A program made the position numbers and the translations under genes. This document shows, piece after piece, positions 1-64,000 of a stretch of DNA of 64,000 bases. Within the stretch, counting starts at the first letter, position 1. Every line of letters starts with the position of its first letter. Under the pieces are notes generated by a model. The model did not search any database and had not been told where the DNA came from. It saw nothing but the letters and a program-made list of their open reading frames with translations. Location: assembly GCA_026770705.1 (NCBI GenBank), contig JANJGN010000026.1:37510001-37574000 (forward strand), in the 5' to 3' direction. Source of the stretch: Isurus oxyrinchus (lineage: Eukaryota).

Positions 1-10849: not shown

Positions 10850-11390
10850 ATGGGGAACCATCTCACTCCGCTCCTCATCATTATCTCACTTCTCAGTAAG
10901 TACTTCCTTCCCAGTAAAACTCCATTCTCCTCCTGACTGCTGTAACCGAGGTGTTACTGTTGGTGGTGATGGTGATGGTGGTGTTGATAATTGTGTTGAT
11001 CAATACGAGACTGATACTGATAGCCGTTGTTATTATTATTTCTTTTAGAATGGAGTCGCCAAGACACAGTGGAACAACCGGTTGCTGAAATAAAGGTTGA
11101 AGAAGAAAGGAATGTCACATTTACCTGCACCTTGAAAAAAAGTTCTTCTAACCCTTATGTTCACTGGTACACATCACCGCGGGAAACCTCCAATGTACAT
11201 GTTTCGTCTTGTTGGAGGTTATGTGCAAAGGAACGCCGACTTCAATGAGCGGTTTTCTTCTATGTTTGATAAAAGTAACAAGATTACCGAGCTAACAATC
11301 AACAACACACTGATCCCCGATAGCGCCGTGTATTTCTGTACCATGGAGCCCACACTGCTGCAGAGATATAGGGGATTCCGTACAAAAACT
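10850..11390 (+). pseudogene. TRAV/TRDV: TCR V segment V10, broken by a single frameshift (leader 10850-10895, V exon 11049-11350, RSS 11351-11390 with 24-bp spacer)
   Basis: MGNHLTPLLIIISLL; KWSRQDTVEQP...FTCTL...VHWY then a frame change near 11171 to HHRGKPPMYMF...RFS...DSAVYFCTMEP; CACACTG-24-ACAAAAACT. Confidence 0.88.
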
Positions 11391-12202
11391 CCTCATTGGC
11401 AGTTCCAGTCAGTGCTCACCATGGGGCGCACACACCGGTAATTCAATTTCCACATTGAGAGTGACAGAGAGATTCTGAAAATTGCAACAGAACACAACAC
11501 TCAAAAATAGCAACAGCTGAGGGTCCACTTGTAAAATTATATTAGTTTTTGATTGCACATTACACTTATAATAGATATGAGACTGACAAATCGACCCATG
11601 ATGTCTTTCACTCCGGTTTTTTTTTTGGTTTCCGACACCTTTCCCTTCCTAGTTGTTCCTTACCACTCTTGTTTTCAGAATTTTCTGAAAATTTTGCACA
11701 TTTACTTTTTCCCGTCTTTAATATAAACACTTAAAACTTTTTCTACCGTCTTGCACATTGATTCTGAACCACTCCAACCCGGCTGTTCATGTATTCAGGC
11801 TTGAGTTCAACCCATATCACTGATGAAGATTTCGCTTACGAGTGAATAATTTCCTAACCCAGGCACTGGTGGTGCTGGCCCGCAATATGGAATGAGGATT
11901 AAACGACCGTTCTTGCAGAGAGACAAGGTTAGATATTTTTCAAAGGTGTGATTATTATTGAGTTCAGTTCCTTTGTAGATAAATGCCGCGTGAGGCAACA
12001 CTGCCTGCGGCAGCCAAACCCACTGCTTCCTTTCACTCTTCCCGCTCTGACCCGCCTTATCTGCTCTGCTTTATTGGAAAGGTTGTTGCCGATTTTCCCT
12101 GTTTGACATTGGTTGGATCAGCAGTCCAGTGGGGAACTGACTCCAATTTCTACCCTGACAGAACATTTCCCCGGACTGAGGAGTTGCAAACTCAGGGAAC
12201 AT

Positions 12203-12681
12203 CATGTGAAACTATCTCAGACGACTCATTATTATAACACACTCAGTAAGTAAATGCTTCTCAGTAAAAGGAAAACATTCTCACTCTGGCTGCCCTAATC
12301 CAAACATTATTGAAGCAAAAATGTTTGTTATGATGATGTAATGATAAATATTGTCATTGTCCATGTCAGAATGGAGCCATCAAGACTCATCGGAGCAGTC
12401 GGTACCTGAAATGACGGTTGAAGAGGAAAGGAATAAACTGCACCCTGGAAACAAGCGTTCCCAGCACTTATATGTCACGGTGCAGTCAGCAGCCCGGGCA
12501 GCCTCTACAGTGTGTGTTTTATACTTACGAAGGATAGGAAAACGGAACACCGATTTTAGAGACCGATTCTCTTTCACGTATGTTAACGAGTAGGAACGTC
12601 CTGATATTCAACACTGCCGTGTATTTCTGTGCCACGAAGACCACGCCGCTGCAGAGATATAGCGGAACCCGCGCAAAACCC
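12203..12681 (+). pseudogene. TRAV/TRDV: TCR V pseudogene V11 (V8/V10 family, internal deletions; RSS 12642-12681 with 24-bp spacer)
   Basis: Leader with stop; exon EWSHQDSSEQSVPEMTVEEERN...NTDFRDRFS...TAVYFCATK; CACGCCG-24-GCAAAACCC. Confidence 0.8.
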
Positions 12682-15600
12682 GACACTGGTAGATGCAGTG
12701 AGTGTCACTAGAGGGCGCTGCCACACTAATAATGCACAAGCAAAATCCGTCTCGACTGTGCGAGCCACAGGGGCCATTCTAAACTGCAATAAATCACAAC
12801 AATCAGCAAGAGCAAGTGAAGTCCTGCAGCATTATATTGGCAACTCACATTTATAATAAAAAATAAACTTCAGAAATGCACCATATAAAACCTTAAGTGA
12901 CCTTTATATATTTTCCCTGTCTGTTCCCTTTCATCCCCGTCTCAATTTTTACTCGGAATTGTTTAACCCTCCATCTTCCAGTCTTTTAGTTAATGATATG
13001 AAACCTTTGTTTCTGTTTGCCATATTGATCCAGAACTGCTCAAACCGAGTTTTCTATCAACAAGGGCTGTCAGGTCAAGTCAGTGACTAAGGGCGGAATC
13101 ACCCAGAAACTGCATAGCGGCATCTGACCACTTCTCAGAATCCCCAGTGGAGGGTGTCAGATCACAGGCAGTCTGCAGTGTATTATTAAACACATCACTG
13201 GATCCAGTGTGAAGATGGCGCAGTCAGTATCTAGTGCACCCGAATCGAGATTGTGTCTGATATAATTGTATGTGTGTCAGCTCCTGTTGATATAATAGCA
13301 AAAGTTTTTCTAATGCCTTAAAACAGAATCAAGCACCACTGCAATATGGATGGAATAGAGTTAGTGCAATGACACTGACATGGTTTAGTGTAATGGCAGT
13401 TAAAAATAGAAAATCCCTGTAATGTTCTGCAGGGCAGGCAGAATCTGAGGAGATAAATAGGGTTAATGTTTCATGTTAATGACAGTACATCAGAATAGGG
13501 GACCATCGCCTTGAAACTAACTCTGTTTCTCCAATCCTTTGTTAAAAGCCCGAGTGGTACATTTGGTTCTGCTCTTGCTGCCTTGAGCTGCGAGACCTGG
13601 GTTCACATTTCACTCCAGGGTTCATTGACAATGGAGTATTCGTGCAAATCAAAGCAGGTTACTAATTAGCCCCCAAAATCCTTCCGCCTTTCCACTCCTT
13701 CCTCCAAGAGTGAAGGCATGAAAAATAAACAGAATCTATGTCTACATGTTGAGTCTTTCCAGCATCGAACGTTTTTATTTCAGATTTCCAGCACCTTCAG
13801 TATGTTTCCTTTGTGCTTGTGTAATGGGAACTCGGCCCGATCAGGTCAGCATTAACTAATTGGTTGTATTCACATCCCTGAATTGAAAGGTTGTGGTTTC
13901 AAGTCCCAGTCCAGAGACTTGACCACATACCATGGGCTAATATTCACGGTGGTAATTTATATGTTAGTCTTTCTGTTCTTCATCCATTATTTTCTTAGAC
14001 TCAGAAGGAGTGAGAGGAATTAAAGACAGAGCAACTCTGGGCAGTTTCTCCATCCAGCGAAGGACGGGTTTCTGGGACATTGTTGCCGCTTTGACTTTCC
14101 CGTTCACTTCGAAAAAAACAAACAACTTCTCTCTCCTAGGATTTGCGAAGCGAGTACTAACTGTCGGGCCGGGCAAGTTTGCGGCCTGGTCTAATAATTA
14201 TCACAGAGGCAGGCTCCAGTGTATCAATAACAGAGGATGCTGTTAATCTTACATAAAGGCAGGCAAGGGGGCCGAGTAAACTTCTGGTTGTTATAAGAAG
14301 TGGAAGTGTAAGAAAGCAAAGATGTTCAGGGCCTTAGCACAGGCTTCTGTTACATGGTGAGTGACACAGGGATTTCTGCAGTAAAAACTGGATTGGAAAC
14401 ATCGTAACAGAGGCCCGTGTGACTGACTCCACCTGCTTAAGAGCTGTTATACACAAGGGGAAGACAATCATGGCGGACTCCAGAGATTTCTGATATCTGA
14501 GGGGTCAATGGTGCATCTCTCAGAGGAACAGAAAATAATCTGTTCCTTCTCATTCTTAACGACAATTCTCCATTTGCACAGACAGGCAAGGTCCGTACCC
14601 GGCAGCTTGTGGAAACCAATGTTTAAATCTTCAGCATAACACACGATTGAAAATATTAAAGACCAAAACCTCTCCAGAGGAAAAATCAGAGCCACAAGTG
14701 TTAAAGGTAATCCTGCTTTTTCTAAACAAGTTCTATCTAGTGATATTTTGTTCAAAGTAGTGGTTTGTAAATAGTAATGAACTTCTGAAGGATTCTTGGT
14801 AATTATCAACATGCACACTCAAGTACTGTCAAAAGACAGGATTAGCAGAAGATGAAAGCTGTATTATTATTCCATTTTATTCGGGCTCAATGAGGGACAA
14901 CGATCGATACAGAAAATGTGCTGGGACAATGATATAGATGAGCCATTCAATTGCTCCTATTCTCTATAATCCTTCAAATTCTACCCTCTTCAAGTATTTA
15001 TATTTGATTCATTTTACAAAGTTACTATTAGTCTGATCCCATTACCCTTTCAAGCTGTGCATTCCAGTTCAGAACAACTCGCTGTGTGAAAAAATAAACA
15101 ATCACCCTTCTGTCTTCCCGTTCAATAAAATAAATCTGTGTCCTTTGGTTACCGACCCTCCTGCCAGTTGAAATAATCTGTCCTCATCTAAACTATCAAA
15201 ACTTTCATGATTTTGAACACGTTTAATAGACACACAGAGAGGTGGAGAGAGATAAAACTGAGCGTAGGAGAGTTAAATGAAAAAGCGAGATGGAGAGAAA
15301 CAGAGGAAACAAGTGCCGAGGGAAAGAGAATGTTTTCAGGGAGTGTGTGTGTGTTCAGGGATTTGTGTGGAGGGGGTGTTGGGGTGGTGGAGAATGACAG
15401 CGAAAAATGAAAGGTAGTAAACTTTCATTTCTCTGCTTCAGAGACCCGAGGGATCTCAGTGACTGATCCACTGGCCACCCAGTTATGTCCTGGAACAGAT
15501 CACAAGAGGCTTATTTGTAAATGTCACCGTAATGTGATCTGCGTGACTCTGCTCTGACTCTGTGGCCAGATATAAGCCGCCTTGACAGATGTTCTCGCCA

Positions 15601-16474
15601 GATTGTGGCCCCTGGGTTTATTTTCTGCTCAGAAGTGACATGTGCTGTTTGGAACTGGCAGCAGAGAAATAGGAAGTTGTGTTACCTGAAAATGAAACAG
15701 CAGGCGTCAGTTTCAAGTTATCACCGTCAACAGTCTTCCTGCCTGTGAGGGTGAACTCACTCTGACAGCATCAAGGACAACCACACAGATTACTGCCGAT
15801 CTCAGCATTACATTCACCTCCATTCCCAATTTAAAGAGTTAAATAAATGCGATTATATTGTTTCTAAGATATTAACGGAAGGGGAATGGGAGAAAAGAGG
15901 GGAATTAAAACAATAATTTCGCTCACAGAGGCTAAAATAGAAAGTTTTAAGTTAGGTGCTGTCTGAGAGAAAGAGAGGAGAGAGGTTAAGTGAATGAGCT
16001 GGTGCCTTTCTGGCACTGAACATCCCTCTGATGAGGTTTTGGCGCTTAATCTTTTCAGTGATAATGTGCCTTAAGCTAAAGATTTAAACGTTCGTTACTC
16101 TTAACTGCTAGGTCCGGACCTTGTGAGCCTGTGTAAGTGAGGTAAGTGAAGTCTGAGAGAGAGGAGAGAGGCTAACTGATTTAGGTGTCATCTGAGGCAG
16201 AAGAAGAGAGCGTAGAAGTTTAGTGAGTCAATTGAAAGATGTATTTCCCTTGACAACGGGATGGCCAGCTTGACATTACTTTCCAGAGCACGCAAGACAA
16301 TGCATTACTGACACATATTAATGGTAGCATAGGGTCTGCAAGTATGTTCTCAATAAGCTATCAAAACATGCTGAAAAATAGTTGTAATGTCTTTTGCAAG
16401 CAATGAAAAATGATGTTTTCCAGACGTAACCGCCTCCACAACCATACATATAGCTGCACACATTCACACACAAA

Positions 16475-19029
16475 CACAGAATCACAGAATACCACTGTGC
16501 AGAAGAGGCCCTTTGGCCCATCTAGACTGCACCGATACGTGAGAAACACCTGACGTACCTACCTAATCCCATTTACCAGCACATGGCCCATAGCCTTGAA
16601 TGTTATGACGTGCCAAGTGCTCATCTAGGTACTCTTTAAAGGGTGAGAGGCAACCCGCCTCCACCACCCTCTCATCAGCACATTCCAGACCGTCACCACC
16701 CTCTGGGTAAAAAGGTTTTTCCTCATAGTTCCCCTAAATCTCCTGCCCCTCACCTTGAACTTGTGTTCCCTCGTGACTGACCCTTCAACTCAGGGGAGCA
16801 GCTGCCTCCTCTCCACCCTTCCATGCACCTCATAGTCTTGTACACTCGATCATGTCGCCCATCAGTCTTCTCTGCTCCAACGAAAACAACCCAAGTCTAT
16901 CCAACCTCTCTTCATAACTTAAATGTTTCATCCCAGGCAACATCCTGGTGAATCTCCACTGCACCCTCTCCAGTGCAATTACATCCTGCCTGTAACATGG
17001 AGACAAGAACTGCACACAGTTGTGCACAGCTGTGGCCTCACCAAGGTTCTATACAACTCCAACATCACCTCCCTACATTTGTAACCTGTGCCTCGATTGA
17101 TAAAGGCAAGTGTCCCATATGCCTTTATCACCACCCCACTAACATGCCCCTCCCCATTCAGAGATCTATGGGCACACACACCAAGTTCCCTTTGTTCCTT
17201 ACAACTTCCTAGTGTCATGCCATTCATTGAATACTTCCTTGTCAAATTACTCTTTCCAAAGTGTATCACCTCACACTTCTCAGGGTTAAATTCCATCTGC
17301 TATGCATCTGCCCACTTGACCATCCCGCCTATATCTTCATGTAGCCAAAGCCGCTCAACATTACTATTAACCACCCGGCCAATCATTGGGTACTCCGCAC
17401 ATTTATTAATCCTACCCCCACATAGTGATCAATGTCGTTTATATAAATAATGAATAACTGGGGGCCCAGCACAGATCCCTGTGGTACGCCATGGACATTG
17501 GCTTGCAGTCATTAAAGCAGCATTCTGTCATCACCCTCTGTCTCCTACAACTAAGCCAATTTTGAATCCACCTTATCAAATTATCCTGTATCCCATGTGC
17601 ATTTGCCTTCTATATAAATCGCCCATGTGGGACCTTGTCAAAGGCTTTGCTGAAATCCATATAAACTACATCAACTGTACTACCCTCGTCTGCACACCTG
17701 GTCACCTCCTCAAAAAATGCAAACAAATGTGTTAGGCATGACCTCCCTCTGTCAAAGCCATGCTCACTATCCCTGATCAAATCTTGCCTCCTCAAGTGGA
17801 GATAAGTTCTCTCCTTCAGAATTTTCTCCAATCCGTTCCCTACCACTGACGTGAGATTCACTGGTCTGTACTTCCCTGGCTTAACTCTACAACCCTTCTT
17901 ATATAGCGCAACCACATTCACTGTTCTCCAGTCCTCTGGCACCTCCTCCGTGACCAGAGACGGATTAAAAAATTGGGTCATAGCCCCTGCGAAATCTTCC
18001 CTTGCTCCTTCAGCAGTCTGGGGCACAAATCATCCAGGCCTGGATATTTGACCACTTTAAAGCCTGCCAACACCTCCAATGCCTTGTCACTCCTTGTTTT
18101 AGTTTGCTCAAAAACCTCGCAGTCTCTCTCCTCAAGCTCCATACCTTCATCATGATTCCCTTGGGTGAAGACGGAAGTGAAGTATTCGTCCAACACTCTA
18201 CTGATGTCCTCTGCCTCCACCCATAGATTTCCCCCTTGATCCCTTATGGGCCCTGCTCTTTCCCTGGTTATCCTCTTCCCATTGATATACTTCTAGAATG
18301 CCTTGGGATTTTCCCTCCTTTTACACAACCAGAGATTTCTCATATCCCCTCTTTCCTTTCCTAATTGCTTTCTGAACCTCCACCCTGCACTTTCTGTACT
18401 CAACTAATGCCTCCACTGATTTGCTCCCCTTGTACCTGCTAAAAGCCTCTCTTTTCCTTCTCATCGCATCCTGAATATCTCTGGTCATCCATGGTTCGCT
18501 GGGCTTGTTACTCCTTCCTATCACCCTGGAGGGAACATGTTAAGCCTGTATCCTCCCCATTTCCATTTTGAACGCCCCCCATTGCTCCTCTGTAGATTTC
18601 CCCACAAGTAATTGTTCCCAATCTACCTTGCCCAGATTCTGCTTTATTTTATCAATTTCTGTTCCCCCCAAATCCAAAACATTTTTTTTGAAAATTGTTT
18701 AATTCTTTATCCATAATAAGTTTAAATTGTATCATGTTGTGATCGCTATCACTAATATGCTCCCCCACCATGACCTCAGCCACCTCTGTGGTTTCATTCC
18801 CCAGAATTAGGTCCAGCAATGCACCGTCCCTTGTTGGGCCCTCGCTATATTGACCTAAAAGGTTCTCCTGTACAGATTTTAAGAAATCCACTTCATCCAA
18901 GCCCTTAACACTATGTCTATCTCAATTAATGTTGGGAAAGTTGAAATCACCGAATATAATTACCCTATTGTTATTGTTTTTACACTCCTCCACAAATTGT
19001 GCGCATATTTGCTCCTCAATTTCCCGCTG

Positions 19030-19030
<1 letters not shown>
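16475..19030 (-). mobile_element. CR1 LINE, fragmented ORF2 (endonuclease end and RT)
   Basis: Minus-strand ORFs with GPTRDGALLDLILGN, PEDWRTVNVVALYKKG, YRPVNLTSVV, YMDFSKAFDKVPH, MEFNPEKCEVIHFG; short tandem tail near 16475. Confidence 0.93.
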
Positions 19031-19031
<1 letters not shown>

Positions 19032-19093
<62 letters not shown>

Positions 19094-19112
19094 ACACACA
19101 AACACACACACA
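19032..19112. repeat. (CA)n microsatellite
   Basis: Direct reading. Confidence 0.97.
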
Positions 19113-19739
19113 CTATCCTCACATGCAGGAGATTTAGTCATTAGGACCCTGCGGCAGCTCATTCGCCATTTCAGACCCTCTCTTTCACAATCAATAGCCA
19201 CACCAAAAGCAAACAGGAACTCCTTTTGGGAAAAGTGGGAAATAATCTTCAAATTAAAGAAAACTGTGTGCAATTGCCACTGAGTAACTTAAGTATGAAC
19301 TAGTCATCTCGAACACAATGCAGTTTGTGACTATGTTATGTATTATACAGTGCAATGTGGTTCATCTTAATTTCTGTTCCTCAATCTCATTGATTAAGAG
19401 AATGTTAGAAGATTCATCCCAACCTTTCAACACAAACATTACACACATTACACTGGAGCAATAAGAAATTGCACCCAACGCCGAATAGGTATTAACCAGA
19501 CTAAGCATGTTCTTCCAACCCCTTTTCACCGGCAGGAATATATAACATTTTTAAAATTAGTACCCACCTATCCATCTGGCTCTCTCTCTCTCTCTCTATC
19601 TAATTAGCAGGGACCTTGCATAATGCAGTAATAACTGAGATTCGGTCTGGTGTATTAATAAATGGGATACGATCTTTATAATATAAGGTGAGGCATAGAA
19701 GAGTACAGTAATGAATGAAACAGATTAATGCAGTATTAT

Positions 19740-20722
19740 CACAGAATCACAGAAGCTTAATGTGCAGAAGAAGGTCATTTGGCCCCTCGTGTCTGCATCG
19801 ACTCTCCAAATGAGCATTCTGACCTAGCGCCATTGGCCTCTCTTTTCCCTATATCCATGCACTTTGTCTCCATTCAAATAGTTATCTAATGCCCTCTTGA
19901 ATGCCTCGATTGAACCTTCCTCCACCACACTTCCAGGCAGTGCATTCCAGACCCGGACAACTCGTTGTGTGGTAACACTTTTTTTTCTCACGTCACATTT
20001 GCTTCCTTTTCAAATCACTTTTAATCAGTGCCCTCTCGTTCTTGACCCTTTTACGGGTGGGAACGGCTTCTCCCTATCTATACTTTCCAGCCCCCTCATG
20101 ATTTTGGAAACTTCTAGCAAGTCTCCTCTTAGCCTTCTCCTCTCCATGGAAAGCAGACCCAACTTCTCCAATCTATCCTCATAGCTGAAGTTCCTCATTC
20201 ATATGTTAACGATCCAGATCTTGGTGTGCAGAGGACAATTTCAAAGATTGTGGTTGATACGAAGCTTGGGAGTGTTACGAACTGCAGGGGGGACGGTGGA
20301 CAGACAATATAAAGTAAGGGATGGAATTTCGAAGGTATGCATTCTTGTAAATCTCTTCTGCACTGTCTCCAATGTGTTCACATCCTTCCTATAATATGGT
20401 GCCTAGAACTGCAAACAATATTCCAGCTGAGGTCTAACGATGGTCTTGTATAAATTCAGCATAACCTCCCTGCTCGTGTACTCGATGCCCCTATTAAAAG
20501 AGCCCAGGTTACGATATGCTTTATTAACTGTCATCTTCATCTGTCCTACCACCTTCAATGATCAATGCACATATACATCCAAGTATTTCTGCTCCTGCAT
20601 ACCTTCAAAATTCCACCTCTTATTTTATATTGTCTGTCCACCGTCCCTCCTGCAGTTTGTAGCACTCCCAAGCTTCGTATCAACCGCAATCTTTGAAATT
20701 GTCCCCTGCACACCAAGATCTA
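19740..20722 (-). mobile_element. CR1 LINE 3' fragment with internal inverted duplication
   Basis: CR1-type 3' end (ACAGAATCACAGAA tail) and RT C-terminal remnants (DLGVQGTISK). Confidence 0.8.
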
Positions 20723-21215
20723 GGTTAAGATAAACTGAGACAGGGACTAATGCAGTGATTACTGATACACGGTTTTCATCAATATAAACTGAGACAGGAT
20801 CCAGTGCAGTGATTACTGACATTGGGTTTAGTTTGATATAAAGTGAGGCAGAGCATAGTGCAGTGATTACTGATCCCAGATTTAGGTTGATATGAGCTGT
20901 GACAGAGTCTACTGCAGTGATTGCTGATGCAGAGGCCAGATCAATATAAACTGAGATAGTGTCTTGTGCAGTGATTTCTGATACAGGGTCTACGATTTTA
21001 TAAATTTAAGTACGCCATAGTGCAGTGATTACTTATACAGGGCCATTGCAGTGATTACTGAGAAAGGATATAAGACAATATAAACTGAGACAGGGCCTAG
21101 TGCAGTGATTACTGATACAGGATATAGATTAATAAGAGACAGGGTGTGGTGCAGTGATTACTGATGTCTGATCTGGATTTATATAAACTGAGACAGGGCC
21201 AAGTGCAAGAATTAC
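20723..21215. repeat. ~52-bp minisatellite (ATATAAACTGAGACAGGG..TAGTGCAGTGATTACTGATAC...)
   Basis: About 9 diverged copies read directly. Confidence 0.85.
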
Positions 21216-22485
21216 TTCATCAGTGATCCCCATTTCCCAAGAGCCAATTAAAGTGCTGCAAAATACTGCGGATTCTGGTAATCCAAAGCAAAACAAAAAA
21301 GGAACTCTCAGCAGGTCAGTGGGCCTCAGTTGAGAGAGAAACATATCAAACTTTCAGGCCGATGACAGGTGCAAAATCCCCCTTGGTACTATTCTTTTGA
21401 GCAGGACTTTTCTGCCCACTATCCTGGACCAATATTCATTCTTCAACTAAACTCACATATTATCTGGTTATTTTTTGCAGCTCTATTCGTGGGAGCTTGT
21501 TATGCAGAAATCACCGGATGCATTTCCAACATTCCACAACAGTGACAAAACTTCAACTAACCTACATCAATGAGTTTTAAGGGCTTTAGGACGTCCTAGG
21601 GTCGTGAGCAGCATTCTATAAATGCAAATTATTTCTAAATATTAACATTTTAAAATGCTAGTTGTGATATGTTGAAAACTCAGAGAACAATATGATCGCA
21701 GGTCACTCCTCTGGCTGCTGATTTAACTTGTCCAGTTTAAATGGGTTAAATCTTCAATCAAATTGACATTCAATGGATGTTCAAGGATTCTTTATTGATT
21801 GTGATAGGACTTTTGGAATTCAATTCTTAAGTCAAATTTATTTTTATTTATGTGAAATAAATAACATCTACTCTTATGGATGTTGAAGAAGTTTCCATTC
21901 ATTTTGTACCAACTGTCAATATTCTTGAAATAAACCTTTGTTTTGAATTGAAACTAATCAATATAAGTGTCTACGTTTATCTGGTTTTGCTGCCATGAAC
22001 ACTTCATTAAAACCAGTGAGCCATTTATGTAAATAAACACAGAAATTGAAGTCCCAGATTAGATTCTGGAGAGACGAAAACACAGAAAATATTTCCCCAC
22101 CAACACAGCACAGAAATAGAATCAAATATGCAAATACATCAACCGATTTCAGTAACAATTATTTTTTGGGCATTTTTTAAATCAGTTATATGAGAATGAT
22201 GTCACGATGATATCAATGTTCAGAATTAAGAAGGATTCCCACTTATCATAAAGTATAACAACACGGCAAATGTGTTTGTACGACTGTCCTGTAACCTATG
22301 TCTCTCTGCCTCTTTCTCCTCCCTGGTTCTGTGTCTCGCCTCTCCACCATGGGTCATTGCCTTTACTCCACAGCATGAGGTCAATGTCTAGCCAATGTAT
22401 TCTCTCAGCCCGATTCATGCACTTCAAACTAAATGGATCGAATGAAATGGATTGAAATCTGTAGAGGGAACTTTACTCTAAATCT

Positions 22486-24453
22486 GGTTAAGAAGAAGAG
22501 AGAGGTGTATAGCAGGAATAGGCAACAAGAAGCAAATGAGGTACTTGTAGAGTATAGGAAATGTAAGGAAATACTAAAAAAGGAAATCAGGAAGGCAACA
22601 CGAAGACACGAGGTTGCTTTGGCAGATAATGTGAAGGTAAACCCGAAGGATTTCTACAAGTATATTAAGAGTAAAAGGATAGTAAGGGACACAATTTGTC
22701 CCCTTGAAGATCAGAGTGGTCGTCTATGTGTGGAGCCTCACGAGATGGGGGAGATCTTAACCCGTTTTTTTGCATCAGTATTTACTCAGGAAACTGACAT
22801 TGTGTATAAGGAAGGAAGGGAAACAAGCAGTAGTTTCACGGAACATATAGAGATTAAAGTGGAGGAGGTGCTTGCTGCCTTACAGCGAATAAAGGTAGAT
22901 AAATCCCAGGCCTGACATGATATGCCCTCGGACCTTGACGGAGACTAGTGTAGAAATTGCAGGGGCCCTGTCAGAAATATTTAAAATGTCCTTAACCACG
23001 GGTGAGGTGCCGGAGGATTGGAGAGGAGTTGTTCCGTTGTTTAAAAAAGGCTCCAAAAGTAAACCAGGTAATTACAGGCCAGTGAGCCTGACGTCAGTAC
23101 TAAGTAAATTATTGGAAGGTGTTCTGAGAGATCGGATATATAATTATTTGGACAGCCAAGGGCTGATTAAGGATAATCAGCATGGCTTTGTGCGTGGTAG
23201 GTCGTGTTTAATGAACCTTGTAGAGTTTTTCGAGGAGGTTGCCAAGAAAGGAGATGAAGGAAAGGCTGTGGATGTTGCTTACATGGACAAGGCCTTTGAC
23301 AAGGTCCCTCATGGGAGGTTAGTTCAGAAGGTTCAGACACTTGGTAACCATGGAGAGGTTGTAAACTCGATTCGAAATTGGCTGCGTAGGAGAAGACAGA
23401 GAGTGGCATTTGATGGTTGCTTCTCAGACTGGAGGTCTATGACTAGTGGTGTGCCTCAGGGATCTGTGCTAGGACCATTGTTGTTTGTTGTCTATATCAA
23501 TGATTTGGATGATAATGTGTTGAATTGGATCAACAAGTTTGCTGATGACACTAATATCGGAGGGGTTGTGGACAGCAAGGAAGGTTTTCAAAGCTGGCAG
23601 AGAGATCTGGACCAACTGGAAAAATGGACCAGAAAATGGCAGATGGAATTTAATGCGGAAAAGTGTGAGGTGTTACATTTTGGAAGGTCAAACCAAAGTA
23701 GGACATACACTGTAAATGGTAGGGCACTGAGGAGTGCAGAGGAACAAAGGGATCTGGGAGTTCAGATACATAGTTCCCTGAAAGTGGCGTCACAGGTAGA
23801 CAAGGTTGTAAAGAAAGCTTTTGTCATACTGGCCTTCATAAATCAAAATATTGAGTATAGGAGTTGGGATGTTATGGTGAGGTTGTATAAGACATTGGCG
23901 AGGCCAACTTTGGAGTATTGTGTGCAGTTCTGGTCGCCTAACTACAGGAAGGATATCCGTAAGATTGAGAGAATGCAGAGAAGATTTACGAGGATGTTGC
24001 CGGGTCTTAAGGAGTAGAGTTACAGGGAAAGATTAAACAGGTTAGGACTTTATTCCTTGGAGTGTAGAAGAATGAGGGGAGATATGACAGAAGTTTACAA
24101 AATTATGAGGGGTATAGACAGGGTAAATACGAGTAGGTTCTTTCCATTTAGATTAGGAGAAATAAACATGAGAGGACATGGCTTTAGGGTGAAAGGGGAA
24201 AGGTTTAGGGGGAACATTAGGGGGAACTTCTTCACTCAGAGCGTGGTGAGAATGTGGAACGAGCTACCATCTGACGTGGTAAATGCGGGCTCACTGTTAA
24301 ATTTTAAGAATAAATTGAATAGATACATGGATGGGAGAGGTCTGGAGGGTTATGGACTAGGTGTAGGTCAATGAGACTAGTGGAATAATATTTTGGCACA
24401 GACAAGAAGGGCTGAATGGCCAGTTTTCTGTGCTGTAGTGTTCTATGTTCTAT
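22486..24453 (+). mobile_element. CR1 LINE, 5'-truncated, RT domain largely open (22917-24017)
   Basis: NYRPVSLTS, KAFDKVPH, SGVPQGSVLGPLLF, KFADD motifs; TTCTATG tail. Confidence 0.95.
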
Positions 24454-24789
24454 CTTGTTTTGAGCATTCACTGACCTGGGAGTGCTTGATGGGGAACTGA
24501 AGGGGAAACTTTACTCTGTATCTAACCTGTGTTGTGCCCAGTAGCGAGGATTTGATGTCGCAATGCCAAATGATCTTTCCCTCTATCTAACCTCTGCTGT
24601 CCCGGCCTTTGGATGATTGATTGGACAATATAGAAACTCTGAATCTAACCCGTGCTGTACGTGCTTGGGTGTTTTTCATGTGGCAATGTAGATGGAATTT
24701 TATATTATTAATGTAGCTCCATGTTGCACCTGCCTGGGAGTGTTTGATGGAGCCATAGGCCCTGCCCGGGAAATTGCAGGTCGATTAGC

Positions 24790-26170
24790 CCGACCTCAGT
24801 CATTGGCAAGATTTTAAAGGCCATTATTAAGGATGAGATTTCAGAATACTTAGAAGTGCATGGTAAAATCGGGCAAAGTCAGCATAGTTTCATCAAGGGG
24901 AGGTCATGCCTGACAAATCTGTTAGCATTCCTTGAGGAGGTAATGAGTAGGCTAGACAAAGGAAAGCCAATAGATGTTATCTACTTGGACTTCCAGAAGG
25001 CCTTTGACAAGGTGCCGCACAGGAGGCTGCTCAGTAAAATAAGAGCCCATGGTGTTAAAGGCAAGGTAATAGCATGGATAGAAGACTGGCTGTCTGGCAG
25101 CAGGCAGAGAGTGGGGATAAGGGGGGCTTTCTCAGGATGGCAGCCGGTGACTAGTGGAGTTCCGCAGGCGTCAGTGTTGGGACCACAACTTCTCACTTTA
25201 TACATTAATGATCTAGATGAAGGAACTGAGGGCATCCTGGCTAAGTTTACACATGATACAAAGATAGGTGGAGGGACACGCAGTATTGATGAGGCGGGGA
25301 GGCTGCAGAAGGATTTGGACAGGTTAGGAGAATGGGCAAAGAAGTGGCAGATGGAATACAACGTGGGCAAGTGTGAGGTCATGCACTTTGGTAGGAAGAA
25401 TAGAGGCATAGACTATTTTCTAAATGGGGAGAGAATTCAGAAATCTGGAGTGCAAAGGGACTTGGGAGTCCTAGTCCAGGTTTCTCTTAAGGTTAACTTG
25501 CAGGTCAATGCAGTAGTTAGGAAGGCAAATGCAACGCTGGCATTTATTTCGATAGGACTAGAATTTAAAAGCAGGGATGTGCTGCTGAGGCTTTATAAGG
25601 CTCTGGTCAGACCACATTTAGAATATTGTGAGCAATTTGGGGCCCCATATTTCAGGAAGGATGTGCTGGCCCTGAAGAGGGTGCAGAGGAGGTTCACGAG
25701 AATGATCCCAGGAATGAAAGGCTTAACATATGAGGAACGTTTGAGGACTCTGGGTCTATATTCGATGGAGTTTAGAAGGATGAGGGGGGATCTGATTGAA
25801 ACTTACAGAATACTGAAAGGCCTGGATCGAGTGGATGTGGGGAAGATGTTGCCATTAGTAGGAGGGACTAGGAGCCGAGGGCACAGCCTCAGAGTAACCT
25901 TTTAGAACAGAGATGAGGAGAAACTTCTTTAGCCAGAGAGTGGTGAATCTATGGAATTCATTGCCACACAAGGCTGTGGAGGCCAGGTCATTGAGAGTAT
26001 TTAAGAACGAGATAGATAGGTTCTTGATTGGTAAGGAGATCAAAGGTTACGGGGAGAAGGCGGGAGAATGGGGTTGAGAAACTTATTGGCCATGATTGAA
26101 TGGCGGAGCAGACTCGATGGGCCGAATGGTTTAATTTCTGCTCCTATGTCTTATAATCTTATCGTCTTAT
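24790..26170 (+). mobile_element. CR1 LINE, 5'-truncated (RT ORF 24856-25905)
   Basis: DFQKAFDKVPH, SGVPQASVLGP, FTHD (degenerate FADD); TCTTAT tail. Confidence 0.95.
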
Positions 26171-26329
26171 GTCCCTGCATTACACTAGGTGGTGTCTAAC
26201 CGCATCGAGGCCGTGCTGTACCTGCCCTGGGAGTATTTAATGTGGCAATGGAGAGGGAGCTTTAAATTCTGTGCCTAGCTCCATGCTGCATCTGCCCTGG
26301 GAGTGTTTGATGGGACAGTAGACCCCGTG

Positions 26330-26805
26330 TCAATATTGCACTCGACCGTGAACCTGTCCCTGCTTATATTACACCGACCAGGTCCTGTCTCATTTTATAT
26401 TACACTAGACGCTGTCTCAGTTTGCATTACAGTAGGCCCTGTCACAGTTTATATTCCTCTCGCCATGTCTCTGTTTATATTATACTCGACATGTCTCTGT
26501 TTACACAGCACATGACACTGTCTCTGTTTATACCACACTAGACTCTGTCTTTGTTTGTATTACATTAGGCTCTCGCCCTGTTTATATCGCACTCGATATG
26601 TTTCTGTTTATATTACACTCGACATGTCTCTGTTTATATTATACTAGACATGTCTCTCTTTATAATACACTAGACCTTGTCTCTGTTTATATTCATCTAG
26701 ACCTGACTCTGTATTGAAGTAGGTGTTGCCTCAGTTCTGCACTAGATCATGTTTGTATCTAAATTACATTAGACCCTGCCTCAATTATTATTGCACTGCA
26801 CAATG
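26330..26805. repeat. ~26-bp minisatellite (TGTCTCTGTTTATATTACACTAGAC)
   Basis: Many diverged tandem copies; related on the opposite strand to the 20723-21215 array. Confidence 0.8.
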
Positions 26806-27764
26806 TGGAGATTGGTTGGGGTGGAAATAGTAAAGATAAAATAGCAAGATGGTGGGAACAGTAATAATGCTAAAATTCTTTAGAGAACAATTAGCATGGG
26901 TGCCTTTTTCGATGTTGTGACCTGTCCTCCCTGCATCCCAGATTTTTGTTCATAAACTGCAGATCTCTCTTATCTTGCAGCTGTTTAAATTAAAGCATTT
27001 AGCATCTATTTTCAGGGCCTAGTGCGATGAAGTAAGGGAATATACTAATGCATTATAAACAGAGAACAATTACATAAATAACTCAGACAGAGTCTAGTGT
27101 TACAGAAACAGAGACATGGACTAGAGCAGTAACAATGAATCAGGCCCAGCATAATATGAGCAGAGACATGGCGAAGTGCAACAATTTTGACACCCAATGC
27201 CCTGAAGTCCCACAGAACCAGATAAGATATGGGTGGAGATACGTCTTGGTGATTACCACTTATTGCCCTCACTCAGCTGATGAACATGTACTCCTTCATC
27301 TTTAGCACTGCTTGGAAGAAACACTGAAGGTAGCAAGGGCAATGAATGTGCCGTGGATTTGCAAAGTCAATTACCACTTGACAGGACCTCTTGTGACCAA
27401 GCTGGATGAGTCTTGAATGATGTATCTGCCAGACTGGACCTGCCACAGATGGTGATAGAGCCAACATGAAGGAAAACCTTACCTGATCTCCGGCCCATCA
27501 CACTATTGATATAGGTTAGAGTGACACGTGCGCTGTCCTTCCAGAAACCAAGGCTGCTCTTCACATTGAGCACATTCTCCATTGTGTTCTGCGGCACTGC
27601 CACTGTGCTTAACGGGATACATTCAGAACAGTTCCAGCAGCTCAAAACTTGGCATTTACGAGATGCTGGTGGCCATCAGCAGCAGAATAATTGCATTCAA
27701 TCACATCCTGTAATCTCATGGACCAGAATATCCCTCATTCACACTTTGGTGTGCCTGTCCACAG

Positions 27765-28440
27765 ATCCATGAAAGTAGCAGGGAAGGGAGATAAGGTTGT
27801 TAAGAAGGCATATGGGGTACATGCTTTTATTAGGTGAGGTGTAAAATACCGGAAAAGGGAGGTTATGCTGGAACTGCATAAAATGCTGCTTAGGCCGCAG
27901 CTGGAGTTCTGCGTGCAGTTACCAAACTATAGGAAGGATGTGATTTCACTGGAGAAGGTGCAGAGGAGATTTGCCAGGATGCTGCCTTGGCCGGAGGATC
28001 TGAGCTATGAGGAAATGTTGAATAGGCTGGCGTTGTTTTCTTTGGAGCAGGGAAGGCTGAGAATGGACCTGATAGGGGTGTGGAAGGCTATGAGCGGCAT
28101 AGATGGAGTGGATAGCAAGGCACTTATTTCCCTTAGTAAAAGGGTCAATAACCAGGGTGCAAAGATTTAAAGTAAGAGGTAGAAGGCTAAGAGGGGATTT
28201 GAGGATAATGTTTTTCACCCAGAGGGTGGTAGGAATCTGGAAAACACTGCCTGAAAGGGTGGTAGAGTCAGAAATTCTCGTAACATTTTAGAAGTGTTCA
28301 GATATTCACGCGCATTACTGTAGTCTCTAGGGCTAAGGCCAAGCACTAAACAATGGGATTAGTATCGTCAGATCTTTGTTGACCTGCGGGGACACGGTGG
28401 GCCAACTGGCCTCCTTCTGTGGAGTAAACGTCTACAAGTC
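27765..28440 (+). mobile_element. CR1 LINE 3' fragment
   Basis: LLRPQLEFCVQ, VQRRFARMLP, FFTQRVVGIW. Confidence 0.88.
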
Positions 28441-29039
28441 TCTGAGCCTAACATCCAGGCTGGGGACAATGAGGAATGTGGAACCACAGGTCAGAAGCAA
28501 CACCAGGCATACCTGAAAATGATGAACCAAAGTGTGAAGCAAGAACACCGTAAATAATGGACAACAGATCAAATCCGTCCCCTTGCCTCTCATTGTCTAC
28601 TCTTGACCATCAATAAAGTGATTGAAGGTGTCGCCAATCTGCTCACCAAGGCTCAGACTGGATCCACCCGGATCAGCCAGCTTCAAAGCTCAGTGTAAAC
28701 TTAGTCTGAACATGAAAAAGAGAGCTAACTCCCGGCGATGATCTACGAGTGTTTTAGTAATTTGTGTTAAAGTAGTGTTTGACTGAGTGTGTCATAAAGA
28801 AGCCTTGAAAGGAGTCACCGCAATGAGAATCAGGGGAAGTCTCTCCACTGATTGGAGTCACGCCGAGCGCACATGAAGATGTTGTGGTTGTTGGAGACCA
28901 ATCATCTCAGCACCAGGACATCATTCCAGGAGTCCGTCAGAGAAATGTCCTTAGCCCAACCATCTTGACTTACAATATTGTCTCTCCATCTCACAGACAC
29001 ATGGCGTAATGCAGCTATAATTTAAACAGGAGCACAGAT

Positions 29040-29175
29040 AAAAGTAAAATACAGCGGATGCTGGAAATCTGAAATTAAAACAGAAAATGCTGGAAAAACA
29101 CAGCAGGTCTGACAGCATCTGTGGAGGGAAAAACAGAGTTAAACTTTCGAGTCAGTATGACTCTTCTTCAGAGGC
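29040..29175 (-). mobile_element. Penelope-like terminal fragment carrying hammerhead-like motif
   Basis: Same GGATGCTGGAAATC...CAGCAGGTCTG.CAGCATC text as 5150-5270; minus strand CTGAAGAAGAGTCATACTGACTCGAAA. Confidence 0.7.
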
Positions 29176-29424
29176 ATAGTCTAGTGTCGTAGTTACAATG
29201 ACCCGGTCTGGTGTAATATAGACATTTTTGAGATCTAATATGATATAAACGGAAACAGGGTCCAGTGCGATACAAACGGAAAAGGCTTCTAGTGGAATAT
29301 TAATGAGTAATGGTCTATTTTGATACAAACAGAGGTCTGATCTAGTACAATGGAAATGAGGTAGTGCCGAGTGCATTCATAATCGAAACAGAATCCTGTA
29401 TAACATGGGCGAGATGATCGTACA

Positions 29425-29970
29425 GTGGGGACGTCACTGGATTAGAAACCCAGAGATTAGTAACCCAGATCTTTGCTCCGGGGATAGGGGTTTGAATCCC
29501 GTTATGGGTCCCGCATGTAAAATTTAAATTCAATTAATAAATCTGGAATTGAAAACTCGTCTCAATAATGGTGACCAAGAAACTAAAATCGATCATCTTA
29601 AACATCCATCTGGTTCACTGATGTCCTTTAGGGAAGGAAATCTGCCGTCCTTACCTCGTGTGGCCTACTTTTTTTGTTCATGGGAACGGGGATAACATTG
29701 GCTCGGCCAGCATTTATTGACATCGCTAATTTCCCTTGAGAACAGTGTGGTTCATTAGGCTATGTAAGTGTGAACCAAATTGTTGTGGATCTGGAGTCAT
29801 ACATAGTCCAGACCAGGTGAAGTTAGTGAGCCAGATGGGCTTTTATGACAATGGTCTCATGGTCATCATTAGACATTTGAATTCAAATTTCACCATCTGC
29901 CGTGGTGGGATTCAAACCCAGATCCCAAGCCATTTAATAGCCCAGTGAGGATACCACTACACCACCGCCT
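29425..29970. mobile_element. Two tRNA-derived shark SINE fragments in opposite orientation
   Basis: GTCACTGGA..AG.AACCCAGAG...GGGTTTGAATCCC box-B-like head; same family at 33905, 39060, 58055, 63870. Confidence 0.7.
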
Positions 29971-30999
29971 CCCATACATATAACTCCAGACCCACAATTT
30001 TGTGGAGCTCTATTCTTCAGTTCTTTGTTTAATTGTCGATGACCATTAATGACTGGATGCGACAGGACTGCAGAGTAGATCCGATCTGTTGGATGTGGGA
30101 TCTTCGAGACCGTGGTAGACAAATATTGGTATTGACAGGTGTAGTATTAATTGAAACAGGGCGCAGTGAAATATAAACAAGAGGTAGTGTTTAGTCCAAC
30201 ATATGTATAGATGGAGACCAAATTAAAAAGACAGGGACAGGGTGCAGTGCAGTGTCAATTGACACAATGCATGTTTCATATCCTGTGTCCGTCGAGATTT
30301 CAAGTCCATCTGCTGGCCAAACTCTGCAATTGCAGCTACTGTGAAAATATCGCTGTCAGGTCTGATCTTTGATATTACTGTATCAAGAATCCACTTCACC
30401 AGATTTCGTACCACATTGCCTTCTGCGGGGGCTGTCAAAATTTAGCAAAATACAACTAATTGCAGATAAACGTGGTTAATTACCGCACGTTAAGATCAGC
30501 ACCAGAGCAAAGTGGCTCAATTCCTAGTGGTGCATCTCTGTTCATCTTGATTAAAGGGATGGATGGTGACCAGGCGCTGTACAGACACCATGGGAACTTT
30601 AATGTCCACCTCAACAAACATAGTGTTGTGGGGAGTTTCATGATACTAAAAACAGTTAGGGTCATTTAATTCGATAGTTAAGTGTTACAGAGCCTCCCAG
30701 GGAGTCCAAATGGGTTTTTAAGTTGAAGTACAAGATGCCACCTTGATCTGTGTGTATTTGAGGGAGAGGGAGAGAAAGAGGGAGGAGCACATCATATTGT
30801 TTGCATCTAAATTTCACGAAGATCCTGGACAACCTTCCATCTATAAAAGGCCACAGACACACAAAGGAAACAAATCCATTTCAGATGTGCTGGTGGCTGA
30901 GGAGGCCAATTGTTGTGAAGCAGGTTTTGCCAGAAGTGCTGCTCATGAAGCTACAAAGTGGCATTGTGGGTTTTTTTTTGGCGCTAGCCTCGATTGCTA

Positions 31000-32200
31000 A
31001 TCTGCTTTAGCCGCTGGTCATCACGGTGGTTCATGCCAACCCACAGGAGGTTTCGCCATTTTCCTCAGTCGTCCGTTAGTTACACTCAGTTGTGATAATC
31101 GATATTTAGGGCCTTCACTTCGAGCATCCTTGAAGCGGAGCGTTGGGCGTCCGACTGGTTGTCTGGCTCTGGCTACATCACCAGACAGAAAATCGTTGTG
31201 TATGTGACCAACTTCAATCCTGCGGACGTTCCTAAGCCACAAAAACCGCCTCTGCTTGATGAATTTTGCCGCCTTGGGAGCTGTTCCTTTGACAGTACCA
31301 CTGCATTCGTGACTTTATCCTGCCAGTACATACCCATAATGCGCAGAAGGCAGTGAAGATGGAAATTGTGGAGCTTCTTTTCTTGATAGCTGTAAGTAGT
31401 TCATGTTTCATCGCGACACAGCAAGGTGCTAAGTACACAGGCCTTACAAACCATCAGCTTGGACCTAAGTGTCAATTTGATGTTATTCTAGGGGCGTTTC
31501 ATGAGTCAGCCAAACGTGGCAGCTGCTTTCCCCGTTCGGGTATCAAGCTCTAAAGCAAGGAACAGGCTGCATGTCATCGTGGAACCCAGGGGGCTGATTT
31601 TTTTTTCCATGTGGGTGGTATTTAGTGTGACCAATGGCGGAACTGCAACCCCTTGCCCAAGACCACGGTTTTCTTCATGCGTATAGTCAGGGAGAACAAG
31701 GGACAAGCATAGAAGAGTAATTTCATGAGTCTTTGTGGATAAGTTTCCGTTTTGATGATGGAGTTATCAGCATAGAGGTATTCTCTGATCAGGACTCAAT
31801 GTATTTTTGTCTTCACTTTCAGTCTTATAGATTGCAGAGTTTGCGGTCTGACTGAGTGTGTAAGTCGACTCCTTCTATATCGACAGGGAAGGCAAAGATC
31901 AAAAGCATGGAGAAAAAGATGCCAAAAAGATTGGGGCTAGGACACAGGCCTGTTTCACTCCATTCTTCACTCCTAATCTGTCGGAAGTGGAATCATCAAT
32001 CTGTACAGTACAATACATGTTATCATGGAAGGAGTGAATGAGACTGAGGAGCTTAGCTGAACATCCAATTTTCCCCAAAACTTTGTTGATTCCTGTTCTG
32101 CTGTTGGCATCGAACATTTGGAGCAGATCATGTCCAGAGTACACAACACAAGTACCACACTGTGCTTCGGCCTGCAAGTAGCTGAAGTCTTTAAAGTATG
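31000..32200 (-). mobile_element. RTE-clade LINE remnant
   Basis: GVKQACVLAPIF, ELDTRTGKAAATFG, RQPVGRPTLRFKD motifs typical of RTE ORFs. Confidence 0.82.
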
Positions 32201-32389
32201 ACCCAAGCAAAGGCTTTCCCCATGAATCTATGAATGAGATATACCTGTAGTTATTCGGCTTTGTTTCCGGCAAGTGTGATGATTTTTGCATTATGCATCT
32301 TCTGTGATCTCCTGAATGGATCGTGTCTTTCAGCAAAGAAGGAGAAGGTCATACAGGCTGAGAAAAATAAGTAATTGTAAACATCACTT

Positions 32390-33020
32390 ATTATCAATTC
32401 ACCACGACACGAAATAATTATATTCACGAATTCATTCCAATTCACAAAGATAAATTCACCAATTATCATCTACTCACAAAGATAAATAATTATATTCACC
32501 AATTATCATCAATACACGAAGGTAAAAAATCATATTCACCAATTATCATATATTTGCAAAGATAAATAATCATATTCACCAATTATCATCAACCCACAAA
32601 GATAAATAATTATAATCACCAATTATCGGCAGTTTGCAAAGATAAATAGTTATATTGACCAATTATCATCAGTTCGAAAAGGTAAATAGTTATATTCACC
32701 AATTATCATCAACCCATAAAGATAAATAATTATAATCACCAAATTTCATAAATTCACAATGGTAAATTATTATATTCACCAATTATCATCAATTACCAAA
32801 GATAAATAACTAGATTCACCAATTATCATCAATGCACGAAGGTAAATAATCATATTCACCAATTATCATCAACCCACAAAGATAGGTAATTATAATCACC
32901 AATTATCATAAATTCACAAAGATAAATTATTAAATTTACCAATTATCAGCAATTCACAAAGGTAAATAGTTATATTCACCAGTTATCAATTCATAAAGAT
33001 AAATAATTAGATTGACCAAC
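32390..33020. repeat. AT-rich 40-bp tandem repeat (AATTATCATCAATTCACAAAGATAAATAATTATATTCACC), ~15 copies
   Basis: Exact 40-bp period from 32461 onward. Confidence 0.93.
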
Positions 33021-33904
33021 TGTTTTTAGCAATTTAGTTCATATAAAATGTAATCGCGGTTTATTTAATATCATTAACATTGATTGAGGTCATATTGACC
33101 ATTCTGTCAGCAAAGAATCACATCTGTCCCAGAAATCCAGTGGGAAATAGAATTAAATCAGACCGAGGGTAATGAGCAGCTACCCAGCAGCCTCTGCGCT
33201 TTACTGACAAGTAATCACCTCATCATCACACAGAAACTCCTGATATACAACTGGAGCGTGTGAAGATTTGTAAAGTGATGGTATAAAAAAAAACTACCTG
33301 GACCTGACGTTAAGGCAATATATATACATTAACTCCAGATTTGTTATTTCCCTCGTTTGGAAGGTAATGGAACATTCGTGGCTCTCCGGAGAGTTTCACA
33401 CAATTTCTGTTCCCACAGTAATAATGTTTAACCTGCTACCTTCACTAATTTGGCTGAGGTTATGTTGAATGTTTTGTTGTGCATGAAAGGACCACATGTT
33501 CCAAAGATTACAATCCTCCTCCCTAAACAGAATTATGTATCAGCTTTCTGTCTTAAAGATGAGGTTTGTCCATCAGCAGAGCAGAATCATCAGTACCGCA
33601 GCGACATCTCCAGCTTCCTCTTGGACACGTTTACCTCGATAGTTCCCAATAGCCCGGGGATGGAATTCATCCGGAAAATCTGGAAGGACTGAAAGTATTA
33701 GACTGACACAAATTAAATACAGGACCTGCTTCAAGGTATGAAGTAGTCAAGCAGAAAGTTGAGAATGGAGAACAACATCTTTCAGGCGCAGCTATCGATA
33801 CATCGATCAATCCATTCATTGATTCCTTTATCAAAATAGTCAGGCTTCACACTTTCATTCATTACTGCATCACCGCAGCCAACCCTCCTTTCTTTGGCAG
33901 ACGG

Positions 33905-34260
33905 GGGTGTTGTAGTAATGTCACTGGACTAGTAATCCAGAGACTCAAGCGATTCTTCTGTGGACACGAATTCAAATCCCACCATGGCAGGGAGTGGAAT
34001 TCAATAATAAATCTGAGATTGAAAACTGGTCCCAGTGAAGGGAGCCGTGAAACTGTAATCGATTGTGGGGAATAAACTCATCTGGTTCACAAATGCCCTT
34101 TAGATAAAGAATTCTGCCACCCTACACGTGATTCCAGAACCACAGCAACATGGTCGACTCTAACAGCCTTCTGAAATGACCCAGCAAGGCACTCAGTTCA
34201 AGTGCAATTAGGGACAGGGAACAAATGCCTTGCCAGCGACTTTCACATCCCGTGAAAGAG
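33905..34260 (+). mobile_element. tRNA-derived SINE
   Basis: GGTGTTGTAGTAATGTCACTGGACTAGTAATCCAGAG...TTCAAATCCCACCATGGCAG head; tail CACATCCCGTGAAAGA. Confidence 0.75.
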
Positions 34261-36074
34261 TAAAGGGGCAAAAAATCACGCAAACATATATGCTTATCCA
34301 TTACAAAATGTGTCCTCTCCCTAAGTCCCCTCTGCTAGTATGTCTATATTTCTTTCTATCCATTCATCTATCCATCACAATAATATGTTGGAGAGATCCT
34401 CCAATGAGCCATTGATGCCAACAAGGTGTCAGAGAAGCCGGATAACTTTCCTTTCCTGGGAGATTGGAATAGTTCATATAGGTTCGCAACTTAAAAAATA
34501 GAACTGACTCCAGTGTTGTTGCTGGGTAGATTTGTTATAAGTAGGACTTGTTGACAATGTTAAGGGTTTGAAGTTGGCTTGCAGCCAAGCGGCTAGTACT
34601 GAGGAAACAGATCTTTCATTTACTGCACAAACCCCCAGGTGCTTCCTGTAAATAACCTTGGACATTCGAGCGTCCCTGACTGCAGCCGGCTGGCTTACTG
34701 CCAAATACTGTGTGGGGCAGATTAGCCTGGATATGAATGAACAAAATGGGATTTAGCCATTCAAAAATAAATATTTCGGCCGCACATGAAATGTGCATTT
34801 TAAATGGTATTTCAACCAAGGAAATATTTGAATGAATGCCGTGTTCACTATGAGATTACGCACGATCAGGAAATAGTAAGTTGACTATATACTATTTAAT
34901 TTATATTACTTCTAAGTAAAGGGCATCCCAGTTATTAAAGCCTGTTTATTAATAACTTCATGGAGTGCGAGAGAGCGATTTTGATGGTCCCAAATCCACA
35001 ATCTAATGCGATGACTAGAATGGCAAAAAATTAAAAGAAAATCATGGAATTGCCTTGAACCCGCAGGAATTCCTTGAATACTCTCCGCGTTGTACACCTT
35101 ATTTAACCTGAGGGGTCTCTTAAACCTGATTAGCACCGTGAACTGTCCACAGAACCATAGAACCATAGAACATTACAGTACAGAAAACAGGCCATTCGAC
35201 CCTTCTAGTCTGTGCCGAAATATTATTCCGCTAGTCCAGTTTAATTTTTGATGATTTCGATTATATAACAGTCCCTCTCATAGCTCCCTATGTGTGGAGA
35301 AATGACCAGTTCATGACCTCTATCAGTGGAAAATAAAGCATTTATTCTTGTGATATTGTGTAATATGCCGCAAAGCCCTGATACCCTGCATTCCCAATAC
35401 CAGTGAATGGCAGACAGCCGGTATCCAAGTAAATTAAAAGCAATGATTTGGATGCTGAAGGATAACTTTGCTGATCTCCGTGTCCGTTCTGATTCATTAA
35501 TTTTTGTGTGTCAAAAGTTGTAAATTTTACATTTCTCCGTCAACTCACTGTTTGATTATCAGGCAGGTGGGCTTCTTTTACCGCTAATTTTCACATGGCT
35601 GTCTTAGGGTCAGGAGCAGTTCGACAAATGCAAGGAGAGACGTTGTATAATGTGAGAAGATTCTTCTTATCTCCGGACCCAAATTGTGCAGCAATAGCCA
35701 CCCACACAGTAAATAGAATCACCTTGTTCATCCCCGCATTTAGTTACATAAATCAATATCAGTTCCCATGACTGATGAAACTTAATTACTGTAAGGAGAT
35801 AGAGACCCGGAGTCGCTGCAAAACAGACTGACAGTCCCTTTATTCCCTGATGATGTAATTTATTTTTTTAGATTCAACCCCTTGTGAAATAGCGTAGAAA
35901 TAAACGGGCTTAATTTTCAATGGAATTAGTTTTTTTATTAACAGATGTTCAACTGAAATTTCACTATTAGAATCTCGGGAGACATTACAGTGAATCCATT
36001 CAGCCATACAGATAAAATGTCCACTTTTAACAATAACCTGTTGTCAATATCTGAGTCCATTCTGTTGGGGATAT

Positions 36075-36170
36075 GGAAGGGAGGGCGTGGATCCAGTCGC
36101 CGCCTCCACCAGGGTATCAACAGACGGCGCCTGGAAACCCGCCCTCTTCTGCCGGGTATTTAAATGCCGC
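36075..36170 (+). promoter_or_regulatory. Putative IGHV promoter (GC boxes, TATA-like TATTTAAA at 36157-36164, no octamer)
   Basis: GGGCGTGG and CCCGCCC boxes plus TATTTAAA ~95 bp upstream of the leader ATG; no ATGCAAAT, as expected for shark VH promoters. Confidence 0.55.
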
Positions 36171-36255
36171 TCACTGGGACCGGAATCCAACAGTCCGGCA
36201 GCTGGTTTGTTCACTGAGTTGTGTACAGAACCATTTTCCCCAAATGGCCAGAAGG

Positions 36256-36734
36256 ATGAGGCCGGCGATTTCTCTCAGTTTGTTGCTGACTTTCTTATCC
36301 CGTGAGTAGTTTTATTGTCCAAATCTCTCACTGTTACTGTCTCAGTGTTAGCCTCTCTCTGGAATGTGACAGAGTCAGGAATCATTTCGCCAGGATTAAT
36401 CCTCGGGGTTTTTGATATGTTTTTACAGGTGTGCAGTCGGATGTTGTGTTCACTCAGCCAGAGGCACAGACCGGGCGTCCCGGAGGCTCCCTGAGACTGA
36501 CCTGTGAAACCAGTGGGATCACGCTTAGTAAAACTTACATGTACTGGGTCCGACAGGTTCCTGAAAACGGGCTGGAGTGTCTTCTTGAGTACTATAGCTC
36601 GACAAGCTATACCTACGCCCCAGCAATTAAGAATCGATTTACGGCGTCCAAAGACACTTCAACGAACATCTTCTCCTTGGACATGACGAACCTGAAGATT
36701 GAAGACACCGCCATCTATTACTGTGCAAGAGACA
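36256..36734 (+). CDS. IGHV: Immunoglobulin heavy-chain V segment, shark IgM-type, intact (leader 36256-36301, intron 36302-36428, V exon 36429-36734)
   Basis: [45 protein letters not shown]...[20 protein letters not shown]...[40 protein letters not shown]; GT-AG phase-1 intron. Confidence 0.96.
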
Positions 36735-36773
36735 CACAGCGAGAGGAACCAGGGCTGGACCCGAACAAGAACA
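36735..36773 (+). other. 23-RSS of IGHV
   Basis: CACAGCG-23-ACAAGAACA. Confidence 0.92.
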
Positions 36774-37132
36774 GTTCGAGAGGGACTCAGCAACTTCCAT
36801 CATAACCTGACGGTCAGTGCTTGATTTAACTGTAATGATCCGAACCAGACCATGAACCGCTTCTGACAAAAGTACAACAGCGAATTTAGTAAAACCTAAC
36901 AAACCAATCGATATAATGAGCTGAGCTTTTGGCTGTGTTTAATTTATATTTACTGTTAACAGCTTCCACAAATACAGACCTGGATATAATGCTCATTTTG
37001 CTATGTCTAATACTTGGAGGGTGTCTCCTTTCGTTTCCTTTAGTAAATTGTTGCATTAGTTCTAAATTAGATCATAAGTAAACGTCTATTTGAAGTGAAT
37101 AATGAGTGACCTATTGAACAGAGAGTGGGTGC

Positions 37133-37160
37133 AGTTTTAGTGCTGGTGTATTTCACAGTG
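37133..37160 (-). other. 12-RSS 5' of the D-J segment
   Basis: AGTTTTAGT (37133-37141) + 12-bp spacer + CACAGTG (37154-37160), 359 bp after the VH RSS. Confidence 0.85.
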
Positions 37161-37223
37161 CAGGCACAAGTGCTCTCGATCGCGACTACTGGGGACAAGG
37201 GACCATGGTGACAGTGACTGCAC
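37161..37223 (+). CDS. IGHJ: Pre-joined D-JH segment (GTSALDRDYWGQGTMVTVTA) with phase-1 donor
   Basis: GACTACTGGGGACAAGGGACCATGGTGACAGTGACTGCAC|GTAAG is a shark JH (WGxG). Only 23 nt separate it from the 12-RSS heptamer, with no D 3' RSS or JH 23-RSS in between. Confidence 0.9.
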
Positions 37224-37926
37224 GTAAGAAACATACATTTATTTAGTAACTGCTTTCCTTGAATTTTTGTTTTATAATGTCTATTTTGATAATTAATTCC
37301 TTCAGTGAAACGTGAGTTTGATGGATTCTGTATTGAGATTTTTTAATACAGACGAGATAATTCATTCACACAGACACAAACGCCAGTCTATTGATGAAAT
37401 CATTGTTCAAACGCACTTTTTAAAGGACATATCCACCAACAGTTGTCCCTATCACATGATGACCCGACAAACACACTAAGCAATATTCTTACTGAGAAAG
37501 TAATTTAAGTTACAGACGTGCCAAACATTCCCACAACAAATAAACAAATAAGATGGGAACTCACATCCGAGCTTTTAAACTCAACATTCACAGTTTCCAA
37601 ATAAGTAGCTATGAACCTCTATCGAAATCCACCATAATAGTCTCTAATAATAGATCGTACAAAATTGTTCGAAAATGAACTGACACTAAAGAAAATTTCC
37701 CATACCTTCTGACATGGGCTGCTCGAGGAATGTCAAGGAACGACTGCTGTGGTAATAGTTACAGAGATAGGTTGCTAAATGTCACGAACTTAACAATAGA
37801 CATACATTAAAAATTAAATTAGAGATTACATTAATAGCTTAAGAAAGAAAAGTGAATACAAAAGAGCAGTAAGAAATCCTGGATTAATAAACAATCTAAT
37901 TTATTTCGGGCGCTATACCCACGTAG

Positions 37927-38054
37927 ATTGCACAGATCGCATCTGGATTGAAGGTTCTGACGATGATAACGGCAACATCTGGACAACCGCTTCCACATTC
38001 ATCATCCTGTTCTTCCTGAGCATGTGCTACAACACTGCCGTTACTCTGGTGAAG
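37927..38054 (+). CDS. IgH membrane exon TM1
   Basis: acgtag|AT TGC ACA GAT CGC ATC TGG... = CTDRIWIEGSDDDNGNIWTTASTFIILFFLSMCYNTAVTLVK|gtgaaa; acidic spacer plus WTTASTF..LF.LS..Y..AVTLVK antigen-receptor TM motif. An in-frame alternative acceptor starts the exon at 37936. Not in the ORF track. Confidence 0.9.
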
Positions 38055-38192
38055 GTGAAAAGATTCAATCTGCTCACACTTCAAACTGACAGAAGCGGTT
38101 TGAAAAGTCTGTCAATGTTACAATGATTAAAACCCTAACATAAATGTCCCAGATCCTAAACATCTGCTTCATTATTTTAACTCCTTTTACAG

Positions 38193-38201
38193 ATCGAATG
38201 A
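38193..38201 (+). CDS. IgH membrane exon TM2 (IE-stop), followed by 3' UTR
   Basis: Polypyrimidine ctccttttacag|ATC GAA TGA; two-codon exon typical of IgH TM2 (normally VK*). Confidence 0.75.
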   Translation: ME

Positions 38202-38606
38202 TCGGTTGAATTTTGGACACTGTAGACTTTCGTCAGCTCTTTATTGAGATCTCTGCATTACGAATTTAAAATATGTCCTCTTGGTGACTCTCTATGTAAA
38301 ATACCTTCAGCTTTTGATTCCGAATTTGTGACTAAGGCAATCATGAGGGTATTTCTGATTTACTGTTTGAAATGTGCGAGATAATTATGACTGTACTGTA
38401 ACGGTTGCTTATAATTTCCCAGTAGTTTCAATTATCTGTAACTTTCGTCATTCCTCATTCACAATTATTCCCTTCCCTTTATGTTGAGCCCCTGTTTTCT
38501 CTTCCTGGTGCCTGTTACAGTTGTACATACAGATGGCAGCTCAGAGCGACTGTGTTCCGTTCTCAAAGTGGCTCACAGTCATTATATTCACTTCAGTTCA
38601 CTTTAA

Positions 38607-38649
38607 AATAAAATTTGTCTGTAAAATGTTCTCTGAAATTGTCAATAAA
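38607..38649 (+). terminator. Polyadenylation signals of the membrane-form transcript
   Basis: AATAAA at 38607-38612 and 38644-38649, ~400 bp after the TM2 stop. Confidence 0.6.
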
Positions 38650-39059
38650 CCTTGAATGTGAAACGACCTATGACTTTGCTGAACTCCTTTCTCCCAAACC
38701 GAGAGACGCTCCCAGACAGGAATTTTTCACCAGTCCTGTCTGGGATGTGTTTGAACCCAAGGCCCTTCGGAGAAAGAGTCACTGCGCCACCGAGCGGCCC
38801 ATCCGTGTAAAGAGATCTTTATCTTAGCTTTTTTATGGCAAACTCCAGAGGCAGAATGATTACACAGCGAGGAGAACCTCGTGATTTCACTCAAACTCTG
38901 GCCTGTCACAGTCACATGTCAGGTAATTGTAAACAGAAGGGATCTGCTTCTTCGGAGGCCGATGCAGGACAGTATATGGAGGAAGAAAGTTTCCGTTACA
39001 CTGTCTCATCAAACAGCCCCAGGGTCGGTGCAACAGATGTTCGATACAGAGTAAAGCTT

Positions 39060-39545
39060 TTTTTTCTCGTTATTCTTTCATGGGATGGGGTGTCACTGGC
39101 AAGGCCAGCATTTGTTTCTTATACTAATTGCCCTTGAACTGTTTGGCTTTCTCGGCCATTTCAGAAGGCCATTAAGAATCAACTACATTACTGTGAGTCC
39201 GGAGTAACATATAGGCCAAGCCGGGTAAAGGTGGCAGATTTTCTTCCCTAAGGAAATTAGTGGTGTAGATGGATCTTAAATGACAATCGATGATAGTTGC
39301 CATAGTTACCATTTCCGAGTGCAGCTTTAAATTTCAGATTTAATTAATTGAATTCACATTCCAGCAGCTGCCATGTTGGGAATTGAACCCAAGTCCCCAA
39401 AGCATTATCTTGGGCTCTCTCTCCCTTGTCCAATTAAACACTCATAACGCAGAGACGTCACAATCCACCTTCCCGAAGGCAATTCGGGATGAGCAACAAA
39501 TGCTGGTCCAGCCAGCCACGCCCACATCCCATGAATGAATAATTA
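39060..39545. mobile_element. tRNA-derived SINE fragments
   Basis: Reverse copy of the 33905 SINE family plus a forward CACATCCCATGAATGAAT tail. Confidence 0.65.
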
Positions 39546-41615
39546 AACGCATATAAAACGCAGACAGAACACTTGACACAGACCATCATGATTCCTGGAG
39601 ACTGGGGCCAATCTGACACAGGCACATCACCGAGCAATAATCCTGCAAATGATTACCAAAGTTTTGCGTTTATCAGGAACACCAGAGAGCACAAATCGTG
39701 GAAATTCCCAGGCACTGCGCCCTGCCTGACGCAACATGCAAGCATAATTCATGAGAATTGTTCCCAGAGAATGGTATCCATCTGACACAGAGACTCCAGC
39801 CTCACAGTTTATGTAAGCACACAATCAGACACTTTCTGTCCCTGTTCTGGAGATCCCAACACTCCGATTTCTGTTCTGCACACGCTGACAGTCTGAACAT
39901 ACATCTGTACATACGAACTGGGAGCAGCCGCTGGCCCCTCTGGTTTGCTCCACCATTTAACAAGATCATGGCAGATCTGATTGTAATCTCAGCTCCACAT
40001 TCCCACCGAACCCCATAACCTTTGATCCTGTCTTAAAAATACTCAAACAGTCTGCTTGCGCAGTTTTTGACAGAGTTCCAAAGACTGATGACCGTCTCAG
40101 AGAAAATAAATCCTCATCTTTGTCGTGAATGGGGGGACCCCTTATTTTTAAACAGTGACCGCAGTTAACAATAAACTCTATTTCCACCTTTTCTGCTCTA
40201 GTCATCAACCCTGTTTCTCAGTCTCATATTTCGATTCTGAACTTTCTCCCTGATCAGCTCCACTTTCTTTGATACCATCCTCCAGATCTCTCTGAAAATC
40301 ATCCCAGGGATTCTCTCTCCCTGCTCCATTCCCCCTGATACCATCCTCCTGAACTCACTGAACATCACCCCAAAGATCCTCTTTCCCTGCTCCATTCCCT
40401 CTGATACCACACCGCCCCCTCCCCCCACCCCACGCCCCGCGAACTCACTGAACATTAGCCTGGGGAGTTCGCTCCACCTCCTCAGAGATTCCTTCAGACC
40501 CTCCCAGTCACGGGAATATCAGCAGAGATTTCTGTTCAGGCGCCAATATCTTCTAACATTTTCCTTCTGATGCAGTGCTGGTTTTCCTTTAACACACCCT
40601 TTGTAAGGCAGCAGTCCAGAATAGATTTTAAATTTAAGTAGCAAGCAAGCAAGTTTACCGCAGCACCTACTCAACAGTGGAATTCCAAAGGAAATCCTCC
40701 ACCTTTGGTTGCTGGACACAGCAGGCATCTGCTAAAGTGGATGGAGGCTTCCCCAGCGTTGTTTTACACAGTCCTCTTGGGTTTTACATGGCCCACCAAC
40801 ATAGCCTTCCATTCCTCTTCATGTATGTTCCTCTATCTTCCATCATTCTATGTGCCTTTCAAAATTTACTTTTCCCATGATATAAAAATGTTTCATGTTG
40901 CAAATATGGCCAGTACCTTTAGGAAAATAAATACACTGCTTGGCCTTGCATACTGTACATACTAAGACCTCATCCATGTTTACTCAATAGCATTTAAAAT
41001 ACCTTTTTCCTCTAATTTCTTTTGATAATTTCAAGCTTTCAGTCTATCTGACTCTAATTCAATTAAATTACACAGACAGAACCATCTATACACACACCCA
41101 TAAACCTACTTTACAATACACCACAATAATATAATGAAAAGATCTGTCAGTTTCACGACACTACTGAACTGTCTGCTCTGTAAGTTTGGTCAACGATGGA
41201 GTCCTTGAGAGATGCCAGGTGGAATTCTGTCTGTGAAATATCGGCTCTAACTGAAAATATTGGTGATTATTGTTGGGTTGTCATTATGGCAGACTAATAT
41301 GTTTTTATTGTGTTGATTTAATTGTCATTGTAACTGTTGCCCTTCTGTACAGTTCGTGCTATATTGATTCCAAAATTATTCGTCTCAGTTTTCCTACATT
41401 CCCAACTCAGAAATGCAATACATGTCCAGTTGCATAAAATAGATGGACTTCACTTTAATTAGTCCACAGTTAGTAATGCTTGCTTGTTGATTTCATGAGA
41501 ATGAAGCCTTGCATTCTCCCTAATCATCAAATGATGGCATCAATCAAAATTGGTTACAACCAATGACGATTACTATATTGTTATGGATGGTTAATTGGTA
41601 TTTTGAATCAATTGA

Positions 41616-42025
41616 TTGTGTGCATCTGTCTGTCTTCACGTCTGTTCCTGTGTGTCTGGCTGTGTGTGTATCAGTGTGTCTGTCTGTGTGTCAGTGTGTG
41701 CGCCTGTCTGTTTCTATGTGTGTGTCTGCCTGTGCGTGTGTGTCTGTGTGTCTGTGCCTTTGTGTTTGTGTGTGAGCGTGTGTGTATGTACGTGTGTGTG
41801 CCTACCTGTGCCTTTGTGTGTGTGTTTGCCTGTGCATATTGTCTGTGTGCCTGTGTCTTTGTGTTTGTGGGGTCTGTGTGTGTGCATGTATGTCTGTGTG
41901 TGTGTGTGTGTGTGTGTGTTTCTACGTTTCTGTGTGTGTGTTTGTGTGTGTGTTGGCCTGTCTGTTTTGTTTGTTTTTGTGTTTTGCGAGTGTTTGTGCA
42001 TGTGGATGTGTTTGTGTATGTGTGG
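41616..42025. repeat. Imperfect (TG)n microsatellite
   Basis: Direct reading. Confidence 0.95.
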
Positions 42026-42689
42026 ACCGAGATAGTCGAGGATTATAACAATTTGGATATTTTAGCGAACCTTTTTATATCAGAAGACTGAACTCATTAA
42101 TTCAGGTAAGATACCAGTTATATAGTATCCACAAATTAAATGGAGCTTCACACGGTGTAATGGTGTACTCCAGTTCTATTAATACATTCAGAGAATGAAT
42201 TTCTATTCACTGCTTTGAATCGTATATTTCTCAGGAATTTGGTGTACTACGCAGTTGAATTATTTTTATTCTCATTTTATTTGAAATTAATATTTATATG
42301 ACTGTTTGTGTGGGAACTTACCAGATAACAGCAGGGCTGACAACGTTTGGGGAACATTTCCATCAGATCAAGGCGCACAACCCGGAACTGTGTCAGCAAT
42401 GGGAGGGTGAGGAAGAGACTTTGGCCGTTGTTGGGTGATGTCAAACCACCAACTTTTCTGCTAATGTCAGAACGCACTCACCATTTATGCCACAAAGACG
42501 GGGTACAGCAAAGGAATCAAGGGCTTTAGGGATCGGCCGGGAAATTGGTGTTGAGGCCCAGGATCCGCCGTGATCTTATGAAGTAACTGAGCAGGCTCGA
42601 CGAGCCTTTTGGCAGGCTCCTGGTCGGATTGCTTATGTTTTCAATCACTGCCGATACCAGTCAAGACTATGACGTGCTTATAGCATTGT

Positions 42690-42772
42690 GGTAGTGTGGC
42701 CGAGTGGCCTAAGACACTGAGCTTCAGTTCCAGTCTCTATACATGACGTGATTTCGAATTCCGTCACTACCA
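42690..42772 (+). pseudogene. tRNA-Leu-derived pseudogene (loop reads TCA)
   Basis: GGTAGTGTGGCCGAGTGGCCTAAG...TTCGAAT...CACTACCA aligns with the Leu tRNA at 4888; anticodon and T stems broken. Confidence 0.75.
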
Positions 42773-44339
42773 GGTTATCATTTTGCGGACTTCATGCAAA
42801 TCACTTCCGGCGGAGGGGAGGCTGCTAAAATTAATAACAGGAAAGTGAGCGGTGTTTCCGATTGGTCGGAATTCAAATGAGAGGAAATGTGAATATAAAT
42901 TACAGGGCGACTGGGAAAAGGCCAGCACAGTGAGACTAGTTGGGTTGCCCTTCCAGAAAGCCGACAGGAAAATGAGGGGCCGAATGACCTCCTTCTCTTC
43001 TGTAACCATTCTGTGATTTTATATGACCCCTCTTGGCGAGCGCGCAGGTCTGCAGGTGAAAGCGGAGTGGTTAAGGTGATGGATTCTTCCAACCCAGGGT
43101 CCCATTCTGATGACTACACTTCTCCGCATTCTTGATTTTATCTGTGTCTACAGATACAGGGCTAATTATCTGTTCATTAGAATAAAAGACAGAGCCAAAC
43201 ACTTTAGCTTTTTCCTATTTCCGTTAATCTACAAGCATTTACGGAATTTACTGCCGGATTTGTGAAAACAAAACTGAGCAAATTGGGTGATGTCTTTGTT
43301 TTCTGAGTGTTTGTCCCTGGGCCTCTGTCACTCTCGGTTTCAGATATATGTGTGTGTTCCTCTGTGTGTGTCAATGCGCTTCAGTTCCCCGCTTTTACTA
43401 ATCAAAACTTTATTTATATTAGTTGGGTAGCTTCATGTTAAAATCGGACAAACAAAATAGAGCAGCTTTAAAACATGCAAGAAAGGAATTCCTGCTCTAT
43501 TCGTTTTTGAATGGATACTGCTCAGCGTCTAAGTGCCCGTGTGTTACAAATTGGGGAATAATTGACATTTAGACTGAGCAACATTAAAACAGACAGAAAC
43601 TGAGTCCTTGTTGTCGAGGAGTTAAGGCAATGGACACACCGAGAGAATGAATTTGGAAAGACAAAAAGTCCAAACTGAAATCCCTCAGGCCTTCGGAACA
43701 GTGTCTACTCCGGTCATACCTCAGAAGGAACAGGAAAATAAAAGTTCAATCACAAATGTTATAATCATCTGGAAAGGCTGAACAGCCTGAAGCTCTTTAC
43801 TCTAGAAAATGGAAGGCTGAATGCTGGCCTTATATAAATGGAATACTTTGTCCCTGTTTTGTCAAGGATCCTGATCATATAAATCTGATCATACAAATCA
43901 TGAAAAGTTTAGAAACATAGGATGAAATGTTTACATTGAGGTGTCGTTCTTAAGATCAAATTTTGTCATTTGCTGGATCAGCATTTTTGTCGAACTGTCT
44001 CTCTGTGTCATTAAATTACAACACTGACTACACTTCAAAAGCATTCCATCGGCTGTACAGCACTTTCTGTTGTACTGAGTTTGTGAAAGGCTCTGTTTAA
44101 ATATAAGTCTTTTATTCTCTTCTTCTTTTCCATCTTTCAATCTAAGTTAGCGATCATATGGAATGGTGAAGTTTATCTGTTCCTTTCAGTGTCTAACCAA
44201 CTCTCTGTCCCTATCGGTCTCTCTTTGTCTCCGTATAACTGCGTTCACCATCACAGTTTCTCTGTCTCTGTCTAGGTCTTCTTTACCTCTTTGCAAAGTG
44301 TGAACTTCTGAGGCAGTTTGAGAGTGTTCATGGTGAGAG

Positions 44340-44665
44340 TCTGTTTTCCCCCTGGTCGGAGCGTCTAGAACTGGGCTCACCTTCTGCGGATAATGTGACA
44401 GCCATTTAGGACTGAGATGAGGAGACATTTCTTCACTCAAAGGTTTATGAATCTTTGGAGTACTGTAACCCAGATATCTACAGATCCTAAGTCGATGAGT
44501 ACATTGAAGGTTAAGATGGATAGATTTTTGGATTCTAAGGCAATGAAGGAATATTAGGATGGTGTAGAAAATTGGTTTTGAGGCTGGGGATCCACTATGA
44601 TCTAAACAAATGGCGGAGCATGTTCAAGGTGCCTGAAGGCCGCTTCCTGCTCTTTTCTTTACTGT
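44340..44665 (+). mobile_element. CR1 3' fragment
   Basis: TTTAGGACTGAGATGAGGAGACATTTCTTCACTCAAAGG matches the CR1 ends at 5000 and 25900. Confidence 0.75.
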
Positions 44666-44711
44666 CTATATTTCAATGGAAATACCAGCTAAGGTAAAAA
44701 GCACCCACTAT

Positions 44712-44792
44712 GTTATTGTGGCCGAGCGCTCTAACATGCTGTGTCAAAATCTTTACTTCTATTGAGGCCTTGGCTCGAATCCTACTGTTCTA
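44712..44792 (+). pseudogene. Highly decayed tRNA-Leu-like pseudogene
   Basis: GTGGCCGAGCGCTCTAA A-box and GGCTCGAATCCTAC B-box at tRNA-Leu spacing. Confidence 0.5.
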
Positions 44793-45041
44793 ATAAGCTG
44801 TTATTTGCGCCATGTCACAAAATATTTAGACGGGGAAGCTTCAGTTGGAGTGAAGTGTGTGGTGTTTTATTTTGTTGGGAAGAATAAGGAGAGACAATGC
44901 AAATATGAATTTCTGTGGGGGAAACGGAGCCTGTGTGGAATCAGTTGATTCACTTTTCCAGAGAGATGGCACGAATCCGACGGGGTGAAAGCCCTCCTGC
45001 TCTGCAGTAACCACCTATTATTTTATACAACTGATGCCAGC

Positions 45042-45123
45042 GTAGTTGTAGCCAAGTGGTTAAGGAGATGGATTCAAAATCCATTGGATTCTTCCCACGT
45101 AGGTTTGAATCCTGCCGACTACA
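45042..45123 (+). pseudogene. tRNA-Ser-body pseudogene with CAA in the anticodon position
   Basis: GTAGTTGTAGCCAAGTGGTTAAGGAGATGGATTCAAAATCCATTGGATTCTTCCCACGTAGGTTTGAATCCTGCCGACTACA aligns to vertebrate tRNA-Ser; CpG-type changes in A and B boxes. Confidence 0.8.
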
Positions 45124-45836
45124 TTTCTTCATTATCCCTGATTTTAACTGGAATAAAGTATTGGTAAATTGGAGAAAATAAACTCTGCCGCGTTTTCCTA
45201 TATCTGTTCATCTGCCACATATCAAGGGGCGTGGACATCTCAGAAGGTTTTGTGGTTCTGGGAGATGAAAGCGAAAGAGAGGGGCAAGGACATGGAGGGA
45301 ACTGGAAACAAGCAGAATTTTAAGCTAAAGATAATATTTGTCCAGGAGTCAGTGTAGGTCAGAAAGCACAGGGGTGATAGGGGAATGGGACTTGCTGCAA
45401 GTTCAGACACGGGCAGCAGAGTTTTGAATGACCTCAAGTTTACAAAGGGTAGAATGTCCATTCACATTCCAGAACTCACATCCTGGTGGATCAGCGCTGC
45501 CCTCTTTCCAAGATCAATACTGATCCTTTATCAGGTGTCATTCTCTGAACTATACACAGTGCTCCAGTAAAAGCAGCCCCATTCCCATCCATATTCTGCC
45601 TTGTATCAACATCGTTGTAGCCACTGCTTTGCATCCGATCACAGCCTTTCTCTTTTATTCTTTTACTTTCCAGCCCGACATCTACATTTGTTATTGACCT
45701 GTTGCACATGTGACATTTTCATTTCTGATGCGAAGCTTCAGTTTCAACTTCACTGATTCGGGCAGAGCTGTAACACATTTTCTGTTTTCAGACAGTAACT
45801 TAATCAAGTCGTTTTAATAAGAGAATTAAGCGGCTA

Positions 45837-45908
45837 GCTTCTGATCGGGATGCAAACCCAGGCCGCAGCGGTGAGATCGCCGAATCCTAACCACTGGATT
45901 ACCAAGGA
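45837..45908 (-). pseudogene. tRNA-Glu(CTC) pseudogene
   Basis: Reverse complement TCCTTGGTAATCCAGTGGTTAGGATTCGGCGATCTCACCGCTGCGGCCTGGGTTTGCATCCCGATCAGAAGC; mismatched stems. Confidence 0.8.
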
Positions 45909-47059
45909 AGCTGCTCGCTGCCCTTGCATCTCGGGATATCGACGCAGCTTTTGCCATTTTCTTCATTCTGGACCATTTTCCCGAGGATGAAGTTTCTCTG
46001 ACAAAATGTCATGTTGAGATAGGACAGAAATTATTTCTTCAGCCAATGAAAACCAACGTTGCTATTGGCTGGAACATGAAATCGACAGTGTGATGAAATA
46101 GTCCCTAAGCTGTGAATTGCAAAATTCAATTTCTAAAACCCACCAACATAATCACTGCGGCTCCTGTGAAACTGACAAGGCAGCGCACGGCTGATATTCA
46201 TCACTAAAAGCAACTGACAGACATCAAATTCTTCACTTCCACGTCACATTTTTTAACTCGTATTCTCCATCGCAGACATTTCCAGTTCAAAAAGATACAA
46301 AAGGAATCTTCCCAATCTGCTTTTTCTCTCTGAACCTTTTTAATATGAAGTAGCAAAACTAAAGTGAATTTAGTTGTAAAGCGTGAAGTGAATGCGATGG
46401 TAAAAATTCGTTCACCTGCTTGTGGAACTGAGCCGCATTGATACATTCCGGATCCTAACCACTCGCTGTGCAACATAAATCTGTACACTTTGTTTCCTGT
46501 TGCCTCTCTTCTCCGACCAAAATGAATCACTTCATACTTCCTTACATTAAATTTCAGATGCCACTTGTCCGTCCAAATGGATTTGTTTAAGAGCCCGAAA
46601 GGGAAACCGACTCAAACTGGATATGGAAGCGTGAGAACAAAAGAAGAGAAGTGACGGGTTTTGTACATCCCGGAGTAAAGAGACGCCAGGATCAGAATAA
46701 ATCAAAATATTGCGGATGTTGCAAATCTGAAACATAAACAGAAAATGCTGGAAAAACTCAGCCAATTTGTCAGCAGCTGTGGAGAAAGAAACAGAGTTAA
46801 CATTTCGAGTCCGTATGAAGAAGAGTAATTGGGACTGATTGGAATGCTCTTTGCAAAAAGCTGCCATACACAGATGGGCCGAATTGTCTCCTCACGTGCT
46901 GTACCATTTTATGGCGACATTGTTAAATCAGTCTGTCTCCAGCATTCCTAATGATAGCAGCTGAATTCCATTTCTTCAGAACAAAATCCCAATGTGCTGC
47001 TGCATGGCCGCGCAGGTTACCGTTTCAGTCAAGCCCATTGAAGATTCGGCAGTGCAGGG

Positions 47060-47122
47060 TTTCTCTAGCGTCATGGCCCGAACACGCAAATAGTCTCCCG
47101 GTTCGAAACCCGGGAAAATGTT
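47060..47122 (+). pseudogene. Deleted tRNA-Val(AAC)-like pseudogene
   Basis: GTTTCTCTAGCGTCATGG...AACACGCAAA...CCCGGTTCGAAACCCGG. Confidence 0.55.
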
Positions 47123-49993
47123 ACCGAAATCCGCTCGTTTAAGTGCACTTTCGTATTAGGACTACGTGACAATTGGTCTTCTCGAAATGCTAAAGAGCAT
47201 CCCACAATAAAACAAAAGTGACATTTTATCGCACCCGATGCAGTAAAAGTTGTAAAACACTTTCCACTATCACTCAACAAACATATTAATAGTTCGTTCA
47301 GTTAGCATAATAAATGAATTGCTGTAGGTTAACTCGTCGTCTCAAAGATGAATAACAGTAATGTGTGCTCCTAAAGACAGACGAAAGCGATACTGTAATT
47401 GAAACAAAGGAAATAGCAGACACGCTACATCATCACTTTGTATCGGTCTTCAGCAAAGGAAGAGGAAAAACTGCCAGGGTGCGATAAAATGTCCGAGGAA
47501 ACAGATGCTCAGTGCAGGCATGGTGAAATCCCTCCTTTCTTCTTCTGTCTGAACGGGATTTAGGCGCCAGAATGTAAAAGATGCCATGAACCTATTTGAA
47601 AGAAGAGCAGGGGAGTTCTCCTCCCTTCCTGGTCAATGTTAATCCCTCAATCAACGTCAAAAAGACACATTATCCGCTCATTATGACGTTGCTATTTGTG
47701 GGAGTATGCTGAGCGGTGATTGGCTGCCGTGTTTCCGACATTACAACAATGACGATACTTCACAATGTCCTTCATTGACTGGAAAGCGATTTGAAACGTC
47801 CGCTGGTCGGGAAAGGTGCTATATAAATGCAAGCCTATCTTTATTTAATTATCATAAACCCCAGTCCTCTGGTGACTGATCCTCGAGAGTGGGAACAGTT
47901 TCTCCCTAACTGCTCTATCAAACCGCCCGCCGCCGATCCCTTCCTCAGCCCAATAATTTTAAACAGCACCATGAAAACTCAAAACAAAAACAGAATTACC
48001 TGGAAAAACTCAGCAGGTCTGGCAGCATCGGCGGAGAAGAAAAGAGTTGACGTTTCGAGTCCTCATGACCCTTCGACAGAACTTGAAAACTCAGTTTAAC
48101 CTGCTTTACTCTAAAGAAAACGATCCCGGCCTTTATAGTCTCTCCACAAACTGAATGTGTTCACTCCTGAGCATGGTGCAAGGCGGAACATTGTGACGAG
48201 ATTTTAGAAAATGCTGTTAGTTGGCAGGTGGAAAAAATGGAGGAGGAACCGAAACAGGAAACCCAGTCTCCAGTTCTGTGAATATTTACAAACTCTTTAG
48301 GAAACGGAATCAGGAGAGAATGAAATGTGATCTGTCCGACTGACCAGGGCCTATCCGGAATGTTAAACCATGCTGTCATGCAGCAGCACTCTGGGTCTCT
48401 GTTTCGGTGAAATGGAATTCAGCTGGTATTATCAGGAATGCTGCAGACATACTCATATAACAATGTAATCATAAAACGGCAAAACACCATGTATCGATTC
48501 AATGGCATAAGGGGCCCTTCCATAATCCTGTCTCGATCAGCTTTTTTAAGGGCAAACCAATTAATCTCAGTTTCCTTCCTTCTTTTGGTAAACCTGTTAT
48601 TATTCTGAATATCAATTAATTGCACAATTCCCTTTTGAAAAAGAAGATTCTGCAGATTCCATGCCTAGTTTACCTTAATTCACATTGTTTCACTCACCCA
48701 ATGCCTTGAAGATTTAGACTAGTGCTTCTTACATAGCTATGCATATGAACAGTATTTACTTTTTCTATTAAATTCATATCGAATTGACAAAAGTGTTTTT
48801 TTTGATCAAAAATCTCATTATCTCTGAGTTGATTTCGACAATCTAATTACAATTGCTCCACAAACCGCTAATCAAGGGTGTTACATCACAGTGGGAAATC
48901 ATTGTTACAGTTCAACAGAGCCCTGCCAAGGTCAAAGGCTGGCATAGTTTGTTTCGTTCATTTGGTTTAAAATGCATTTGTTCTGGCAAAGTAATTTTAC
49001 AGTATATATATTTCTTTAGGAAACTGGATAATGCTGCAGCAATCTGAGTCCCTGTTGCGGAGAAATGGAATACAGCTGCTATTCGCAGGAACGCTGCAGC
49101 AAGACTGATGTAACAATGTAATCATAAAATGGCCTAGCACCCATGTATCCAAATAATGGCAAAAGAGGCCCTTCCAACATCCGATCTCAGGCCCCTTTTC
49201 AAACGAGAAAATTAATTTATCACAATTTGCTTCTCTCTCTTAATGATCTATTTCTTCTCCCTTTCATTAAATTACTCAATTCTCTTTTGAAAAGTCATTT
49301 CTGCAGAATCCATGCTTACGCTGCCTTAATTCACAAGGTTCACATGACGATTTCAACTTGGGTTCCTAACATACTTGACCAGATGAACATGATGTAATTA
49401 TGCAATTGATCTCATATCGAATTTGTGAAAGTGTTATTTTTTCAAACTTACTATTTTTACAATCTTATTACTTTTGCTCCGTACCCCTTCAACCTGGGGT
49501 GCGATATTACAGAGGAAACTGTGTGTTCCGAAGTTTAACACTGTGCACTGTGCACTGTGCCTCGGTTTCCATGACTCCCTCTGTCATTTTTCCTGATACT
49601 CTATTCTGAAGACCGATTATTTAAAGCAGTGATTTTGTTCCAGCTCTGTCATTTCCTTTGGTTCAATTGAAGCATCGCTTGCACCTGTCCTTATGCGCAC
49701 ACTTTAGCATGAGACTTCTTTGAGATGATGAGTAACGATGTAAATCTGCATCCAAAACCCACTAAATTCAGTTGCCGACCAAACTGCTAAAATGTGTGCT
49801 GAGTTAAAAAACGAACATCTATTTCTACTCAGTGTGTCATGAAATTTCAGCATTTCTGATTTTGCTGCATTCATTTCAAGGCCCAGGGAAGAGCAAAAGC
49901 ACCATTTCTGTAGCATGTCAGATTCAGGTAACATTCAGCAACAAACCTGACATGCACAAATTTTCCTCTCTCAAAATTGGCAAGCTTGGATAA

Positions 49994-50065
49994 TGTTTCT
50001 GCCTGGTTTCAAACCGTGATCTTTCATGTGTGAGGCAAATGTGACAACCACGACACTACAGAAAC
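49994..50065 (-). pseudogene. tRNA-Val(CAC), degenerate
   Basis: Reverse complement GTTTCTGTAGTGTCGTGGTTGTCACATTTGCCTCACACATGAAAGATCACGGTTTGAAACCAGGCAGAAACA. Confidence 0.85.
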
Positions 50066-51554
50066 ATTGGCCAGACATGACTGCAGTGAGCCTATCTGGA
50101 ATGGTAAACTGTGCTGTCATCCAGCAGCGCTTTGGCTCTTTGGATGGGAGAAATAGAATTCAGCTGCTATAATTGGGAATGCTGCAGACAGACTCAGATA
50201 ACAATGTCATCATAAAATGGCTTAACACCATGTATCCATACAATTGCCCTTCCATCATCTTGTCTCTGTCAGTTTTTGTACAAGAGCCAACGAATTAATC
50301 CCAGTTTCCTACTCTCTATTAGTGAACTTGTTATTTTTCTGCATATCAATTAATTGCATCATTCCCTTTTGAAAAAGGAGTTTCTGCAGATTCCATGCCT
50401 AGTTTGCCTGAATTAACAACGTTTCCCTCACCCATTGTCATGAAGGTTTAGACTTGTGTTCCTTACATAGTTATGCATATGAACATTATTTAATCATCTC
50501 TTGTTTTCATATCAAATTGACGAAAGGGCTTATTTTTCTGATCAAATATCTCATTATTTGAGTTATTTACACAATCTGATTACATTCGTTCTATGACTCG
50601 TTAATCGAGGGTGTTATATTTCAGAGGAAAATGATTGCAACAGTTAAACGGAGCCCTGCCACGATCACATGCTGTAATAGGTCGTTTCGTTTAGTTGTTT
50701 AAATATAATTTTGTTCAGGGAATGTAATTTTACAGAATATATATTTCTTTAAGAAGCAGGGTAGTGTTGATCTACCAGAATGTTTGGAGGATTCCAATGG
50801 TTAGACTGAGAGGTCATGGCCTTTGTTAGAGAAAGACAATGCTTGGTTTCCACCTGGTGCCTCTGTTTGTTTGAATTTCAAAATGCAGAATGCTTGGTTC
50901 CGTAAATGTCTTAGGCAGCAATGCTTTCTGCTAAATCATTATGAACACACTTCTCCTCCTCAGCAGAAGAAATTCAACAAACTTTTCTCAGCAAATTTTT
51001 TTTACCTTATCCACCATTCAGTATTAATGTATTTGATATTGATGCCCTTGGTTGACTTGATGCTTTCTGAAATCGACAACATCGAATTGCAAACTTGACT
51101 GGCAAACAAAAAAATGTAAGTCACCAGGTAATACATTTGCTATGGGTCAGATGTGAGATGTCGCACAACAGTCAGCATTTCAACAAAATCAAAGAATTTT
51201 ACAGGAAATAGGCTTGGGAATGATGTGGTAATTAGAGCTGATCCCTCTTTGTCTGTCTTTATGAGCACACATTACACTGAGACACCTTTGACACGGTGAG
51301 TAACTTTCGTAAGCTGCATCGAAAAGCCCATGGATTTATCGTGTTGACTAAACGAGCTGCTAATATGTAAGCGCAGTGAACTACGAACATCTATCCACTC
51401 AAGTGTGTCATGGATTCTCAGCAGGTGCTGATTTTGCTGCATTCATTTTGTGACCTCGGTGAAAGCAAATGCAATATTGGCTGCAACATAGGAGATTCAG
51501 GTAGGCTTCAACGACGCAAATTATCCTCACTATTTAATGAGTAAGTTTTCATAA

Positions 51555-51627
51555 TGTTTCTGCTCGGTTTCGAACCGGGGACCTTTCGCGTGTGAGGCGA
51601 ACGTGATAACCACTGCACTACAGAAAC
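51555..51627 (-). tRNA. trnV-CAC: tRNA-Val(CAC), near-intact
   Basis: GTTTCTGTAGTGCAGTGGTTATCACGTTCGCCTCACACGCGAAAGGTCCCCGGTTCGAAACCGAGCAGAAACA; intact GGTTCGAAAC B box, one T-stem mismatch. Confidence 0.88.
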
Positions 51628-53256
51628 TGCCGTGCGGTTTCATTAATCCTGTCCGGAATGCTAAACTGCGCTGTAACGCTGCAGCAATCTGGGTCTCTAT
51701 TGCGGAGAAATGGAATACAGCTGCTGTTCTCAGGAACGCTGCAGCGAGACTGATGTAAAAATGTAATCATAAAATGGCCTAGCACCCATGTATCCAAACA
51801 ATGACAAAAGCGGCCCTTCCAACATCCGATCTCAGGCCCCTTTTTAAACGAGAAAACAAATTCATCACAATTTGCTTCTCTCTCTTAATAATCTATTTCT
51901 TCTCCCTTTCATTAAATTACTCAATTCTCTTTTGAAAAAGCCATTTCTGTAGAATCCATGCTTGCACTGCCTTAATTGACAAGGTTCACATGACGATTTG
52001 GACTTGGGTTCCTAATATACTTTACCAGATGTACATGATGTAATTATGCAATTGATCTCACACCGAATTTGTGAAAGTGTTATTTTTTCAACCTTACTAT
52101 TTTTACAATCTTATTACTTTTGCTCCATACCCCTTCAACCGAGGGTGCGATATTACAGAGCAAAATGTTTGTTCCAAAGTTTAGCAGGCCCCTGCCAAGA
52201 TCACGTGCTTCAATTGTTCCTTTACTTCATTTGGTTTGAAATAATGTTGTTCCTGGACCGGAATCTAACAGAGGATAAATATTTGTGGAACAAACTGGGC
52301 AGTGCTGAGCTACCAGGGTGTTTGAAGGTTTCCAATGGTTGGTCTGAGGGTCCATGTCACTTGTTGCAGGGAAGCAACTGTTGGTTTCACCCTGGTGCCT
52401 CAGCTTGTTTTGAATTTCAAAATGTAGACGTGTCCGTCCAACGAATGTCTCCGAGTGCAATGCTTTCTGCTCAATCATCAGGGACATCCTTCTCATCCTT
52501 GGAAGATGAAATTAAAGAAACTCAGTATTTGTTCCGTTATTCTATATTTAATATTCATATTTTATCTGTTATTGATGCCTTCGTATGAATTGAAACTCTC
52601 TGAAATATACACCAGCCCCGAATGCAAACATGACTGATAGATGAAAGAATGTCAGTCAACAGGTATGCAAATCATATGGTGCTCATTTGAAATTGAGCGC
52701 AGTTAGCTTTTAAACAAAATGCAAGAATTTTACTAGGAATATGCTTGAGAATGATGTGTTAATTAGATCTGATCACTCTTTGTCTGTCTTTATGAGCACA
52801 CGTTACTATGAGATACCTTTGACATGGTGAGTAACTGTTTTAAGCTGCATCGAAAGACGTGCTGATTTTGCTACATATAAAAGCAAAAAACTGTGGGTGC
52901 TGGAAATGCAAAACAAAAATAAAAATACATGGAAAACTCAGCAGGTCTGGCAGCATCTGCGGAGAGGAAGACAATTAACGTTTCGAGTCCGTATGACTCT
53001 TCAACAGAACTGAGTAAAATTGGAAAAGAGGAGAAATATAAAATCTCATATACCTTTTACGTCTTTTCTGTTGATTAACTGTGTTCCTCTCCGCAGATGC
53101 TGCCAGACCTGCTGAGTTCTTGCAAGTATTCTGATTTGGCTGCATGCGTTTTATGACCTCGGTGAGAGCAAATGCAATTTGCATGCAACATTGGAAATTC
53201 AGGTAAGCTTCAAAGATGCAAATTATCCTCAATATTTAATGAGTAAGTTTTCATAA

Positions 53257-53329
53257 TGTTTCTGCCCGGTTTCAAACCAGGGACCTTGCGCGTGTTAGGT
53301 GAATGTGATAACCACTACACTACAGAAAC
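53257..53329 (-). pseudogene. tRNA-Val(AAC), degenerate
   Basis: GTTTCTGTAGTGTAGTGGTTATCACATTCACCTAACACGCGCAAGGTCCCTGGTTTGAAACCGGGCAGAAACA. Confidence 0.85.
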
Positions 53330-54984
53330 TGAGTATCATGGATCCCTGTCTGGAATGCTAAACTGCGCTGTAACGCTGCAGCAATCTGAGTCCCTGTTGC
53401 GGAGAAATGAAATACAGCTGCTATTCTCAGGAACGCTGCAGCGAGACTCATGTAACAATGTAATCATAAAATGGCCGAGCACCGTGCATCCAATCAAAGG
53501 CATAAGAGGCCCTTCTAGCATCCGATCCGAGGCCCCTTTTTAAACGAGCACACTAACTAATCGCAAATTGCTTCTCTCTCTTAATGAACCAGTTTTTTTC
53601 TCCCTTTCATTAAATTGCTGAATTCCCTTTCGAAAAAGTCGTTTCTGCAGAATCCATGTCTGGGTTACCTTAACTCACAAGGTTCACATGACGATTTGGA
53701 CTTGGGTTCCTCATGTACTTCGCCAGATGAACATGATGTAATTATGCAATTGAGCTCATATCGAACTTGCGAAAGTGTTATTTTTCAACCTTACTATTTT
53801 TACAATCTTATTATTTTGCTCCACAGCCATTCAATCGAGGGTGCTATATTACAGAGGAAAATGTTTGTTCCGGAGTTTAGCAGGGCCCTGCCAAGATTGC
53901 ATGCTTCAATTCTTCATTTACTTCATTTGGTTTGAAATAGTTTTGATCCTGGACCGGAATCTAACAGAGGATAAATAATTGTGGAACAAACAAGGCAATG
54001 CTGAGCTACCAGAATGATTGGAGGTTTCCAACGGTTGGACTGAGGGTCACTTGCTGCAGGAAGACAGCTGTTCGTTTCAGCCTGGTGCCTCAGCTTATTT
54101 GAATTTCAAAATGTAGGCATGTCCATCCAGCAAAGGTCTCCGGGTGGAATGCTTTCTGCTCAATTATTAGGAATATCCGTCTTATCCTTGGCAGATAAAA
54201 TTAAACAAACTTCACTCCGCATTTGTTCCATTATTCTATATTTAATATTAATATTGTATCTGTTATTGCTGCCTTCATTTGAACTGAGACTCTCTGAAAG
54301 ATACACCGAAACTGGGACATGACTGATAGACAAAAGAATGCCAATCAAAAGGTAATGCAAACCATGTGGTGCTCTTTTGAAATTGTATACAATTAGCTTT
54401 TAAACAAAATGCAGGAATTTTACTGGGAGCAGTTTTGAGAATTATGCGTTCATTATATTTGATCCCTCTTTGCTCCAGGTGAGAAGCCCTCTGGTGCCTT
54501 AATCGCAACCATGTAGAAGACAGGGTGGAAGCCAGCAGATCTGCACTGTGCCTCAGTTTCCATGACCCCCTCGGTCATTTTTTCTGATACTGTATTCTGA
54601 AGGCCGAATATTTAAAGGAGTGATTCTGTAACAGGTCTATCATTTCCTCTGGTTCAATTGAAGCATCGCTTGCGCCTGTCCTTATGTGCACATTTTAGCA
54701 TGAGACATCTTTGAGATGGTGAGTAACGATGTAAATCTGCATCAAAAACCCACTCAATTCTGTTGCTGGCCAGATGAACTGCTAAAATGTGTGCTGAGTC
54801 AAAAAACAAACATCTATTTCTACTCAGTGTGTCATGAAATTTCAGTATTTCTGATTTTGCTGCATTTATTTCAAGGCCCAGGTAAGAGCAAATTACCATT
54901 TCTGAAGCATGTGAGATTCAGGTAACATTCAACAAACCTGACATACACAAATTTTCTTCTCTCAAAATTGGCAAGCTTGGATAA

Positions 54985-55057
54985 GGTTTCTGCCTGGTTT
55001 CAAACCGGTGATCTTTCATGTGTGAGGCAAACGTGACAACCACGACACTACAGAAAC
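54985..55057 (-). pseudogene. tRNA-Val(CAC), degenerate (paralogue of 49994 copy)
   Basis: Near-identical to 49994-50065, 4991 bp downstream. Confidence 0.85.
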
Positions 55058-56542
55058 ATTGGCCAGACATGACTGCAGTGAGCCTATCTGGAATGGTAAA
55101 CTGTGCTGTCATGCAGCAGCGCATTGGCTCTTTGGATGGGACAAATGGAATTCAGCGGCTATAATTGGGAATGCTGCAGACAGACTCAATAACAATGTCA
55201 TCATAAAATGGCTTAACACCATGTATTCATGCAATGGCCCTTCCATCATCTTGCCTCTGTCAGTTTTTTTAAAAGAGCCAACGAATTAATCCCAGTTTCC
55301 TTCTCTCGATTAGTGAACTTGTTATTTTTCTGCATATCAATTAATTGCATCATTCCCTTTTGGAAAAGGAGTTTCTGCAGATTCCATGCCTAGTTTGCCT
55401 GAATTAACAACGTTTCCCTCACCCAGTGCCATGAAGGTTTAGACTTGTGTTCCTTACATAGCTATGCATATGAACATTATTTACTTATCTCTTGTTTTGA
55501 TATCGAATTGACGAAAATGCTTACTTTTCTGATCAAACATCTCATTATTTCTGAGTTATTTCCACAATCTGATTACATTTGCTCCATGACTCATTAATCG
55601 AGGGTGTTATATCACATAGGAAAATGATTGCTACAGTTAAACAGAGCCCTGCCACAATCACATGCTGTAATAGGTCGTTTCATTCAGTTGTTGAAACATA
55701 ATTATGTTCTGGGAATGTAATTTTACAGAATATATATTTCTTTAGGAAACAGGATAGTGCTGATCTACCAGAATGTTTGGAGGATTCCAATGGTCAGACT
55801 GAGAGGTCATGTCACTTGTTACAGAAAGACAATGCTTGGTTTCCACCTGGTGCCGCTGTTTGTTTGAATTTCAAAATGCAGAAGGCTCGGTTCAGTAAAT
55901 GTCTTAGGCATCAATGCTTCCTGCTAAATCATTATGAACACACTTCTCCTCGGCAGAAGAAATTCAACAAACTTTTCTCAGCGAATTTTTTACCTTATTC
56001 ACCATTCAATATTAATGTATTTGATATTGATGCCCTTGGTTGACTTGACGCTCTCTGAAATCGACAACATCGAATTGCAAACTTGACAGGCAAACAAAAG
56101 AATGTAAGTCACCAGGTAATGCATTTGCTATGGGTCTGTTGTGAGATGTAGCACAACAGTCAGCATTTCAACAAAATCAAAGAATTTTACAGGAAATAGG
56201 CTTGGGAATGATGTGGTAATTAGAGCTGATCCCTCTTTGTCTGTCTTTATGAGCACACATTACACTGAGACACCTTTGACACGGTGAGTAACTTTCGTAA
56301 GCTGCATCGAAAAGCCCATGGATTTATTGTGTTGACTAAACGGGCTGCTAATATGTAAGCGCAGTGAGCTCCGAACATCTATCCACTCAAGTGTGTCATG
56401 GAATCTCAGCAGGTGCTGATTTTGCTGCATTCATTTTGTGACCTCGGTGAGAACAAATGCAATATTGCCTGTAACATAGGAGATTCAGGTAGGCTTCTAT
56501 GACGCAAATTATCCTCACTATTTAATGAGTAAGTTTTCATAA

Positions 56543-56615
56543 TGTTTCTGCCCGGTTTTGAATCTGGGACCTTTTGCTTGTAAGGCGAATGTGATAACGA
56601 CTACACTACAGAAAC
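56543..56615 (-). pseudogene. tRNA-Val(TAC), degenerate (paralogue of 51555 copy)
   Basis: GTTTCTGTAGTGTAGTCGTTATCACATTCGCCTTACAAGCAAAAGGTCCCAGATTCAAAACCGGGCAGAAACA. Confidence 0.85.
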
Positions 56616-59039
56616 CGCCACAGTGTCCTTAACCCTGTCCGGAATGCTAAACTGCGCTGTAACTCAGCAGCAATCTGGGTCTCTATTGCGGAGAAATGGA
56701 ATACAGCTGCTGTTCTCAGGAACGCTGAAGGGAGACTGATGTAACAACATAATCTTAAAATGCCCTAGCACCCATGTATTCAAACACTGGCAAAATAGGC
56801 CCTTCCAACATCCGATCTCGGGCCCCTTTTTAAACGAGAAAACGAATTCATCACAATTTGCTTCACTCTCTTAATGATCTATTTCTTCTCCCTTTCATTA
56901 AATTACTCAATTCTCTTTTTAAAAAGTCATTTCTGCAGAATCCATGCTTGCACTGCCTTAATCCACATGGTTCACATGACGATTTGGACTTGAGTTCCTA
57001 ACATACTTTACCAGATGAACATGATGTAATTATGCAATTGATCTCATATCGCATTTGCGAAAGTGTTATTTTTTCAACCTTACTATTTTTACAATCTTAT
57101 TGCTTTTGCTCCATACCCCTTCAACCGAGGGTGCGATATTACAGAGGAAAATGTTTGTTCCAAAGTTTAACAGGGCCCTGCCAAGATCACGTGCTTCAAT
57201 TGTTCCTTTACTTCATTTGGTTTGAAATAATTTTGTTTCTGGACCGGAATCTAACAGAGGATAAATATTTGTGGAACAAACTGAGCAGTGCTGAGCTACC
57301 AGGGTGTCTGAAGTCGTTGTCTGAGGGTCCATGTCACTTGTTGCAAGGAAGCAATGCTTTGTTTCACCCTGGTGCCTCAGGTTGTTTTGAATTTCACAAT
57401 GTAGACGTGTCCGTCCAACAAATGTCTCCGAGTGCAATGCTTTCTGCTCAATCAGGAACATCCTTCTCATCCTTGGAAGCCAAAATTAAAGAAACGTGGT
57501 GTTTGTTCAGTTATTCTATATTTAATCTTCATATTTTCTCTGTTATTGATGCCTTCGTCTGAATTGAAACTCTCTGAACTATACTCCAGCCCCGAATTGC
57601 AAATATGACTGATAGACAAAAGATTATCAGTCATATGGTTCTCATTTGAAATTGAGCACTGTTAGCTTTTAAACAAAATCCAAAAATTTTACTGGGAATA
57701 GGCTTGAGAATGATGCGTTAATTAGATCTGATCACTCTTTCTCTGTCTTTGTGAGTACACGTTACAATGAGATACCTTTGACATGGTGAGAGTAACTGTG
57801 TTAAGCTGCATCGAAAGACGTGCTGATTTTGCTGCAGATAAAAGCAAGAAACTGCGGGTGCTGGTAATCCAAAACAGAAATAAAAATACTTGGAAAAACT
57901 CAACAGGTCTGGCAGCATCTGCGGAGAGGAATAGAGTTAAAGTTTCAACTCCGTATGACTCTTCAACAGCATTGTCAAAGTGCCTTTAGCACAAGGACTG
58001 CAGTAAATCAAGAAGGCCTACAATCAGCTTCATGTGGAGCAGGTTGGATTTCACGGGATGTGGGTGTTGCTGGCGAGGCCAGCATTTATTGCCCATCACT
58101 AATTGCCCTTGAGAAGGTGGTGCTTCTTGAGCTGCTATAGTCTATGTAGTGTAGGTACACCAGACTGCTGCTAGGAAGGGAGTTCCAGGATTTTGATCAG
58201 CTGATAGTGAAGGAACGGTGATATAATTCCACGTCAAGATGATGACTGGCTTGGAGGAGAAATTTCAGGTGGCAGTGTTCCATGAGTCCGCTGGCCTTGT
58301 CCTTCTAGGTGATAAAAGCCGTGTGTTTGAAAGGTGCAGTTGAACAAAACTTAATGAGTTGCTGCATCTCATAGATGGTACACATTGTTAGCACTCTGCA
58401 TCTGTGGTGGAGAGAGTGGATGTTTAAGCTGGTTGGTGGAGTGTCAATCATGCAGGCTGCTTTGTCCTGGATGTTGCCAAGCTTCCAGCATGTAGTTGGA
58501 GCTGCGCTCATCCACCATATTTGCTGGCCTTGCTCGCAAAAGCCCACATCCCAAGAATTAATTTGAAAACCTAAATGGAAATGAATTAAAAGCCTTTACT
58601 GAAATGATTGCTATGAAGAGAATGCTTGTTTACTTTGTATGGGTTGTGTCTGTTTAGCAACCGAACATCACAGAGAAATCTACCTCCCCTGGCAGTCCCA
58701 CACATTGGGAATTTTGGGCCTTAACTGGGCTGAAAACTACACAGAATATTCTCCCCCATCCCCATTCCTTTTCAAACTAATACAACAATAAAGATCCACT
58801 CAGGAGGCCAGGGATAGGCAAGGGTATCTAACTCCAATCCTGAGGCAAATATTGAAAATATTATGTTGTTTAAACAGAATGTGTGCAGGGAGAACCGAAA
58901 AAGAATTTCATGCCCTTGAGTTTTTGCCAGGATGCAGGAAAACACTTATCGATACCTGCTCATTAATGATGGCCATCCTTCCCACAACTCCGCGCGCCTC
59001 AGAAACTGCTCTATCCAACTCGCTCCTTTCCCCAGGTGC

Positions 59040-59310
59040 TGAGAGTGCGCATGCTCCCCAGGGCCAGCCGTGGGGCTTTCTGGGCGACTCCTTTGTTGTG
59101 AGTCGGACTCGGTGGAAACGGGAGAAGAAACCGGGAAGCGGCGGCGAGGATGGGGGAGGGGCTGCAACATCGCTTTAATGGGCAGCCCCGACCCCCGACC
59201 CCAGTCCGGGAAGATCACCGCACGGCCGCTGGGCCCGGCCGCTCTCATTCGGCCTCTGAGAGCCGCACTCGCTGTTCCTGAAGCTGCGCTCGCCCCCCGC
59301 TCAGTTTCTC
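59040..59310. promoter_or_regulatory. CpG-island-like promoter region upstream of the zinc-finger exon
   Basis: Locally GC- and CpG-rich block in an otherwise CpG-poor window. Confidence 0.55.
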
Positions 59311-60158
59311 CATTGAATCCTGTTTCTCTCCTTGTTTTTCCCAACTCAGATTCACCGCCTCATTTTCTTTTCTTCCTCTGAGCCCCTGAACTCCATCTGA
59401 CAGGGTCATGTTGGAGAGCGGGCATTGACTGTCCTGGGAAACAACAGCAAGAGGAGCTCAGAGGCCGGAGGAGCAAAGGAAGCGGCGAGTTCAATCACCA
59501 ATCGGGGGGATTGAGGACTGGACCCTGAGTCAGTCAGTCATGAACTCAGAGTGAATCCCTGTTAATTCAGTCATCTCTGAAACAACATTAAATGAGTAAC
59601 TCTTTTAGCAGCAACACAAGTTAACTTCTATCAATTTTAATTTTTAAAAATTTATTCTTTGTCATCTCAATCCCAGGACATCGCTGCTGGAGTTCCTCCA
59701 GGCAGTATCCTAGACCCAATCATCTTCAGCTGCTTTATCAATAACCTTTTCTCCATCATCGGTCAGACTTGGAAATATATTGCTGTCCCTTCGCTGTCAC
59801 TGGGTCGAAATCCTGGGACTCCCTTCCTAACAGCGCCTACACCACATGGACTACAGCAGTTCAAGGATGAGTCTCACCACCACCTTCTGAAGGCAATTCC
59901 AGATGGGCAACAAATACTGGTCTTGTCAGTGACACCAACATCACATGAACAGATTAGAAAAAGGAAAGAAACTAGGATTCCAGTTCTGTTGAAGGGAAAT
60001 GAGGACTCGAAATGTCGAATCTTTTCTTCTCCGCTGATGCTGCCAGACCTGCTGAGTTTTTCCAGATAATTCTGTTTTTGTTATCTATTATTTAAGAAAC
60101 TAGGATTATCTGTTCTGAATTTCTATCCTGTACTGACTTTTGTTAACCCCTTTTATAG

Positions 60159-61219
60159 GATATTTGAACAGGAAGATTTGCTGACAGGAAACTCAAACCA
60201 AAAACCACGTCAAAATCTGACAGATTCACTCAATACATCAGGAGCTGAATATCATTGAACATTTAATATGGACAGAGAAATGTTTTAACCAATTGCGCAG
60301 CCTGAAAAAGCATCTCACCATTCATAGTGTGAATAAACTGTGTGTGGATGAGGTTTGATCTGACCATCCAACATGGACAGCCACGAGGACACTGGCAACA
60401 TGGAGAAATCATGGGGACTGTGGGAAGGGATTTGGTTCCCCATCAAAGCTGGAAATTCATCAACGCAGTCACACTGGGGAAAGGCCGTTCTCCTGCTCCG
60501 TGTATGGGAAGGGATTTACTAATTCATTCAACCTTCTGAGACATCAGCGCGTTCACATTAAGCAGAGTTCAGTCACCTGCTCCGTGTGTGGGAAAGCAAT
60601 CGGTCATTCATCAAGCTTTCAGAGACACCAGCAAACTCACAGTGGAGAGAGGCCATTCACCTGCTCTGTGTGTGGGAAGAGATTTACTCTGTCATCCTAC
60701 CTGCTGACACACCAGCAAATTCACACGAGGGGAGTCCATTCACCTGTTCCTTGTGTGGGGAGGGATTTAATCGATCGCCTAGGCTTCAGAAACACCAACG
60801 CATTCACACTGGGGAAAGTCCATACACCTGCTTTATCTGTGGGAAGGGATTTAATCGGCCATCCAAATTACTTACACACCAGCGAATTCACACTGGGGAG
60901 AGGCCATTCACCTGCTCCATGTGTGGGAAGGGATTCACTAATTCATCCGACCTGCTAACACCAGCGAGTTCATACTGGTGAGAGGCCATTCACATGTTCC
61001 ACATGTGGAAAGAGATTCACTCGGTCATCCCACCTTCTGACACATCAACTTGTTCATACTGATCAGATACCCTTTGAATGTTCATACTGTAAGAATACCT
61101 TTAAAAGTAAAAAGGATCTGCTGACACACCAGCGAGTTCACACTGGGGAGAGGCCATTCACCTGCTCCGTGTGTGGGAAGGGATTCACTCAGTCAGGTTC
61201 CTGGCTGACACACCAATGA
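60159..61219 (+). pseudogene. C2H2 zinc-finger (Kruppel-type) gene exon, ~9-10 fingers, with frameshifts and stops
   Basis: Repeated [16 protein letters not shown] linkers across ORFs 60500-60958 and 60586-60981 and on to 61219; frameshifts near 60730 and 60960; acceptor ttttatag at 60158. Confidence 0.9.
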
Positions 61220-62574
61220 ATTCACAAGTGACTGTAGAGGTTGGTTTCAGCATTTTTTGCTGCTGCTAATCATATTCAGGATTGAATTCTTTCATTCTGA
61301 CATTTGGGTCTGTTTCTGCAGATTTTAATGGACTGCTGTTTAATATTTTGGATAAATGTCGAATAGAATGTCAAACTTTGTTTTAAACACATTATTGTAG
61401 ATTTTTGTCTTTCCCTCCTAAGTGTTTAACATCACCTGGCTGGGGCTCAGAAAGGACAATCTGGGGGAGGAACTTACGGATGGAACAGAACTTCAGCCTG
61501 GACACAGTCCTTCAGGGTCACACTGAGGGGGACAAACGGCACTTTGGTCTTTCTCATCTTTCTTCACTGACAGCAAAACCCACATGTGGATTAATCCTGA
61601 GGTGTGTAAGAAATGTGCCACAGCCACTTCTGTGCAGTACATACAGTCTAAAAATGACCAAGGTCAGGCTACGAGGAGTCCAAGTCCATATAGAAAAGTA
61701 GATGGAAAAATACAAACTCGCTGCAAATCTAACCCTCTGATTTCTGGTTTGTAACTATCGTGGTTCAAACCTCCTAGGCACAACTGTGGTTGTTCTGCCT
61801 GAGTCAGGCAGACTGGAAACGTGCTGTTAAATCAGAGATTGATGTAAAACTTGCTGTTAAATCAGAGATTGATGTAAAACTGTGCTCTGTTCCTGACTGA
61901 AACTTAAACACCAGGATTACGTTTCCAGTTTAAAAGTGACTGTGATTATTCTGTGAAGTTTTAAAGATGTTCTAGTGACAATTCTGAATCTACCACCTTA
62001 AGCCAACATCAACAACAACTTATATTGATATAGCACCTTTTACATAGTAAAATGCAGTTAAATATATAGTTTAAAGCATGTACTAAAATAACACATGGAG
62101 GAGTTCACAGGATCCTGTTAAATGCTGGGACAATTATACAACAAAACATTTGATTTCCAGATAATGAAGAACCTGCAGCATGTTTCCAGGAATTCCCTGT
62201 TTTATTCATGTGTGCATTTTGGTTCCAAGGATTTTGTTGCAGTCTGCTCAGTATTAACTGCATCAGGTCCTTGTGTCCTTGTTCAGTCTGCAACAGAATT
62301 AAAGATTTAATGAACTGTGGTGCAAAGTTTTGTTGATTGGGAATTCTTATCAGTGATTTACTGCAATTCTGCTCCTAAATTTTAAAATTGGAGTTTCATT
62401 TTCTGAGTCCAAATCATTTACGTAAGTTGTGAATAACAGGGATCCCACCATTGCTCTCTGTGAAACACCACTTCTCACCTTTTACCAGTCTGAGTAGCTA
62501 CTCTTAACCTCTTCTCTCTGTTTTCTATTTTGTCACCTGCTTGCTTTCCATAACAGGGTGTACAATCTACAAGG

Positions 62575-62910
62575 TGACCAAGTAATTCACCAAGGCTCCT
62601 TCAACAACACCTTTCAAACCCATGACGACTACATTCTGGAAGGACAAGGGCAGCAGTTTGTGGGAACACCACCACTTGGAAGTTCCCCTCCAAGTCACTC
62701 ACGAACCTGACCTGGAAATATATCACCGTTCCTTCACTGTCACTGGGTCAAAATCCTGGAACTCCCTCCCTAATAGCACTGTGGGTGCACCTACACCACA
62801 GGGACTGCAGTAGTTCAAGAAAGCAGCTCACCACCAGCTTCTCAAGGGCAACGAGGGATGGGCAATAAATGCTGACCCAGCCAGCGAAGCCCACGTCATG
62901 TGAATGAAAA
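62575..62910 (+). mobile_element. Shark LINE/SINE 3'-end fragment
   Basis: CACTGTCACTGGGTCAAAATCCTGGAACTCCCTCCCTAA...CACCACC..CTTCTCAAGGGCAA...GGGCAATAAATGCTG, also at 59790-59950. Confidence 0.7.
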
Positions 62911-64000
62911 ATATCAGGTGATGTGGAGGGAAGGGCCAGACAGCAGAATGGATGGAAAGGTGGCTACAACACCAAAATCAGAGGGTTAGATTTACAGGGA
63001 GTTTGTAGCCATCTTTCCATCCATTTTGCTGTGTGGCATGACCTTCACCCAGACCATCAATATAAAGGGAATTAGCATCATCTGTAATGCCAGCAGGAAA
63101 GTAGAGGCTGCAATGAGCCAAGGATATTGTCCTGTATTGTGTAAAAACTCCCATCAGGGTTTATCACCCGTGGTGATCATAGACCACTCAATATCTATTG
63201 ACCACAACTTTTTAATGCTGCTTCTGACCAAGGTGTTGTTCATTATAAATTTAAGGTTCAGAGAAAGTGGTGGCATCCGATGGTCAAAACTGCTCGCAGT
63301 CCCTGGAGCTTAATGTTTACATGAATTTCTATAACTTTTTGGTCCTGACAGATGCTGATACTTTATCCCCAGTCTCAGTCAGGTTGGCTGGTGTGAGGCA
63401 AAACCTTGTCCACCTGATTGGGAGGAAGTGTACCTGTGTGGTTTTGTGTATGTGTGGCTGGCTTTGTATGTATGTGTGTGTGTCTGTGTTGGGTGGTGGG
63501 GATTGGGGGGGGGGGGGGGGGGGGGGGTGGGGGGGTGGTGGGCGTGGGGGGGAGTGGGGGGGTGGGGGGGAGTGGGGGGGGATGGTGGTGATGTGGCGGT
63601 GTTGGTCTCAGTGTGTGTGTAAAACCAGGAACCTGTGCAACCACTAGGTCCCACTTCCTTTATAGCAACATGAAGAGTTTTTTCCCACAACCCTTCATTT
63701 TGCTTCACTATTATCTTCAGACAGTTCACAAGTTCCTTGTATACAACATCCTCCAACACACCTGTGGTCTCCATTTTAAATGCTTCCATTGACCTTTCCA
63801 ACAGATAGCAATGGGATTGCTGCTACCATAGGATTCAGTTCTGAGATACTTCCATTCTGATGTTTTTTTATTCCTTCACGGGATGTGGGCTTCGCTGACT
63901 AGGCCAGCATTTATTACCCATCACTAATTGCCCTTGAGAAGGTGGTGGTGAGCTGCCATCTGGAACTGTTGCTGTCCACGAGGTGCAGGTACGCCCAAAG

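Follow-up and report, generated by a model that had tools for sequence, protein, structure and literature searches.

Can an immunoglobulin heavy-chain cluster that carries no constant-domain exon still encode a receptor, or is such a cluster what a deletion has left behind? The question is raised by a short unit in the genome of Isurus oxyrinchus, which lies in a window of 64,000 nucleotides (assembly GCA_026770705.1, contig JANJGN010000026.1, positions 37,510,001 to 37,574,000 of the forward strand; all coordinates given here are positions in this window). The initial annotation of the DNA described an intact leader and VH with a 23-RSS, a facing 12-RSS, a fused DJ element and, after 703 bp, the TM1 and TM2 exons with an AATAAA signal, and it suggested that a single V-to-DJ rearrangement would give a membrane receptor with one V domain. 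In this work we looked at each element of the unit, at its transcripts and at its surroundings, and compared the layout with the known shark immunoglobulin (Ig) and T cell receptor (TCR) systems.

Architecture of the unit

By sequence, translation and RSS scan, the leader, the VH with its 23-RSS, the facing 12-RSS, the fused DJ, TM1, TM2 and AATAAA were all found where they had been placed, and all lie on the forward strand. A TATA-like box (TATTTAAAT, 36157-36165) is located ~85-95 bp 5' of the leader ATGs and may serve as the V promoter. The leader exon (36244-36301) starts with an ATG at 36244 or at 36256, reads ..LSLLLTFLS and ends in a phase-1 donor, with GTGAGT from 36302. The IgM-type VH exon (36429-36734) is intact according to its translation, to Pfam and to protein matches; it has no stops or frameshifts, Cys22, Trp36 and the YYC motif are all present, and it matches the Pfam V-set domain with E=2.7e-17. 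It is 70-76% identical to the IgM VH of other sharks (Scyliorhinus, Chiloscyllium and Heterodontus), and the solved structures closest to it are antibody heavy chains. The closest proteins from catshark and bamboo shark are P0001, P0002 and P0029.

At position 47 the VH has a Cys instead of the usual Trp (W47C, in the motif GLECLL), and this substitution is common to the VH and its top match, S. torazame P0001. W47C was considered as a sign of decay, an explanation that is weakened by the Cys of the closest catshark V and by the finding that seven of the 57 conserved columns of the VH deviate, which is within the range of other shark VH sequences (0-12). The sharing of Cys47 with P0001 hints at a V subfamily that is being maintained, and it fits better with a V that is still in use, for instance with TCR delta, than with the claims made for the TM exons. 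Except for W47C, the residues of the VH/VL interface are conventional and hydrophobic, and by its sequence the domain does not look adapted to standing alone.

The V exon is followed by the 23-RSS found in the RSS scan (36735-36773), which is composed of the heptamer CACAGCG (36735-36741), a 23-nt spacer and the nonamer ACAAGAACA (36765-36773). Across the V-DJ spacer (36774-37132) it faces a 12-RSS (37133-37160) with the nonamer AGTTTTAGT at 37133-37141, a 12-nt spacer and the heptamer CACAGTG at 37154-37160; the scan gives the same signal on the opposite strand as CACTGTG, 12 nt and ACTAAAACT, up to 37160. The germline-fused D(D)J exon (37161-37223) reads ..DRDYWGQGTMVTVTA, its end being also given as ..AGTSALDRDYWGQGTMVTVTA, and closes with a phase-1 donor (CAC/GTAAGA, with the GT at 37224) that has a C at position -1. 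Its coding sequence has 29 nt ahead of the Trp codon, as compared to 14 nt in the unrearranged J of a paralogue (loose end at 37184), and this difference together with the 12-nt spacer indicates that D(D)J were fused in the germline. The element has a J-type coding end, a D-derived extension and a D-type 12-RSS that replaces the J RSS, as in partially germline-joined clusters. Partial germline joining has long been known in shark Ig genes (PMC5192425). The presence of an RSS-bearing D/J element (37133-37223) within a few hundred bp of the V is also a feature of IgM clusters.

The usual place of Cmu1-4 and the secretory tail is occupied by a 703-bp interval (37224-37926) without an Ig exon, which has a GC content of 33% and whose longest stop-free run in any frame is 56 aa. 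In a tblastn search with ten shark IgM and VH proteins no Cmu exon was found in the whole 64-kb window, and the sole matches at the unit were the V exon, the J and TM1. The reported lack of a C exon and of a secretory tail in these 703 bp was thus borne out by the negative tblastn result and by the short open frames, and the Cmu1-Cmu4 exons and the secretory tail that an IgM cluster has between J and TM1 are missing.

The mu TM1 exon (37927-38054), which reads (H)CTDRIWIEGSDDDNGNIWTTASTFIILFFLSMCYNTAVTLVK, can be aligned up to its acceptor with the membrane IgM of Chiloscyllium (P0023, ..DKSS/DSIDRTWIEDYEDDNSNIWTTASTF..) and of Scyliorhinus, so that the phase-1 acceptor at 37927 is a canonical one. 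The transmembrane sequence retains the mu-type pattern of polar residues. After the TM1-TM2 intron (38055-38192) the coding part of TM2 is translated as Ile-Glu-stop (38193-38201). The KIE tail that results and a YN motif were considered as marks of decay; this was rejected, since P0052 ends in KIE and P0024 has YN. The KIE tail and an LSM motif are also found in P0052, a four-domain IgM of S. torazame, and are on this sequence match a subclass trait. The 3' UTR (38202-38666) contains AATAAA at 38607-38612 and at 38644-38649. Mu TM1/TM2 exons with a canonical acceptor and a poly(A) signal are again as found in an IgM cluster.

Transcripts of the locus and the proposed single-V receptor

The read evidence is made of assembled contigs aligned to the locus itself; contig depth is a crude measure, and rare forms are dropped. 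Three runs were informative: X5 and X18, both from a further sample of this organism, and X8, a DNA run of a second organism that is ~2% divergent. We take X5 and X18 as RNA on the basis of their intron joints, their empty flanks and leader intron and the end of their coverage near AATAAA. Together they hold a GT..AG joint that marks the leader intron (36301>36429) and a spliced TM1>TM2 contig, which are probably derived from paralogues; depth is zero on the leader intron and on both flanks, and coverage stops at ~38580-38666, near the poly(A) signals. For the promoter, leader exon and leader intron, no read contig is assignable to the locus, and a contig at 36196-36290 is a paralogue's and not the locus's own.

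Locus-specific RNA-like contigs extend from the V exon (36484-36642) through the 3' UTR. They are unrearranged, so that the V-DJ spacer is transcribed in its germline form (36747-37223 in X5 and 36847-37150 in X18), and they retain both the J-TM1 intron and the TM1-TM2 intron, the latter in the X18 contigs 38002-38102 and 38077-38477. The V-DJ spacer, which is unspliceable, and the J-TM1 interval have the same depth in the two RNA-like runs by this crude measure (29.7 versus 31.8 in one and 5.1 versus 8.1 in the other). Depth on the V-exon contig exceeds that on the spacer contig by a factor of 2-3, which gives no more than a hint that other transcripts contain the V. It is known that unrearranged shark Ig genes give sterile transcripts from V promoters (PMC5192425).

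One possible option is that the unit is a working, rearranging receptor of the form V-DJ-TM1-TM2, diversified by RAG, in a subset of lymphocytes. RAG would join the VH to the DJ, which is 0.4 kb away, and the J donor would be spliced to TM1; the resulting chain of ~170 aa would carry the V domain on an acidic stalk that has a single Cys, followed by the mu transmembrane helix and the KIE tail; the stalk Cys might let it dimerize, and CD79 might transmit its signal. In its favor, the elements are all intact with compatible phases, the unit is transcribed with use of a poly(A) region of its own, and the layout is conserved in the relative. The polar pattern of the transmembrane helix is of the mu type, the KIE tail is that of a bona fide catshark IgM, and a Chiloscyllium gene model, P0029, joins V-DJ-Cmu1 straight to TM and has a stalk Cys as well.

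However, the joint 37223>37927 was not seen in the contigs of the two RNA-like runs, and the intron has the depth of the unspliceable spacer. This missing joint is a weak negative, because contigs drop rare forms and because the premature stop at 36803, which lies far upstream of the exon junctions, would make a germline transcript prone to decay once it is spliced. No V-to-DJ joint of this locus was found in the contigs either, from which rare forms could escape. The only V>J joint, 36724>37182 with 28 nt in between, comes from the DNA run of the related organism and is probably that of a germline-joined paralogue. The C at position -1 of the J donor and the conventional hydrophobic VH/VL interface, kept except for W47C, also count against a receptor of this kind.

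The weight of the intact frames depends on the age of the copy. In a paralogue with the TM1 sequence FYSTAVTLVK, TM1 is joined by splicing to a TM2 and 3' UTR that are ~98% identical to this locus, and this indicates that the copy is young. We estimate that ~1% change per lineage over ~430 coding bases would bring well under one disabling hit, so that in a young copy with ~2% divergence open frames are expected without selection and say little; the intactness of the unit thus adds no weight to the receptor. The arithmetic given for the phase-1 J donor and the phase-1 TM1 acceptor holds, but Ig exons in general follow the phase-1 rule, J and TM1 included, and the in-frame fit is therefore no sign of design. 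The frame would likewise be kept if V were joined to DJ without trimming (1 + 2 bases), a one-in-three outcome.

Finally, no V-J-TM protein was found in two protein collections that were searched with the V, TM1, the whole of P0029 and the TM part of P0029; the TM1 query covered 1.84 billion representatives, among which clustering may hide V-J-TM proteins, and an unrearranged locus would not be annotated in this way. With unrearranged contigs, no J-TM1 joint and no such protein, the single-V membrane function that had been proposed is not supported so far, and we regard it as improbable.

Contiguity of the J-TM1 interval

Another hypothesis is that an assembly collapse removed the Cmu exons from the stretch between J and TM1. 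Ig clusters exist in many copies and are difficult to assemble, and the V and TM1 exons are covered by many paralogous contigs of 90-99% identity, both of which would fit with such an artefact. However, the interval is spanned by independent short-read contigs. In the same organism, a 727-nt contig of X5 covers 37194-37921, next to one of 476 nt that ends at 37223, and a contig of X18 covers 37208-37594. In the DNA of the relative, X8 gives contigs at 37187-37348 and at 37550-37980, the second of which (431 nt) enters TM1 by 54 nt. Contig depth, crude as it is, is also like that of a single copy. The contiguity of 37223-37927 was the point that the initial annotation had put first for confirmation, and the path from J through the intron into TM1 recurs in another individual as well as in a relative that is ~2% divergent. 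An assembly collapse is very unlikely, and the deletion is probably older than the split of the two organisms.

Position in a TCR V array

The unit is located downstream of TCR V-alpha/delta-like segments that have the same orientation. Two of these are intact V segments with a 23-RSS on the forward strand: one at 215-507, for which TCR alpha chains are the best single-domain matches in the PDB, and one at 1516-1850, identified by the RSS scan and translated comparison. Four V pseudogenes with 23-RSSs follow on the same strand (4206-4472, ~9440, ~11350 and ~12766), and Pfam detects a V-set exon on the reverse strand (2984-3265). The unit is placed in a V array of the TCR alpha/delta type, with the match to TCR alpha structures belonging to the 215-507 segment, and the idea of an IgH minilocus embedded in a TCR locus agrees with these upstream segments. 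Such a position, among TCR V-alpha/delta segments and in their orientation, is that of VH segments of the VH-delta or TAILV kind. It was previously shown that VH genes exist within the shark TCR delta locus and that IgH clusters show linkage with TCR alpha/delta (PMC12227049). No TCR D, J or C was found within the window, and self-comparison of the flanks revealed interspersed repeats only and no duplication unit.

A use similar to that of NAR-TCR, in which the local VDJ exon would be spliced to a downstream leaderless supporting TCR V to form a TCR delta chain with two V domains, has very little to recommend it even though the doubly rearranging NAR-TCR is present in shark TCR delta loci (PMC5931798), as the 25 kb downstream of the unit contain no V-like exon and no RSS, the first acceptor after J is TM1 and the transcripts stop at the poly(A) region of the unit itself.

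Origin and possible use of the unit

On balance we think it likely that the unit is the remnant of a deleted IgM cluster in the TCR alpha/delta V array, which gives sterile transcripts, whose VH is maybe used as a VH-delta and whose DJ and TM exons are passengers. A genomic deletion would have taken Cmu1-Cmu4 and the secretory tail from an IgM-type heavy-chain cluster, leaving the leader, the VH with its 23-RSS, the fused D(D)J with its 12-RSS, mu TM1/TM2 and the poly(A) signals. A sterile germline transcript would presumably begin at the V promoter, as it does in unrearranged shark Ig genes. By analogy with the VH genes of TCR delta loci, the VH, if it is used, would most likely join downstream D-delta/J-delta in cis, and the DJ-TM part would thereby be lost; these DJ and TM exons would most likely be young, still intact passengers of the deletion. 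Against this remnant reading one can count that the promoter-like box, leader, V, RSSs, splice sites, TM exons and poly(A) signal are all intact, that the layout is retained in two organisms, that the untrimmed V-DJ join is in frame and that Cys47 is shared.

Several known systems are similar to the unit in part. Like the canonical elasmobranch IgM cluster (VH-D1-D2-JH-Cmu1-4-TM1-TM2), it has an IgM-type VH with a 23-RSS, a D/J element within ~0.4 kb, canonical mu TM1/TM2, a 3' UTR and a V-associated promoter, and it has close paralogues in the same genome; unlike it, the unit is without the four Cmu exons and the secretory tail, with only 703 bp from J to TM1, and lies among TCR V segments. 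With the VH-delta segments (shark TAILV, Ig-TCR delta chimeras) it shares a VH that has a 23-RSS, lies within a V array of TCR alpha/delta and is oriented like the TCR V segments there, as well as the lack of an IgH constant gene. VH-delta and TAILV are described as lone V segments, whereas in the unit a DJ, the mu membrane exons and a poly(A) site still accompany the V, which groups with ordinary IgM VH. The partially germline-joined shark Ig clusters (VD-J, VD-DJ and VDJ, and nurse shark IgM1gj) have the same kind of fused D/J with a 12-RSS that faces the V 23-RSS; nurse shark IgM1gj is without Cmu2 only, while the unit combines the V-(DJ) arrangement with the loss of all C exons.

The truncated membrane IgM forms are comparable in that their TM exons are joined upstream to an exon other than Cmu4; examples are teleost Cmu1-3-TM, zebrafish VDJ-Cmu1-TM1-TM2 and P0029. 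These forms arise mostly from alternative splicing and keep Cmu1 at least, whereas in the unit the DNA itself is without a C exon. The nearest precedent is the Chiloscyllium model P0029 (V-DJ-Cmu1-TM), which has a degenerate V and a stalk Cys, and VDJ-Cmu1-TM transcripts are known from zebrafish (PMC5192425).

A receptor with zero C domains would be new. If a product exists, the unit would represent a new receptor architecture, and if not, it would be a dated example of the decay of an Ig cluster. In the remnant reading a whole IgM cluster, and not just a V segment, would have lodged in the V array of TCR alpha/delta and lost its constant exons afterwards. The unit may thus be a concrete stage in the recruitment of VH genes to TCR delta, and it would support cis rather than trans rearrangement as a source of the shark Ig-TCR delta chimeras. 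The locus also offers a clean test case for the display of a V domain without any C domain, and its junction sequences are unique and can readily be recognized in RNA.

Variable exon and V-J joint

In one contig of X8, a DNA run of a related organism that is ~2% divergent, the V end (..TACTGT) is followed in frame by 28 other letters and then by the J (GCGACTACTGGGG..), such that window position 36724 is linked to 37182. The depth of this contig is about one third of the single-copy depth, and the contig is probably a germline-joined VDJ paralogue of the related organism.

The V exon of the constant-less IgH unit (36429-36734) has a Cys in place of the near-invariant VH Trp47 (GLECL, 36578-36580). 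The same Cys47 is found in the closest catshark V, P0001 (Scyliorhinus torazame scyTo_0022151). As it is present in both sequences, their comparison suggests that a Cys47 VH subfamily may be common to different shark species.

J-TM1 interval and a Chiloscyllium model

Within the 703 bp interval between J and TM1 (37224-37926), the stretch at 37516-37616 shows a contig depth of ~7x single-copy in the DNA runs, with loose ends at 37579. Either a short repeat lies here, or the segment is one that other IgM clusters also carry in their introns, and the deletion breakpoint could be located at this stretch.

In the 276 aa P0029 (Chiloscyllium punctatum chiPu_0016370), the gene model leads from V-DJ-Cmu1 directly to the mu TM1/TM2, without Cmu2-4, and the TM1 stalk has a Cys. 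Its V carries a 4-aa deletion and YSC in place of YYC. Either the cluster behind P0029 is truncated or the model skips exons.

Surroundings of the IgH unit

TCR V-alpha/delta-like segments, with RSSs of 23/24-nt spacers, form an array in the window. Two of them are intact (215-507 and 1516-1850) and one V-set exon lies on the minus strand (2984-3265), while the remainder (4206-4472, ~9150-9440, ~11050-11350 and ~12380-12766) contain stops or frameshifts. The region that separates the TCR V segments from the IgH unit holds retroelement copies, seen as two reverse-transcriptase open reading frames on the plus strand at 22433-25905 (Pfam RVT_1, E=1e-30 and 2e-19).

The IgH unit itself is flanked by inverted repeat copies with 67% identity (33971-34275 and 39058-39387). 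Since additional copies of this interspersed repeat occur near 58050, 59880 and 63870, it probably represents a common SINE-like element rather than an edge of the unit.

On the plus strand, an open frame of 174 aa, rich in Cys and Val (41567-42088), is made by TG/CA-rich simple sequence and is almost certainly not a gene. Downstream of the IgH unit, at a distance of 22 kb, a coding sequence for tandem C2H2 zinc fingers is distributed across several frames (60359-61216, plus strand). In X19, a coral metatranscriptome run, 8% of the window's sampled words are present, which may be the result of a shared repeat or of contamination.
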